Positions 1-61,596 of a DNA stretch of 61,596 bases are shown one piece after another. The position numbers and the translations under genes are program-made. This DNA is from Chloroflexota bacterium (GTDB lineage Bacteria; Chloroflexota; Dehalococcoidia; Lucifugimonadales; UBA3495). The notes beneath the pieces were generated by a model. It was not told the origin of the DNA. It did no database searches and worked only from the letters and a program-made list of their open reading frames with translations. The stretch is taken from assembly GCA_027624135.1 (NCBI GenBank), contig JAQBXL010000003.1, positions 1-61,596 on the forward strand. The letters run 5' to 3'. Numbering within the stretch: position 1 is the stretch's first letter; each line of letters starts with the position of its first letter.

Positions 1-28
1 TGGCGGCTGCGGCGGACTGATCCGCCAT
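1..28 (-). CDS. possible 5' start of a gene running off the window edge (MADQSAAAA...)
   Basis: ATG at 28-26 on the minus strand, open to the edge, co-directional with the upstream thiolase; too short to identify. Confidence 0.3.
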
Positions 29-137
29 TAGCCTGGAAGGGAATTTCCACAGGTTTTGACAAGAGCTCTGAATCGGGATGAAACGTGCAATTAATGTGTG
101 ATAGTTGTTCTATTCGAGTTCTGTTCGAGCTCCATTT

Positions 138-1304
138 CTAGTCTGTCGCCAGCACCACGGTTCCAGTGGAAGACAAAGACCCGCCGGTGCCGTTGACGAT
201 GGCCAATTTGGCGTTCTGGCTGGAGTCTCGTTTGCTTTTGACTTGCCGGTCTCCGGCCTCGCCCCTCAGCTGGCGGACCGCCTCCACCAATAGGAAGCTC
301 CCATACATGCCGGGATGGGTGTATGACAGGCCACCGCCGTTGGTGTTCAGTGAAAAATCCCCGCCAGGAGCGGTCCTCTGATTGGCCACAAAGTCCGGAG
401 ATTCTCCGGGCCCGCAGAACCCCATGCTTTCCAGGGTTGCCATCACCGTGTAGGTGAAAGAGTCGTAAATCATCGTCAGGTCCAGGTCATCGTGGGTGAT
501 GCCTGCCCGCTGCATCGACAGTGGCCCAGACCTGCGGGCCCAAGTTGATGTGTAGTCGGGCATCTGGCTAACTATGTTGTGGTCGTGCCCTTCGCCGGCT
601 CCCAACACCCAAACGGGCGCTTTCTTGAGACTCTTAGCCCGCTCGGCAGTGGTAACGATAATGGCCGCCCCCGAGTCGGTGACCAAACAGCAGTCCAAGA
701 GATGAAAGGGCCAGGACACCCACCGGGAATCGTGGTACTCGTCAAAGCTCATCGTGGTGTCTTGCATCATGGCTTTGGGATTTAGGTTGGCCCATTTCCG
801 CGTGGCCACCGCAATCTCGGCCATGCCCTGCCGAGTGCGGTCTTCCCCGTATTGGTGCATGTACCGTGAACACGCCAGGGAGTAGTTGATGGGTGCGCCG
901 ATGATCCCGTAAGGCGCCTCGTACTGGGAGAAAGGCAGGTTGCCGTCGGCGGGAAACCGGGCCCTGGCCGACCGGCCTGCTTGCCCATGGGTGATCAACG
1001 CCACCTCACAGTAACCAGCCCGGATCGCAGCGATGGCGTGAGCCACGTGGATAACGAATGATGATCCGCCAACTGTAGTGCTGTCCGTGAAAGTGGGGTG
1101 GATCCCCAGATATTCGGCGGTCGCCAGAGTGGAGCCCCCAGCGGTTAAAACACCGCCAACGTCGCTCTTGGAAAGACCGGCGTCCTCTAACGCATTGTGG
1201 GCCGCCTCGGCATGGTGCTGTAGAGAGGACTTGTTCGGGACATTGCCCATGACGTCCGATTCGGCCACCCCGACAATAGCAATATCCCGTTGTCCCGTGG
1301 TCAT
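138..1304 (-). CDS. thiolase-superfamily protein (SCP2/Ltp2-like)
   Basis: IAIVGVAES N-terminus, DCCLVTDSGAA, IYDSFT, NTNGGGLSYTHP, EAVRQLRGEAGDRQV. Confidence 0.9.
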   Translation of the reverse strand: MTTGQRDIAIVGVAESDVMGNVPNKSSLQHHAEAAHNALEDAGLSKSDVGGVLTAGGSTLATAEYLGIHPTFTDSTTVGGSSFVIHVAHAIAAIRAGYCEVALITHGQAGRSARARFPADGNLPFSQYEAPYGIIGAPINYSLACSRYMHQYGEDRTRQGMAEIAVATRKWANLNPKAMMQDTTMSFDEYHDSRWVSWPFHLLDCCLVTDSGAAIIVTTAERAKSLKKAPVWVLGAGEGHDHNIVSQMPDYTSTWARRSGPLSMQRAGITHDDLDLTMIYDSFTYTVMATLESMGFCGPGESPDFVANQRTAPGGDFSLNTNGGGLSYTHPGMYGSFLLVEAVRQLRGEAGDRQVKSKRDSSQNAKLAIVNGTGGSLSSTGTVVLATD

Positions 1305-1526
1305 TTAATCCGATCCTCGTGTGATGGGTGTGGAGGGAGTGCCAAGTATGGTCCTTTCTGATATTACAACAATTCGGGGTGACATAACAATACCAGTTGA
1401 CTTTAATACGGAATCCGGGAGGATCCGCACGAGAACCCACAAGGCAATAATAGTATTTATCATGATAGAATATCAAGGTTGCCGAATGGCACATTTGGGC
1501 AGACGTTTTGCCGCTCAGAGGTACAC

Positions 1527-2093
1527 ATGCCAAGTAATTTCTGGATGATGATTAATAACGAGGAGAATTTCCGCATCACCCAAAAGCGAGAATTCACTCT
1601 TTTGGGTCTGAAGGCCCAACACCGCCGCAAGATGCAACGGATCACCGAAGGCGACCGCGTGCTGCTTTATATCTCGCATGTGCGCCGGTTCGCGGCCACC
1701 GCAACCGCGATGTCTTCCTTCTATGAAGCTGAAGAGCAGATCTGGGTAAACGAGGGGAGCACGGGTTTTCCCTACCATATAAAGCTTAAACCCGGTGTGA
1801 TTTTAGAGGACCACCAGTTGATCGACGCCAATCTGTTGGCGCCGCGCCTGGAATACGTGAGGCGGTGGAATCCCGAGGATTGGTACATGGCATTCCAGGG
1901 TAATCTTCACCTGCTTCCCAAGAACGATTTCATATTGATCGAAGAAGAGATGAAGAAGCTCCACTTCGGCAAGGAATACGTCCCCACGGATTTCACAGCG
2001 ACATTGAACAACCAGCGCCGCCGCTCTGGAACTCGGAAGAGCAAACGTCCTCGCACGGAAGCCGAGCAGGGGCAACCGACCCAAACCCGTTAG
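1527..2093 (+). CDS. EVE domain-containing protein with basic C-terminal tail
   Basis: FWMMINNEENF...ITEGDRVLLY...FPYHIKL...FILIEEEM pattern; start moved to ATG 1527 after GAGG. Confidence 0.75.
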   Translation: MPSNFWMMINNEENFRITQKREFTLLGLKAQHRRKMQRITEGDRVLLYISHVRRFAATATAMSSFYEAEEQIWVNEGSTGFPYHIKLKPGVILEDHQLIDANLLAPRLEYVRRWNPEDWYMAFQGNLHLLPKNDFILIEEEMKKLHFGKEYVPTDFTATLNNQRRRSGTRKSKRPRTEAEQGQPTQTR

Positions 2094-2122
2094 AAGACGA
2101 TTCCAGATCAGCCGGGAATCTT

Positions 2123-3295
2123 TTAGCGAACTTCGCGATTGCGAGCTACCAGAAGCGCCGCTCCGGTCTCTTCTTGGACATAAGGATCTGATTCGGACGC
2201 CAACGCTTGCTCCAGTGCGTCGATTGCTTCGGAAGTAGCGATCTGACCCAGGGCCCAGGCAGCATGGCCGCGCACCAACGGATCAGCGGTTTTCAATGCA
2301 GTCCCCAACGCCGCCACCCCAGACTCGTCCCGCTGGTTGCCCAGCGCCACACAGGCGTTCTTCTGCAAGCCAACGCGTTTGGCCCGCATGATTGAGGTGC
2401 CCTGAAAACGGTTCCGAAACTCCTCTTCGGTCATGGCCAATATCTCAGCCAACGGGAGCTGCCCCGACTGTCCCACGGCTTCTGCTGGCGGAATGGGCAG
2501 ATTGGGCTGTTCTGCTTTGAGATTGACCGGGCACACATCCTGGCAGATGTCGCATCCGAAGATCCAATCGCCGATGAGCGGCCGCATCTCCAATGGAATT
2601 ACACCCCGGTTCTCGATGGTCTGATATGAGATGCAACGGGCGTTGTCCACGATGTACGGGGCGACGATGGCTCCGGTGGGGCAGTCGTCGATGCAACGGA
2701 CACAGGCCCCGCAGGTTTTCTTCAGTGGCTGGTCCGGTTCCAAGTCGAGGTCGGTGAGCACCTGTCCCAGCAACACCCATGAACCGTAGGACTGGGTTAG
2801 GACGTTGGTGCTCTTGCCGAACCATCCCAGCCCCGAACGCACCGCCGCCGCCCGGTCCAACATGGGTCCATCGTCCACGTACCATCTGGCCGCCACCGGG
2901 ATATCTAGCTGTTCTTCCAAGCTGCGGACGAAGGATTTCATCCGCCGCTTCATGGTTCGGTGATAGTCTTTAACCCGCGCATAGCGGGCCACAGTGCCTT
3001 TGCCGGATCCGGATTCTTGCCCTTCCTGACCGAGGTAACTCAGACCCAAACAGATGATGGAACGCACGCCGGGGAGCAGAGCTTGTGGGTCTGTGCCGCG
3101 CCGAACTCGGGATTCGGTGAACCAGGGGAGGCCGTCCATCTGCCCGGCCTCGATGCGGGTTAGAGCGGCATCCCGGTCTTTGACGAACTCATCGGCTCCG
3201 GTGATTCGCACCAGATCGAACCCGCACTTGAGGGCTTGATCTTTGATCTGGTCCCGGATCTGTTGTGTTTCTTGCATCACGTCCGGCCAAGGCAC
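2123..3295 (-). CDS. queG: tRNA epoxyqueuosine(34) reductase
   Basis: VARYAR..DYH, SGLGWFGK, CGACVRCIDDCP, CISYQTIE, FGCDICQDVCP, HEAT-like C-terminus; alternative start 3277. Confidence 0.95.
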   Translation of the reverse strand: MPWPDVMQETQQIRDQIKDQALKCGFDLVRITGADEFVKDRDAALTRIEAGQMDGLPWFTESRVRRGTDPQALLPGVRSIICLGLSYLGQEGQESGSGKGTVARYARVKDYHRTMKRRMKSFVRSLEEQLDIPVAARWYVDDGPMLDRAAAVRSGLGWFGKSTNVLTQSYGSWVLLGQVLTDLDLEPDQPLKKTCGACVRCIDDCPTGAIVAPYIVDNARCISYQTIENRGVIPLEMRPLIGDWIFGCDICQDVCPVNLKAEQPNLPIPPAEAVGQSGQLPLAEILAMTEEEFRNRFQGTSIMRAKRVGLQKNACVALGNQRDESGVAALGTALKTADPLVRGHAAWALGQIATSEAIDALEQALASESDPYVQEETGAALLVARNREVR

Positions 3296-3313
3296 TGGCG
3301 GTGGGGAGAAATC

Positions 3314-3844
3314 CTAGATGTTTTCCGACTGGAAACGGCCTTGGTAGCCGCTGCTGACGGCGGTCTCCATGCGGAAGAAGACCAACTGCATCAGGCGGGC
3401 GTCGCGCTGCACCCGGTAGCCGCCGGGGTGGTAGACCACTAGCAGGGCTTGTGAACGGCCATGGTATCCGGCGTCCCAGACGGCCGTGTGAATTCCGGCG
3501 CCGCTGCGGAGCAGGCTGGAACGGGGCCGGCCCAGGGCCATAACGTCCAGGGGCAGGTTGACCACTTCATTGAAGGTAACCAAGAATGGCCCTGGCTCCA
3601 AATCTACCCAGCCGTTAGAGTCAAACTCAAAGGGCGCTGTTTCAGACAACTCCCTGCTGGCGTCCTCGGCTCCGACGGCACCGGGGGTGGTCAACCGAGC
3701 CACCTCCCGCAGCGTCATGTCGAATCCATTGGGCTGGAGCTGGGCCTCGAGAGACAGGTATTGCTCCAACAGCGGTGGAGACCCTTCAATCAGGCGGCCG
3801 ATGGAATCGCGGTCCAGTAGAGTAGCCGGCATCTGTTGATCCAA
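3314..3844 (-). CDS. dut: dUTPase / dCTP deaminase family protein
   Basis: QLQPNGFDMTL, PRSSLLRSG, VWDAGYHG, YQGRFQ motifs of the trimeric dUTPase fold. Confidence 0.8.
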   Translation of the reverse strand: MDQQMPATLLDRDSIGRLIEGSPPLLEQYLSLEAQLQPNGFDMTLREVARLTTPGAVGAEDASRELSETAPFEFDSNGWVDLEPGPFLVTFNEVVNLPLDVMALGRPRSSLLRSGAGIHTAVWDAGYHGRSQALLVVYHPGGYRVQRDARLMQLVFFRMETAVSSGYQGRFQSENI

Positions 3845-3858
3845 AAATTAAGCCCGGC

Positions 3859-3949
3859 CAGCCACTGGGTTCAGCCACTGGGTTCCGTAAGTAGCTGGTC
3901 CGGGCCGGTTTTCGCCTGGTCGCGGTTGCTGGTTCGGGTTGCTGGTTCG
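3859..3949. repeat. two separate 13-bp tandem duplications (CAGCCACTGGGTT x2; GGTTGCTGGTTCG x2)
   Basis: read directly at 3859-3884 and 3924-3949. Confidence 0.85.
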
Positions 3950-3963
3950 AGTAAATGTCGGGG

Positions 3964-5589
3964 CTAGTCGTGCATGAAGTCTTGGATGTCTGCGGGCAGC
4001 GGCACGAACTCGGGAATCTCGGTGATGATCGCCTCGGTGGTAATCATCATCCCGGCGATACTGCCCGCGTTCTCCAAGGCTGACCGCGTGACTTTGACCG
4101 GATCAATGATCCCTGCTTCGATCAGGTGGCAGAACTCCCCACGGTCGGCGTCGAAGCCCCAGTCACCTTCTCCGTTTCGCACGCCTTCAAGGATCACCGG
4201 GCCGTCGTGGCCGGCATTCTGTGCGATGAGCAACAGGGGTGCGCTGAGGGAGTCGCGAACGAGGCGCACGCCCAGAGCCTGTTCGGCTTCCAGGGTCTTT
4301 TCCAGATCGACCAAGACCTGTCCGGCCCGAACCAGAGCGACTCCGCCGCCGGGCACGATACCTTCTTCAATGGCGGCCCTGGTTGCCGAGAGGGCGTCTT
4401 CAGCCCGAGATTTGCGCTCATTGATCTCAGGTTCGGTGGCACCGCCAATCTTAAGCACTGCAACACCGCCAACCAAGGCGGCCATGCGCTCTTGCAGTTT
4501 TTCACGGTCGTAGTCGGAAGTGGTCTCCTCGATCTGGACCCTTAATTGTTCCAACCGGTCTTTGATGGCCTGCTCGTCGCCGCGGCCTTCAACGATAGTG
4601 GATTCGTCTTTGCTGGCGATGAGCCGTCGGGCGGTTCCCAACATGGAAATCTCGGCGTCTTCAACCTTGAGACCCCGGTCGGCGCTGACGACGGTGCCAC
4701 CGGTCACGATGGCGATATCTTCCAGCAATGCCTTGCGGCGCTCTCCGAATCCGGGGGCCTTGATGGCAACGCAATCGATCGTGCCCCGCAGCTTGTTGAC
4801 CACCAGGGTGGACAGGGCCTCTCTATCTACATCTTCGGCGATGATCACCAGAGATCGTTTTCCATCTTGTAGCAATTTCTCCATGATTCCGATCACATCT
4901 TTCGAGGTGCTGATCTTCTGGTCGGTGATCAGGAACATGGGCTCTTCGATGGCAGCTACCATCCGCTCTGTGTCGCTAACGAAATGAGGGGACAGGTAAC
5001 CGCGATCAACGCGGACTCCCTCCACAAATTCCAATTCATCTAGTAGAGACTTGGACTCTTCAATGGTGACCACTCCATCCCTGCCCACTTTGTCGAGGGC
5101 ATCCGCCAACAATTGAGCGATGGCTTCTTCGTGGGCGGAGAGTGCGGCAACCCTGGCGATCTGCTCACGGCCCTCCACGGGGATGGCCATGGATTTTAAT
5201 TCGGCTACCACTGCGGCCACGGCCTGGTTGATTCCGTCGCGGATGCCGATGCCATTGGCGCCGGATGCCACGTTCATGAAGCCGTTGCGGACGATTGACT
5301 GGGTCAGGACCACGGAGGTAGTCGTGCCGTCGCCGACCGCGTCGTTGGTCTTGGAGGCAGCTTCTTTGACGAGCTGCGCCCCCAGATTTTCGTAAGGATC
5401 AAGGAGTTCAACTTCTTTGGCAATGGTGACGCCGTCGCTGCAGACCACTGGCAAGCCAAACATTCGGCTAAGCAGCACGTTGCGACCGCTGGGGCCCAGG
5501 GTCAGGCCCACCACCCGCTTAAGCTCATCCACGCCCCGCATCATCCTGGTGCGGGCTTCTTCATCAAAAGCCAGTTGCTTGTCCGCCAT
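3964..5589 (-). CDS. groEL: chaperonin GroEL (divergent, no GGM tail)
   Basis: TLGPSGRNV, DGVTIAKE, GDGTTT, KAPGFGERRK, GIVPGGG, GIIDPVKVTRSALENA. Confidence 0.97.
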   Translation of the reverse strand: MADKQLAFDEEARTRMMRGVDELKRVVGLTLGPSGRNVLLSRMFGLPVVCSDGVTIAKEVELLDPYENLGAQLVKEAASKTNDAVGDGTTTSVVLTQSIVRNGFMNVASGANGIGIRDGINQAVAAVVAELKSMAIPVEGREQIARVAALSAHEEAIAQLLADALDKVGRDGVVTIEESKSLLDELEFVEGVRVDRGYLSPHFVSDTERMVAAIEEPMFLITDQKISTSKDVIGIMEKLLQDGKRSLVIIAEDVDREALSTLVVNKLRGTIDCVAIKAPGFGERRKALLEDIAIVTGGTVVSADRGLKVEDAEISMLGTARRLIASKDESTIVEGRGDEQAIKDRLEQLRVQIEETTSDYDREKLQERMAALVGGVAVLKIGGATEPEINERKSRAEDALSATRAAIEEGIVPGGGVALVRAGQVLVDLEKTLEAEQALGVRLVRDSLSAPLLLIAQNAGHDGPVILEGVRNGEGDWGFDADRGEFCHLIEAGIIDPVKVTRSALENAGSIAGMMITTEAIITEIPEFVPLPADIQDFMHD

Positions 5590-5692
5590 GACCGTCTCCT
5601 CGTTATCCTTACTGCTGTCGCCGCCACGTTTCGGCAGCGCAGGCTTTTTTCGTCGTTAAACGTTCGCGAAAGTGGGGTGGTTCCGAATGGAA

Positions 5693-5741
5693 ATCATGCG
5701 TCAGCCGGGCGAAATTGTCAACTGGGCGCGCCGACTGCTAA
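5693..5741 (-). promoter_or_regulatory. sigma70-type groEL promoter with an overlapping degenerate CIRCE-like site
   Basis: minus strand TTGACA-17nt-CATGAT (5721-5693); TTAGCAGTC-N9-AGTTGACAA (5741-5715), left arm 8/9 to CIRCE. Confidence 0.55.
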
Positions 5742-5773
5742 CTCATTTCAGGTACGATTTCGCCACTTAGAGA

Positions 5774-6277
5774 TTAGGCAACCGGACTGACTCCCGCCAA
5801 ACCGTCAACTTCACCGGCCAAATCGGCAATTGTTAGACCAAGGGTGGGGTGGATGTGGTCAGGGATCAATTCTGCCAATGGGACCAAAACGAACGCCCGA
5901 AGGTGCATGCTGGCGTGGGGGATGCGCAGGTCTGGCTCATCAACCACATCACTCCCATAGATCAGTATGTCCAGGTCGATGAGCCTGGGGCCAAAACGGG
6001 GTCCGGCTTCCCGGCCCAATTCCCGTTCCAAGTCTTTCACGAAGTCGAGCAACTGGCGGGGGGATAGGCCAGTGCAGACCTCGGCCACCATGTTCAGGAA
6101 ATCAGGTTGCTCGGCTAAGCCCCAGGGGGCAGTCTCGTAGATGCCGGAGGTCCGCAGTACTGTTAACTCTGGCCCGGCGTCCAGTCCCTTTAGCGCCTGG
6201 GTCAGGTTTTCCTGCCGATCGCCCAGATTGGTCCCCAGTCCCAGGTAGGCGGTTGTGCCACTCAACTGGCCTTCCAT
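5774..6277 (-). CDS. folK: 2-amino-4-hydroxy-6-hydroxymethyldihydropteridine diphosphokinase
   Basis: AYLGLGTNLGDR, YETAPWG, FLN, GPRLIDLDIL, IPH, RAFVLVPL. Confidence 0.97.
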   Translation of the reverse strand: MEGQLSGTTAYLGLGTNLGDRQENLTQALKGLDAGPELTVLRTSGIYETAPWGLAEQPDFLNMVAEVCTGLSPRQLLDFVKDLERELGREAGPRFGPRLIDLDILIYGSDVVDEPDLRIPHASMHLRAFVLVPLAELIPDHIHPTLGLTIADLAGEVDGLAGVSPVA

Positions 6278-7137
6278 CCGTCAGGCCGCCAACCTCGGAC
6301 CACCGCGTCGGTGACCCGGCAGACCCGCACCATTTCCTTGACGTCATGCACGCGCACGATGTCTGCGCCCCCTGCGATAGCCAGAGCCACCGTGGCCGAT
6401 GTGCCCTCCACCCGCTGGTCCGGGGGTAGGTTCAATAATAGGCCCAAAGTGGACTTTCGGGAGGCGCCGACCAGGATGGGCAAACCGATGCTTTTCAGTT
6501 TCTCCAGGTCAGCCAAGATTGCCAGGTTGTGGTCAGGGGTTTTCCCGAAGCCGATGCCTGGGTCGATGATGATGTTTTCCTTGGGCACACCGGCTTCAAG
6601 CGCCAACGCAACGCTGGCCTGCAGGCTCGATATCACATCCGGGAGCAAGTCTCGGTACTCCGTGCCCTGTTGGTTGTGCATCAAGATCAATCCTGCGCCG
6701 GATTCGGCTGCCACCTGGGCCAACTGGGGTTCTGCTTTCAAGCCCCAGATGTCGTTGATGATCACAGCACCAGCTTCAACCGCGCGGCGGGCAACCTCAG
6801 CTTTGTAAGTGTCCACGCTGATGGGCAATTCCACATTGTTGGTCACGGCTTCAAGGGCCGGCATCAGCCTTTGCAGTTCATCATCTAGGGAGACCCGTTG
6901 GTGGCCAGGACGGGTGGATTCGGAACCGATGTCCAAGATATCCGCGCCTTCATCTTGAAACCGCAAGGCTTGCTCAACAGCCGCTGCAACCAGATCGTTC
7001 CCCGAGCCCAAACCGTCGCCAGAGAACGAGTCGGGGGTCAGATTGATGATGCCCATCACGTAGGTGCGGACGCCCCAGGTAAGCGACTCGCCGTTAGCTA
7101 CGGTCAGGCTGGAGATGGGGGTGTGGACTCGGGGCAT
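6262..7137 (-). CDS. folP: dihydropteroate synthase
   Basis: MGIINLTPDSFSGDG, ESTRPG, SVDT, DPGIGFGK, SRK, RVHDV; start chosen after GGAG. Confidence 0.97.
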   Translation of the reverse strand: MPRVHTPISSLTVANGESLTWGVRTYVMGIINLTPDSFSGDGLGSGNDLVAAAVEQALRFQDEGADILDIGSESTRPGHQRVSLDDELQRLMPALEAVTNNVELPISVDTYKAEVARRAVEAGAVIINDIWGLKAEPQLAQVAAESGAGLILMHNQQGTEYRDLLPDVISSLQASVALALEAGVPKENIIIDPGIGFGKTPDHNLAILADLEKLKSIGLPILVGASRKSTLGLLLNLPPDQRVEGTSATVALAIAGGADIVRVHDVKEMVRVCRVTDAVVRGWRPDGWKAS

Positions 7138-7398
7138 CGTATGTGAACTCCAGATCGGTCGAAGAGGTGGTATCAGGGACATCAGCGATCTGCGAACCCC
7201 TGAGAATAGCCTCATTTTATCACTCCGGGTCGTGCCCAGACTCCTTGCTCCTCGTTCGACGCGTCTGCTAGGATGAACCAGGATTATGTGTGCCTAAATC
7301 GCGGCGAATCCAGGCTAAATTGAGCTTGTGATTCGCCCTTGGACAATCGAAAGCGCGCGGACCAGAGTGGTCCGCTTTGAAACTTGCTGGGAGGGGTT

Positions 7399-8964
7399 GT
7401 GACTGCTGAAAAAAGGCCGATCGACGAGAAGATTGACGCGTTGGACGCGATGCGTCAAGAGTCGCAGAAGGGCGGCGGCCAGGAGCGGATCGACCAACAG
7501 CACAGCAGGGGCAAGCTAACTGCCCGGGAACGGCTGGCCCTGCTTATGGATGACGGCACCTTCGAAGAACTGGACGCCTTTGTCACTCACCGGGCCACCG
7601 ACTTCGGTCTGGCCGACCGCAAGGTTCTCGGCGACGCCGTGGTCACTGGTTACGGCCAGGTGGAGGGCCGCCAGGTCTTCGCCTACGCCCAAGACTTCAC
7701 CGTGATGGGCGGCTCACTGTCGGAGGCCGTCAGCCAAAAGATCTGCAAGGTGTTGGATTTGGCGGTCAAAGCCGGTTGTCCCGTGGTGGGGCTTAACGAC
7801 TCTGGCGGGGCCCGCATCCAAGAAGGCGTCACGAGCCTGGCTGCTTACGGCGACATATTTCTGCGGAACACTTTGTATTCCGGGGTTATACCCCAGATTT
7901 CCGTGATCGTCGGCCCTGCTGCCGGCGGCGCGGTCTACTCCCCAGCCATCACCGACTTCGTCTTCATGGTCAAGGGCACCGGCCAGATGTATATCACCGG
8001 CCCCGATGTCATCAAGGCGGTGACCGGAGAAGAGGTGACCCACGAGGACCTGGGCGGAGCAGCGACCCATGCCACCCGTAGCGGCGTGGCCCAGTTCGTC
8101 TACGAGACCGAAGAAGAGTGCATCAATGAAGTTCGGCGTCTGCTCAGCTTTCTGCCCAGCAACAACCTGGAGGATAGCCCGCAAGAGGCGACCGCCGACC
8201 CAGCGACCCGGAGGGAACCTGACCTGCGCTACCTGGTGCCCGACGACGCCAACCGCCCCTATGACATGCGGGAGATCATCGACAAGATAATCGACGAAGA
8301 AGAGTTCATGGAGGTTCACCAGAACTTCGCGCCCAACGTGGTGGTGGGATTCGCACGCATGAATGGCCGGTCAGTGGGCATCGTGGGCAACCAACCTGAG
8401 TATCTAGCCGGAGTTCTGGATATCGATGCTTCGGTCAAGGCGGCGCGGTTCATCCGGTTCTGCGACTGCTTCAACATCCCCATCGTGACTTTGGTGGATG
8501 TGCCCGGATTCATGCCCGGTGTGGACCAGGAATACGGCGGAATCATCCGCCACGGCGCCAAGTTGATCTTTGCCTACGCCGAGGCCACGGTGCCCAAGAT
8601 TGCTGTCATCATCCGCAAGGCCTATGGCGGCGCCTATATCGTGATGAGCAGCAAGCACCTTCGTTCGGACATCAACCTGGCCTGGCCGTCGGCGGAGATC
8701 GCTGTCATGGGCGCTGAAGGCGCAGTTAACATAATATACCGGAGCGAGATTTCAGGGGCGGAAGACCCGGACAAGAAACGCCAGGAACTGATCAAAGAAT
8801 ATCAGGATCAATTCACCACCCCGTACATCGCCGCCAGCCGTGGCTTTCTTGACGACGTGATCGACCCGGCAGAGACCCGGGTGCAGATCATCAAGGCGCT
8901 GGAGATGCTGCGAAACAAACGCGACAGCCTCCCAGCCAAGAAACACGGCAACATCCCCCTCTAA
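7399..8964 (+). CDS. pccB: acyl-CoA (propionyl/methylmalonyl-CoA) carboxyltransferase beta subunit
   Basis: GKLTARER, QDFTVMGGS, DSGGARIQEG, GGAVYSPA, DVPGF, KAYGGA, KKHGNIPL; GTG after GGAGGGG. Confidence 0.9.
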   Translation: MTAEKRPIDEKIDALDAMRQESQKGGGQERIDQQHSRGKLTARERLALLMDDGTFEELDAFVTHRATDFGLADRKVLGDAVVTGYGQVEGRQVFAYAQDFTVMGGSLSEAVSQKICKVLDLAVKAGCPVVGLNDSGGARIQEGVTSLAAYGDIFLRNTLYSGVIPQISVIVGPAAGGAVYSPAITDFVFMVKGTGQMYITGPDVIKAVTGEEVTHEDLGGAATHATRSGVAQFVYETEEECINEVRRLLSFLPSNNLEDSPQEATADPATRREPDLRYLVPDDANRPYDMREIIDKIIDEEEFMEVHQNFAPNVVVGFARMNGRSVGIVGNQPEYLAGVLDIDASVKAARFIRFCDCFNIPIVTLVDVPGFMPGVDQEYGGIIRHGAKLIFAYAEATVPKIAVIIRKAYGGAYIVMSSKHLRSDINLAWPSAEIAVMGAEGAVNIIYRSEISGAEDPDKKRQELIKEYQDQFTTPYIAASRGFLDDVIDPAETRVQIIKALEMLRNKRDSLPAKKHGNIPL

Positions 8965-9113
8965 CGCCGACTCTCTGACAAAGAGTCCCTTCCTCCTCGC
9001 AATGGTGAAGGTTAGGATGGGGGCGTCCCCTGCCCTACGAGCAGGCGTTTGTATTAGAATAGGCGAGCCGCAGTTCCGGCGGCCATCCTATTCTGGTTTA
9101 ACAGGAGTCTCAC

Positions 9114-10136
9114 ATGGAGTTCGGCGTTTTCTACCAACTTCCGTGCGCGGTAGACCAAACTCCCGCCGCCCGCATCCAGGACACGATCGCCCAATGCCAA
9201 TTGGCGGACGAACTGGGATTCGACTCCGCCTGGCTGGCCGAGTTGCACTTCAATCCCCGGTTCTCCGTGATGTCGGCCCCGTTGATGATCGCGGCTGCTG
9301 TCGCCCAGACCACCAAGCGCATCCGTATTGGCACCGCCGTCAGCCTATTGCCACTGCATCAGCCGGTTCGTCTGGCCGAGGATGTGGCTACGTTGGATGT
9401 TCTATCCAATGGTCGGGCCATCTTCGGGGTGGGCCGGGGCTCCATGCCCAGCCACTATGAGGGGTACGGCATCGACCAGGAAGAAGGGCGCGCCCGATTC
9501 ATTGAAGGCCTTGAGTTCGTGCTTGGGTCTTGGGAGAAAGACGGCTTCACCTACACGGGCAAGTACTACCAAGCCAAAGAGATATCGGTAACGCCCAAGC
9601 CGGTGCAGCAGCCCCATCCTCCGGTGTACGTGGCCGCCAATAGCGCCGACACATTTGGCATCGTCGGGTCATTGGGCCACAATATATTGGTTGCGCCCAC
9701 CATCGTGACCACGGAAGGCGCACTGGCCGGGTTGGCTTCTTACCGGGCGGAACTGGCGGAGAACGGCTACGACACTGCAAAACTGAAGGTCAACGTCAAC
9801 GTACCCACGCACGTGGCCGCCGACGAGAAGACAGCCAGGGCCGGCTTTGAAAAGACAATCGATAACTACCTGGGAACTCTCCGGGACATCGGTGCAGCTC
9901 GGGGCGCCAGCCGGGGTTCCAGCCGGGCCGACAGCCTGACTTCCGAGAGTGTCATGGAGGAGTTTGCCGCCGTGGGCACTCCGGACCAAGTAGCCGCCAA
10001 ACTGGAAAGATTCAAAGAGATGTACGAGCCGCAAGAATTCATGTGTTGGTTCAACATCGGCGGGATGTTGCCCCATGCCGAGGTGGAATCGTCGATGCGG
10101 CTATTCGCCAAAGAAGTGATGCCCAGATTCCAGTAG
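9114..10136 (+). CDS. LLM-class flavin-dependent oxidoreductase
   Basis: ADELGFDSAWLAELHF, RIRIGTAV, RLAEDVATLDVLSNGR, PKPVQQPHPP, RLFAKEVMP. Confidence 0.93.
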   Translation: MEFGVFYQLPCAVDQTPAARIQDTIAQCQLADELGFDSAWLAELHFNPRFSVMSAPLMIAAAVAQTTKRIRIGTAVSLLPLHQPVRLAEDVATLDVLSNGRAIFGVGRGSMPSHYEGYGIDQEEGRARFIEGLEFVLGSWEKDGFTYTGKYYQAKEISVTPKPVQQPHPPVYVAANSADTFGIVGSLGHNILVAPTIVTTEGALAGLASYRAELAENGYDTAKLKVNVNVPTHVAADEKTARAGFEKTIDNYLGTLRDIGAARGASRGSSRADSLTSESVMEEFAAVGTPDQVAAKLERFKEMYEPQEFMCWFNIGGMLPHAEVESSMRLFAKEVMPRFQ

Positions 10137-10174
10137 TCCAGCCGCCCAGCCGTCCAGCTGCAAAGTGAAGACCC

Positions 10175-11554
10175 ATGAGCTCATCTGAATCACTGTTCGA
10201 GCATGGCAGGAAGGTCCAGGCGGAGAAGGACGCCCCGCTTGCGGAACGGATGCGGCCCCGGACCTTTGACGAGTTCGTGGGGCAAGACCAGATCGTTGAT
10301 CCTAGCCGTGTTCTGCTGAAATCCCTCGCCGCCGGGCGGATGCCGTCCGTCATCCTGTGGGGACCGCCAGGCACAGGAAAGACCACCTTGGCTCGGTTGA
10401 TCGCCACAGCCACCCAGGCCGATTTTCAACCGGTCAGCGCCGTCACTTCTGGGGTGGCCGACCTGCGGCGCATCGTATCCGAGGCCCGCGACCGCAAGGG
10501 CATGCACCAACAGGCAACGATCCTGTTCGTGGACGAGATTCACCGGTTCAACAAAGCCCAACAGGATGTCATACTGCCTCATGTTGAGGACGGCACCGTC
10601 ACATTCATCGGCGCGACCACTGAGAACCCGTCCTTTGAGGTCATCGCACCACTGCTGTCCCGCTGCCGGGTGTTCACGCTTCAGAGTCTGGCCCCGGAAC
10701 AGATGGAAGCCATCGTAAACCGGGCCTTGTCTGACCAGATGAGGGGACTGGGTCCGTTGCACGTCACGTTGGCCGATGACGCCATGGACCATCTTGTGAA
10801 CATCGCCAACGGAGACGCCCGCATCGCCCTGAACGCGCTGGAGACCGCGGCCTACGCCTGCACGCCCGACGCCGAGGGGAACCGGCTCATCGATATTGAT
10901 ACGATCGCAGACGCCCTGCAACGGCGCTCTCCGATGTACGACAAAGCGGGAGAGAGCCATTACGACACAATATCGGCTTTCATCAAATCGGTGAGAGGCT
11001 CGTCGCCCGATGGGGCGCTCTATTGGTTGGCCCGGATGATCGAATCTGGAGAGGACCCGCTATTCATCGCCCGGCGACTGGTGATCTTAGCCTCCGAAGA
11101 CATCGGGTTGGCCGAGCCCCAGGCGCTGTCGGTGGCGATGGCGGCCCAACAGGCGGTCCATTTCTTGGGCATGCCCGAGGGGCGCATTCCCCTGGCCGAG
11201 GCGACCGTCTACCTGGCGACCGCGCCTAAAAGCAACTCGGCCTACGCAGCATTGAACCAGGCCATGCGGGATGTTCGAGAGCAGGCCAACGAGCCGGTGC
11301 CGATCCATCTTCGGAACGCCGTCACTGGAATGATGAAGGACATGGGATACGGCAAGGACTACAAGTATTCCCACGACTATGGCGGCCATTTCGAAGAGCA
11401 AGAGTATCTTCCGCCGTCTCTAAAAGGCAGGCGCTATTATCAGCCCAGCGAAGAGGGGGCCGAACAAGAGATCGGTCAACGGCTCAATCGCTGGTGGAGT
11501 GCTAGTCACGAACGGGGCAGTGGAAGTCAGACGTCGGAAGGGAAGAACCCCTAG
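10175..11554 (+). CDS. rarA: replication-associated recombination protein A (MgsA/RarA AAA+ ATPase)
   Basis: PLAERMRP, WGPPGTGKTT, DEIHRFNKAQQD, ATTENPSFE, ASEDIGLA, APKSNS. Confidence 0.96.
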   Translation: MSSSESLFEHGRKVQAEKDAPLAERMRPRTFDEFVGQDQIVDPSRVLLKSLAAGRMPSVILWGPPGTGKTTLARLIATATQADFQPVSAVTSGVADLRRIVSEARDRKGMHQQATILFVDEIHRFNKAQQDVILPHVEDGTVTFIGATTENPSFEVIAPLLSRCRVFTLQSLAPEQMEAIVNRALSDQMRGLGPLHVTLADDAMDHLVNIANGDARIALNALETAAYACTPDAEGNRLIDIDTIADALQRRSPMYDKAGESHYDTISAFIKSVRGSSPDGALYWLARMIESGEDPLFIARRLVILASEDIGLAEPQALSVAMAAQQAVHFLGMPEGRIPLAEATVYLATAPKSNSAYAALNQAMRDVREQANEPVPIHLRNAVTGMMKDMGYGKDYKYSHDYGGHFEEQEYLPPSLKGRRYYQPSEEGAEQEIGQRLNRWWSASHERGSGSQTSEGKNP

Positions 11555-12429
11555 GCCGAGGTGAAGATCTGAATTTCCCTCTCGACATGGTAGGCGTCGG
11601 AGGTCTCTTCAGTATCAACCACCGCCTTGAGTCGCCAGGAGACCGTGGTGTGACCGCTCTTCACCGTAGGCAGCGTCTGCTCCGGGACTGGTAGGCTGAA
11701 GGCCCACACATAAGGCTCTTCGGTGGGCGAAAGCTTCAGGTTGCTCACCAGAGAGACCTTCTCCCGAATCGACGCCGCGTTCCGTTCTCCTGCAGATTCG
11801 GCGCTATGTAACTCCACCCGAACGTCACGAACATGCTTGGAGTTTTTCATGCCGGCCCGCAACTCACCTTCCAGGTATCCGCCTGCTCCGGCTGCGTCGT
11901 TGACCAAGACCAGGGCTAGGGTACAGTCAGTGAACCTGGCCTCTTCTGTTAAAGCCGCGACGCTGCGTCCCGTTTTGACGACTGGAGAGGTTAGCACCGT
12001 GACTTCCCGAGATGCGGTGATGGCGCCCGCGTTCTCAATCTCCAACCGGGCGGAGAGTTGCCATGCCACTTGGGCGACCGAGCCATGGATAGTCGGCAGA
12101 CAATCTTTGGGAATCTGAATCCTGGCGTATCTGACAACCGGGGTCGTGTTGGTGAATTCAGTATCCGAGATGAACGATTGGACCAACGGCTGGGGTAAAA
12201 CGGGCTGAATCTCGAGCTTCCCATCTCCGCTGGCTGCCGGGGTTTCCTTGCTCCACCACTGTTCGGTGCAGGCTATCTCCACCTGGCCGGTCTTGATATG
12301 GAGACCTATTGTCGGCCGTATCGTGATTTGAACATCTATTGTGCCGCCGGGTTGCATTGACCCGCCGGTTGTTTCGATTTCGATCTCCGCCGTAGGGCGG
12401 CGAAACCAAGAAAGAATGCGATCTAGAAC
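11551..12429 (-). CDS. hypothetical protein with two arrestin/Spo0M-like beta-sandwich repeats
   Basis: internal duplication (IPKDCLPT..VAWQLSARLE / VPEQTLPT..VSWRLKAVVD); ORF-track start 12357, frame open to a GTT at 12429 after GGAGGT. Confidence 0.6.
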   Translation of the reverse strand, partial: VLDRILSWFRRPTAEIEIETTGGSMQPGGTIDVQITIRPTIGLHIKTGQVEIACTEQWWSKETPAASGDGKLEIQPVLPQPLVQSFISDTEFTNTTPVVRYARIQIPKDCLPTIHGSVAQVAWQLSARLEIENAGAITASREVTVLTSPVVKTGRSVAALTEEARFTDCTLALVLVNDAAGAGGYLEGELRAGMKNSKHVRDVRVELHSAESAGERNAASIREKVSLVSNLKLSPTEEPYVWAFSLPVPEQTLPTVKSGHTTVSWRLKAVVDTEETSDAYHVEREIQIFTSA

Positions 12430-12651
12430 CTGAGCACCTCCACGCGTGATTTTGATGCGTCAGCCGCCTGTTCCAATCCTGGCGGCGCAACTGAGAGCAT
12501 GTTAATTGCGAATCGCGGCATAGGCAACCCACCTGTTATTTATTCTGATCGTTTTCGGCCAAATTATCGAGCCATTTGCCTTGATCGACCGAATCCCAAA
12601 GCAGGTGCCACTGCCGGTTCGGCGCTGGATCGTGCTTAGTTAAAATCGCCC

Positions 12652-12783
12652 CTAGTCAAAAACGTGGTCTCGGAGGAAAGCGTAGACGACATGGCCCACG
12701 GCAATCGCAAGCGCGGCGCATGCAATGTACAGCGTCCGCATCTGGCGGCGGCGGCTCTGCTCGTTCGGAGGCAGGTCCGCCAT
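12652..12783 (-). CDS. small single-pass membrane protein (43 aa), absent from the ORF track
   Basis: MADLPPNEQSRRRQMRTLYIACAALAIAVGHVVYAFLRDHVFD*; ATG immediately follows the upstream TAG. Confidence 0.65.
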   Translation of the reverse strand: MADLPPNEQSRRRQMRTLYIACAALAIAVGHVVYAFLRDHVFD

Positions 12784-13374
12784 CTACAGCGCTCCAAGGG
12801 CGGCGATAATGTCGTCGGCGCCGACCACTTCCGCCTGGCGGGGAAAGATGCGTTGGGTCAAGAAATCGTGGACATTGGCGTCTGAGTCTGAGCAACAGTC
12901 CTCCACCACGTACAGGCTGTAATCAAGGTCGGCCGCGTACCGAACGGTGGACAAGACGACTCCGCTGGTCGCGTAACCAAGAATGACCAAGTCGTGGATG
13001 TCGTTGGCCCGCAGCGCCAGATCCAACCCGGTGCCGTAGAGTGCGTTGACACGGTGTTTGCCCACGACGACCTCCCCTTCCTGGGGCTGAACTGCGGGGT
13101 GGATGATATCCATGGGGTCAGGGACGGCGGTCTGGCCAGAGGCCTTGCGGTGGCTGAAGGTCTTGTTCCGTTGGCCAATCTCAGGGTAGCCCGGCCGGAA
13201 CACGGTCGCGCAGTAGCACACCATCGCCCCGGCCTGCCGGGCAGCGGCCTGTACCCTGGCCGCTTTCTCCACCACGCCGCGTTGGGTAGCGTGGGGCAGA
13301 GTATTCATAATCTCCGCGTAGAAATCGGCGATCAGCACCGCTGTGTGACCGTTGGTGAGAGTGACGTTAGGCAT
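12784..13374 (-). CDS. isochorismatase-family cysteine hydrolase
   Basis: TAVLIADF, KHRVNALYGT, GYATSGVVLSTVR, VVEDCC. Confidence 0.9.
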   Translation of the reverse strand: MPNVTLTNGHTAVLIADFYAEIMNTLPHATQRGVVEKAARVQAAARQAGAMVCYCATVFRPGYPEIGQRNKTFSHRKASGQTAVPDPMDIIHPAVQPQEGEVVVGKHRVNALYGTGLDLALRANDIHDLVILGYATSGVVLSTVRYAADLDYSLYVVEDCCSDSDANVHDFLTQRIFPRQAEVVGADDIIAALGAL

Positions 13375-13390
13375 GGATCAACCCTACGAA

Positions 13391-14446
13391 TTAAGCTCGG
13401 GACTTAAGTTCCCTTACGACCTTGGAGGTGCGGGACAATGCTTCTTCGACATCCTCGCCGGTGATGTGCCGGTGGGTCACCATGCGGACTAATTGTTCAC
13501 CGGGGTAGGTGATCAATACCTCAGCATCAGCCATCGCCCTGATGAAATCCGGGGCTTTGGCCACCGTCTCATCAACGTCGAAGATGACGATGTTGGTCTG
13601 GATGCTGTCTGCGTCGACGGTAATGCCCTCGATGTTGGCCAGTCCTTGGGCCAAGCGGCGGGCGTTCTGATGGTCTTCGGCCAGGCGGTCCACCATGGTA
13701 TCCAGTGCCACGAGTCCGGCGGCGGCTAGAATCCCTGCCTGCCGAGTTCCACCTCCCACCATCTTGCGCCACCTTTTTGCTTCCTGTATGAAGTCTTTGC
13801 TGCCGACCAGCACCGAACCCACGGGGCAGCTAAGGGCCTTCGAGAGGCAGAAACTGGCGTCATCAACGTCGCGAGTCAGTTCCACGACCGGCACTTCCAG
13901 GGCAACAGCGGCGTTGAATATACGCGCGCCGTCCAAGTGCACCGCAACGCCCGCATCGTGGGCCACGTCACAGACGGCTTTGGTTTCGGCGGGGGTCATG
14001 ACCATGCCACTGCACCGGTTTTGGGTGTTCTCCAGGCAAACCATTTTCGTCGCGGCAACGTGCGGGTTTCCGGCTGGCCGGATGTTGCGGGCCACGTCCT
14101 CGTGGTCTATTCCACCACTGGCGCTCTGGGGAATCAGTCTGGTTTGGACGCCGGCCAGGGCAGCCTGTCCTCCGCCTTCGTTCCAAAACATATGGGCCTG
14201 GTCGCCCATGACGATCTCGTCGCCGTGATTGCAATAGCTCAGGGTGGCCAAGAGGTTGCTCATCGTGCCGCTGGAGGTCAAGAGCCCGGCTTCATGGCCC
14301 AACATGGCCGCGGACCGCTCTTGTAGTTCGTTGACGGACGGGTCCTCTCCGTAAACATCGTCGCCCACTTCAGCCTCGGCCATGGCCCGGCGCATCTCGT
14401 CGGTGGGTTTGGTTACCGTATCGCTACGCAGATCGATCAATGCCAT
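13391..14446 (-). CDS. ltaE: low-specificity L-threonine aldolase
   Basis: IDLRSDTVTKPT, VGDDVYGEDP, SGTMSN, HLDGARIFNA, CLSK, RMVTH. Confidence 0.95.
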   Translation of the reverse strand: MALIDLRSDTVTKPTDEMRRAMAEAEVGDDVYGEDPSVNELQERSAAMLGHEAGLLTSSGTMSNLLATLSYCNHGDEIVMGDQAHMFWNEGGGQAALAGVQTRLIPQSASGGIDHEDVARNIRPAGNPHVAATKMVCLENTQNRCSGMVMTPAETKAVCDVAHDAGVAVHLDGARIFNAAVALEVPVVELTRDVDDASFCLSKALSCPVGSVLVGSKDFIQEAKRWRKMVGGGTRQAGILAAAGLVALDTMVDRLAEDHQNARRLAQGLANIEGITVDADSIQTNIVIFDVDETVAKAPDFIRAMADAEVLITYPGEQLVRMVTHRHITGEDVEEALSRTSKVVRELKSRA

Positions 14447-14608
14447 CTGACGAATCCTTCGATAGTTACATGGAAAAACTGTCCGGTATTCTAGCAGGAT
14501 TGCGCCTGCAACACTAACGAATAACCAGCCTGGAGTTGCGCTGGCCGTTTCTTGCCAAAGAGCAGGCGTTTACCTAAGATGGGAGTACCTGACTTAGGAG
14601 TATCTGCC

Positions 14609-15247
14609 GTGCGACAAAGCGCTGTTTCATTCCAGACCGAAGGCCTGACATTCGAAGGCGTGGTGGCCCAACCGGACGACAGTTCTGGCCCGTGGCCCGG
14701 AGTGGTCATCTGCCATCCTCACCCGCTTCATGGCGGCAACATAGACAACAACGTGGTGCTGGCGCTTGCGCTGGGCCTGGCCGAGGAAGGGTTCGTGACC
14801 CTGCGGTTCAACTTCCGGGGTGTGGGCGGCAGCGAGGGAGAGCACACCAAGGGCGAACAGGAGCATCAGGAAGTGCTGGGCGCGTTGGACTTGATCAAGG
14901 CTTGGCCTGACACCAACCAGAAGACCGGCCTGACCGGATACTCATTCGGAACCTCGGTGATCCTGGGTCACAGCGAACTGTACGGCGAGGCCGACGCCAT
15001 AGTCCTCGTGTCCCCGTCCTTCCGAGCTATTGAAGGAACGCCCCTCAAAGAGTCGGAAGTCCCGGTATTGATCACCACCGGAGACCGCGACAAGCTGGTG
15101 GACTCGACTCAACTGGATGCGGAGTTGTCCAGTTTCAGCCAGCGCCCTCGGTTTGAGCTATTCGAAGGCGTGGACCATTTCTGGTACGGACAAGAAGCCC
15201 GCCTGGTGCCGGAAGTTGGCCGGTTCTTAGCTGAGCAATTGAAGTGA
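14609..15247 (+). CDS. alpha/beta hydrolase
   Basis: CHPHPLHGG, RFNFRGVGGSEG, GYSFG nucleophile, GDRD, DHF; GTG after AGGAG. Confidence 0.9.
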   Translation: MRQSAVSFQTEGLTFEGVVAQPDDSSGPWPGVVICHPHPLHGGNIDNNVVLALALGLAEEGFVTLRFNFRGVGGSEGEHTKGEQEHQEVLGALDLIKAWPDTNQKTGLTGYSFGTSVILGHSELYGEADAIVLVSPSFRAIEGTPLKESEVPVLITTGDRDKLVDSTQLDAELSSFSQRPRFELFEGVDHFWYGQEARLVPEVGRFLAEQLK

Positions 15248-15325
15248 TCCCAGCGCGAGCATTCGTCAACCCTGCGCGAGCATTCTTCATCAAAGCAGCG
15301 CCGAAACAGAAACTGAGCACCTAAC

Positions 15326-15970
15326 GTGAGCGCCGACACCCCCCGGACTCCCATCTACAAGGACTTTGCCCTGATCCAACTGGCGATCATCGTTCTTGTC
15401 GTAGACCAGTTCAGCAAATTGATAGTTCGTGACCAGTTGCTGTATCGCGAGTCTTTCCCCGACACTGGTTTCTTCCGCTTCACCCATACCTTCAACACCG
15501 GCAGCGCCTTCGGCATCTTTCAAGACCAGAATACCCCTCTGATCTTCGTCTCCGTCATCGGAATCGGCATCCTGATCATGATCTACCGCAGCCAGCGGGT
15601 GCCCACCAACCTGTTGCGCCTCAGCCTTGGGTTGCAGGTTGGTGGCGCCACGGGCAATCTCCTAGACCGGTTGTTCCTGGACCACGTGACCGACTTCATA
15701 GATGTTGGAACCTGGCCGATCTTCAACGTAGCTGACGCTTCAATAATCACCGGTCTGTTCATTCTGGCGTACATCTTCTTGATTGCCGAGTCGAACGAAA
15801 AGCAGGACGCAGGCCCGACCAGCGGCTACGGCTGGTGTCCCGTATGCGAAGGCGAGATGCGCACTGTTGTGGGCGGCTGGCGCTGCTCGACCTGCGGAGT
15901 GAAGGAACGCGTCCTAGAAGTAAGCACGGAAGCAAGCACGCAAGTAACCACGGGGGACCCGGCGCTTTGA
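15326..15970 (+). CDS. lspA: lipoprotein signal peptidase II with C-terminal Cys4 extension
   Basis: DQFSK, NTGSAFG, GGATGNLLDR, VTDFI, FNVADA; tail CPVC...CSTC. Confidence 0.93.
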   Translation: MSADTPRTPIYKDFALIQLAIIVLVVDQFSKLIVRDQLLYRESFPDTGFFRFTHTFNTGSAFGIFQDQNTPLIFVSVIGIGILIMIYRSQRVPTNLLRLSLGLQVGGATGNLLDRLFLDHVTDFIDVGTWPIFNVADASIITGLFILAYIFLIAESNEKQDAGPTSGYGWCPVCEGEMRTVVGGWRCSTCGVKERVLEVSTEASTQVTTGDPAL

Positions 15971-16887
15971 CAACAGAGACATCGGTCCACGAATTCATCG
16001 TATCCAGGGTAGTGAAGGGCGAGTCTCGCCTGGACCAATATCTGGCCGGACAAGACACGGGACTAACGCGCAGCAGACTTCAGCGGTTGATCGTAGAAGG
16101 ACAGGTGCTAGTCAATGACGGCCCAGCCAAACCGTCCTCCAAAGTTAGGGAAGGCGACCGTGTCACGTTATCCGTTCCGCCGCCGAGGCCCAGTGGACTG
16201 GTTGCCCAGGACATACCCGTCACAGTCGTTTACCAAGACCGGGATCTGGTGGTCATCGACAAGCCTGGCGGCCTGACCGTGCACCCGGGACCGGGGCATC
16301 CCGATAACACCCTGGTCAACGCGCTGCTCGCCATGTGTCCCGACATCCAGGGCATCGGCGGCGAGATCAGGCCGGGCATCGTTCATCGCCTGGACAAGGA
16401 CACCTCGGGGCTGATGATGGTGGCTAAGACCCACGATGCTCATAACAATCTATCCGCCCAGATCAAGGCGCGGCAGGTCACAAAGGGCTATCTGGCTTTG
16501 GTCGAAGGAACGCCAGCGCCTTCCCAGGGAAAAGTGGATGCTCCAGTGGGACGCCATCCCCGGCGGCGCACCCGCATGGCGGTGGTGGTGGGCGGCAAAG
16601 AAGCCCGCACCGGCTATCGGCTGCGGGAGGGCTTCCCAGGCTATAGCTTGATGGAGCTGTATCTTGAAACTGGCCGCACCCATCAGATCAGAGTGCACAT
16701 GGCCCACATCGGCCACTCGCTGGTTGGAGATACTCTCTACGGTCACAAAAGCCCCCTGGTCAACCGGCATTTTCTCCACGCCTTTCACCTGGCGTTCCAG
16801 CACCCGGTCAGCGATGAACCCCTCGAGTTCCGGACCGAACTGCCCGATGATCTCACCCCGGCGATAGACACGCTTCGGGGCGGCTAG
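15967..16887 (+). CDS. rluD: RluA-family 23S rRNA pseudouridine synthase (RluD-like)
   Basis: S4 domain RLDQYL, KPGGLTVHP, HRLDKDTSG, TGRTHQIRVH, LHA; TTG overlaps the lspA stop. Confidence 0.9.
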   Translation: MTTETSVHEFIVSRVVKGESRLDQYLAGQDTGLTRSRLQRLIVEGQVLVNDGPAKPSSKVREGDRVTLSVPPPRPSGLVAQDIPVTVVYQDRDLVVIDKPGGLTVHPGPGHPDNTLVNALLAMCPDIQGIGGEIRPGIVHRLDKDTSGLMMVAKTHDAHNNLSAQIKARQVTKGYLALVEGTPAPSQGKVDAPVGRHPRRRTRMAVVVGGKEARTGYRLREGFPGYSLMELYLETGRTHQIRVHMAHIGHSLVGDTLYGHKSPLVNRHFLHAFHLAFQHPVSDEPLEFRTELPDDLTPAIDTLRGG

Positions 16888-16992
16888 CCACACTCCGGAA
16901 CCTACTTTTAGCTCCGTCATGCCAGGCACGAGGCTGGGCGTGGGGCATGCTACAATATTTACTGCTCTTATATATTCACGTGGAGAATCATC

Positions 16993-18453
16993 TTGCCCGG
17001 AGAAGTCCGCGTTCGGTTCGCCCCCAGTCCCACCGGACTGCCCCACATCGGCAACATCCGAACGGCCCTGTTCAACTGGCTTTTTGCCCGCCACCACGGC
17101 GGGAAATTCATCGTCAGAGTTGAAGATACCGACCAGGTGCGTCTGGTTCCGGGGTCGATCGAGGCCATGCTGGAAGGTCTGCGTTGGCTGAACATCGATT
17201 GGAATGAGGGCCCCGAAGTGGGCGGCCCTTATGGGCCGTATTTCCAGTCGGAGCGGCTCGATGTCTACCAGAATCTGGCTGACCGGCTGGTATCCCAGGG
17301 CAACGCCTACCATTGTTATTGCGTCCAGGAACGCCCGGACCAAGCGACTCGGGACCGCCGAGCTTCGGCCAGCGCCGACTGCAAATGCCGTCACTTGACC
17401 CAGGAACAGATCAGCAAGCTAAAGGCCGGTCAGGACTCGAAAGTCATCCGGTTCGCCATGCCCGAAGAGGGAGTAACCAAAGTCAACGACCTGATAAGGG
17501 GCGAGGTCGAGTGGCGCAATGAGACGTTGAACGACTTCATAATCATGAAGTCAGACGGATTCCCCACCTACCATCTGGCCGTGGTCGCCGACGACAACCT
17601 GATGGAGATCAGCCACGTGATGCGGGCCGAGGAATGGTTGCCCAGCACACCACGGCACCTTCAGATCATCGAGGCGCTGGGGTACGAGCCGCCGAAGTTT
17701 GCCCACCTACCGATGATCATGGGACCCGACCGGGCCAAGCTCTCGAAACGCCACGGGGCCACCGCCATTGGCGAGTATCAGGATGAAGGTTACTTGCCCG
17801 AAGCCATGTGCAACTTCATGGTGCTGCTCGGCTGGTCATTGGACGACAAGACGGAAATCATGTCCATTCAGACGATCATCGACAACTTCACTTTGGACCG
17901 TGTCACGAAATCGGCCGCCATCTTCGATCAGGAAAAACTGCTCTGGATGAACGGCATGTATATCCGAGAGATGACCCCGGACCAGTTGGCCGGTCGGATG
18001 ATGCCATTCTTGGAGCGGGACTTGCCCAAGGACCTGCTCCCTGTAGACGAGGAATATCTGCGCCGAATAGCGCCGCTGCTCCAAGAGCGAATCAAGCGGC
18101 TCGATGAGGTTGCCAAACAGATTGACTACTTCTTCCGGGCCGACGAAGAGTTCGATACCGAGACCCTGGTGCAGAAGGGCATGGACCGGGACACGACCCT
18201 GTCAGCCCTCAAGGCCGCCTTGGAAGACTTGAATGCCACCGATGATTTTCACCATGAAAAACTCGAAGAGATGCTGAACGTCACCGGGGAACGGTTGTCT
18301 TTGTCCCGCCGCCAATTCTTCGGCGTGCTGCGGGTTGCCGCCACCGGCCGGGCCGTGTCTCCTCCATTGTTCGAGATGATGGAGGTCATAGGTAAAGACC
18401 GTACCGTCAGCCGGTTTAAGAACGCAGTCGAAAGGTTCAGCGCCGCCGGCTGA
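16993..18453 (+). CDS. gltX: glutamate--tRNA ligase
   Basis: RFAPSPTG, HIGN, RVEDTD, DGFPTYH, KLSKRHG. Confidence 0.97.
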   Translation: MPGEVRVRFAPSPTGLPHIGNIRTALFNWLFARHHGGKFIVRVEDTDQVRLVPGSIEAMLEGLRWLNIDWNEGPEVGGPYGPYFQSERLDVYQNLADRLVSQGNAYHCYCVQERPDQATRDRRASASADCKCRHLTQEQISKLKAGQDSKVIRFAMPEEGVTKVNDLIRGEVEWRNETLNDFIIMKSDGFPTYHLAVVADDNLMEISHVMRAEEWLPSTPRHLQIIEALGYEPPKFAHLPMIMGPDRAKLSKRHGATAIGEYQDEGYLPEAMCNFMVLLGWSLDDKTEIMSIQTIIDNFTLDRVTKSAAIFDQEKLLWMNGMYIREMTPDQLAGRMMPFLERDLPKDLLPVDEEYLRRIAPLLQERIKRLDEVAKQIDYFFRADEEFDTETLVQKGMDRDTTLSALKAALEDLNATDDFHHEKLEEMLNVTGERLSLSRRQFFGVLRVAATGRAVSPPLFEMMEVIGKDRTVSRFKNAVERFSAAG

Positions 18454-18498
18454 ACGGCCCACTGCCTAATCAAGGCATCGAAACAGGATGAAACTAGA

Positions 18499-20184
18499 AT
18501 GACGCAGGCTGAAACCTCGACTGACTTCATACGAAGCATAGTCGCCGATGACAACAGGTCCGGGAAATTCGGAGGCCGGGTGGTCACCCGCTTTCCTCCG
18601 GAGCCCAACGGCTACCTGCATATTGGGCATGCCAAGTCGATATGCCTGAATTTCGGCTTGGCCGCTGAACACGGCGGCGTCTGCAATCTGCGATTCGACG
18701 ATACAAACCCCACCAAAGAAGAGGTGGAGTATGTCGATTCCATCATGGAAGACGTCCGCTGGCTGGGCTGGGACTGGGGAGAGAACCTCTTCTATGCTTC
18801 GGACTATTTCGGCCAGCTATACGAATACGCCATCAAGCTGATCGAGAAGGGCAAAGCGTACGTCTGTGACCTGACCGCCGACGAGATCAGGGAATCCCGG
18901 GGAACTCTGACTGAGCCGGGCAAGGAAAGCCCATACCGCAACCGGTCCATCGAAGAGAACCTTGACCTTTTCCGGCGCATGCGGAAGGGAGAGTTCGAAG
19001 AGGGCGCCCATACGCTACGGGCCAAGATACATATGGCTTCGCCCAATATGAACCTCCGCGACCCGGTGCTCTACCGCATCCTGAAAGAATCCCACCACCG
19101 CACGGGAGATGAATGGCCGATCTACCCGATGTACGACTTCGCCCACGGACAGTCGGACTCCATCGAGGGCGTCACCCATTCGATATGCACCCTGGAATTT
19201 GAGGTCCACCGTCCTCTATACGATTGGTTCTTGAATGAACTAGATATCTATCACTCCCAGCAGATCGAATTTGCCCGGCTCAATATCACGCACACGGTAC
19301 TCAGCAAACGCCGGTTGATCGAACTGGTCAACGGGGGATACGTGAACGGCTGGGATGACCCGCGCCTGCCCACAATTTCGGGACTGCGCCGCCGCGGCTA
19401 CACCCCGGAGGCTATCCGTGAATTCTGCGACCGCATCGGCGTGGCCCGGCGGGACAACACCGTGGACATGGCGTTGCTGGAGCATACGCTCAGGGAAGAC
19501 CTGAACAAACGGGCGGCCAGGGTGATGGGCGTGCTTGACCCGCTGAAGGTGGTGATCGAGAACTACCCAGAAGGCCAGACTGAAGAGATAACCTCGGTGA
19601 ACAACCCCGAAGACATGAGCATGGGAGAAAGAAGGATCCCGTTCTCTAGAACCGTATATATCGAGAAAGACGACTTCCGGGAAGTGCCTCCGCCCAAGTT
19701 CTACCGACTCTCACCAGGCAGAGAGGTGCGTCTCAAAGACGCCTACTACATCACCTGTACCGATGTGGTGAAAGACGAGGCCACCGGAGAGATCATAGAG
19801 TTACGCTGCACCTACGACCCCGAAACCCACGGAGGCACGTCTTCGGACGGACGCAAGGTTCGGGGGACCTCCCATTGGGTGTCGGCAGAGCACGCTGTGG
19901 AAGCCGAAGTCCGTATCTACGACCACCTGTTCTCGAAAGAAGACCCCCATGACGTGCCAGACGGTGGGGATTTCAAGGACAACCTGAACCCGGAATCATT
20001 GGTGGTATTGAAGTCTTGCAAGCTGGAGCAGAGTCTGGCAAACGCCAAGCCCGGCGAGCGGTTCCAGTTCTTGCGGACTGGATATTTCTGCGTTGACCCC
20101 GACTCCACACCCGACGCTCCGGTTTTCAACCGGACAGTGGCGCTCAGGGACACCTGGGCTCGCATGGACCAGATCCGCAAGTAG
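18499..20184 (+). CDS. glnS: glutamine--tRNA ligase
   Basis: [55 protein letters not shown]. Confidence 0.97.
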
Positions 20185-20203
20185 GGCTAGCCTGCCGCAG
20201 CCT

Positions 20204-21217
20204 CTAATTCGTCTGGTACACCTGGATCCGGTGGCGGAGGGTGTCGGCCACGTAAACCCGGCCCTGACCGTCCAGCTTCACCGCCGTGGGTCCCCAGAAA
20301 TAACTTTCCACTCCGGCGGATATCTCCCGGTCGCGGCGTGCTGGCGGGTCCAACTTCGGCTCAAGGTCCGCCTCGATCCTTAGCCGCCCTTCCTCTGGGT
20401 TGGCATCGAAGTAATCAGCGGCCCACTTGGAATCGATCGACTCCCCCCGCAGGGTTGCGAGAAGTCTCCCGTCGGGGCCAATTACTTTCACTCGCTCGTT
20501 GCCCCAATCGGCGACGTAGATGTTACCTTCAGAGTCTACTGTCAGACCGGCTGGCCGGTGGATAGCGTCGCCTTGGGGAAGACCGCCGAACTCTTCAATC
20601 AACCTGCCGGATGTGTCGTAACGCTGAATTCGGTCGTTACCCCAGTCGGAGATGTAAACGTCCCCTGAATCAGCCAGAGCCAATCCCCACGGCGCTTCAA
20701 ACTGGCCGGGCCCGCTGCCGCGCTGACCCCAGGCGGAGATGAGCTCGCCATCTTTGGTGAACTGCTGCACCCGGTGGTTGCCGCTGTCGGTCATCCACAG
20801 ATTGTCGTCGGCGTCGAAAGCCAGGCTGGAAGGATATTCAAGCTGCCCTTCGCCGCTACCCTTCTGACCCCATTTGCCCAGGTATTCGCCATCCTTGCTG
20901 AACATGCTGACGCGCTGCAATCCTTCATCGGCGACGTAGACCCGGTCTTGGCTGTCGATGGCGATGGAACTGGGCCACCAGAATTCTCCGTCGCCGGTGC
21001 CGCCAGTTCCGAATTCACCCAGGAATTCCTCATCCAATGTGCACATCGAAACCCGTTTGGAGGGCAGCCGGACGGGAGTTTCAGGGCCAGCCCGGTTCAA
21101 GACATAGAGAATGCCCTGGGAATTGATGGCTAGATCCACCGGGTTGGTGAACCCGCGGCCAGTGGCGGCGAGAAAGCCGATGGTGTGGCTATAGGTAAAG
21201 GATTTGGTGGTAGTCAT
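20204..21217 (-). CDS. NHL-repeat beta-propeller protein
   Basis: repeated P..iAiD..g.vYVaD.gN.RiQ.f units; start set at MTTTKS. Confidence 0.9.
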   Translation of the reverse strand: MTTTKSFTYSHTIGFLAATGRGFTNPVDLAINSQGILYVLNRAGPETPVRLPSKRVSMCTLDEEFLGEFGTGGTGDGEFWWPSSIAIDSQDRVYVADEGLQRVSMFSKDGEYLGKWGQKGSGEGQLEYPSSLAFDADDNLWMTDSGNHRVQQFTKDGELISAWGQRGSGPGQFEAPWGLALADSGDVYISDWGNDRIQRYDTSGRLIEEFGGLPQGDAIHRPAGLTVDSEGNIYVADWGNERVKVIGPDGRLLATLRGESIDSKWAADYFDANPEEGRLRIEADLEPKLDPPARRDREISAGVESYFWGPTAVKLDGQGRVYVADTLRHRIQVYQTN

Positions 21218-21262
21218 TGAAAGATTCCGGTCGCTTGGATTTAAGATACCGCCCCTGGCCAC

Positions 21263-21354
21263 TGTCATTCTGAGGCGGGAGCCGAAGAATCTATTCTTAC
21301 GGTGAGCACGAGTTCCAAGGGACAACCAGACCCTTCGCTTCACTCAGGGTGACA
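21263..21354. repeat. REP-like inverted-repeat element
   Basis: TGTCATTCTGAGGCGGGAGCCGAAGAATCT ... AGACCCTTCGCTTCACTCAGGGTGACA; arms are imperfect reverse complements. Confidence 0.7.
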
Positions 21355-21456
21355 TTTGGGCGCGGTCGGAAGGACTATAGGGTTGGTCTACTCGTCAAAT
21401 AAGTCAGTCACCGCAAACGAATAAACTTGCCGAAAATTCTGCCGCCAGCCATGGCC

Positions 21457-22860
21457 TCAGGCCATCTGGTATTCGCGGGTGGATAAGATCATCTGGAGTA
21501 GCTCCACGACGCGCTGCTCTGAGCAGGCCACGGCGTCCTCAGGGGTGAAGCTAACCTCGCCCCAGTTGGCGGCGAACTCCACAAGCCGGTCTCGGGTGCC
21601 CTCCGACACTTGAAGACTGCCGGCCAACATAAGACAGGCGTCCACCAGTTCAGTTGGCTGGTAGGTGTCTTGCCGGTCCTTGAGCCGCTGGATCATGGCC
21701 TGGACTCCCGGAAGTGTGGTATCTCCGATGACCAACGCCGCCGAGTTCACCCGTTCCACTAGCGTGCCGGTGTCCACCCACTCCGTGCCGGTGTGCCAGC
21801 CCTCCACCGTCGGAGGATTTAGTATCTCCTGGCCCATGAAATTGGCGTCGCTGGACAGGTTTGTGATGTCCCACTGCGGTGTCTGGTAGCTGCCCGCCAA
21901 CCGCGCCGTGCCCACAACCAATTCGGCCGGACTCTTGACCCTGGCATACCAGTTGTCTTCAGACTTGAAATAGTCGGACAGGAACAGCGCCCGCAGAATC
22001 GAGCGTATGTCGCCGCTGGAATTGCGGTATTCTTCCGCCAAGAAGCTGATGGCCTCTTCGTTGGGAGTATCGGACACAAAGTAGTTGTAAATCTTACCGG
22101 CGATGAACCAACTGGTGGCCGGACGCATGGCGATGATATCGATGATGTCTTCGCCGTTGAAGTTGCCGGTTCGGCCCAGGAAATCTTTCTCGGTCTCGTC
22201 GTGGTCTTCGGGCCGATATTGGAATTGCCAGTCGATCCGGCCAGCGGGCCAGATGGAATCCCGGGCGGCCCGGACGCTCATATAGTCCTGGTTGGCGATG
22301 GTCCAGCCGGTGAAGGCCCTGGCGCAGCTCTTGACGTCGTCTTCGGTGTAGGTCCCGATGCCCATGGAGAAGAGCTCCAGAAGTTCCCGCCCGTAGTTCT
22401 CGTTGGGGGCGTCCTTGTGATTGTCCTTGTTGTCCAACCAGAAGATCATCGCCGGGTCTTTGGAGAGTTCCATCAATATATTGTGGAAGGACCCCAGCCC
22501 GTGGCGCCGGAAGGTGTCGGTTTGGTTGAGCACACCCTTGGCGTGGTTCAATTTGCCGTAGGCGGTGGCGAAGAGCCCATGCCAGAACAGGGCGATCTTT
22601 TCCTCCAAGGGACGCTTGGAGTTGATCATCTTGTACATCCAATAAGACTGGGCGCTTTCGAAGTACATCACGCTATTCTGGTCGGTGTGGTAGCGGCGGA
22701 CCAGATCGTCGTTCCACTCGGGGACGTCTTCGGGGTGGAGCAGCTCGTCAACGGTGGCTTCGTACCCCTTGGCCTGATATTCTTCCAACTCTTGGAGGGT
22801 GGCGCCGAAGCCGCATCGCCGGAGCAGATGTGCCATTAGTCCGAGTTCTTTGTCTGCCAT
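21457..22860 (-). CDS. DUF1800 domain-containing protein
   Basis: AHLLRRCGFG, EKIALFWHGLFAT, DPAMIFWLD, NENYGRELLELFSMG, ARAFTGW, PPTVEGW. Confidence 0.92.
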   Translation of the reverse strand: MADKELGLMAHLLRRCGFGATLQELEEYQAKGYEATVDELLHPEDVPEWNDDLVRRYHTDQNSVMYFESAQSYWMYKMINSKRPLEEKIALFWHGLFATAYGKLNHAKGVLNQTDTFRRHGLGSFHNILMELSKDPAMIFWLDNKDNHKDAPNENYGRELLELFSMGIGTYTEDDVKSCARAFTGWTIANQDYMSVRAARDSIWPAGRIDWQFQYRPEDHDETEKDFLGRTGNFNGEDIIDIIAMRPATSWFIAGKIYNYFVSDTPNEEAISFLAEEYRNSSGDIRSILRALFLSDYFKSEDNWYARVKSPAELVVGTARLAGSYQTPQWDITNLSSDANFMGQEILNPPTVEGWHTGTEWVDTGTLVERVNSAALVIGDTTLPGVQAMIQRLKDRQDTYQPTELVDACLMLAGSLQVSEGTRDRLVEFAANWGEVSFTPEDAVACSEQRVVELLQMILSTREYQMA

Positions 22861-23474
22861 TCTTGGGTCTCCTGGAAACGGTCGTCTGCCCAGCAAAAAT
22901 CTGATGGAAAAACCGCCATACGACCGGTTAATTAGCGATGAGCAGTATCAATTTGGCGTAGTATAGCATCTCAAAAAACAGGCGAACCAGGCACCACCTT
23001 CAAAATGGCTTGAGATGTGAGAATCAGGTCTTAGGCGTAAGTTTGACCTGAATTTAAAAAAAGTATAATATTCCTCCTAATACTGATATGGATTACATCA
23101 ATTTCCCCTTGACAGGCCGTGATTCCTTAGGACTAACCTGCTACCTGGGTCAACTGGAGAGAGTGGGACATGTGTGGTGTGACGTTGCCCAACAGAAATC
23201 CAGCCGGTGGCCGATATATTCTGACCGCCGGCTTTCTTGTTTCAAGGGGAAGATCAAGGAGGTAGAAATACCAGACTAAAGGGCAACTGGCCATTGGCCG
23301 GATCCAGATGAAAAATTCTAGAACAGACCCGTCAGAACAAATACCTCTAGATAGTATCTATCATTTCCATGAGCACTATTCTCTCTGTTAAGCAGTATCT
23401 GACGAGATTCAAGGCGTATTTCCAGTGTATCTGTGGGGTATCAGCGTCGGGCGGGGTGCAACGTTCAATATTAA

Positions 23475-24329
23475 TTGGATAAGGGTTTGGGTGATACGAT
23501 GATGTCAACTGGTGTAAAGATTATCAGCGATGGAGTAATCAAGATGGACGGAGGGTCCATGTTTGGTCAGGTGCCCAAGGTTGCCTGGGAGGGCAGCGTG
23601 GTCACCGACCGCAAGAACCGGATGACTCTGGGCCTCAATTGTTTGTTACTGCAAGTCAGCGGACAGAACGTGCTTGTAGATACCGGTATAGGCGCCAAAG
23701 AAGGGGATACCGATAAGGAAACCCTTGGGCTGGTCCCTAGCCGCCTGTTAAAAGGCTTGAAGGGTGTGGGGCTCACCCCCAAGGATATCAGTGCGGTGAT
23801 TCTGTCTCATCTGCACTTTGACCATTCGGGCGGTTGCACGCGGCTGGACCGAGCCGGCAACCTGGTGCCCACCTTTCCCAAGGCGAAGTATTACGTCCAG
23901 GGCAAATGCTGGGACGAAGCATGCAACCCCAACGAGCGCTGTCATGGCGTACACCGCTCTGAGAACTTCTTGCCCATCGAGGAGCGGGGCCAACTGGAGC
24001 TGCTGGACGGAGATTCAGAGATCATGCCCGGCCTGAACGTGATGGTCACCGACGGTCATGCCCTGGGCCACCAGATGGTCATGTTCAACCACGGCGGCGA
24101 GCGGGTGGTGTTCCTTGGGGATCTCGTTCCAACGCCCCACCATCTCAACCTGGTCGCGATCTCTGCTTTTGACAGCTCCCCCGAGGTCACCTTGGAGGTC
24201 AAGCGTGACTTGCTGAACCAAGCCGAACGTCAGGGGTGGCTTTTGGTCTTCTCCCACGGCCACGAGGTCAAGGCGGGATACCTGGAGCGCCGCGGCGAGA
24301 TGGGCTATCTCAGGCCCGTCGATATTTAG
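23475..24329 (+). CDS. MBL-fold metallo-hydrolase (YtnP/lactonase-like)
   Basis: DGGSMFGQVPK, LVDTG, SHLHFDHSGG, GHALGHQ, GDL; alternative start 23499. Confidence 0.92.
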   Translation: MDKGLGDTMMSTGVKIISDGVIKMDGGSMFGQVPKVAWEGSVVTDRKNRMTLGLNCLLLQVSGQNVLVDTGIGAKEGDTDKETLGLVPSRLLKGLKGVGLTPKDISAVILSHLHFDHSGGCTRLDRAGNLVPTFPKAKYYVQGKCWDEACNPNERCHGVHRSENFLPIEERGQLELLDGDSEIMPGLNVMVTDGHALGHQMVMFNHGGERVVFLGDLVPTPHHLNLVAISAFDSSPEVTLEVKRDLLNQAERQGWLLVFSHGHEVKAGYLERRGEMGYLRPVDI

Positions 24330-24364
24330 ACCGAGCACCTAACTCGGGTAACCTAGTGAATCTG

Positions 24365-24402
24365 AGCGGCAACTGCTGGCAGCAGCAGTTGCCGCTTTCT
24401 TC
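24365..24402 (+). terminator. intrinsic terminator between convergent genes
   Basis: AGCGGCAACTGCTG-gcag-CAGCAGTTGCCGCT followed by TTCTT. Confidence 0.7.
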
Positions 24403-24468
24403 TCAAGCGGGATCTCTGAAGCCGAATCGGGGTAACTATCGGGTTGCTTCTGTTGCTTATTGGGGAAG

Positions 24469-25761
24469 TCAAACAACTTCGCCCGTGATCCAATCTCCAT
24501 CAATGTCGATCAGCCGCGTGCTGGTTATGGTGTTGCCCAGGTCTCTCTCGCTCTGCGCCCGGACCCGCAGGTAATTGTCGGTAAGCCCGGCCCAAAACCC
24601 GCTGGGGTCTTGGCGTTTGGCCGGCCCCCAAAGTACCGGTCTCGACTGGCCCAGCGCCGCTCGGCGGAACTCTCTGGCGGCCGTGGCCGACAGCTCCAGC
24701 ATCTCCCCCATTCGCTCCCGCTTCTTACCCTCAACTACCTGTCCGTTCAGATGCGCAGCCGAGGTTCCGGGTCTTATCGAGTAAGGAAAGACGTGCATGT
24801 CGCTGAAGCCAACAGACGCGGCGAAGCTGTAGCTCTCGGCAAACTCCCTAACGCCCTCACCCGGAAAGCCCACGATAACGTCGGTGGTTATTCCGGCGTC
24901 CGGAAGCCTCTCCCGCACCAACTCCACCGTCTCCGCGAACCGGGCCGTGTCGTAGCGCCGGCGCATCGAACGCAATATGGTGTTGCTGCCGCTCTGTAAC
25001 GGTACATGAAAGTGGGGACAGAGCCTGGAGTCCTGCCACAGGTCCAATAGATCCGGTGTGATCTCCTGGGCTTGGAGAGAAGACACCCTGAGCCGGTTGA
25101 TGGTTGTCTCTGCCAGTATCCGCGATATCAGGCCGCGCAGATCCGTTCCCGGCGAGTCGAACCCGTAAGTGCCCAGTTGGGTGCCGGTCAAGACCGCCTC
25201 CCGGCAACCGGTGCTTGCCCGGGAGGCGATCTCCGCGACGATCGACTCGGGTGGGATGCTCCTTTCCCGGCCCCTGACCTTGGGTACGATGCAGTAGGCG
25301 CAGACCTGGTCGCACCCCTCCTGAATCTTCACCATAGCCCTGCTTCTCAGCGCCACAGGCGCGGTTTCTACGGAGGAGCGTTCTTTGATCTTGAGCTTGG
25401 TAGCAACCGTGGAGACGAGTCGGTCTTTTTGACGGTTGTCTAGCACCAAGGACACGGCTTCCATGGATGAGAGGTCGTCCTTGGCCCGCTGGGCGTAGCA
25501 ACCGGTGGCGACCACCAGGGCATCCGGGTTGGCGCGGCGGGCGCGACGCAGGTATTGGCGGGCCTTGGAGTCGGAGGCCGCAGTCACAGTGCAGGAGTTC
25601 AGCACCATCACGTCGGCTAAAGAGGGTGACTTAACAACTGTGAAACCAGCCTCTTGAAACTGCCGGGCCAGCACCTGGCTATCGGCCTGGTTCAACTTGC
25701 AGCCGTGGGTGTGGATAACAACCGTCGGGCGGGCGGAGATTATTGAATCAGTTGCTGCCAA
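24469..25761 (-). CDS. mtaB: t6A37 methylthiotransferase
   Basis: THGCKLNQADS, NSCTVT, TGCYAQ, KIQEGCDQVCAYCIVP, HVFPYSIRPGT, TDNY. Confidence 0.93.
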   Translation of the reverse strand: MAATDSIISARPTVVIHTHGCKLNQADSQVLARQFQEAGFTVVKSPSLADVMVLNSCTVTAASDSKARQYLRRARRANPDALVVATGCYAQRAKDDLSSMEAVSLVLDNRQKDRLVSTVATKLKIKERSSVETAPVALRSRAMVKIQEGCDQVCAYCIVPKVRGRERSIPPESIVAEIASRASTGCREAVLTGTQLGTYGFDSPGTDLRGLISRILAETTINRLRVSSLQAQEITPDLLDLWQDSRLCPHFHVPLQSGSNTILRSMRRRYDTARFAETVELVRERLPDAGITTDVIVGFPGEGVREFAESYSFAASVGFSDMHVFPYSIRPGTSAAHLNGQVVEGKKRERMGEMLELSATAAREFRRAALGQSRPVLWGPAKRQDPSGFWAGLTDNYLRVRAQSERDLGNTITSTRLIDIDGDWITGEVV

Positions 25762-26293
25762 AGGGACCGCCGTCCATATCTTCCAGTTCGTCGAGTTCGT
25801 CCTCGGTGGGACCGGCGAGAAACTCGACGCCTCTGGTGTCCGTGTCGTCCAGTTCGTCGAATTCGCCCGCTACTAGTCTGGACAGGAAGTCTCCGCCGGG
25901 GGCCAGGTCCCAGAGCTTTTCCACGGCCCCGGTGACATCCTCAAGGGTGGCAACCAGATGGTCAGCCCTGATTCTGGACTCCCGAACCTGCTCTGCGGTT
26001 TCGCCGAAGGTAGCAAGTTTGGTGAAGGCCTCCCGTATCCGCCGGTCCCGGTTCTCGTTGCCCAGTTCTACGGCGTAGGCTTCAACATCTTTGGTTCCGT
26101 CCAACTCCCGGCCCCGGCCAAGGGCTACGCCCTTCACCGCCAGGGTTAGGCTGCCCCACAATAGTTCCTCGCAGCGCAGCCAGCGCCCAGCGCGTATCTC
26201 ATCCATGGCGTCTTGTAGCAGCCGCAGGCTCTGGCCACGGTAGCGCACCAGGCGGTCTTCATCTTTCTTCGTTAATGTTGGTCTGTCTGGCAT
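25748..26293 (-). CDS. hypothetical protein, PaREP1/HEPN-like helical fold with acidic tail
   Basis: LLQDAMDEIRAG..CEELLWGSLTLAVKGVA..G..L pattern resembles PaREP1; overlaps the mtaB start. Confidence 0.55.
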   Translation of the reverse strand: MPDRPTLTKKDEDRLVRYRGQSLRLLQDAMDEIRAGRWLRCEELLWGSLTLAVKGVALGRGRELDGTKDVEAYAVELGNENRDRRIREAFTKLATFGETAEQVRESRIRADHLVATLEDVTGAVEKLWDLAPGGDFLSRLVAGEFDELDDTDTRGVEFLAGPTEDELDELEDMDGGPFGSN

Positions 26294-26437
26294 AACTTTC
26301 GCTAAGATTTTACCACCACGGCGGCGGTGAGAACCGCAACGAATCGACTTCGGTTGCCAAATGTGGACGCCGATGGCAACATTAGTGACCGGCACAGCCC
26401 AACCTGAATCGCCGTCCTGTCCAGGAGATGAGACACC

Positions 26438-27646
26438 GTGACCCCAGACGCTTCAGTCCCCTTCCGTTTTGTCGGCTATCCCGTGCGGGTTCATGCCGGA
26501 CCGGATGCCCTCGGCAAGTTGGCCGAAGAGGTCGACCGTGTCAGGTCAAAACGGGTCTTGGTGGTCTGCGGGCAGTCGATCATAACCAGCACTGACCTGG
26601 TCGGTCGGGTGAAAGATGCGTTGGGAGAGCGGGTGGCAGGCGTTTTCAGCGGAGGCAAGACCGGCTCACCGGTGACCTCAGTGATTGAAGGAGTCGCCGC
26701 GGCACGGGAAGTTGACGCAGACGGGATCGTGGCCATCGGCGGAGGAAGCGCGGTGGTCACCGCCCGGGGCATCACCATCTTGCTGGCCGAGAACGGCACC
26801 GCCCAGGAGCTATGCACCCAGTACCCCGAAGGGAAACCGCCGGTCAGCCCCCGACTTTTGGCTCCCAAGATCCCCAACTTCATCGTCCTCACGACGGCTA
26901 CCACAGCGGTGACCCGCGCCGGAACCGCCCTGATCGACCCAGAGTCGGGCCACCGGTTGGAGTTGTTTGACCCTAAGACCCGGCCCGTCGCGGTGATCTG
27001 GGACGACCAAGCGCTGCTGACGGCCTCGCCCTGGCTTTGTCTGAACGCCACCGCGTCCTGCTTCACCGGAGTGGCGGCGGCCTTGCAGGGCAATGGATTG
27101 AACCCCATGGCAGAAAGCGATCTGTTCGAGGCCCTGCGGCTGCTAAAAGATAACCTGCCCCTGGTCAACTCTCGACCGGATGACCCTACGGTGCGCACCA
27201 ATCTATGCGCTGCGGCGTTCCTCTACAACCGAGCCACCGATGCCGGGGCCGGAGGCAGCGCCCTGGGAGTGGTCACCGCCCTGGCCCACTCGCTGGACAC
27301 CCGTTACCCGGAGTGCGGCCACGGTGATGCCTATTCCATACTGACCGCCCCTGGGATGCGCTTTAACCTGGAGGCGAATGCCGCTGGGCAAGCACGCTTC
27401 GCCGCGGCCATGGGGGTTAAGAAAGATGGTATGGATGACCGCCAAGCCGCCGCTGCCGCCGCCGATGCCATAGAGGCATTGTTCACTGGCTTGGATCTTC
27501 CGGTCAGGTTGAGTCAGGTGGGCGTTCAGGAAGACGGCATCGATGTCATAGCTGAGGACGCCATGACCGATTTCGGGCTCCACCGCAACGTCCGCAAGAT
27601 TCAGAGCGTGGACGAACTCAGAGGCATATTGGCGACGGTGAGATAG
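26438..27646 (+). CDS. iron-containing alcohol dehydrogenase family protein
   Basis: VAIGGGS, LAHSL, GHG, LPVRLSQVGV; fold-typical N-terminus. Confidence 0.85.
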   Translation: MTPDASVPFRFVGYPVRVHAGPDALGKLAEEVDRVRSKRVLVVCGQSIITSTDLVGRVKDALGERVAGVFSGGKTGSPVTSVIEGVAAAREVDADGIVAIGGGSAVVTARGITILLAENGTAQELCTQYPEGKPPVSPRLLAPKIPNFIVLTTATTAVTRAGTALIDPESGHRLELFDPKTRPVAVIWDDQALLTASPWLCLNATASCFTGVAAALQGNGLNPMAESDLFEALRLLKDNLPLVNSRPDDPTVRTNLCAAAFLYNRATDAGAGGSALGVVTALAHSLDTRYPECGHGDAYSILTAPGMRFNLEANAAGQARFAAAMGVKKDGMDDRQAAAAAADAIEALFTGLDLPVRLSQVGVQEDGIDVIAEDAMTDFGLHRNVRKIQSVDELRGILATVR

Positions 27647-27753
27647 GCGGTGATGAATGGGTGAATTTCGGCATATTCCGGCCAGTATATAATGGGCCGT
27701 TGCAAAACCAAAGGTTGAGCCTGAGAGCAATCGGCCCGGGCGCTTCAGATACG

Positions 27754-27808
27754 ACGTACTAAGAACGTACTAAGAACGCACCAAGAACGCACTAAGAACG
27801 CACTAGGG
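27754..27808 (+). repeat. 11-bp tandem repeat x5 (ACGYACYAAGA) ending in the RBS
   Basis: acgtactaaga acgtactaaga acgcaccaaga acgcactaaga acgcactaggg. Confidence 0.9.
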
Positions 27809-27815
27809 AGGAAGT

Positions 27816-29366
27816 ATGAAATACGACTACATCATTGTGGGGGCTGGCTCGGCGGGTTCTGTAATGGCCACCAGGATCTCCGAAGACCCAAGCAAGACGG
27901 TGCTGCTATTGGAAGCGGGCCCTGATTATCCAGACTACGAGCATCTGCCCGAAGACCTCAAGAAGGGCTACAATGTCTGGCGGTCGGCCTATGGACCCCA
28001 TAGCTGGGACTACCGCGCCACCGCGACTCCGCTGCAGCCAGAACCGATGATCATCCCCAGGGGCAAGGCCACCGGCGGCTCCAGTGCGATCAACGGCCAG
28101 GTCGTGTTCCGAGGCCTGCCTGAAGACTACGACCAATGGGCCGAGTGGGGCAACGACGAGTGGGCCTACACCAAGATCCTGCCCTACTTCCGCAAGATGG
28201 AGAACGACTGGGACTTTCCCGGAGACGACTTCCATGGCAATGAGGGTCCTCTTCCCGTACGACGCTTCAAGCGCGAGGACTGGATACCCGTAGCCGAAGC
28301 GTTCTATCAAGCCTGTTTGGGCGTGGGCTTTCCTGAAGACGCTGACCAAAACAACCCTGACTCCACCGGCGTGGCGGCTCGTCCTCTGAACAACATCGAT
28401 GGCGTACGCATGAGCACCGCCCTGACCTATCTGAACCTGGCTCGGCATCGTCTCAACATCACTGTCCGGGGCGGAGTCGCCATCCGGCGCATCCTGTTCG
28501 AGGGCAAACGCGCGGTTGGCGTTGAGGCGGAAAGCGGCGGTGAGGTTTTCAATGTCGAAGGCAACGAGATAATCGTCTCCGGAGGGGCCATCGGCTCTCC
28601 CCAGGCTCTGCTGCTGTCGGGCGTGGGTCCGGCCAAGGAACTGGAGCGATTGGGAATCAACCTGGTGCATGACCTGCCCGGCGTGGGCAAGAACTTGCGC
28701 GACCATCCCGCGGCCTACATGTTGTTCAAGGGAAAAGGCGAACCACCTGACATCGACACTCCCAGCCTCCAAGTGGGACTGAGATTCAGCCTCCCTGGCT
28801 CGCCGACGCGGGGCGATTTTCAGATGACCCCCACGCTGATGAGCAGCGAACACCGCCCGGCCAGCGTGACCTACGAAGGCGACACGTTCCACTTTGGACT
28901 GAGCGTTGGTTTGCAGAATGCCGTCTCGTCTGGAGAGCTTTGCCTCAACTCCACCGATCCCCACGAGCAACCCTACCTGAACTATGACCTTTTCTCCTCC
29001 GACTACGACCGTGAGCGGATGCGCGGAGCATTGCGCAAAGCCGCAGAAGTGGCGAAGCATCCTATCTTTGCGGTCCACGTGGTCGAGCAGTTAAATCCGA
29101 CCAAGGAAGAACTGGCCGACGATGCCGCCTTGGATAGGTGGATCATGACCAACTGCTACACCCAGCACCATGTATCTGGCACCTGCAAGATGGGGCCGGC
29201 CTCCGACTCGATGGCCGTGGTCGACCAATACGCCCGCGTTCACGGACTGCAGGGGTTGCGGGTGGTTGACGCCTCGGTCATGCCCGACGTGATCCGGGCC
29301 AACACCAACGCCACCACCATCATGATTGCCGAGCGGGTCGCCGACTGGATCAAAGAAGGCCGCTAA
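27816..29366 (+). CDS. GMC-family oxidoreductase (choline dehydrogenase-like)
   Basis: YDYIIVGAGSAG, GGSSAING, SPQALLLSGVG, VGKNLRDH, HVSGTCKMG, VDASVMP, NTNATTIMIAE. Confidence 0.93.
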   Translation: MKYDYIIVGAGSAGSVMATRISEDPSKTVLLLEAGPDYPDYEHLPEDLKKGYNVWRSAYGPHSWDYRATATPLQPEPMIIPRGKATGGSSAINGQVVFRGLPEDYDQWAEWGNDEWAYTKILPYFRKMENDWDFPGDDFHGNEGPLPVRRFKREDWIPVAEAFYQACLGVGFPEDADQNNPDSTGVAARPLNNIDGVRMSTALTYLNLARHRLNITVRGGVAIRRILFEGKRAVGVEAESGGEVFNVEGNEIIVSGGAIGSPQALLLSGVGPAKELERLGINLVHDLPGVGKNLRDHPAAYMLFKGKGEPPDIDTPSLQVGLRFSLPGSPTRGDFQMTPTLMSSEHRPASVTYEGDTFHFGLSVGLQNAVSSGELCLNSTDPHEQPYLNYDLFSSDYDRERMRGALRKAAEVAKHPIFAVHVVEQLNPTKEELADDAALDRWIMTNCYTQHHVSGTCKMGPASDSMAVVDQYARVHGLQGLRVVDASVMPDVIRANTNATTIMIAERVADWIKEGR

Positions 29367-29400
29367 GCGGCGTTTCCTGCACCGCTGACAAAGGGCACAT

Positions 29401-29433
29401 AAGTAGGGGCGCGGAATTCCCGCGCCCCTACTT
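29401..29433. terminator. perfect GC-rich hairpin (bidirectional terminator or GTAG-type REP)
   Basis: AAGTAGGGGCGCGG-aattc-CCGCGCCCCTACTT between convergent genes. Confidence 0.7.
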
Positions 29434-29464
29434 ATGTGGAAGAGCGATAACTTTGAAATAACGC

Positions 29465-29488
29465 GTCATTCCGGCGGAAGCCGGAATC
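29465..29488. repeat. REP-like palindrome, single arm
   Basis: GTCATTCCGGCGGAAGCCGGAATC. Confidence 0.55.
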
Positions 29489-29565
29489 GAGAAGCCTCGG
29501 CATCAAGCCATGTTCGCCATACTTCAGGAAATTAATTGAGGGCTTGTGGCCTGCTAGCCTCGCTA

Positions 29566-30969
29566 TTACTCGGGAAGCAATTCTGCGGAAAGAAGCTGCG
29601 ACCAAGTCGTTCCACCGTCTCTCGAAACATGGACCGAGGCGTATGGCCCAGCCAAGAACACTGTGTCGGGGTCGTTTTGGCTCCAGACCAGGGCGGTTGG
29701 AACCCCCCTCTCGAATGAAATGAACCCCGGTGTGGCCGAGACGACTGACCACGTGTCCCCGCCGTCGTTGCTCTCCTGTATCGATTCTCCGTTGCTGCCC
29801 AACATATGCAGTCCGGCGGCATCGAAAGGATCGAACGCGAAGGCCGTCATTCTGGGGGACGGATGAAATGTTCGCCCGGAGTCGGACGACCAATATGATC
29901 TGTTGCTGGAGGCCGTGACGTAAAGGCGCGACTGGTTACGCGGGGATATCTCAAAACCGAGAAGGGCCTGTTCCCGGGGAGAGGGGTTCATCCCGTCCAC
30001 CGAACCGGTCCAAGTCTTTCCCCCGTCTTCTGACCTGATTAGCCCCAATTGGGTCGAGGCATCAAAATCACCGGCGCCTCCTCCCAGCACTGTGACTTTG
30101 GAGAAGGTTGCCGCGAATATCAGGTCTGGGTTGAGTGGATGGACGTGCAACGAAATAACCCGGACGTCCCTAGCCGCCAACGAGTTAAGTTCAGACCAGG
30201 TCTGACCTCCGTCCGTCGTCTTGTAGATGGACCCGACGTTATTGAAGTAGGTATCGGGAGCGCAGACCGGGGGCAGGTTAGAGCAGGAACCGCCGTTCAC
30301 ACCAGCATACATAACGTCGAAATTTCCAGGGTCAGCGGAGATTGTGTATACCGCCGTATTCATGTGTGGGCCGACTCTCTGATTCCACGATTCCGCTCCA
30401 TCGGCCGAGCAATAGACCCCGTTGTTTCCGGCGCTCGTGTTTTCGATGCTGACCGTGCCGGGTCCGCCGGCCATCGCGATACAGATGTGGCCTGATTCAT
30501 CCGGGTTGATAATCGTAGAATAGAACTCCTCATAACACGGGCCTGAGCCGTCGGAGCTGCCCCAGGCTTTCAACCCGGTTACCGCCTTCTGCCACGTATT
30601 CCCGCCGTCTGCGGTCTTGAAGAACCCCTCTTGCTCGACACCGATGTAGATCTTGTTGTCGTCCTTGGGGTCTACCGTTAATGACAGTTGCGTCCGTTGC
30701 GGGAAAGAATGTGGGGTGCAATCCAACGTTGGTTGCCGGCGGTCGGCCGGCCGGGTAGCGTCTGCACGCACAGATGTTGGCGGGCCGCTGGCGAGGGACG
30801 ACGGCGAGGGTTCAGCGGCGGACTCGATGGGGGTAGAGCCGAGATCCGCCAGTGTTTGAGTCGGTTGGACGAGGCTATCTTGGATGGGGCTTTCCGCTGC
30901 CGAGCTGCACCCAACGCAGAGCGCCACCAATAAAGCCAAGATTAGTCCGAATCCTATTCGTCTGCCCAT
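29566..30969 (-). CDS. secreted lipoprotein with BNR/Asp-box repeats (beta-propeller)
   Basis: signal peptide with lipobox CVGC, Pro/Ser linker, about 7 S/T.DGG.TW Asp-boxes. Confidence 0.85.
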   Translation of the reverse strand: MGRRIGFGLILALLVALCVGCSSAAESPIQDSLVQPTQTLADLGSTPIESAAEPSPSSLASGPPTSVRADATRPADRRQPTLDCTPHSFPQRTQLSLTVDPKDDNKIYIGVEQEGFFKTADGGNTWQKAVTGLKAWGSSDGSGPCYEEFYSTIINPDESGHICIAMAGGPGTVSIENTSAGNNGVYCSADGAESWNQRVGPHMNTAVYTISADPGNFDVMYAGVNGGSCSNLPPVCAPDTYFNNVGSIYKTTDGGQTWSELNSLAARDVRVISLHVHPLNPDLIFAATFSKVTVLGGGAGDFDASTQLGLIRSEDGGKTWTGSVDGMNPSPREQALLGFEISPRNQSRLYVTASSNRSYWSSDSGRTFHPSPRMTAFAFDPFDAAGLHMLGSNGESIQESNDGGDTWSVVSATPGFISFERGVPTALVWSQNDPDTVFLAGPYASVHVSRDGGTTWSQLLSAELLPE

Positions 30970-31131
30970 CTAGGAATCCTATATGCGGCGATTTGAAAAC
31001 ATCAAGCCGCCCTTGGGTAGGCGAGCCCAATGTCCATGTTTGTTGCCCAGACTACCCAACCGGCCCCGGGGCGGCTAGAATCACTAGTGCTTTGGCCGAA
31101 CACAATAGACTTGAATCAGGACGGTAACAAC

Positions 31132-32556
31132 ATGTCCACGCGCCCCAACGTGAGAATTGAACGGGACTCTATGGGTGAGATGGAAGTCCCAGCCGACGCC
31201 CTCTACGGCGCGTCAACCATGCGGGCGGTTCTAAACTTCCCCATCAGTGGCCTGCGCTTTCCCCGCACGTTCATCCGGGCACTGGGCCTGGTGAAGCAGG
31301 GCGCCGCCAAGACCAACATGTCGTTGGGGCTGTTGGACGAGAAGAACGGCAATGCCATCGTATCCGCCGCTCAAGAGGTTATTGATGGCTCGTTGGACGA
31401 GCATTTCGTGTTGGACATCTTTCAGACCGGCTCCGGCACATCCACCAACACCAACGCCAACGAGGTTATCGCCAACCGGGCCAGCCAGATACTAGGCGGA
31501 GACCTGGGCTCCAGGCTGGTTCACCCCAACGACCACGTGAACATGGGGCAGTCTTCCAACGACGTCATTCCCACCTCCATCCACCTGGCGGCCCTGCTGT
31601 CCATCAAAGAAGACCTGATCCCTTCCCTTGAATTCCTGGCCGTTGAATTGGGCAAGAAATCGGTCGAGTTCTGGCCCGTGGTCAAGACCGGCCGTACCCA
31701 TCTACAGGACGCCACGCCGGTCCGGCTGGGTCAAGAATTCAAGGGCTTTGCCGGTCAGGCGGAGTACAGCGTGCAGCGGCTGAAGCACGCCCAAGAGGCC
31801 CTGGCTGAGGTCGCCCTCGGCGGCACCGCAGTCGGCACCGGCGTGAACACCCACCAGGAGTTCTCAGCCCGTACTTGCCAGTCGGTTTCCGAGGTATCTG
31901 GGGTGTTGATCAAGGAAACGGGTAATCACTTCCAGGCCCAATCTTCTCTGGACGCCTTGGTCGAGACCAGCGGCGTGCTTAAGACCATCGCCATCAGCAT
32001 GCACAAGATCGCCAACGACATACGGTTCATTGCCTCCGGCCCCAGAGCAGGTCTGGGCGAAATAACCTTGCCAGAGGTCCAACCAGGCAGCTCGATAATG
32101 CCGGGCAAGATCAACCCGGTGATCTCCGAGTCGGTGATCCAGGTGGTGGCCCAAGTCGTGGGTAACGACGCCTCAGTGACCCTGGCGGGCCAGGGTGGCT
32201 ACTTCGAACTGAACACCATGATGCCGGTGGCGGCCCATAATATCTTGCAATCAATCTCCCTATTGGCAACTTCGGCCCACAACTTCGCGGAACAGTGCGT
32301 CAAGGGAATCACGGCTACCGGCGTTGGTCCGGACATGGTAGAGAAGGGACTGATGCTGGGGACGGCGTTGGCTCCGGCCATCGGCTACGACGCCGCAGCA
32401 GCCATCGCCAAAGAGGCTTCGGCTAAGGGCACGACCATCAGAGAGATGGCCAGGGAGAAGACGGAACTGTCCGACGCCGAGTTGGACGAGTTGCTAGACC
32501 TGGAACGCATGACTGAGCCGGGTATCGGGGCTGGTGGCCCCGCAGGCGGCGGCTGA
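31132..32556 (+). CDS. fumC: class II fumarate hydratase
   Basis: RIERDSMG, QTGSGTSTN, HPNDHVN, KTGRTHLQDA, GSSIMPGKINP. Confidence 0.95.
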   Translation: MSTRPNVRIERDSMGEMEVPADALYGASTMRAVLNFPISGLRFPRTFIRALGLVKQGAAKTNMSLGLLDEKNGNAIVSAAQEVIDGSLDEHFVLDIFQTGSGTSTNTNANEVIANRASQILGGDLGSRLVHPNDHVNMGQSSNDVIPTSIHLAALLSIKEDLIPSLEFLAVELGKKSVEFWPVVKTGRTHLQDATPVRLGQEFKGFAGQAEYSVQRLKHAQEALAEVALGGTAVGTGVNTHQEFSARTCQSVSEVSGVLIKETGNHFQAQSSLDALVETSGVLKTIAISMHKIANDIRFIASGPRAGLGEITLPEVQPGSSIMPGKINPVISESVIQVVAQVVGNDASVTLAGQGGYFELNTMMPVAAHNILQSISLLATSAHNFAEQCVKGITATGVGPDMVEKGLMLGTALAPAIGYDAAAAIAKEASAKGTTIREMAREKTELSDAELDELLDLERMTEPGIGAGGPAGGG

Positions 32557-32602
32557 TCGCCCCTCAGGCGGCGCCTGATTGTCGGCTATCGAGAAGCGGC
32601 GG

Positions 32603-33019
32603 TTAGTCCTTCGCCAGGTCTTCCTCGAACAACGGCAGGCCCTGTTCGGTGGCCCTCATGAGGCATTCGATGCAGCGCTGGGTCAGGGTATGGCCGGCGG
32701 CAGACCAGAGATTCTCTCCGCGCAACCCGCAGAGATAATCAGGCTCGACGTTTTCGATGCCGGTGGCCTCTAAATAATGTACGTACCCGTTCTTGCTTTC
32801 GTTCGGCCACCACCAGCGAGTGATGCTGCTATTTAGTTCGTCCAGATAGGTCTTAAATGGGTCTTGCCACTCGCCTTCGGGCATGACCACCAACCAACGG
32901 CCATGCTCCGAATCCGGGTCGCGTTCGGCTTTGAGTTCGCCGCTTGCGATGTGTTTCCGGACATCGCGCTGGGAGATGTTCAGTTTGCGGGAAGCATCTT
33001 GAATGCTCAGTTTTTCCAC
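32603..33019 (-). CDS. hypothetical protein: excisionase/MerR-like HTH plus putative Zn-binding C-domain
   Basis: LSIQDASRKLNISQRDVRKHIASGELKA..GRWLV; VH...LCG...RCIEC. Confidence 0.7.
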   Translation of the reverse strand: MEKLSIQDASRKLNISQRDVRKHIASGELKAERDPDSEHGRWLVVMPEGEWQDPFKTYLDELNSSITRWWWPNESKNGYVHYLEATGIENVEPDYLCGLRGENLWSAAGHTLTQRCIECLMRATEQGLPLFEEDLAKD

Positions 33020-33092
33020 GATGACTCCGTATCAACTCCCCCGGCCGCCTCTTGAAGGAATTGTGGCCGAGCCGAGGCAAATCTTATATCCG

Positions 33093-34802
33093 TTATGTAC
33101 CTATTGTAGTGGATATGGCGGGGTCTTCCAAAGTGTCGGCCAGCGAACCACCCGGCGGGACCATGGGATAGACGTTGGTGGTTGAGTCTACCACGAACTC
33201 GATCAGGAACGGACCGTCGTGGGCCTGGGCTTGCCGCATGGCGGGCAGCACATCCTCTGCGTTCGACACTCTGACCGCACCCACACCGTAGGCATCAGCC
33301 AACTTGATAAAGTCTGGGCCGGGCACTGGCACCGCCTTCAGATGGCCGTTGAAGTACATGTCTTGCCACTGGCGAACCATGCCCAGATGGCCATTGTTGA
33401 TCAAGACGATCTTCACCGGCAGCTTCTCTTCCGACAGTGTCACCAACTCCTGAAGGGTCATTTGGAACCCGCCGTCTCCTGCGACGACCCAGACCGGAGT
33501 CCCGGGCTTGCCCACCTGGACTCCCATCGCCGCTGGCAATTCGAAGCCCATGGCGCCGAGGCCGCCCGAGGAGACGAAAGAGTCGGCTTTCTTGAATGAA
33601 AGGAACTGGGCGGCCCACATCTGATGCTGGCCCACTCCGGTGACCACGATAGTCTCGGGGTCTTCTTGAATCACCGTATTCAGGGTGCTGATGACCTGTT
33701 GGGGCTGCAGCTTGTCGCTGGGTGGGATAGCAAGCGAGGGATGATTCCGCTTGAGGTTCTCGATGAACTGCATCCAGTCGGGATGGGGGGTGTGTCGCAC
33801 CATGGGCGTCAGCTTGCTCAAGAGGGCCTTGGCATCTCCGACCACCGGAACTTCCACCGGTACATTACGGCCGATCTGGGAGGCGTCGATGTCCATGTGG
33901 ATGATCCTTGCGTGGGGGGCGAAGGTGTCCACTTTGCCGGTCACCCGGTCGTCGAACCGCATACCCACTCCGACGATAACGTCGGCCTGGTCCACTGCTA
34001 TGTTGGCCCAGTACATGCCGTGCATCCCCAGCATGCCCATGCTCAGGGGGTGGCCGGAGGGAAAGCCGCCCAATCCCAGCAATGTGGTGATCACTGGGAT
34101 GCCGGTCTGCTCGGCCAATGCTCTAAGTTCCTGATTGGCCCCCGATGTCATGATGCCGTGGCCGCTGATGATTACTGGCCGTTCGGCTTCATTGATCAAT
34201 CTGGCCGCGTCTTTCAACCGGTCGAGGGCCTCTTCACTGACCTCTGGAACCGGGACTGGAATGACCTGGGGGAACACGGCATCGGTCAGTTCAAGCTGCA
34301 CGTCTCTGGGAACGTCAATCAGCACCGGGCCCGGCCGGCCCTCTTGGGCGACGTAGAAGGCTTCCCGGATCGTGTCTGCCAGGTCGGCTGGGTTCATAAC
34401 CATGAACGTCGTCTTGGTACAGGACGCGGCGATGGAACAGATATCGCACTCTTGGAAGGCCTCTGTACCAAGGGAGGCCCTGGAGACCTGGCCGGTGATG
34501 GCGACCATCGGCACCGAGTCGGCTTTGGCCCCCATGATGCCTGTGACCAGGTTGGTAGCGCCGGGTCCGGAAGTGGCAACACAGACGCCAACCTTGCCTG
34601 TGACTCTGGAATAGCCATCGGCGGCGTGGGCCGCGGCCTGTTCGTGGCGCACCAAGATGTGGCGCAATTGAGGATAGGACCAGAGAGCGTCGTAGAAGGG
34701 AAGAATCGCCCCGCCGGGATGACCGAAGATAACTTCGACCCCCTCCCTCAGCAGGCTTTCGCACATGATTTCCGCGCCCTTGAGTTTTATTAACTCGGCC
34801 AT
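33093..34802 (-). CDS. ilvB: acetolactate synthase large subunit
   Basis: FGHPGGAILP, RHEQAAAHAADGY, TSGPGATN, GMHG, GQHQMW, GDGGFQM, LGMVRQWQ; ATG after GGAGG. Confidence 0.96.
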   Translation of the reverse strand: MAELIKLKGAEIMCESLLREGVEVIFGHPGGAILPFYDALWSYPQLRHILVRHEQAAAHAADGYSRVTGKVGVCVATSGPGATNLVTGIMGAKADSVPMVAITGQVSRASLGTEAFQECDICSIAASCTKTTFMVMNPADLADTIREAFYVAQEGRPGPVLIDVPRDVQLELTDAVFPQVIPVPVPEVSEEALDRLKDAARLINEAERPVIISGHGIMTSGANQELRALAEQTGIPVITTLLGLGGFPSGHPLSMGMLGMHGMYWANIAVDQADVIVGVGMRFDDRVTGKVDTFAPHARIIHMDIDASQIGRNVPVEVPVVGDAKALLSKLTPMVRHTPHPDWMQFIENLKRNHPSLAIPPSDKLQPQQVISTLNTVIQEDPETIVVTGVGQHQMWAAQFLSFKKADSFVSSGGLGAMGFELPAAMGVQVGKPGTPVWVVAGDGGFQMTLQELVTLSEEKLPVKIVLINNGHLGMVRQWQDMYFNGHLKAVPVPGPDFIKLADAYGVGAVRVSNAEDVLPAMRQAQAHDGPFLIEFVVDSTTNVYPMVPPGGSLADTLEDPAISTTIGT

Positions 34803-34867
34803 AGCAGCCTCCAACACTGATAGAACTTTCCCCTGCAGAGAAAGGATCTGGGAGATCTGCCATCGGG

Positions 34868-35150
34868 CATAAAAAAAGCCCCATCCCACATAGGGACGGG
34901 ACGTCATATTCCCGCGGTACCACCCTAATAATCCCGCAATTGCGGGACCTCTCTAGCAGGACACCAACATGTCCCGTCGTTCTTAACGGGGGTACGAACC
35001 CCGGCCCGGTCTACTGGCCCTCTTTCATCATCAGAGGGTTTTCAACTGGCGGCTCCGGAGGGATTTTCAGTCAGCTTCGGCGCGCCTGCTTTCACCATAC
35101 CAGGCTCGCTAGGCGCCTACCCCTGCTTACTCGTCTCCATCACAGCCTTT
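34868..35150 (-). promoter_or_regulatory. T-box riboswitch with terminator; probable Ile (AUC) specifier
   Basis: minus strand: GATGGAGACGAGTA, AGCGAG, GGTGAA, GAAA-ATC-C-CTCC; T-box TTAGGGTGGTACCGCGGG...CCCGTCCCT; terminator ending GGGATGGGGCTTTTTTT. Confidence 0.9.
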
Positions 35151-35158
35151 AATATAGA

Positions 35159-35214
35159 AGATTAACAAACACGTCTTGCAGTGTCAATACAATTGTTTTG
35201 ACACTGCAAGACGT
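35159..35214 (-). promoter_or_regulatory. promoter of the ilvB leader overlapping a 44-bp near-perfect palindrome
   Basis: minus strand TTGACA-17nt-TAATCT (35187-35159); palindrome at 35171-35214. Confidence 0.6.
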
Positions 35215-35308
35215 CCGGTTAAGCGAAAAACGTTGACGCAACAGGCATCGATTACGGTCCAACGTTACGTGTAAGTTAGCCTCCGCCCTATGATAGTATG
35301 ACTATTAT

Positions 35309-36160
35309 ATGGAGCGACTTTTATACGGCAAGCAAACTAAGAATCTGTCAGTTCGGCAGGCAAGAAAACAAGCCAAAGAACGGGTCGTAACGCAGACCCG
35401 GAAGTCGGTTGGCCTTTCGCGGGGCCTGCATCAAGGCCTGCAAAAAAGGTTGTATCAAGGTCTGTATCAAGGCTCCCAGATCCAGGCACATGACGCTATC
35501 GCCGCTCCAGAGACGGCATCTGTCGCGCCACTTGCTACGGACGTCATCCGTCCTAGCCCAGTAGCAATACCCACTACTGAAACTAAGATTCGCAAGGTTG
35601 CCCTTCTCTCCGGAGAGACGGTGACTCACACCTTCTACCCTGAAGAGGGATTGGCTTCCCAGCCTAGGGATCAGGGCCTCATGCTGGTGCTGACCAACCA
35701 GAGAGTCATCTCATTCGGGAGTCGAGACGGCAGGAGAGAGACGGTTCTGATGCCGGTGGAGGAGGTGAAGGTCGTAGCGGTTCAATCGGGTCTTCGCAGC
35801 AAGGTCATGTTGTTTCAGGGTGGGCTGACCGTGCTGGCCGGCGTTGTCATCTATTTAGTCCTGATGTACTGGCTGGAGGGCAAGTTTGAAGATCCGGACA
35901 TCCCCTTGATCCGCATGGGCCTGGTGGCATTTCTGGTCTTCCTGGCGATCCTGGCAGGCGTCGGTATGATCTCCCAGTTCTATTTCAGTAAACCCGACGG
36001 AGAGGTGGCGTTCCAAGGGGACGGTGTGAAGCTTGTCTTCCCGTTCAGGGGGGAGGCTGCTGAGAACGATATCTATCAGGTCGTGAATTCGACCTTCGCC
36101 GCTCGCCAGTCAGTTAACGGAAATTCTGCCATCGAATATTCCAGACAGGGTGTGACCTAG
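35309..36160 (+). CDS. hypothetical membrane protein (PH-like domain with two TM helices)
   Basis: LMLVLTNQRVISF PH-like motif, two hydrophobic segments; start uncertain, N-terminus contains 12-bp repeats. Confidence 0.6.
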   Translation: MERLLYGKQTKNLSVRQARKQAKERVVTQTRKSVGLSRGLHQGLQKRLYQGLYQGSQIQAHDAIAAPETASVAPLATDVIRPSPVAIPTTETKIRKVALLSGETVTHTFYPEEGLASQPRDQGLMLVLTNQRVISFGSRDGRRETVLMPVEEVKVVAVQSGLRSKVMLFQGGLTVLAGVVIYLVLMYWLEGKFEDPDIPLIRMGLVAFLVFLAILAGVGMISQFYFSKPDGEVAFQGDGVKLVFPFRGEAAENDIYQVVNSTFAARQSVNGNSAIEYSRQGVT

Positions 36161-36202
36161 CCGCTCCCGATTTTGACCTACCGGATATCAACCTACCCGA
36201 TA

Positions 36203-37231
36203 TTAACCTAAGAGAAGACCGGGATCTACGTCGATGTCCAAGGGCGTCTGCTCGCCCCGTAGGTATTGGAAGTAGCCGCAGGTGGCAATCATTGCGCCGT
36301 TGTCGGTGCATAGTATCGGCGGTGGAATGATGACCGGAAAAGGCGAGCGACGGACGATCTCCTCACGCAGCCTGGAATTGGCCGTTACGCCTCCACCCAA
36401 CACCAGCCCCTTGACCCGGTACTTGGCCGCCATCTCCACGAGCTTTGAAGAGATGACATCAACCACCGACTCCTGGAACGCCGCTGCCAGCTCGCGAATC
36501 AACCGCTCCTGGTCCACTCCGTCTTCTGGAGCAGGATAGATGCCCCGGTCTTGCGCCAGATGTAGCAAGGCGGTCTTCAACCCGCTGAAGCTGAAGTCCA
36601 AAGTATCTTTCATCCAGGCTCTGGGAAGGGTCTCCTCGCCAGTGGCGCCCTTAGACACACGCTGAATCTCGGGACCCCCGGGGAATCCCAGCCCAAGTAT
36701 GCGGGCGGCTTTGTCGAAGGCTTCGCCTGCGGCGTCGTCCCGGCTGCGCCCAACCAGCTTGTAACTTCCGTGTCCCTCCATCAGCAGGAGGTCCGTGTGG
36801 CCGCCGGACGCGACCAGGCAAGCCAGCGGAAAACCTGGGTCGCTTGCCAAGTCACCCTGGCCCAGCCAGGAGGCGTAGATATGTCCCTCCAGGTGGTTCA
36901 CGCCGATCAAGGGGATACCCAACGAATAGGCGATGGCTTTGGCGGCGTTGACCCCTGTGATCAACGACCCGGCCAAGCCCGGCCCGAACGTTACGGCAAT
37001 GGCGTCCATCTCTTCGAGTCCGACACCTGCGTTGGCCGATGCCTGTTCCAGAACCGGAACAAGGTCGCGCACGTGCTGCCGGGACGCAATCTCTGGCACC
37101 ACGCCGCCGTACTTGGAATGGAGGTGTGCTTGGGATGAGATGACGTTGGAAAGGAGGGTGCGGCCATCTTCGACCACTCCCGCCGCAGTCTCGTCACACG
37201 ATGTCTCGATGCCCAATATCTTTATCGCCAT
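36203..37231 (-). CDS. tsaD: tRNA N6-adenosine threonylcarbamoyltransferase
   Basis: LGIETSCDET, GGVVPEIASRQH, GPGL, HLEGH, SGGHT, DDAAGEAFDK, SFSGLKT, TDNGAMI. Confidence 0.97.
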   Translation of the reverse strand: MAIKILGIETSCDETAAGVVEDGRTLLSNVISSQAHLHSKYGGVVPEIASRQHVRDLVPVLEQASANAGVGLEEMDAIAVTFGPGLAGSLITGVNAAKAIAYSLGIPLIGVNHLEGHIYASWLGQGDLASDPGFPLACLVASGGHTDLLLMEGHGSYKLVGRSRDDAAGEAFDKAARILGLGFPGGPEIQRVSKGATGEETLPRAWMKDTLDFSFSGLKTALLHLAQDRGIYPAPEDGVDQERLIRELAAAFQESVVDVISSKLVEMAAKYRVKGLVLGGGVTANSRLREEIVRRSPFPVIIPPPILCTDNGAMIATCGYFQYLRGEQTPLDIDVDPGLLLG

Positions 37232-37392
37232 TGGTTCAGAGCGTATTCCACGTATCGAGTGTCAGAAATGCCTGTCTTCGTTCAACTTTACACTAATTTA
37301 AGCCCGATGCTATCATCTTAAACGAGCGGGGTAAGCAGGTCCGATATTGCCAAGGGGCAACTTTTCGAGACCTTTGGAGGTGGCTTCCATCT

Positions 37393-38682
37393 ATGGATGC
37401 CGGTGATTCATGGCGATTAGCATTATTGATCATTTGTTTAGTTCTATCAGGGTTATTTTCCGCCTCTGAAACTGCATTTATCGCCCTCCCCAGGGCGCGC
37501 CTCATGCATCTGGTCCGTATCGGCCGTCCCGGCGCAGACCGGGTTTCCCACATCATCCAACGCCCAGAGCGTTTCCTGGCCACCGTGTTGTTGGGCAATA
37601 ACTTGGTGAACACCGCTGCAGCAGCCATAGCCACGGTGTTGGCTCTGAACCTGATCTCCAACGGGTCTCTGGCGGTATTGGCTGCCACCGCCGGAGTGAC
37701 TACGTTTCTCCTGTTGTTCGGCGAGACGCTGCCCAAGAACGTGGCCTGGCGTAGATCTGAGCGTGTTGCCTTTGCCGTTTCCCGGCCGGTTCGGCTGGTG
37801 GAGTTGGTTCTTTCTCCCGTAGTGAGCCTGCTTCAGCTATTTAGTACCGTCACCAACCGGATCCTCGGCATCTCGACCGCCGACCCTCACATGGGAGAAG
37901 AAGAGATCCGTGCGATGATCGCTGCTGGCGCCCAGACCGGCACCGTGGCAGCAGGGGAAGCTGAACTCTTGGAAAAGGTGTTCCGCTTTGGCGACCACCA
38001 GATGCGGGAGATCATGACTCCCCGCCCGGAGATTGCCTGGATCGAGCAGGGCATGAACCTGGATGCATTCCTAGCGATCTACTCCCAGAATCCTCACACC
38101 CGGTTTCCCGTGTACGATGAGTCCATGGATAACGTGGTCGGCGTCCTTTCGGTGAAAGACATCCTGGCGGGAATGCCCAGACCCGGAGATGAATCTGAAT
38201 TCGATGTGACGGTACAGAGCAGACCTGCTTTTTTCGTTCCGGAAACTAAGAGCGTCAGCGAAACTTTCAATGAGATGCAGGAAGGTGGCCACAGCATGGT
38301 GCTCACTGTTGACGAGTATGGCGGAATCGCCGGGTTGGCGACGCTGAAACAGATGGTGTCGGTGATCGTCGGCCAGATCGGAGATGAAGGCTCAGCCCCA
38401 GAAAGGTTGGTGACCGACCTGGGTGGCGACAACTTCTTGGCCGACGCGGGAGCGGCCATCTCCGACATTAACGAGGAACTTTCTCTGGGCATTCCCGAGG
38501 GAGAATATCAGACCCTGGCCGGGTTCATACTGGACCGGCTCGGCAGCATCCCCGAGCCTGGGGACATCATGGAATTTGGAGACCTGCGAATCACCATCAA
38601 AACCATGGAAGGCGTGCGAATCGAGAAAGTGGAATTGAGGCGCAATAACCCCAGCTCCGGACGGACCGGTGCTGGCCAGTGA
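37393..38682 (+). CDS. HlyC/CorC-family (CNNM-CBS-CorC) transporter
   Basis: FSASETA, LLGNNLVN, FGETLPK, MTPR, TRFPVY, VDEYGG, TLAGF. Confidence 0.92.
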   Translation: MDAGDSWRLALLIICLVLSGLFSASETAFIALPRARLMHLVRIGRPGADRVSHIIQRPERFLATVLLGNNLVNTAAAAIATVLALNLISNGSLAVLAATAGVTTFLLLFGETLPKNVAWRRSERVAFAVSRPVRLVELVLSPVVSLLQLFSTVTNRILGISTADPHMGEEEIRAMIAAGAQTGTVAAGEAELLEKVFRFGDHQMREIMTPRPEIAWIEQGMNLDAFLAIYSQNPHTRFPVYDESMDNVVGVLSVKDILAGMPRPGDESEFDVTVQSRPAFFVPETKSVSETFNEMQEGGHSMVLTVDEYGGIAGLATLKQMVSVIVGQIGDEGSAPERLVTDLGGDNFLADAGAAISDINEELSLGIPEGEYQTLAGFILDRLGSIPEPGDIMEFGDLRITIKTMEGVRIEKVELRRNNPSSGRTGAGQ

Positions 38683-39296
38683 AGTTCTTTCTAGTGCGCC
38701 ACGGCGAGACCGAGTGGAATAAGCTGGGCAGATTTCAGGGACACGAGGACATCAAGCTTAACGAGCGAGGTCTGGCCCAAGCAAGGGAGACGGCTCAAAC
38801 CGCCGCCGGATGGGGCCACTCTGCCATCTACGCCAGCCCATTGACCCGGACGATGCAGGTTGCCGAGGAGATGGCCAAGGTGACTCAGGTGCCAGTGTGG
38901 CAGCGTCCGGGACTGAAAGAGCTTGGCCTGGGCGACCTAGAAGGTGTCACCGGAGAGGAGATGCGCCTGAATTTCCCAGAGGTGTTTTCGACCTGGCGTT
39001 CGAGCCCGGAAAAGGTTTTTATGCCCAACGGGGAGTCATTGCTGCAACTCCGCGACCGGTCCTGGCAGAGCATCTTGGACATTGAAGATGAGCACTCTCA
39101 GGTCGACTCGGTTGTCGTCATATCCCATAACTTTGCCATCCGCACCATCGTCGGCGAGCTTCTGGGAGTGCCCCTGGAGAACTTCCACCGTATGTCCTTG
39201 AGTCTGGCTTCAGTATGCACCTTCGAGAGTGATGACCGTGGTCGGCGGCTCACCTCGTATAACAACACTGGCCACTTGTCTCCCGAAAACCGGTAG
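38679..39296 (+). CDS. histidine phosphatase family protein
   Basis: LVRHGETEWN, SPLTR, E..LGDLEG, PNGES, VISH. Confidence 0.93.
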   Translation: MKFFLVRHGETEWNKLGRFQGHEDIKLNERGLAQARETAQTAAGWGHSAIYASPLTRTMQVAEEMAKVTQVPVWQRPGLKELGLGDLEGVTGEEMRLNFPEVFSTWRSSPEKVFMPNGESLLQLRDRSWQSILDIEDEHSQVDSVVVISHNFAIRTIVGELLGVPLENFHRMSLSLASVCTFESDDRGRRLTSYNNTGHLSPENR

Positions 39297-39308
39297 CCGG
39301 ACTCCCCC

Positions 39309-40781
39309 ATGGCAATGCATTTCCTGGAACGCCAAGTTTCCGAGGCCGTGAAACGTGCCGGTTTTTCCAATACCGGAACTACTCTGGTGGTTGGAGCCTC
39401 AGGGGGGCCAGACTCTACTGCGTTGTTGCATGCCTTGGTTGCGGTGAAGGACATCCACGGTCTTGCTTTGCATGTTGGGCACCTACACCATAATTTCCGA
39501 GGAAAAGAAGCTGACGACGACGCCGTTTTTGCAGAAGACCTGGCCCATAGCCTGGGGCTTCCGGCGACAGTGGCCAGAGAAGATCCCCACGAATACCAAA
39601 GGATTCACGGCATCTCCTCCTTCGAGCAGGGAGCGCGGGAGATGCGCTACGCCTTCTTGGCTCGGATCGCCAGGGATGCCCACGCCGGTGTAGTGACCGT
39701 TGGCCACACCGCAGATGACCTAGCGGAGACAGTGATGCTCCACGTGATTCGTGGTTCCGGGATGCATGGTCTAAGGGGCATGACTGAATTATCGGACTGG
39801 CCTTGGCCCAAAGACGGGGCAGGTCTGGCCTTGTTCCGGCCTCTGTTGGGTGTCACCAAAGACCAGACGGTGGCCTACGTTCGGGGGCTGGGCCAGACCT
39901 TTCGCGAAGACAGCGGAAACTTCATGTGGCGTTTCACCCGCAACAAAGTGCGCCACGACCTGATGCCCAAACTGGCGGCAGATTATAACCCTCAAGTTAG
40001 ACAGGCTCTGGTGCGGTTGGCCCATGCCGCCGCAGAAGAATTGGACTTCGCCGAAGGAGAGCTGAATCGCGTCTGGCCCGGTGTGGCGGTTGAATCAGAC
40101 GGCGAAGTTCGGTTCTCCCAGGCCTCTCTGGGTGGCCTTCATCCCCATCTGCAGCGTCTGGCCCTGCGGCGCGGGTACATCTTGGTGAACGGAGACTCCA
40201 CCCGGTTGGCGGAAAGCCACCTCATATCAATGGTAAATCTGGTTCAAGGGGAACGGGGTGGCCGGACTTTGAATCTGCCAGGCGGAGTCACTTTACGGCT
40301 GAAATACGGCGAGTTGACGCTGACTCGTGGTGGCGAACCGGACTGCCCGTACCCTAAACTCGAGGGCGAATACCCCATCCGGGTGCCCGCTGAAGCTGGC
40401 GCTGAGACTTCGGTGTTGGCGGGCCCATGGCAGGTCACCATGCAGATTACAAGCGCTGGCGAAGAGTTAGATTGGGCGGGCGATGGCTGGACCGTTTGGT
40501 TGGACCCTTTGACCCTTGGGGAAGACCTGTCCGTGCGGGCCTGGCGGCCAGGTGACCGGATACAACCTCTAGGCATGCGAGGGCAGAAGAAACTGCAGGA
40601 CCTGTTCACCGACCTGCGGGTGCCTCGGCACTGGCGGGGAAGGGTGCCGCTCTTGGAAAACGCTAGGGGAATCGCCTGGGTGGTGGGTTACCGAATCGCA
40701 GACTGGGCCAAGGTCAGCGGCAGGATTGATGAGTCCTTCCTGCGGATAACATTCAGCCTGACAGAGGATCAGCCTATCTGA
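39309..40781 (+). CDS. tilS: tRNA(Ile)-lysidine synthetase
   Basis: SGGPDS, AREMRY, GHTADDLAET, RPLL, TRNKVRH, C-terminal GDRIQPLG..KKLQDLF. Confidence 0.96.
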   Translation: MAMHFLERQVSEAVKRAGFSNTGTTLVVGASGGPDSTALLHALVAVKDIHGLALHVGHLHHNFRGKEADDDAVFAEDLAHSLGLPATVAREDPHEYQRIHGISSFEQGAREMRYAFLARIARDAHAGVVTVGHTADDLAETVMLHVIRGSGMHGLRGMTELSDWPWPKDGAGLALFRPLLGVTKDQTVAYVRGLGQTFREDSGNFMWRFTRNKVRHDLMPKLAADYNPQVRQALVRLAHAAAEELDFAEGELNRVWPGVAVESDGEVRFSQASLGGLHPHLQRLALRRGYILVNGDSTRLAESHLISMVNLVQGERGGRTLNLPGGVTLRLKYGELTLTRGGEPDCPYPKLEGEYPIRVPAEAGAETSVLAGPWQVTMQITSAGEELDWAGDGWTVWLDPLTLGEDLSVRAWRPGDRIQPLGMRGQKKLQDLFTDLRVPRHWRGRVPLLENARGIAWVVGYRIADWAKVSGRIDESFLRITFSLTEDQPI

Positions 40782-40807
40782 TCCGCGGCTGGTGAAGGTG
40801 GTAAAGC

Positions 40808-41650
40808 CTAGGTCCCCATGAGTCGGGATGGGTTGTCCTTCACCAGCAATCCTACTTCAACTTCTTCCATGCCGGACCGGAGCATGGTGGCGATGCCCAT
40901 TCGCATACCCTCGGCTGGCATCGGGTGGAAGTCCTGTCCGAAGTCGCTGCTAAGGATGCACTTTTCTGGGCCGATGGCTGATATCGTCTTGGCCAGGTCT
41001 TTGGGGTCCATCCGGTACGTGGTGGGCATCACCACGTGCAGGCAATGCTCGATGAACGCCCCCATTCCGGCCAGCGTTTTCATATCCTCAAGGGTCATAC
41101 CCGTCATGAACGACATGGTTGTGCCGTGGGTGACCACGGTCCTTTGGATGCCCATGTTCCGGGCTTCCGCCACCAAGGCCATGCTCTCGGCAATGGAGAT
41201 GTGGCCCGTCGCCAGAACCATGTCGTGGGACTTGATGATTTGAAGTATCGAGTTTACTTCTGACACCAGTGCTCCGGATCCATCCAGCAGGGATATGCCG
41301 CCATCCAGGCCCTTGGATTCCCGGTCGGCCTTGGCTGAATGGGTCGGCATCCAGACGATGCGTCCGCCCATGTTGGCCGTGGCTTCAACGGCCGCTGGGT
41401 TGAGGCCACCCACCTCCGCATCCAGGGCGATCCCACCCAGTATGGTGAAATCAGTAACCAGTTCGCCGGTGGTGGCAGCAACGGGATGGGTGGGATATTC
41501 ATGGCTCTTCAGAACCACGCCCTGCATACCCATATCCCGGGCTTGTAAGGCAATCTCCACTGCGCCGGCCCGTCGTTCTACCTTGGGATCAGGGCCAAAA
41601 TGCACGTGGATATCCAGTGCGCCTTCCAGTATCCGGTCTATGTTGCTCAC
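40808..41650 (-). CDS. amidohydrolase-like metalloprotein (DUF6282-like)
   Basis: DIHVHFGPD, VLKSH, WMPT, LATGH, VVTH, ILSSDFGQ, NPSRL. Confidence 0.8.
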   Translation of the reverse strand: MSNIDRILEGALDIHVHFGPDPKVERRAGAVEIALQARDMGMQGVVLKSHEYPTHPVAATTGELVTDFTILGGIALDAEVGGLNPAAVEATANMGGRIVWMPTHSAKADRESKGLDGGISLLDGSGALVSEVNSILQIIKSHDMVLATGHISIAESMALVAEARNMGIQRTVVTHGTTMSFMTGMTLEDMKTLAGMGAFIEHCLHVVMPTTYRMDPKDLAKTISAIGPEKCILSSDFGQDFHPMPAEGMRMGIATMLRSGMEEVEVGLLVKDNPSRLMGT

Positions 41651-41868
41651 GTTCTCACCATGCGGCTGAAATAGAGAACCACGAGGGTCCAGGGTAAGAT
41701 GGGCAGCGGCAAACGAGGCTGTCTAGGCACACCCAATTTGAGGCTTGCGCCAGCATAAGTCAGGCGTATTCGGGTGTCAAGGAAATCCGAGGGGTCGAAA
41801 ATTTGACGCCATTTGCCAGTGTCGTTCGCCGTTGGTAGCATGATGACACACTTGAATTGGAGGCTGTT

Positions 41869-42660
41869 ATGGACCTGGGACTTAAGGGCCGCGTGGCTAT
41901 CGTCGGCGGAGGCAGTAAAGGGCTGGGCCGGGCCTGCGCTGACTCCCTGGCCCAAGAGGGCGCGAACTTGGTAATCTGCAGCCGCAACGCCGGAGAGTTG
42001 GACCAAGCCGCAGGTCAGATCAGCGGGGCGTTCGGAGTAGATGTTTTGGCGGTAGCCGCTGACCTTTCCCGCTTGGCGGATATCCAGGCCCTGGTGAAAA
42101 GAACGACCGACCACTTTGGCCGACTGGATATCTTGGTCAATAACTCCGGAGGACCGCCAGCTGGCCGGGCAGTCGACACCACCGAAGAGGTCTGGCATCA
42201 GTCCATCGACATGGCCCTGCTATTCTTCATCCGCATGAGCCGGGAGGCAGTTCCACACATGAAAAATGCAGGATGGGGGCGGATCGTGAACATACTGGCC
42301 AGTTCGGTCTTTCAACCCATCGACAACCTGGTCACGTCTGGAGTGACCCGCATGGGAGCCGTGGCCTACGCGAAGAGCCTGGCCGACGAGGTTGGCCGGG
42401 ACAATATTTTGGTGAACAACGTGGCCCCCGGATACTTATTGACAGACCGGATGATGCACATCTTTGAGACCCGTTCTCAGGACACTGGATCAAGCGTCGA
42501 GGATCTACTCCAGGCCCACTCATCCACCATACCAGTGGGCCGTTTAGGTCGCCCGGAAGAACTGGGAGACCTGGTGACTTTCCTGGCCTCCGAGAAGAAC
42601 AGCTATACCACCGGCGCAACAATTCTAGTGGATGGCGGCGTTGTGAGGTCGGTCATGTAG
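41869..42660 (+). CDS. SDR-family oxidoreductase
   Basis: MDLGLKGRVAIVGGGSKGLG, LVNNSGGPP, S...R in place of YxxxK, GRLGRPEE, VDGG. Confidence 0.92.
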   Translation: MDLGLKGRVAIVGGGSKGLGRACADSLAQEGANLVICSRNAGELDQAAGQISGAFGVDVLAVAADLSRLADIQALVKRTTDHFGRLDILVNNSGGPPAGRAVDTTEEVWHQSIDMALLFFIRMSREAVPHMKNAGWGRIVNILASSVFQPIDNLVTSGVTRMGAVAYAKSLADEVGRDNILVNNVAPGYLLTDRMMHIFETRSQDTGSSVEDLLQAHSSTIPVGRLGRPEELGDLVTFLASEKNSYTTGATILVDGGVVRSVM

Positions 42661-42711
42661 CTTGGCCGGCCTTAGCAGGTAGGCACACAAAAGAAACAGG
42701 ACCGTCCAAAG

Positions 42712-42747
42712 AAACGGAATCTTCCCTCGAAGGAAGATCCCGTTTTA
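42712..42747. terminator. probable bidirectional terminator hairpin
   Basis: AAACGGAATCTTCC-ctcgaa-GGAAGATCCCGTTTT between convergent genes. Confidence 0.55.
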
Positions 42748-42771
42748 ACTTGCTGCACATTCCCAGTAAGG

Positions 42772-44235
42772 TTATCTGGAGCCCTTCACTTGGTCGGGCA
42801 GCCATAAGGCAATATCGGGGAAGATAATCAACAATACGATCACCGCCGCCATCACCGCCATGAAGGGCAAAACCCCGATGTAAACATCGGTGATGGTACC
42901 TGTCTGCTCCTGTAACCCCTCCGCTTCCGCCATCTCGGCATCGACATCCCGGCGCACTCCATGGAGCACATACAGGTTGATGCCCTCAGGCGGACTGATG
43001 AGCGCGGCCTCCACCAGGATGACCATGATGATTCCGAACCAGACCAGATCCACTCCGGTGGCCTCCAACGCAGGCGCCAGAATCGGCACGGTGGTAACCA
43101 ACATGGCGAAACTCTCCATGAAAGTTCCCAGCAGCAGATAAAAGATCACCAGCACGATCACCAACTGAGTGGAGCTCAAGTCCATGCCGGTGATCCACTG
43201 GGAAATATCATGGGATATTCCCAGCCGGGCGAAGGCGAAACTCAGGGTGAAAGCTGCGATCACGATGAGCATGATCATCGACGAGGTCCTGACCGTGGAG
43301 AGCATCGAGTCTTTAATCATGTCCCAGTTGACCGTCATGCTCTGGCGCACACCGCCTTCAATCTCGGGGTATCGTTCTTGCAGTCTGGCGATCATGCCGG
43401 TCTGGGAGCCGGAGCTATCCATCTTCCGCAGGAACCCTCCTAAAATCGCGGGACCCGAGTTGTTGATCATCGCAAAGACCAGCGCTCCGGTTACACCGAA
43501 CGCGGCCGCTTCCGTGGGAGTTGCCAAGCCCGCATAGATGGAACCCAACACCACCAGTATGATCAGGCTGACCGGAATCATGGCCACCAAGCCGGTGATC
43601 TTGAGACGCCAACTGGTTCCAGGTTCTTTGGGAGCGATGCTGGGGAACATGATCGCAACGCCAATGATCATGAGCATCATCATTCCGGCCAGAAGGAAGC
43701 CGGGGATGAAGCCAGCCAGGTATAGCCTTCCGATGGACTCTTCAACCAAGACGCCATACACGATCAGGCCGATGCTGGGTGGTATCAGAATCCCCAGAGT
43801 GCCACCGGCGGCCAGAGAACCAATGACCAACCGCTCACTGTATCCCCGCGACCGGAACGTTGGCAGGGACACGCGGCTGATCGTTGCCGAAGTGGCCACG
43901 CTGGAACCGGAACAAGCGGCGAATATGGCGCAGGATGCGATGTTTGTGTGGATCAAGCCGCCAGGCAAGAAAGCCAGCCAGCGGGAAACCGAGCCGTACA
44001 TCCTCTCACCCATGCCGCTCCGCAGCATCAATTCCCCCATCAAGAGGAAGAGAGGGACCGCGATCAAGATGAAGTTGGTATTCGTCTCCCATGCCTTGTT
44101 GCCCATGATGTTCCACAAGGGAGCATCGGAGAAGAAATACATCATGACCAGCGACAACACACCCAACGCCCCGGCCACATAAAGGCCGATCATGAAAAAT
44201 CCGCCCATCATTAAGAATGCTGTGGCTATGACCAT
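42772..44235 (-). CDS. dctM: TRAP transporter large permease
   Basis: AVPLFLLMGE, PGGL, SGSSVA, GGTLGILIPPS, TPTEAAA, ISPPEGINL. Confidence 0.92.
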   Translation of the reverse strand: MVIATAFLMMGGFFMIGLYVAGALGVLSLVMMYFFSDAPLWNIMGNKAWETNTNFILIAVPLFLLMGELMLRSGMGERMYGSVSRWLAFLPGGLIHTNIASCAIFAACSGSSVATSATISRVSLPTFRSRGYSERLVIGSLAAGGTLGILIPPSIGLIVYGVLVEESIGRLYLAGFIPGFLLAGMMMLMIIGVAIMFPSIAPKEPGTSWRLKITGLVAMIPVSLIILVVLGSIYAGLATPTEAAAFGVTGALVFAMINNSGPAILGGFLRKMDSSGSQTGMIARLQERYPEIEGGVRQSMTVNWDMIKDSMLSTVRTSSMIMLIVIAAFTLSFAFARLGISHDISQWITGMDLSSTQLVIVLVIFYLLLGTFMESFAMLVTTVPILAPALEATGVDLVWFGIIMVILVEAALISPPEGINLYVLHGVRRDVDAEMAEAEGLQEQTGTITDVYIGVLPFMAVMAAVIVLLIIFPDIALWLPDQVKGSR

Positions 44236-44308
44236 CTTTGTCGGTCCTCCTAACCTTTCGGGGCCAGTGCCCCTATCAGCTTAACGGCCAAGGGAAATGA
44301 AGTTTTGG

Positions 44309-44962
44309 CTAGACTCCGGATACTGCTTCGCCAGCCAAACCGGTGGGTTCCGTTGCCACACGGTAGCTCTCGGTCCCGCCTTGCATCTTGTGGAGCACCG
44401 GTAGAGTTGCTTCAGCAATCATGTCGGTCATCATGTGAATCGCGGTCAGAGCCAGCATACTGAACCCGATCGCGACGACGGTTTGGGGTATCCAAAGAGG
44501 TGTCAGAGGATAAGTGTTGGTTACAGCGCTGATGTCGTAGGACTTCAACACCATGATCCACGTCTTCCAGGATGTAACGGATATGAAGAATACGATAGAA
44601 CCGAGAGCGAGCCAGTCGGCTGCCCATCGCGTTTTAGTCCCCATGAAGGGTAACAACACGTCGATACGGACGTGGGATCCAGTCCGAAGGGCGTAGGAGA
44701 ATGCCCAGGTGGAGGCCATGGCCATGGTGTAACCGCTCATCAGGTCCATACCCGGCGCCATGATCCAGCCCGCTTTTCTGGCAATCACCTGGTAAGTGAT
44801 GAATAGCGCCAGCAAAAGGAACATGGCCCCGCACAGATACCCCATGGCGAGGTAGGTTCGGTCAAGAGCCCGGGTGAGCCCCCTCATCCCGGTTAAGAGG
44901 GTTAATGCGAAAGACCGTCCCTCTAGTACCCTTTCCAGCTTTTGGCCTTGTACTGCGCTCAA
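44309..44962 (-). CDS. dctQ: TRAP transporter small permease
   Basis: four TM segments, YALRTGSHVRIDV, PLWIPQ. Confidence 0.88.
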   Translation of the reverse strand: MSAVQGQKLERVLEGRSFALTLLTGMRGLTRALDRTYLAMGYLCGAMFLLLALFITYQVIARKAGWIMAPGMDLMSGYTMAMASTWAFSYALRTGSHVRIDVLLPFMGTKTRWAADWLALGSIVFFISVTSWKTWIMVLKSYDISAVTNTYPLTPLWIPQTVVAIGFSMLALTAIHMMTDMIAEATLPVLHKMQGGTESYRVATEPTGLAGEAVSGV

Positions 44963-45008
44963 GAGGTCTCCTCCCGAAATTCATGAAATCGGAACTGCCT
45001 GACCTACG

Positions 45009-45047
45009 TAGATGGCTGGCATAGATGGCTGGCATAGATGGCTGGCG
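45009..45047. repeat. 13-bp tandem repeat x3 (TAGATGGCTGGCA)
   Basis: read directly; lies in the dctQ leader. Confidence 0.9.
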
Positions 45048-45162
45048 GATATGGCCAGCCCGTGGCGGCTGAGTCACTCTGTGCCCGTCTGAACCGGACT
45101 GGATCGGCACCTTGAGGAAAGCCAAAATCTCCGAGATTTGCCCAAGGTCCAAATTGGTCGGA

Positions 45163-45191
45163 AGTATAAACAATAGCTACGGGGCCGTCAA
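45163..45191 (-). promoter_or_regulatory. sigma70-type promoter for dctQM
   Basis: minus strand TTGACG-17nt-TATACT. Confidence 0.7.
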
Positions 45192-45231
45192 TAGGGTTTA
45201 TCACGATTCGGAATTATGACCGAAAGGGAGA

Positions 45232-45471
45232 CTAGCGACGAGGTCTATTTTTTTCCACGGCTCGACGGAAGAACGCCAGCTGCAGCAGGGCCAATACGAG
45301 GCTGACCGCAGCGAGAGTCGTGTACGCTCCAGCGGGACTCCAGATGTGGATGACGACGCTGATAACCATGGCAGCCAATGGAGTGAGGCCGTTGTCCAGC
45401 ATGTAGATGCTCACGACCCGGCCTCTGATCTCGTCCGGAACAATGGTCTGGATCAGGGTGTTACTGTCCAG
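45232..45471 (-). pseudogene. C-terminal remnant of an MFS transporter
   Basis: SNTLIQTIVPDEIRGRVVSIYMLDNGLTPLAA... resembles MFS TM10-12; in-frame TGA immediately upstream. Confidence 0.7.
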
Positions 45472-45636
45472 TCACCAACTGACCGAATTGCCATGAGCAA
45501 TGGAATAACAGTCGGAAAGTAAGAACTTTCAGGATTTCAATATAGGCGTAGTTTTTGTATGATGATAAGGTACGGTACAGGCGATACTTGAACCACTAGC
45601 GCGCCAAGCCCGCCCCGTTGACCTCGGAGGACACCT

Positions 45637-47484
45637 TTGCGCAACCTGGCCAATTTCCTTGTCCACCTCTTTAACCGCGAGGGTGATACCGAACGTACCT
45701 ACCTGTCGGTGATCCATGACCGGTGTTTGTTCTGCGAAGAGCCGATCAGTTACTCACCTTCCTATTTGACTTACCGGGTGTGTCCGTACTGCCGGTTCCA
45801 CTACACGGTGACTGCACGCCAACGGATCGAGTTGCTGGCAGACAAAGGAACCTTCAAAGAATCGTACAAATATGTGAGTTCGGTTGAGCCCCTTTCGTTC
45901 TCACGCCGGGGCCGCTACCGGAAGTTCTTCACTCAAGACCAGAATCGCACCGGCCTTACCGAAGCGGTAGTTGCTGGAAGGTGCTACATCGGCGAAACCG
46001 AGGTCATGCTGATTGTTTTGGACTTCGGTTTTATGGGCGGGACGATGGGCAGCGTGGTCGGCGAGAAGATATCGGTGGCTTTTGAGAGCGCCGCCCGTCG
46101 GGGGATACCAGCTCTGGCTGTGGTCTCGGGCGGAGGAGTCCGCGTTCAAGAGGGTGTTCTGTCCTTGATGCAGATGGCAAAAACGGTTACCGCTGCCAAT
46201 CGTCTGCGTGAAGAAGGGGTGCCCTTGATTGTTGTTTTGGCGAACCCTTCCACAGGTCAGGCCTACGCCAGTTTCGCGAACCTGGCTGACATTATCCTGG
46301 CCGAGCCGGGTTCTCTGATCGGACTCTCGCCGCTGCGAACCCTGCGAGAAGTGTCCAAGATGCCTCTGCCGTTGGACGCCCACACCGCCGAAGCCCACGT
46401 GGGTCACGGGCTTTTGGACAATGTGGTGGACCGGGAGAATCTGCAGCCCAGAGTCTCGGCTTTGTTGCAGATACTCACCGCCCAAAAACAGGGTAAGGCT
46501 GACCATAAGAATCTGCTTAAATCGGAACCGGTAGAATGCGAAGAAGTTGAGCCATGGGAGTCGGTTACCGCCGCCCGCAATGCTGAGCGGCCCCAGGCGA
46601 CCGCTTACTTCCGGTCGATGTTGGACCCGTTCATAGAGTTGCGCGGCGACCGTCTGAACAGTGATGACCGGTCAATTGTCGCCGGTCTGGGGTTCATGGA
46701 TGGCCAGCCGGTGGCGGTGATTGGTCAGCAACGCCGGCCTTTGGCAGAGGGAGAGCGTTACCACGTCTTTCCCGATGGTCTGCGCAAGGCCCAGCGTGTG
46801 ATCGATATTGCCTCCCGTTTCAAGCTGCCTTTGGTTACCCTGATCGACACACAAGGCGCAGACCCGGGACTGGAGGCCGAAGAGCAGGGAATAGGAAATG
46901 CCATCGCCGTGACGCTGTCATCGATGCTAAGAGTTCCGACGCCAGTGGTCTCGGTAGTCATCGGGGAAGGCGGCAGTGAGGGCGCACTGGCTCTATCCCT
47001 ATCCGACCGAATATTGATGCAGCAATATTCGATCTACTCGCCAATCTCAGTCACCCACACGCTGGGCTCCGGCCACCATGACCACATGCTGGACCGTGAA
47101 GCTGCCGAGGCTCTGATGCTGACGGCCCACGACTGCCTGGAACTAGGTATAGCCGATGAGATCGTTCCTGAACCAGAGAGCGGCGCTCACATGGACCCAC
47201 ACGAAGCGGCAAGAGCGCTGCAAACTGCGATTCTGACCAATATCGTTCAACTATCCAAGTTGTCGGAAGGCAAGCTGTTGAAGAAGCGGTACCAAAAGTT
47301 CCGCAATATGGGAGAGGGCAGCGGTTACTCTAAAGAGGCCATGAACCGGGAAGTGGACCTACTGATGAGCATTTCGTCAGGCGACGCCCTGCCGGAAAGG
47401 CCGTCTCGCAAGCAAACAAGGAAGAACAAGAAAGAAGAACTCCAAGAAGAACCCGCAGAAGCAGAGATATCGTCTGACGATTAA
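45637..47484 (+). CDS. accDA: fused acetyl-CoA carboxylase carboxyltransferase beta-alpha (AccD-AccA), divergent
   Basis: Zn finger CLFC..CPYC, DFGFMGGTMGSVVGEK, GGVRVQEG; second half FIELRGDR, LIDTQGA, AEEQG, IGEGGS, RYQKFR. Confidence 0.85.
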   Translation: MRNLANFLVHLFNREGDTERTYLSVIHDRCLFCEEPISYSPSYLTYRVCPYCRFHYTVTARQRIELLADKGTFKESYKYVSSVEPLSFSRRGRYRKFFTQDQNRTGLTEAVVAGRCYIGETEVMLIVLDFGFMGGTMGSVVGEKISVAFESAARRGIPALAVVSGGGVRVQEGVLSLMQMAKTVTAANRLREEGVPLIVVLANPSTGQAYASFANLADIILAEPGSLIGLSPLRTLREVSKMPLPLDAHTAEAHVGHGLLDNVVDRENLQPRVSALLQILTAQKQGKADHKNLLKSEPVECEEVEPWESVTAARNAERPQATAYFRSMLDPFIELRGDRLNSDDRSIVAGLGFMDGQPVAVIGQQRRPLAEGERYHVFPDGLRKAQRVIDIASRFKLPLVTLIDTQGADPGLEAEEQGIGNAIAVTLSSMLRVPTPVVSVVIGEGGSEGALALSLSDRILMQQYSIYSPISVTHTLGSGHHDHMLDREAAEALMLTAHDCLELGIADEIVPEPESGAHMDPHEAARALQTAILTNIVQLSKLSEGKLLKKRYQKFRNMGEGSGYSKEAMNREVDLLMSISSGDALPERPSRKQTRKNKKEELQEEPAEAEISSDD

Positions 47485-47545
47485 CGGTTAGCAATCAGGG
47501 ATCAGTGAGTCAGGCTAGACGTTGTCTCTCAGACGCGGACGAGTC

Positions 47546-48355
47546 TTAGGCCGCTTCTGAGCCGAACTCTTTGAGGCTCTTTTTCACAGCTTCCGCCACC
47601 GCCGAGAACTCATCTTGGACTGACTCGTCCAATAGAGCGGTTGGCTTGGACGAATCCCGGTAAGCAGCCCGTAGCTCAATGTTACCCAAGAACGGCGCGT
47701 CCACCTCTTTGGCCAGGTTCTTGCCGCCGCCCTGTCCAAAGATGTCTCCGGTGTAGTTCTCCACCACGCCCAGCACGTTGAGGTTCAACTTTCGAATCAT
47801 GTTGATGCAACGCTTGGCGTCCAGGTTGGCCAGGTCCTGTGGGGTGCTGACCACCACAAATCCGTCCATGGGCAGGCTCTGCATGATGGTCAGGGGAGAA
47901 TCGGAAGTTCCAGGCGGCAGGTCAACTAACAAGTAGTCCAGGTCTTGCCAGTCAGTGGCCTGGAGAAATTGGGTGATGGCGTTGTGAATCATCGGTCCGC
48001 GCCAGATGATGGCCTCGTCTTGGTTCTCTTGGAAGAAGGACATGGAAACGACTTTGACGCCCCATTTCTCGGCGGGGATGATCTGGCCATCCACATAGTC
48101 CGGTTTGTCGGTGATGCCCATGACCTTGGCTACATTGGGGCAGTCGATGTCCACGTCCAGTAGTCCAACGCGATGGCCTTGGCCGGCCAGAGTAACCGCC
48201 AGATTGACGGCGACGGTGGTTTTCCCAACTCCGCCCTTTCCGCTGTAAACGCCTATCTTGGTCTTGATCTTGGCAAGACGATCAGTTATCTGGCGTTTTT
48301 GTTGCCAGGTCCGTTTGATCTGTTCCAGGCGCGCGGTTTCCTGGGGCGTGGGCAT
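47546..48355 (-). CDS. mrp: Mrp/NBP35 (ApbC) Fe-S cluster carrier ATPase
   Basis: SGKGGVGKTT, IIWRGPM, DLPPGTSD, STPQ, GVVEN, FGQGGG. Confidence 0.9.
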   Translation of the reverse strand: MPTPQETARLEQIKRTWQQKRQITDRLAKIKTKIGVYSGKGGVGKTTVAVNLAVTLAGQGHRVGLLDVDIDCPNVAKVMGITDKPDYVDGQIIPAEKWGVKVVSMSFFQENQDEAIIWRGPMIHNAITQFLQATDWQDLDYLLVDLPPGTSDSPLTIMQSLPMDGFVVVSTPQDLANLDAKRCINMIRKLNLNVLGVVENYTGDIFGQGGGKNLAKEVDAPFLGNIELRAAYRDSSKPTALLDESVQDEFSAVAEAVKKSLKEFGSEAA

Positions 48356-48447
48356 GCAGTCCTCCGGAGAGTTCCAGTGTGATAATCAGCGGAACTGGGT
48401 TTTCTAACCCAAGTCCGCCTGGACGCCGATTACGGCCTTTTGGTTGG

Positions 48448-48756
48448 CTAGATGCCTAGTTGGGCGCGGGCCTCTTCGCTGATCAGTTCCGGCGACCAAG
48501 GTGGATCAAAGACCATCTCGATCTGAACTTCTTCCACTCCGTCCAATTCCTGGATCGCCCATTCAGCCTGTTGGCCGATGTACGGGCCCATGCCGCAACC
48601 GGGAAACGTGAGGGTCATCTGCACGTAGACGTCGGAGTTTGTTACCTGAACGTCGTAGACCAAACCAAGGTCGACTACGTTGACCGGTATCTCGGGGTCA
48701 TATACTGATTTTAGGGCTTCGTAGATCATTTCTGTGGTGACGGTTGCCTCGGCCAT
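48448..48756 (-). CDS. DUF59/SufT metal-sulfur cluster assembly factor
   Basis: VYDPEIPVNVVDLGLVY, MTLTFPGC, FDPPW. Confidence 0.92.
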   Translation of the reverse strand: MAEATVTTEMIYEALKSVYDPEIPVNVVDLGLVYDVQVTNSDVYVQMTLTFPGCGMGPYIGQQAEWAIQELDGVEEVQIEMVFDPPWSPELISEEARAQLGI

Positions 48757-48848
48757 GTCTGCCTCCTATTCAGGATTGTCTGCCACGATTATATTAAAGT
48801 CGACCAACTTGGTCAACAATTATTCCAGGTCCGGTTCGCCGGACAAGG

Positions 48849-48875
48849 GAAGGTCCGGCTAATACCGGACCTTCC
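48849..48875. terminator. hairpin downstream of qor
   Basis: GAAGGTCCGG-ctaata-CCGGACCTTC. Confidence 0.5.
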
Positions 48876-48891
48876 ACCGATATTTACGCTT

Positions 48892-49860
48892 TTACGGAAT
48901 GAGCAGGAGTTTGCCGGTGCTGGCTCTGCTCTCCAGTTGCCGGTGGGCTTCCGGCGCTTCGGACAGCGGAAATTCGCCGCCGATCCGCAACTTCAATTCT
49001 CCGGAGCTGACCCAGCCCAGTACGTCGCCGGCTCGTTGCTCCAACTCGGCCCGGTTGACGGTGTAATCGCCCAGGCCGGGACGGGTGAGCGATAGTGACC
49101 CCGCACCCAGGATGCTTGGACTCATGGGTTCCGGGGCTCCGCTGGCGGCACCGTAGAGCACCATGTGGCCGCGGCGACCCAGACTGCTGATACTCTGGCT
49201 GAAGGTGGTTTTGCCCACACCGTCGTACACAACTTGCACTCCCTCGCCGTTGGTGGCCTTCTTGACCTCTTCGGCGAAGTCCTGCTGGGTGTAGAGGATC
49301 ACATGGTCGGCGCCGGCGCCTTTGGAAAGCTCGGCCTTTTCCTCAGTGGAAACCGTGGCGAACACGTATCCACCCAGGCGTTTAACCATCTGAGTTAACA
49401 GTAGGCCCATGCCGCCGGCTCCAGCGTGGATGATGACCCGGTCGCCCTTCTGTACTGCATAGGTTGAGTGGCAGAGATAATGGGCGGTCATGCCTTGAAG
49501 GATCGCGGCGGCCCCGGCTTTGGCGTCCACACCGGCTGGCCGTTTCATCAGCCTCCAAGCGGGCACCAAGGCCAATTCGGCATACGTTCCCGGGGCAGTG
49601 CAGTAGGTGACGTCATCTCCCACTTTCACCTCGGTCACTCCGGGGCCAATGGCCTTGACCACTCCTGCGCCCTCGACACCGATGATGCGGGGCAAAGGAG
49701 GGCCGGGATTTACTCCCTGCCGGCTGTACACATCGGTGAAGTTAACTCCGGCGGCTTGAATCTCAACCACCGCTTCGCCCTCGCCTGGAATCGGATCGGC
49801 CACATCTTTGTACTTCATGACCTCGGGTCCGCCGAATTCGGTGATCTGCACTGCTTTCAT
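48892..49860 (-). CDS. qor: NADPH:quinone oxidoreductase (zeta-crystallin family)
   Basis: GGPEV, GVNFTD, GVEGAG, QGMTAHYL, HAGAGGMG, YDGVGK, LESRASTGKLLL. Confidence 0.93.
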   Translation of the reverse strand: MKAVQITEFGGPEVMKYKDVADPIPGEGEAVVEIQAAGVNFTDVYSRQGVNPGPPLPRIIGVEGAGVVKAIGPGVTEVKVGDDVTYCTAPGTYAELALVPAWRLMKRPAGVDAKAGAAAILQGMTAHYLCHSTYAVQKGDRVIIHAGAGGMGLLLTQMVKRLGGYVFATVSTEEKAELSKGAGADHVILYTQQDFAEEVKKATNGEGVQVVYDGVGKTTFSQSISSLGRRGHMVLYGAASGAPEPMSPSILGAGSLSLTRPGLGDYTVNRAELEQRAGDVLGWVSSGELKLRIGGEFPLSEAPEAHRQLESRASTGKLLLIP

Positions 49861-50059
49861 GTCTTGCCCTCCTGAGTCGTCAGCGAAAATATCGGGTCCA
49901 TCTTTGAGCTAATGCCAAGCTGCCAGAAGCGCCACGGGCGCTATCTGGATGGGGGCAGTATACACCGGGGATAGATAGGCGCCGGCCATCACCGAGGCAG
50001 AACAAACCAGCCTGGCCGGCAATAAGTCGGAACAGTTGCCCAGCTTGCTAGATCGGACC

Positions 50060-51900
50060 CTAGAAGTCTGGCCGAAAAGTGCCTGAAGGCAGCTTGCCCA
50101 TTATAATAGTGGTCAACAAGCAAAGGGGGGGGTGGGAGAGTGCTGGGAAAGCGAACGGACCAGAGGGGCCTATTAGAATCAGACCACCTTTATATGGACC
50201 ACGTGGGTCAGTCTTCCTTTTACGGGTTGCTGGCGTCGATGCGAGGGCAGTTGTTCCGAGACGAAGAATTCGCCAAGCTATACTGCCCGGACAACGGCCG
50301 GGATAGCGTGCCCCCCAGTCTGCTGGCAACGGCGCTGTTGCTTCAGGCCTACGACAAGGTGAGCGACGCTGAAGCCAAGGATACAGCGGACTTTGACATT
50401 CGGTGGAAGGTAGCCTTGGGCATCGAGGTGGAAGAGAGACCCTTTGCCAAGAGCACCCTGCAACTGTTCCGAGCCCACCTGATCCTGCATGAGCAGGCGA
50501 AGGAGATATTTCAGCGCAGCTTGCGGTTTGCCCGGGAGTCGGGATACCTGAAGAGCCGCCGAATGAAGGTGGCCTTGGACACCACCAACATCCTGGGCCG
50601 AGGAGCCGTCAAGGATACCTACAACCTTTTGGCCGATGGTGTAGTCCAGGCAGCCCGGGCCCTGGCTGGTCTGGATGGGAAGGGTGTGAGAGAGTGGGGC
50701 CTGGCCCATGGTCTGGAGGGCTATTTTGGCTCCAGTGTGAAGGGGGAGGCCAGAATTGACTGGGACAATAAGAAAGAGCGGCAAGCTTTCCTCCAGCAGA
50801 TTGTGGCTGATGCCGACCGGTTGTTGGCCTTGGCCCGCCAGGCCCAGGGGCGATTTCCAGCAGAAAGCTCCCAGCGCCAGGGTATTGTGGAGGCAACGGC
50901 GTTGCTGGGGCAATTGCTGCTGCAGGATGTGGAGCGCCAGGAAGATGGCCCCACTCTGAAGGAAGGGGTGAGCCGGGACCGGGTCCCTTCGGTCCACGAC
51001 CCTGAGATGCGCCACGGCCGCAAAAGTAAGAGCCACCGCTTCGATGGACACAAGGCGGCGGTGGTGGTGGATACCGACTCTCAACTGATCACCGCGGTGG
51101 ACATACTGCCTGGCAACGCCGGCGATAACACCGGTGCCCTGGAATTGGTGGAGCAGAGTGAGGAGAACACGGGCACGGAGGTGGAAGAGACCATCGGAGA
51201 CGCTGCCTATGGAGATGGCGCCACCCGGCAGGCCTTTGCCGACGGGGGACGGACTTTAATCGCCAAGGTGCCGGCCCGTCCTGAGAAGGCCCACTTCCCC
51301 AAGGAAGACTTTCACATAGACTTAGAAGCTGCCACCTGTACCTGCCCCGCCGGGCAGACGACCCAGAGCCTACGGCAGTTAAACCATCGCAATGGGCAGC
51401 CAACAAGGGGTTTTGTCTTTGACGGCAGGGTGTGCCGGAGTTGCCACCTGCGCTCACAGTGTATCGCCAGCAAGAAGGGGAAGGGCCGCACCGTCAGCCT
51501 GCATCCACAAGAAGCTCTACTACAACAGGCTCGGGCCTTACAGCATAGCGAAGCCTTCACTGAGTACCGGAAGCGCCGCCAGGTGGTGGAACACCGGCTG
51601 GCGCGGCTGGTCCAGCTTGGAGTACGCCAGGCGCGGTACATTGGCCGCAAAAAGACGCTGTTCCAACTGCTGATGGCGGCGACGGTGGCTAACCTGACCC
51701 TGGTGGCTGGCAAGATGGGGATAATGGGCGGGCCCGGGGGCCAAGCTACTACTCCTACTGCGCCCCTTCGCTCTCTTATAGCCCCAACCGCCGAAATCAT
51801 AGCAATTCTCTTTGCCAAACCCTGGCTGCGCCTTTTGCCCGGGCCATGCCTTGTACATCAGTCAACGGCTCAAAACAGGGCTTTTCAGCCGGGTTTCTAG
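50060..51900 (+). mobile_element. IS1182-family insertion sequence with imperfect TIRs, flanked by CTAG at both ends
   Basis: left CTAG-AAGTCTGGCCGAAAAG (50060-50079); right CTTTTCAGCCGGGTTT-CTAG (51881-51900), 12/16 match; single DDE transposase. Confidence 0.85.
50140..51900 (+). CDS. IS1182-family DDE transposase
   Basis: GRDSVPP..SDAEA (DUF772-like), ALDTT, DPEMRHGRK, GDAAY, CTCPAG..CRSCHLRSQC, YRKRRQVVEH. Confidence 0.9.
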   Translation: MLGKRTDQRGLLESDHLYMDHVGQSSFYGLLASMRGQLFRDEEFAKLYCPDNGRDSVPPSLLATALLLQAYDKVSDAEAKDTADFDIRWKVALGIEVEERPFAKSTLQLFRAHLILHEQAKEIFQRSLRFARESGYLKSRRMKVALDTTNILGRGAVKDTYNLLADGVVQAARALAGLDGKGVREWGLAHGLEGYFGSSVKGEARIDWDNKKERQAFLQQIVADADRLLALARQAQGRFPAESSQRQGIVEATALLGQLLLQDVERQEDGPTLKEGVSRDRVPSVHDPEMRHGRKSKSHRFDGHKAAVVVDTDSQLITAVDILPGNAGDNTGALELVEQSEENTGTEVEETIGDAAYGDGATRQAFADGGRTLIAKVPARPEKAHFPKEDFHIDLEAATCTCPAGQTTQSLRQLNHRNGQPTRGFVFDGRVCRSCHLRSQCIASKKGKGRTVSLHPQEALLQQARALQHSEAFTEYRKRRQVVEHRLARLVQLGVRQARYIGRKKTLFQLLMAATVANLTLVAGKMGIMGGPGGQATTPTAPLRSLIAPTAEIIAILFAKPWLRLLPGPCLVHQSTAQNRAFQPGF

Positions 51901-54185
51901 GTCGCTCTTACGCCTAGGGCGGTCAGTGCGGCCGCGCTGCCGTTTGGAAGGCTGAGTCCGTCGGAGATTGCCTTTTCGTACATGTCCTGCAGTATCGGTG
52001 AAACGATTGCGTCGGGAGCGCTTCCTTCGCCGCGATGGGCTTCCAGCTCGGACAGCGTGTCGTAGGCTTGGTCGACGCTCCAAAAGAACGAAAGCAGCCA
52101 GGACAACTCTCGTTCGTTGGCGGGTACCGTGATGTCAGCGGGGTTGTAGAGCCCGTTTAGGACTTTGGTGTAGCGTAGGATCCCGGCTTTGTCTTCCGAA
52201 TCTTGGCCGTAGAACCTGTGGCGGTTCAACTCGGTCATTCGGTGAGAGTAATCTTCCTCGCCGTAGATGTTCTTGGGCAGCCACTCGTTGCGCAGGTCGA
52301 CGATCTCGTTGCCCGACTCGTCAACGATGGCCACGGCTATGTCCGATCCCAAGTGTGGTTCGTATTCGAACTTCACTGCGTCCCGCAGTAAAGCCTCTTG
52401 CAGCATCAGGGTCAATTCCCGTGGAATCTTCTTGTACGCTGCCCCGCTGGCTTCATCGTTGGTGTCGGCGCCCACGCCTCCAGTATTGAAGACGTAGTAC
52501 TGTTGATTCTGCCCGCCCTGCTCAATCTTCTTGACGATGTTATAGAGATTGTTGGCATTGTCATCTTCCAGTCCGATGATGAACGGGTCGGAGAAATACT
52601 CTACGTAGGGACGGCCGATGGCGCCTATCGCTGCGCCCATCTGCACTGCTTCTCCGTACATCAATACCCGGATGTACTGTTCTGGAGACAATCGCCGCAG
52701 GGGTGGGACGACGGTGTTCTGGCGCATCACCGCCTGCCAGAAGATCTGATCGGTATCCTCGATGGGAACGTGGACCCCTTCGGTTTCCCGGCCTCCGGTA
52801 ATCTTTTTGAGCAGATCGTTGGCGCCCTTCCGGGCGACCAATCTGGTACGCGAAAGAGTGACGCGCATGTTTCGGACCGGGTTGGACAGGAAGTTCGGCG
52901 ACCATGAATCTAGGTCGATCGGCACATTCTCCAGGGTCTCCTCAGTGTTTGGGTCCTGGGGTGTGCCACGGACGGCCTCGAATGTGATTGGGTCTTCCTC
53001 TTTGTTGAGGCCAAAGGGCATCGCGTAGAGGTTGTTCTCGGTGCCGTCTATGCCATAGTACAAGGTGGACTGCTTGCCATGTTTGGTAACCGTGACCGGC
53101 TCCTTCAGAGGTTGCAGCAACACGATGTCGTCGTTCATGGGGTAGACGCCTTCCTCGGCGTCGGTCTTCAATTTCAGTCGCTTAGCGAGTTGACTGTTGG
53201 CCAACTCGAGCATGATGGTGAGGGTGCTCTTGCCGTGGAGCGACGGCCCCACCGTGATCAGCGCCGTGTTCTTGATCTGGCCTTTCAGGGTCTTGACGCG
53301 AGCCATGCTCAGCGCTGCCTGAATCGCGAGTCCGCCGTTCTCTTTTACCTTGAACATCGCGATGGAAAGGGGGCCCATCTTGTGCTCGCCGACGTAATCG
53401 AATCCCAAGTGCAAAGACAATCCCAAGGTAGGGGCTTTGAAAACCAGCAAGGTCATGCCGGAATCACGTATCCGCTGCTTCAGGTCTTCGGGCATCCCCA
53501 AATCTTCCAGCCAGTGAGGCAGCGACACTTCAAGAATGTCAGGTTCCTGACGGCTGGTCTCTTCAGTGACGGGGAAGGTGAGCTGACGCCACATGATGGG
53601 GATCTGCAAGTACTTCGTTCCAAAGAGCATCTGGCGTGCGTGGAAAGAGCGTCCCGGAGCGTCGCCAACCTGGCGGTCGGTCTGAATGATTGTGTCGCCC
53701 GAGGCCAATTTTTCTTCGATGAAGGCGTTGATATAACCAAATACCTCGGCAAATAGGGTCTGGCTCTCTTCGTTGAAAACTACTCCATCCCGGTTTTTGG
53801 CAAACCCGTCGATGAAATATTGAGTCAGATCGGGCCTGCGAACCACCCCCAGTTGACTGAAGAACGCTAATCCGCCCGTGTCCAGGCGAACCACGACTCC
53901 GGGCCAAGCCCGGCCAGCCGCTTTCCCGACAGCGTTGGCTTCTGCTGATTCTTTGTCGATGGCTCTGGCTTCGCTCAGAAACCGTTGTTGTTCGTCTTCA
54001 GGGAGGTCCTGCAAGACGTGCATCTGGCTGATGAGCCATTCATCGGAGGGGTTATTGAAACTGGCCTCCGGCTTGTGACCCTGGCGGGCCAAAGCCACTA
54101 GGCGCTCCAGTTCTTTTTGGAATGCCGGTACGGCTGTGGGCCCGGCAAGAGACGAACCAGCTTTAGGTTGCATTTGGGGACTCAT
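51897..54185 (-). CDS. divergent phosphoenolpyruvate carboxykinase (ATP)-like protein
   Basis: YVGEHKMG, GPSLHGKST, MNDD, GTENNLY, LEN, NMR, FSDPF, VFNTG in PEPCK order; 762 aa. Confidence 0.7.
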   Translation of the reverse strand: MSPQMQPKAGSSLAGPTAVPAFQKELERLVALARQGHKPEASFNNPSDEWLISQMHVLQDLPEDEQQRFLSEARAIDKESAEANAVGKAAGRAWPGVVVRLDTGGLAFFSQLGVVRRPDLTQYFIDGFAKNRDGVVFNEESQTLFAEVFGYINAFIEEKLASGDTIIQTDRQVGDAPGRSFHARQMLFGTKYLQIPIMWRQLTFPVTEETSRQEPDILEVSLPHWLEDLGMPEDLKQRIRDSGMTLLVFKAPTLGLSLHLGFDYVGEHKMGPLSIAMFKVKENGGLAIQAALSMARVKTLKGQIKNTALITVGPSLHGKSTLTIMLELANSQLAKRLKLKTDAEEGVYPMNDDIVLLQPLKEPVTVTKHGKQSTLYYGIDGTENNLYAMPFGLNKEEDPITFEAVRGTPQDPNTEETLENVPIDLDSWSPNFLSNPVRNMRVTLSRTRLVARKGANDLLKKITGGRETEGVHVPIEDTDQIFWQAVMRQNTVVPPLRRLSPEQYIRVLMYGEAVQMGAAIGAIGRPYVEYFSDPFIIGLEDDNANNLYNIVKKIEQGGQNQQYYVFNTGGVGADTNDEASGAAYKKIPRELTLMLQEALLRDAVKFEYEPHLGSDIAVAIVDESGNEIVDLRNEWLPKNIYGEEDYSHRMTELNRHRFYGQDSEDKAGILRYTKVLNGLYNPADITVPANERELSWLLSFFWSVDQAYDTLSELEAHRGEGSAPDAIVSPILQDMYEKAISDGLSLPNGSAAALTALGVRAT

Positions 54186-54721
54186 GTTTTCTGAATCCGT
54201 ATCTGGGGGAAGAATTTTACGGCGTTGCCGCAGTTGGGGCGGGCGCCTGTAATTTGATGTGCCTATCGCACAAAACCGACAATATGCTACATCGTGGCTG
54301 TGACCAAGTCAAAGATTTATGGTTGTGAGTTTAACCTTCAGTGAAGTGTAATCGAGGAGTCATCTCGAAAAACCGTCAAACTAGCGGGTCCGATTGTTTT
54401 CAGTAGCTAGCTGCCGGCGCCGAATGGGTTCGAAAGCCGCGAATATTCCCAGATGTTCCCAGATGTTCGCACTGGGTAATTTGGCAAGTTCAGACGTTCT
54501 CCTGAGAGTTGTCTCACGGCTGACCGAGGTGTGCCGGTGGTGGTCGTCCAGGCACGTCGAATTGCCATTAAAGTTTGAAACTGGTATGATTTTAGGGTGT
54601 CATTTCCTCTTACAGAGGCCGTTCTGGCCAAAGATTATGGGTTTAGAGGTTTGATTCGATTCCCCGGCAACTCCCTCAATTTTCCCCGGCTAAGCATCAC
54701 CTGGCCACAGGCCTAACCCGT

Positions 54722-54769
54722 GGAACCAACGACTTAGAACTAGCGACGGGAACCAACGACTTAGAACTA
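54722..54769 (+). repeat. 21-bp perfect direct repeat x2 (GGAACCAACGACTTAGAACTA), 27-bp period
   Basis: copies at 54722-54742 and 54749-54769, just upstream of the greA RBS. Confidence 0.9.
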
Positions 54770-54797
54770 AATACTGATTGATTGTGGAGGTACTTGA

Positions 54798-55631
54798 GTG
54801 ACGACCGAGCAAAGCCTATCGATATCAGAAGCGCTGACTGTTTTTGTGGCAGATAAAAAATCTGCTAAGTCTGCCCAGCAAGGGCATCAGGAACTGGGCC
54901 GTTTCGTGGCCTGGTGCGGCAGGGAACGGAAGGTAGCCGACCTAGCCCCGTCGGAAGTGGCTGAATATGCCCAGCAGATCGGCCTTGGTGGATCCGAGTC
55001 CGCTCAACGCCTAAGCCCAGTCAAAATATTCCTCGCATATTGGAAAGACCAGGGATGGATCAATAACGGATTGGCATCCCACCTCCGTGTTCCCCGCACC
55101 CGCCGCACCCTCTCCGCAGCCGGCACTGCAACCCGCTCCTCCGGCCGTGGTAGCTCCTCAGGCTCCCAACTCAGTCAAGAAGGTTACGACCGCCTCGTTG
55201 GTCAATTGGACGGCCTCAAGGACCAGCGGGCTGCGGTTTTGGAAGACATCAAAAGGGCCATGGCCGACAAAGACTTTAGAGAGAACGCCCCTCTAGATGC
55301 AGCCAAGGACCAGCAGGGAATCGTAGAGCTTCGCATCCGCGAGTTGGAAGCTAGCATCAACAACGCTCAGATACTTCCCGAGGGCGTGTCATCCAAGGTG
55401 GCCCGTTCTTCAGTTGGCGCAAAGTTGACCCTGAAGGACACCAATTCAGGCAGGATAGTGGCTTATACGCTGGTTGATGTCCGTGAGGCAGACGTAGCGG
55501 AGGGCAAGATTTCTACCATCTCTCCGGTGGGCCAAGCCTTGTTGGACCGGACAGTTGGCGAAGAGGTGACGATTAACGTGCCAAAGGGCACCCTACGCTA
55601 CCTAGTGCAACGGATAACCGCCAGCAGTTGA
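54798..55631 (+). CDS. greA: transcription elongation factor GreA with an extra N-terminal helical domain
   Basis: C-half LSQEGYDRL, DFRENA, RIRELE, GKISTISPVGQALL, VPKG; N-half about 95 aa, integrase core-binding-like. Confidence 0.9.
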   Translation: MTTEQSLSISEALTVFVADKKSAKSAQQGHQELGRFVAWCGRERKVADLAPSEVAEYAQQIGLGGSESAQRLSPVKIFLAYWKDQGWINNGLASHLRVPRTRRTLSAAGTATRSSGRGSSSGSQLSQEGYDRLVGQLDGLKDQRAAVLEDIKRAMADKDFRENAPLDAAKDQQGIVELRIRELEASINNAQILPEGVSSKVARSSVGAKLTLKDTNSGRIVAYTLVDVREADVAEGKISTISPVGQALLDRTVGEEVTINVPKGTLRYLVQRITASS

Positions 55632-55660
55632 TTCAACCTCCACGATGATTTAGAAACTAG

Positions 55661-55695
55661 AAAGGCCGCCCCTGTTTTAAGAGGGGCGGCCTTTT
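55661..55695 (+). terminator. intrinsic terminator of greA
   Basis: AAAGGCCGCCCCT-loop-AGGGGCGGCCTTTT. Confidence 0.85.
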
Positions 55696-55765
55696 GCTTT
55701 GGCTAGATATGAGTCAGCATATGAGTGATTAATGACTCGACATAAAACGCCGTTCATCGCAATCA

Positions 55766-55799
55766 AATAAGGCACCCTCAATTAGAAGGCGCCTTATTT
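55766..55799 (-). terminator. probable terminator of the peroxiredoxin gene
   Basis: AAATAAGGCACC...GGCGCCTTATTT hairpin. Confidence 0.55.
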
Positions 55800-55827
55800 G
55801 TGACCCAACTTTGTGATGGCTACTCCT

Positions 55828-56289
55828 CTAGTTAAGCCCTTGCACCACTTCCAAGATGGCGTTCGGGTCGGGCAGGATTCCTGGCACGTAGGTCTCCCGG
55901 AACCTAACCACCCCTTCTTTGTCGATGATGATCACGGCTCTATTGCTGGCCCCGCGCTCCTCGTTCCACAGCCCGTACGCTTTGGTAGTGTCGCCTTTGG
56001 GGTGGAAGTCAGACAACTCGGGGTAGGGCAAACCACCTAATGCCGTGGTCCAGGCACGGTGAGCGGGGACGGTGTCGCAACTGATGCCCAGAACCTGGGC
56101 ATTAATATCCTCGAACCGCTTGTACTCCTGACGGAACGAGGTTGCTTGAGTCGTTCAACCAGATGTGAAGTCGAAAACGTGGAAGGAAAGAACGACTGTC
56201 TTGCTGCCCTTGTAATCGCCAAGGGAAACGTCCCCATCCGGGGAAGGAAGCTTGAAATCGGGGGCTACATCGCCAACTTCTGCCGGCAT
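55828..56289 (-). CDS. peroxiredoxin (AhpC/TSA, AhpE-like), probable selenoprotein with in-frame TGA at codon 45
   Basis: MPAEVGDVAPDFKL...VLSFHVFDFTSG-U-TTQATSFRQ...VLGISCD..AHRAW...LSDFHPKG...AYG...NRAVIIIDKEGVVR; both ORF-track pieces are in one frame. Confidence 0.88.
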
Positions 56290-56437
56290 ATTCCCGCCTT
56301 TAATGATTGAGATTTGAGCGCCTTTATCTGCGCCCAGCAGATTATACCGCACAATCCGGTGAGAGACATCAACACGCTTTGTTTGGGGACCAAGTTGGAC
56401 CAACCCCCGTGATATACTTGGCCGCGCTAGCTTCGGC

Positions 56438-57454
56438 GTGATTCTGGGCATAGGGGATGTGCACGTGCAGGCGGTGTTCAAGAGTGGGATTTACCTGCCC
56501 GAACTGGACCTTTGGCTAGATTCCACCAAAAAGCGGGAGTTCAGCCTGATCTCCCACGCTCATTCCGACCACACCGGACGCCATGACCGGCCCGTTCTGA
56601 CCCCCACCACCGCCAATCTGCTGGGGGATTACCTCAAGAATTCAGACCCGGTGCTGCTCCCCTTCCACGAGCCGTTCGATTCCCCTCGGTTCACCATGAC
56701 TCTCCATCCGGCCGGACACTGCCTTGGTTCGGCCCAGGCGCTGATCGAGTCCAAAGCGACCGGGGAGCGGCTGCTCTACACCGGTGACATCAAGAGCCGG
56801 CCAAGTCCCACCAACGAACCGTTGGAGATTGTACCCTGCGACACTCTGGTGATGGAGTGCACCTACGGGCGGCCCGAGTACGTGTTCCCACCCCAAGATC
56901 AGGTCTTGGAGATTGCCTACCGGACGCTGAGAATGTGGTTGTCCCGCGGCGAACGCCCGGTGGTGCAAGGCTGGCGGCTGGGAAAATCCCAAGAGATACT
57001 TCATTACCTGCTCGGCCAGGGGTTCGATGTGCTGGTGGAGGAAAGTATCTATCTGGGTACTCAGGTGTACCTGGAGGCTGGAGTGGAGTTTCCGGGACAG
57101 GTCAATAAGTTTGAAGGAGACTGGCCCGAGGGTTGGGTTTTGTTGTTCCCGCCGGGCAAGCGCCGGGAAGCCCTGAAGGGTTTCCGGGGGAAGCGGACGT
57201 TGGAGCTAACCGGTTGGGCGGCTTCGGGAAGCATGCCTTGGGGCAGCGGCGCTGACGCCAGCCTGCCTTACAGCGATCACCCCGACTTCAACGAACTGGT
57301 GGAATACGTCCAGGCCGTCTCGCCAAAACAGGTCTACACCGTGAACGGCTTCCCCGAACTTGCCGCCCGGCTCCGCGAATTAGGCTACCCGGCGGTACAC
57401 CTGAACGCCCGAGGCCAGAAACAGGACAGCGGCTACCAGATGAAGCTGGTCTAG
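56438..57454 (+). CDS. MBL-fold beta-CASP-like nuclease (ligase-associated exonuclease family)
   Basis: ISHAHSDH, PAGHCLGSAQ, LYTGD, MECTYG, LGKSQE, TGW, YSDHPDF; start uncertain (GTG 56459/56465). Confidence 0.88.
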   Translation: MILGIGDVHVQAVFKSGIYLPELDLWLDSTKKREFSLISHAHSDHTGRHDRPVLTPTTANLLGDYLKNSDPVLLPFHEPFDSPRFTMTLHPAGHCLGSAQALIESKATGERLLYTGDIKSRPSPTNEPLEIVPCDTLVMECTYGRPEYVFPPQDQVLEIAYRTLRMWLSRGERPVVQGWRLGKSQEILHYLLGQGFDVLVEESIYLGTQVYLEAGVEFPGQVNKFEGDWPEGWVLLFPPGKRREALKGFRGKRTLELTGWAASGSMPWGSGADASLPYSDHPDFNELVEYVQAVSPKQVYTVNGFPELAARLRELGYPAVHLNARGQKQDSGYQMKLV

Positions 57455-57487
57455 CGTTCTTCACTGTCCTGCCCGTTACCCTGCCAG

Positions 57488-58846
57488 TTAGTTAGAAGCG
57501 GGCGGAGGCGGAAGAATCTCTTTCAACTGGCGGAACAGGCTGGTCAAGAATATTCCGATCAACAATGCCGCTATCGCCACCAGTGTCGGGACGAGCCATG
57601 GGTATCGCTCGGTGAACGGTTTCTGGGGGGCTGCGGGCAAGGTGAATTGAGGGTTTGCAGTATGGATCCCCAAATTTGCCACAGGCAGGTTCTCGGTAAC
57701 CAAGTAAGGGAAGAGATGCTCGAACTCGTATGACGGTCTATTTGCGTCGGCGTTGCCGTAGTAAAGCCGGTAACTGACTCCCGGCTCCGCCGAGAAGATC
57801 AACTTCCTTGAGATTCCACTGGCCTGGACGCTGGCAACGGACAGCGGCGCATCGTCTTCGTTGAAGATAGTCAGTCGGAAATAACGGTAAGTGGCCTCAG
57901 AATAGGCGATGGAAAGCTGGCTGCCCACGAATTTTGGTGTATTGAATTTATAGACATTCTCCGATTGGCGGAGTGGGGACCAAGATTGGTTGTCGTGACT
58001 CCCTTCCAACATAACGCGGCGGTAGAAGTTTTCCTGGGGAATGGTCAATGACAGGCGATTCGTGGGTAGCCCTGAATTCTCCAGGTCCAAGACAAATTCA
58101 GAGGTCCTCTTGGTGGCGTCTTCCACTGGGGCTGAGATTGTTATGGGATATTTCGTTTGGTGAGGCTGTATCTGCTGAGCGAAAAATACTACGGCGCCCC
58201 GCACATCCAGCGGAGCAAGTTCTCCGTCTATGATGCGGACTCTTAGGAAGCGGGCGGTGCTGGAAGGGTACTGCACTCGGGTATCCCTGGTAGTGAAACG
58301 CCGCTCGGAAATCGTGAAGTCAAAAATCTGGCGTTTGTCGTCCAGCACTCTCCAGTTTTCTCCGTCCTCGCTCCCTTCAACTACCACGTCCCGCTGAAAA
58401 TTCTGGGACGAGGTGCTTATCTCCAACTCATTGTGCAGAGCGCCTTGTTGGTTCAGATCGAGGACGAAGGTCGTGTATTGACCGGCGACGTGTCCCAAGT
58501 CCCGCATGGTCACCGATACTGATGCCCGTCTTTGCTCTCCCCTTTCAACGATCAGCTTGTAGGGTACCTCCCGCTCGCTGATCTCTTCGACGACGCGGAG
58601 GTCGGAGAGATCAGGCGCGGCATGAACATAAACATCGAAGTCTGGCGCAACTTCCACCAAGGAAGTTTCTGATGGGGTCTCTGATGAAGTTTCTGACAAA
58701 ACATCCGACACCGGAATAGATTTGAAAAACTGCCATGCCGGGGCGGAAAAATCCGATGACACGAGCGAGGCGCCAAAAAGAAACAGAGCTGCCGTCAGGG
58801 CCGCTCCCACCGGATATTTGAACCCCAACCTAAGCTTTCTGGCCAA
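57488..58846 (-). CDS. DUF3999-like membrane-anchored surface protein
   Basis: N-terminal hydrophobic segment, DLSDLRV..EVPY, two VEGS.D...W / RF.R..I repeats, YRLYYGN, C-terminal TM. Confidence 0.7.
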   Translation of the reverse strand: MARKLRLGFKYPVGAALTAALFLFGASLVSSDFSAPAWQFFKSIPVSDVLSETSSETPSETSLVEVAPDFDVYVHAAPDLSDLRVVEEISEREVPYKLIVERGEQRRASVSVTMRDLGHVAGQYTTFVLDLNQQGALHNELEISTSSQNFQRDVVVEGSEDGENWRVLDDKRQIFDFTISERRFTTRDTRVQYPSSTARFLRVRIIDGELAPLDVRGAVVFFAQQIQPHQTKYPITISAPVEDATKRTSEFVLDLENSGLPTNRLSLTIPQENFYRRVMLEGSHDNQSWSPLRQSENVYKFNTPKFVGSQLSIAYSEATYRYFRLTIFNEDDAPLSVASVQASGISRKLIFSAEPGVSYRLYYGNADANRPSYEFEHLFPYLVTENLPVANLGIHTANPQFTLPAAPQKPFTERYPWLVPTLVAIAALLIGIFLTSLFRQLKEILPPPPASN

Positions 58847-61193
58847 AGAGAAACCCCCTGATTGCCTGGCTATACCGCTGGTAGACCAACCCTACGGCCA
58901 GTAACAATCCGCCCAGAGTAACAAACGCGGCGACTCTGTAGCCTCGTTCCAGCAAGAAGATATCGAAGATGAATAGTTTCAAAACCGGGACCGCCAAGAG
59001 AGCCATCCCGGCCAGCCGTACCCTGCCCCATTGCTTGGCGATACCAACACCGATGATTCCGATGGCGTACACCGTCCATAAAACGGTTAATGATAAGTGC
59101 ATCGCGCTCAATAGATCGTCGCGTTGTTTAATCTCTTGGCTGTCGAAATACCGGACCGCTTCGGCGCTGAAGAACCATAGGGTAACGACGTTGGCCGCCA
59201 CCACAAGAATCAGAAACACGTGGACTTCATCTCGGGTCAGCCTCAGCCGGTCCCCTGCACTCTTGTAAAGATAGGCCGCAGCCACCAATGCGGCTAGAAC
59301 GATCAAGAAGACCATGAAGTGGAAGTTAATGACCGGCAGGAATGTTAACGGGTCCAACTGAACCATACCTGTATCGAACAGCAACAGTTTGAAGACCGGA
59401 ATCGCCAGCAGCCCCAAGCCCGCCCAACGCAAAGGAGCGTGCCGTTTAGCCACCCCGATAGCTAAGATTCCGAAGGCGTAGATCGTCCACATGGCGGTTA
59501 AGGTGAGGAACTTTCCGTTATCCGCGTCCTGTGGTGTCATATTGAGGGAACTAAATTGTGATTGGCTGTCAAAGTAGGCGATAGCCTCGGCGGTGAAGAG
59601 AAACAAGGTGAGGAAGTTGGCCATTCCCGCCAGGAAGGGCAAGACGTCTTTTTCCCACACTTCAAGGCGCTTCCGCTGCTTCCAGTAGAGGTAGGCGGTT
59701 ACCGAAAAGGCCGCGATGGCGACGACGAATGTGGGAAAACGCTCGTTCAGAACCGGAGTGAAATCTGACAGGTCCACCGGGGTATCAAAGATTAGGAGGC
59801 GAATGGCCGCTATCGCCAGCACTCCCAGGCCAAAGGCGCGCATGGGCCATCTTGCCAACTGGAAACCGGTCCAGACTAGGATTGCGCCTTCCGCTGCCCA
59901 AGCCACCGAGACCCAGTTTCCACTCAATTGCAACGGCACCGCAACAGTGAGGAATACCATGGCGATGGACAGGGCGAACAAGGCCACTTCCGGGGAGGTG
60001 CCCGTCCTCTTGATGGAAGCGTAAGCCACCACACCATACAAAAGCGAAATGCCCAACGTGATTCCGCCAAACCAGATCTCATATTCGTCCCATAGCACGC
60101 CAAATGTCAGGGCGTAAAAGACAGTCGCATGCAGGGTCAGCAGAGCCCGGTCGACGAAATCTGGCACGCGACGCCAGATGATATGGAATAGTGTTGTCGC
60201 GCCAACAAAAACCAAGAACACGCCGGTTAAGAACAATTCGACGAGCAGGGCGCTTTCGGAAGGGAATTGGTCTAGCCACAGGGCGAAAAGACCGTAGGAA
60301 CCGGCCATACCCACCATGGTGAACCACCGCCAATTGCGGAAGGTGGAAATGCCAAGAATTCCCAGGTCAATAACCACGATGTATACGAGAACCAGGCGTG
60401 GTTCCGGCAGGTCTTGCCCCAACAATACCGGGGTGAGGAAGGCTCCTACGAGTCCCAACAGTGCAATGACCATTGACTCGTAACGAAGCGCCAGCAGTAC
60501 GCTCAAGACCACGACCAGAACTAGGAAGAGGAAGGCAGGCAGGGGTAGGATGAGATCGTATAAGCCGAAGGCGGCGTAGATCGACAGGTAGAGAATCCCA
60601 ATGCCCCCAGCCGTGACCGGTTGGGCCCAGAGCGGGGCACGGCGTTGGCTGTACTCGCCGGCCGCCAGCATAGCTACTCCAAGGGCGATCCCAAGGGAGA
60701 TGCGCCCTACGGGACCGATCCAGTCGTTGTCGAAGGCCAGCTTGAGGAAGAAACCAGCGCCGATCGTTAAGGCTAAGGTGCCGATGATGGCGAACCAGTT
60801 TTTGCCCAGCACCTGCTCCCAGTCCACATTAAACCGTTCGATCAACCCTTCGATCGGTGGAAAGTAATCACCAAGAGTGCTTGATACGTCAGAGATCAGG
60901 GGCCTAGCCGACGGCGGGGAGCTTGCCCCCGTGGGACCGGCGCTTGGGCGCGTCATCTCCAACCGCGATAACCGGTCTTGGAGACGGTCTAGAGATAACC
61001 CCATCTGGCGGATATCTTGCCGAACGGCGCGTAGTTCCGCGTCTACAGAAGCATCATCTCCCAGGGGAGAGGGTTCCTCCGGCGGCATTTCCTGAGAGTC
61101 TGCGCGGGTCTCCAGTGGCGTTCCGCAGTAGGTACAGAATTTACTACCGGCATCGTTGTCCCGCTGGCACCCGGGGCATCGAATGGGTATCAT
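58830..61193 (-). CDS. DUF2339-family polytopic membrane protein with N-terminal zinc ribbon
   Basis: CPGC..CTYCG, WEQVLGKNWFAIIG, GGIGILYLSIYAA, GAFLTP, KLFIFD, RVAAFVTLG. Confidence 0.85.
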   Translation of the reverse strand: MIPIRCPGCQRDNDAGSKFCTYCGTPLETRADSQEMPPEEPSPLGDDASVDAELRAVRQDIRQMGLSLDRLQDRLSRLEMTRPSAGPTGASSPPSARPLISDVSSTLGDYFPPIEGLIERFNVDWEQVLGKNWFAIIGTLALTIGAGFFLKLAFDNDWIGPVGRISLGIALGVAMLAAGEYSQRRAPLWAQPVTAGGIGILYLSIYAAFGLYDLILPLPAFLFLVLVVVLSVLLALRYESMVIALLGLVGAFLTPVLLGQDLPEPRLVLVYIVVIDLGILGISTFRNWRWFTMVGMAGSYGLFALWLDQFPSESALLVELFLTGVFLVFVGATTLFHIIWRRVPDFVDRALLTLHATVFYALTFGVLWDEYEIWFGGITLGISLLYGVVAYASIKRTGTSPEVALFALSIAMVFLTVAVPLQLSGNWVSVAWAAEGAILVWTGFQLARWPMRAFGLGVLAIAAIRLLIFDTPVDLSDFTPVLNERFPTFVVAIAAFSVTAYLYWKQRKRLEVWEKDVLPFLAGMANFLTLFLFTAEAIAYFDSQSQFSSLNMTPQDADNGKFLTLTAMWTIYAFGILAIGVAKRHAPLRWAGLGLLAIPVFKLLLFDTGMVQLDPLTFLPVINFHFMVFLIVLAALVAAAYLYKSAGDRLRLTRDEVHVFLILVVAANVVTLWFFSAEAVRYFDSQEIKQRDDLLSAMHLSLTVLWTVYAIGIIGVGIAKQWGRVRLAGMALLAVPVLKLFIFDIFLLERGYRVAAFVTLGGLLLAVGLVYQRYSQAIRGFLFGQKA

Positions 61194-61425
61194 TGTCGGC
61201 TGTCTTTCCGCCGTTGTGCTATTTCTCTTGCCATATTGGGCGGAATAATAATCCCGCTGGGACAGAGATGTCTACTAAATCGCGTACCACCGGATACGGT
61301 TTGGGTAATCACCGGCGCTCTTCGACGTGACCGGGGCTGACACAGGAGACCTTTTGGGAGATGCTTTTTCCGCTAGAAAGGTATTGTAATCTCGATGTTT
61401 AAGATGTTTTTGTGCTGGTGTTGCC

Positions 61426-61596
61426 ATGAAGCGTATAGTTTTGTCTATGGTGAAGGGAGTTCCCGTATTCCTGTTTCTTCTGGTTTTGGTCGTTGGAGTT
61501 ACGGCAGGGAATCCAGTTTCTCAGCCGGAGCTCTTGTCAAAACCTGTGGAAATTCCCTTCCAGGCTATTGGCAGATCAGTCCGCGGCAGCCGCGAT
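61426..61596 (+). CDS. 5' part of an exported protein, truncated by the window edge
   Basis: MKRIVLSMVKGVPVFLFLLVLVVGVTAGNP...AIGRSVRGSRD; signal-peptide-like, open to the edge. Confidence 0.5.
   Translation, partial: MKRIVLSMVKGVPVFLFLLVLVVGVTAGNPVSQPELLSKPVEIPFQAIGRSVRGSRD

Follow-up and report, generated by a model that had tools for sequence, protein, structure and literature searches.

A probable selenocysteine-containing peroxiredoxin of the AhpE branch in SAR202-type Dehalococcoidia (Chloroflexota)

Sohling and co-workers reportedly demonstrated by experiment in 2001 that PrxU of Eubacterium acidaminophilum is a selenocysteine (Sec) peroxiredoxin. Mycobacterial AhpE, a structurally well-known peroxiredoxin, is a 1-Cys enzyme that is reduced by mycoredoxin-1/mycothiol. 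The portions of the selenoprotein literature on which we draw place 'Peroxiredoxin (Prx), PF00578, TxxU' among the selenoproteins and give PxxxTxxU as the conserved motif of its members (2026 review, PMC13188914, citing Sohling et al. 2001), take T/SxxU/C as the defining motif of the Prx family and record 3 selenoproteins in Chloroflexi (Zhang et al. 2006, PMC1794560), and report 253 Prx selenoproteins with TxxU from 34 GOS samples alongside 7,348 Cys homologues (Zhang and Gladyshev 2008, PMC2398784, Table 2). In the relevant part of the Sargasso paper, the bacterial SECIS element that directs Sec insertion is described as having a small apical loop carrying a guanosine (PMC1088965).

The gene described here lies in a 61,596-nt stretch of DNA, referred to throughout as the window. 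Our analysis points, with a probability of roughly 0.93, to a functional gene for a 153-residue AhpC/TSA peroxiredoxin of the AhpE branch whose peroxidatic residue is Sec, in a SAR202-type member of the Dehalococcoidia (Chloroflexota). On the comparative sequence evidence, the TGA at codon 45 is almost certainly read as Sec, because this codon is conserved, both halves of the reading frame are under selection, a covarying hairpin is tied to the TGA-bearing forms, and the genome encodes SelB together with a SelD that itself contains Sec. The gene fits as a further member of the long-known 'Prx, TxxU' selenoprotein family, which is abundant in marine metagenomes; like that family it is of marine origin, has the PF00578 domain with TxxU at the site of the peroxidatic residue, is matched by homologues with Cys in that column, and has a stem-loop following the UGA.

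A preliminary description of this DNA had proposed that two short open reading frames, at 56155..56481 and 55828..56031, form one interrupted peroxiredoxin. Both do lie in a single minus-strand frame of 153 residues whose sole break is the TGA at 56157-56155, within the context DFTSG-U-TTQA as that description had given it, and apart from this one in-frame TGA at residue 45 the frame shows no other damage. The Pfam AhpC-TSA model (PF00578) runs straight across the TGA, matching residues 5-130 with an E value of 2.5e-35 and 121.6 bits against a cut-off of 26, so that the join of the two frames is no chance alignment. We place the start at ATG 56289 because 30 of 30 close orthologues begin at the equivalent position, opening with M-P/A-A/G-E/Q; the TTG at 56481, with which the listed upstream frame opens, is not the start. 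The positions of the gene and its features are collected in Table 1. The terminator-like hairpin downstream of the gene may mark the end of the transcript. A promoter scan of positions 55600-56600 returned 0 sigma-70-like sites, and a TATAAT hexamer stands at 56346-56341 without a matching -35 element.

Table 1. Features of the Sec-peroxiredoxin locus (positions are those of the window).
Feature	Position	Strand	Details
Predicted Sec-peroxiredoxin gene	55828..56289	-	ATG 56289-56287, 153 codons, TAG 55830-55828; translation, PF00578 and AhpE match
UGA codon 45, predicted to be read as selenocysteine	56155..56157	-	Peroxidatic Cys column
Thr42 codon of the T-x-x-U motif	56164..56166	-	T in 54/54 orthologues
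Val38 codon, where the canonical P-x-x-x-T-x-x-C has its Pro	56176..56178	-	
Cys71 codon (G-I-S-C-D), the only other Cys; candidate resolving Cys	56077..56079	-	
Arg117 codon, conserved peroxiredoxin active-site Arg	55939..55941	-	R in 54/54 orthologues; aligns with the N-R-G Arg of AhpE
SECIS-like stem-loop	56109..56141	-	RNAfold; stem begins 13 nt after the UGA
Small hairpin TTCC-GTCA-GGAG of the preliminary description	56125..56136	-	Not a conserved structure
Terminator-like hairpin, 13 pairs, 134 nt past the stop	55661..55694	-	Consensus scan alone: 2 sites against 0.9 expected

The assignment to the AhpE branch follows the nearest solved structures, which are those of Mycobacterium tuberculosis AhpE (E 2e-27 over residues 4-143) and in which U45 falls on the catalytic Cys of F-T-G-I-C. 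The seven best-scoring chains are all described as Rv2238c/MT2298 or as a 153-aa AhpC/TSA protein (E 2e-27 to 3e-25), with 2-Cys peroxiredoxins next at 4e-23 and weaker. AhpE (Rv2238c; PDB 1xvw, 1xxu, 4x0x and 5c04) and the window protein are both 153 aa long and co-linear over residues 4-143, and the Thr, the catalytic residue and the Arg of the active site all align; the window protein differs in having Sec for Cys, Val38 for the active-site Pro, and an extra cysteine, Cys71. His37 of the window protein stands opposite a Phe in wild-type AhpE, and the top-scoring chain, 5c04, reads H at this position. Two full-length relatives have been named 'mycoredoxin-dependent peroxiredoxin' by JGI. In NCBIfam all matches fall far below their cut-offs and no curated model covers the window protein. 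Its score against the PrxU model (NF040737) is 69.1 bits, where the cut-off is 270, and its 153 aa compare with a profile of 233 positions; it is thus like PrxU of E. acidaminophilum in its peroxidatic Sec but belongs to a different peroxiredoxin subfamily.

Conservation of the TGA across related genomes carries much of the argument. A protein search of 61 genomes from the same genus, family and order listed 89 matches at E 1e-20 or better, of which 55 contain exactly one in-frame TGA; the 53 best-scoring matches are all TGA forms, and the remaining 34 belong to a stop-free paralogue type at about 37-49% identity. Of the 36 other genomes at family level, 34 contain the TGA form, as do 17 of the 24 at order level. 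Our orthologue set comprises 54 of these 55 TGA forms (a contig-end partial second copy in genome G010 was excluded), and in every one of the 54 the TGA occupies the same alignment column and Thr42, U45 and Arg117 are invariant. Frames in the relatives were picked by alignment, because in GC-rich genomes the longest open reading frame pointed to the wrong strand. Another 200 genomes sampled from the phylum contributed 11 more TGA forms and 26 stop-free forms, giving, together with four relatives obtained separately, a comparison set of 65 Sec-type and 30 Cys-type sequences. All 30 Cys types, drawn from the phylum sample and the paralogues, carry TGC or TGT at the TGA column. The pairing of Cys and TGA homologues at one column that the preliminary description had looked to is therefore present, with 30 Cys forms against 65 TGA forms, and its proposal of Sec at the peroxidatic position of a peroxiredoxin is well supported by the TGA in 54 of 54 orthologues and 11 further sequences, by these Cys forms, and by the purifying selection described below.

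Selection was compared on the two sides of the TGA with the Nei-Gojobori method in the 20 closest sequences, where 170-188 of 190 pairs were usable per segment after pairs with dS <=0.05 or saturated dS had been dropped. Median dN/dS was 0.114 upstream of the TGA, 0.097 downstream of it and 0.088 beyond the hairpin, and the similarity of these values on both sides indicates that purifying selection acts on the downstream half just as it does on the upstream half. A TGA unique to this genome combined with relaxed selection downstream had been named beforehand as evidence that would count against a selenoprotein; instead, the TGA is shared by 54 of 54 orthologues and the downstream segment is as constrained as the upstream one. 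Contigs from two DNA and two RNA (metatranscriptome) libraries bridge the TGA, although contigs as such cannot prove transcription. Differences between the library contigs and the window at 56149, 56152, 56164, 55941 and 55942 are synonymous in the peroxiredoxin frame when checked by hand, and among 40 listed of 115 there were no differences at 56155-56157.

Peroxiredoxin copy number varies among these genomes. Two TGA-bearing copies occur in some order-level genomes, among them G043 (C4:82012-83671), with about 0.8 kb between the copies on the same strand, and G049 (C1:593524-593967 and C2:1089553-1089993). A Cys-type paralogue accompanies the Sec form in most family genomes. In the genome of the window this paralogue, at C15:3833-4300 (locus L076), has 44% identity to the Sec form, retains the canonical Pro, and has a second Cys five residues past the first (F-T-G-V-C-T-T-E-M-C).

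The region immediately 3' of the UGA contains a stem-loop that we interpret as a conserved putative recoding element. In the RNAfold structure a lower stem of CCUCG/CGAGG, in which 56141-56137 pair with 56113-56109, is followed by a 2x2 internal loop and an upper stem of CCGU/GCGG, in which 56134-56131 pair with 56119-56116, and these enclose an 11-nt apical region at 56130-56120, CAGGAGUACAA, that contains two G. The window's own fold is unremarkable in energy (z -1.53; 15 of 200 shuffles fold as well or better), and the case for the element comes from the alignment. Over the ungapped 54-sequence alignment the named structure is paired in 81.5% of cells, compared with 31-48% when it is slid along the alignment, a comparison in which a structure derived from one of the aligned sequences is favoured, and with 72.2% in shuffles, 0 of 500 of which reached as high a value. 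The lower stem alone is paired in 88.5% of cells of the 54 sequences, again with 0 of 500 shuffles as high, and each of its 5 pairs has been altered on both sides somewhere in the alignment, in 19 cells where 3.2 would be expected. RNAalifold returned no consensus structure for the 54-sequence alignment, a result that we attribute, like the many unpaired cells in three of the upper pairs, to an upper-stem register that shifts between lineages.

Conservation of the encoded amino acids (S-F-R…R-F-E) could mimic such a structure, and we therefore compared Sec forms with Cys forms. Over the 52 nt after the codon, the median minimum free energy is -16.1 kcal/mol in the 65 Sec forms and -10.3 kcal/mol in the 30 Cys forms, and the median z, from 200 shuffles each, is -2.11 and -0.20, respectively (Mann-Whitney p 3e-8, computed over kin that are not independent). 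The better folding of Sec forms indicates that the hairpin goes with the TGA and not with the protein family, and this, together with the compensatory changes that have kept the stem-loop at 56141-56109, is what its designation as a putative recoding element rests on. The SECIS originally suggested for this gene was a different and smaller one, the 12-nt hairpin TTCC-GTCA-GGAG. It exists in the sequence at 56136-56125, with 4 pairs of which one is U-G, but does not hold up as a SECIS: pairing covers 51.9% of its cells where shuffles give 51.3%, at least as much pairing is seen in 158 of 500 shuffles, and slid controls reach 34-50%. The larger stem-loop contains the stretch of this small hairpin and competes with it. 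Compared with SelB/SECIS recoding of Escherichia coli fdhF, the two systems are alike in having a stem-loop within the coding region just 3' of the UGA and SelB in the genome, and the elements themselves show no sequence similarity. Set against the description of the bacterial SECIS in the part of the Sargasso paper cited above, the element here has two G in its apical region, whose 11 nt exceed what would be called small unless a single G-C pair added by RNAfold is real.

The assembly to which the window belongs spans 2.98 Mb in 213 contigs and is 87% complete. It encodes a SelD (375.5 bits) with its own in-frame TGA in H-C-A-G-U and a frame that is otherwise intact; SelD is thus itself a selenoprotein, and the genome needs Sec to make Sec. 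The SelD gene lies at C87:12420-13340 (L009:1393-2439, minus strand), with its TGA in H-C-A-G-U-A-A-K. SelB is likewise encoded, at 359 bits, and both SelD and SelB score above their cut-offs. The expectation of the preliminary description that the genome would hold Sec machinery was thus borne out for SelD and SelB and was not for SelA and an intact tRNA-Sec, neither of which was found in this 87%-complete assembly. SelA was sought with TIGR00474 and by tblastn with the SelA of a same-genus genome, and ARAGORN identified no tRNA-Sec, and none with a UCA anticodon, among the 39 tRNAs of the whole assembly. Rfam tRNA-Sec matches above 40 bits proved to be ordinary Trp, Leu, Gly and Ser tRNAs and were rejected. 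Elsewhere in the window, ARAGORN reports at 5329-5425 on the plus strand an unusually long, 97-nt tRNA-Gln(UUG) with its anticodon at position 38; contig C57 of the same genome carries a normal 74-nt tRNA-Gln(UUG). All 5 relatives examined, one same-genus genome and four single-contig family-level genomes, have both SelA (544-560 bits) and tRNA-Sec (66-68 bits).

The only tRNA candidate with a UCA anticodon, at C127:2734-2839, scores 33.4 bits against the Rfam tRNA-Sec cut-off of 47. The segment C127:2730-2797, within locus L096 (C127:2730-3615), is the 3' 68 nt of a tRNA-Sec, 98.5% identical to the same-genus gene and ending in G-CCA, and the 5' third has been replaced by unrelated sequence, with a gene for a 263-aa tyrosine recombinase (PF00589, 86.9 bits) abutting the partial tRNA. 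One account of this arrangement, in an assembly where SelA was also not found and the synteny of selA is uninformative, would be that Sec decoding is impaired in this genome, its tRNA-Sec interrupted by an integrating element and its selA lost, so that no full-length product is made. However, a tRNA-targeting integrase usually restores the tRNA gene and deposits a partial 3' copy at the opposite end, and the repeat so created breaks short-read assemblies. The flank upstream of the same-genus tRNA-Sec maps to C62:976-171 in our genome and there runs off the contig end, so that an intact tRNA-Sec copy would lie in an assembly gap. We infer that an integrative element has entered tRNA-Sec, that the copy on C127 is the displaced partial one, and that the rebuilt gene sits in this gap. 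The assembly is 87% complete and in 213 pieces, and neither the SelD frame, which needs Sec, nor the peroxiredoxin frame shows other damage, so that impaired decoding appears improbable. For selA itself, the same-genus flanks have no close counterpart adjoining a contig end in our assembly: their matches are on C119 and at window 4324-5504 (66-69%, paralogue-like) and on C64 (85%, about 8.5 kb away). The region at window 4324-5504 has 66-75% identity to C119:10676-12190 of our own genome and to a gene that adjoins selA in G002, the same-genus genome, a resemblance that probably reflects a paralogous gene family and not synteny.

Could UGA-45 instead be decoded as one of the standard amino acids (Trp, Gly or Cys) through a reassigned code or a suppressor tRNA? 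The failure to find SelA or an intact tRNA-Sec in this assembly would accord with such a reading, as would the residues that databases show at this column: among 18 fetched database relatives, 10 have W at the Sec column, 4 have C (P0003, at 84% identity, and P0014-16), 3 are C-terminal fragments and 1 is garbled near the site. The W is explained by gene callers having applied another code on short contigs. Within our genome RF2 is present (458 bits against a cut-off of 370) and TGA ends 374 of 1447 long open frames (26%), which makes TGA an ordinary stop that is recoded locally. The position of the codon exactly at the catalytic Cys column, once per gene, the conserved hairpin that follows it in TGA forms only, the presence of SelB and of a Sec-containing SelD, and the lack of a UCA anticodon in any of the 39 ARAGORN tRNAs further argue against a general reassignment or suppression, which we judge more improbable still than impaired decoding. 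A lone stop in an otherwise intact frame also resembles a fresh nonsense mutation when seen in one genome, and a Cys codon mutated or misread as TGA, in a pseudogene or through a sequencing or assembly error, would have that appearance. However, 65 independent assemblies share this TGA, including some whose protein identity has fallen to 37-46%, the segment downstream of it evolves at a dN/dS of 0.097, and in a quick tree the window gene falls within an all-Sec clade of 53 sequences with SH-aLRT 96. In light of these comparisons we regard a pseudogene or sequencing error as excluded.

With selenocysteine as the preferred reading of UGA-45, a path from codon to catalysis can be outlined by analogy with the bacterial Sec pathway and with peroxiredoxin chemistry. 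The stem-loop 13 nt after UGA-45 would recruit SelB with GTP and Sec-tRNA(Sec), Sec would be inserted at the codon, and RF2 would not terminate translation there. The selenolate of U45, placed by Thr42 and Arg117, would then attack the hydroperoxide and become a selenenic acid, which would be reduced by a thiol, either that of Cys71, a family-specific candidate that would act through a selenenylsulfide, or that of an external reductant. The adjoining genes, whose products are a GreA-like factor, an RMMBL-domain metallo-hydrolase and a DUF3999 protein, suggest no redox partner. The downstream neighbour, at window 54798-55631 on the plus strand, belongs to the GreA/GreB type of elongation factors and is extended at its N-terminus by about 120 residues for which Pfam gives no match.

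Two sequence features stand out in the Sec forms of this clade. At position 38 the 54 orthologues have V in 44 cases, I in 5 and P in 2, so that the canonical P-x-x-x-T-x-x-C motif is not matched; across all 95 sequences, 28 of the 30 Cys forms have Pro at this position, compared with 8 of the 65 Sec forms. Where the part of the 2026 review that gives a motif for Prx selenoproteins has PxxxTxxU, the SAR202 clade thus has Val or Ile for the Pro. Cys71 occurs in all 35 family-level orthologues and in 4 of 19 order-level ones, and 8 of the 54 have no Cys at all besides the Sec. A quick maximum-likelihood tree of the 95 sequences shows loss of the Pro in the 53-row Sec clade and in a separate 5-row Sec clade, and the association of Sec with Pro loss therefore rests on few (about 2-3) independent events. 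The Sec/Cys label changes at least 4-5 times on this tree, on which the long branches of L075, L074 and L203 leave some of the switch counts unsure. One might read these patterns as a distinct Sec peroxiredoxin subtype of the SAR202 order, in which a Pro that is otherwise near-universal has been replaced (H-V/I-F-D-F-T-x-G-U), the pocket remodelled around selenium and, at the family level, Cys71 recruited to resolve the selenenic acid through an intramolecular selenenylsulfide. We consider this subtype doubtful on present comparisons, and the role of Cys71 as resolving residue is offered purely as a hypothesis. If the subtype did hold, it would amount to more than a Cys-to-Sec swap.

Our knowledge of Sec recoding and of the selenoprotein families is left unchanged by this finding, which we regard as modestly new in four respects: its scaffold is of the AhpE type, Sec is fixed across the order, the canonical Pro has been lost, and Cys71 is specific to the family. 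The Prx surveys, in the portions considered here, do not name SAR202 or Chloroflexota Prx, or the AhpE branch, as such, and their sequence lists may already contain the AhpE-like SAR202 subfamily. A full-text literature search found no paper treating SAR202 and a selenoprotein together, and the titles and abstract openings of the matches listed for AhpE and selenocysteine describe no Sec-AhpE. For enzymology, the family offers natural Sec/Cys pairs in the small, structurally well-known AhpE scaffold, together with a clade that dispenses with the Pro, and would lend itself well to studying what a peroxiredoxin gains from Sec.

The manner in which the gene is stored in databases has consequences of its own. 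A search returned 260 relatives at E 1e-10 or better, and the best 120 of these 260 are mostly 85-104 aa long and correspond to the C-terminal 52-69% of the query. The preliminary description had anticipated that standard pipelines would mis-call this gene, and the relatives, which among the matches listed are mostly C-terminal fragments or carry W at the site, agree with it. Because the gene is represented mostly by fragmentary or Trp-bearing entries and no NCBIfam model recognises it at cut-off, a mis-stored selenoprotein gene that nearly every genome of this abundant deep-ocean order carries would mean that the antioxidant capacity and the selenium demand of SAR202 are being under-counted.
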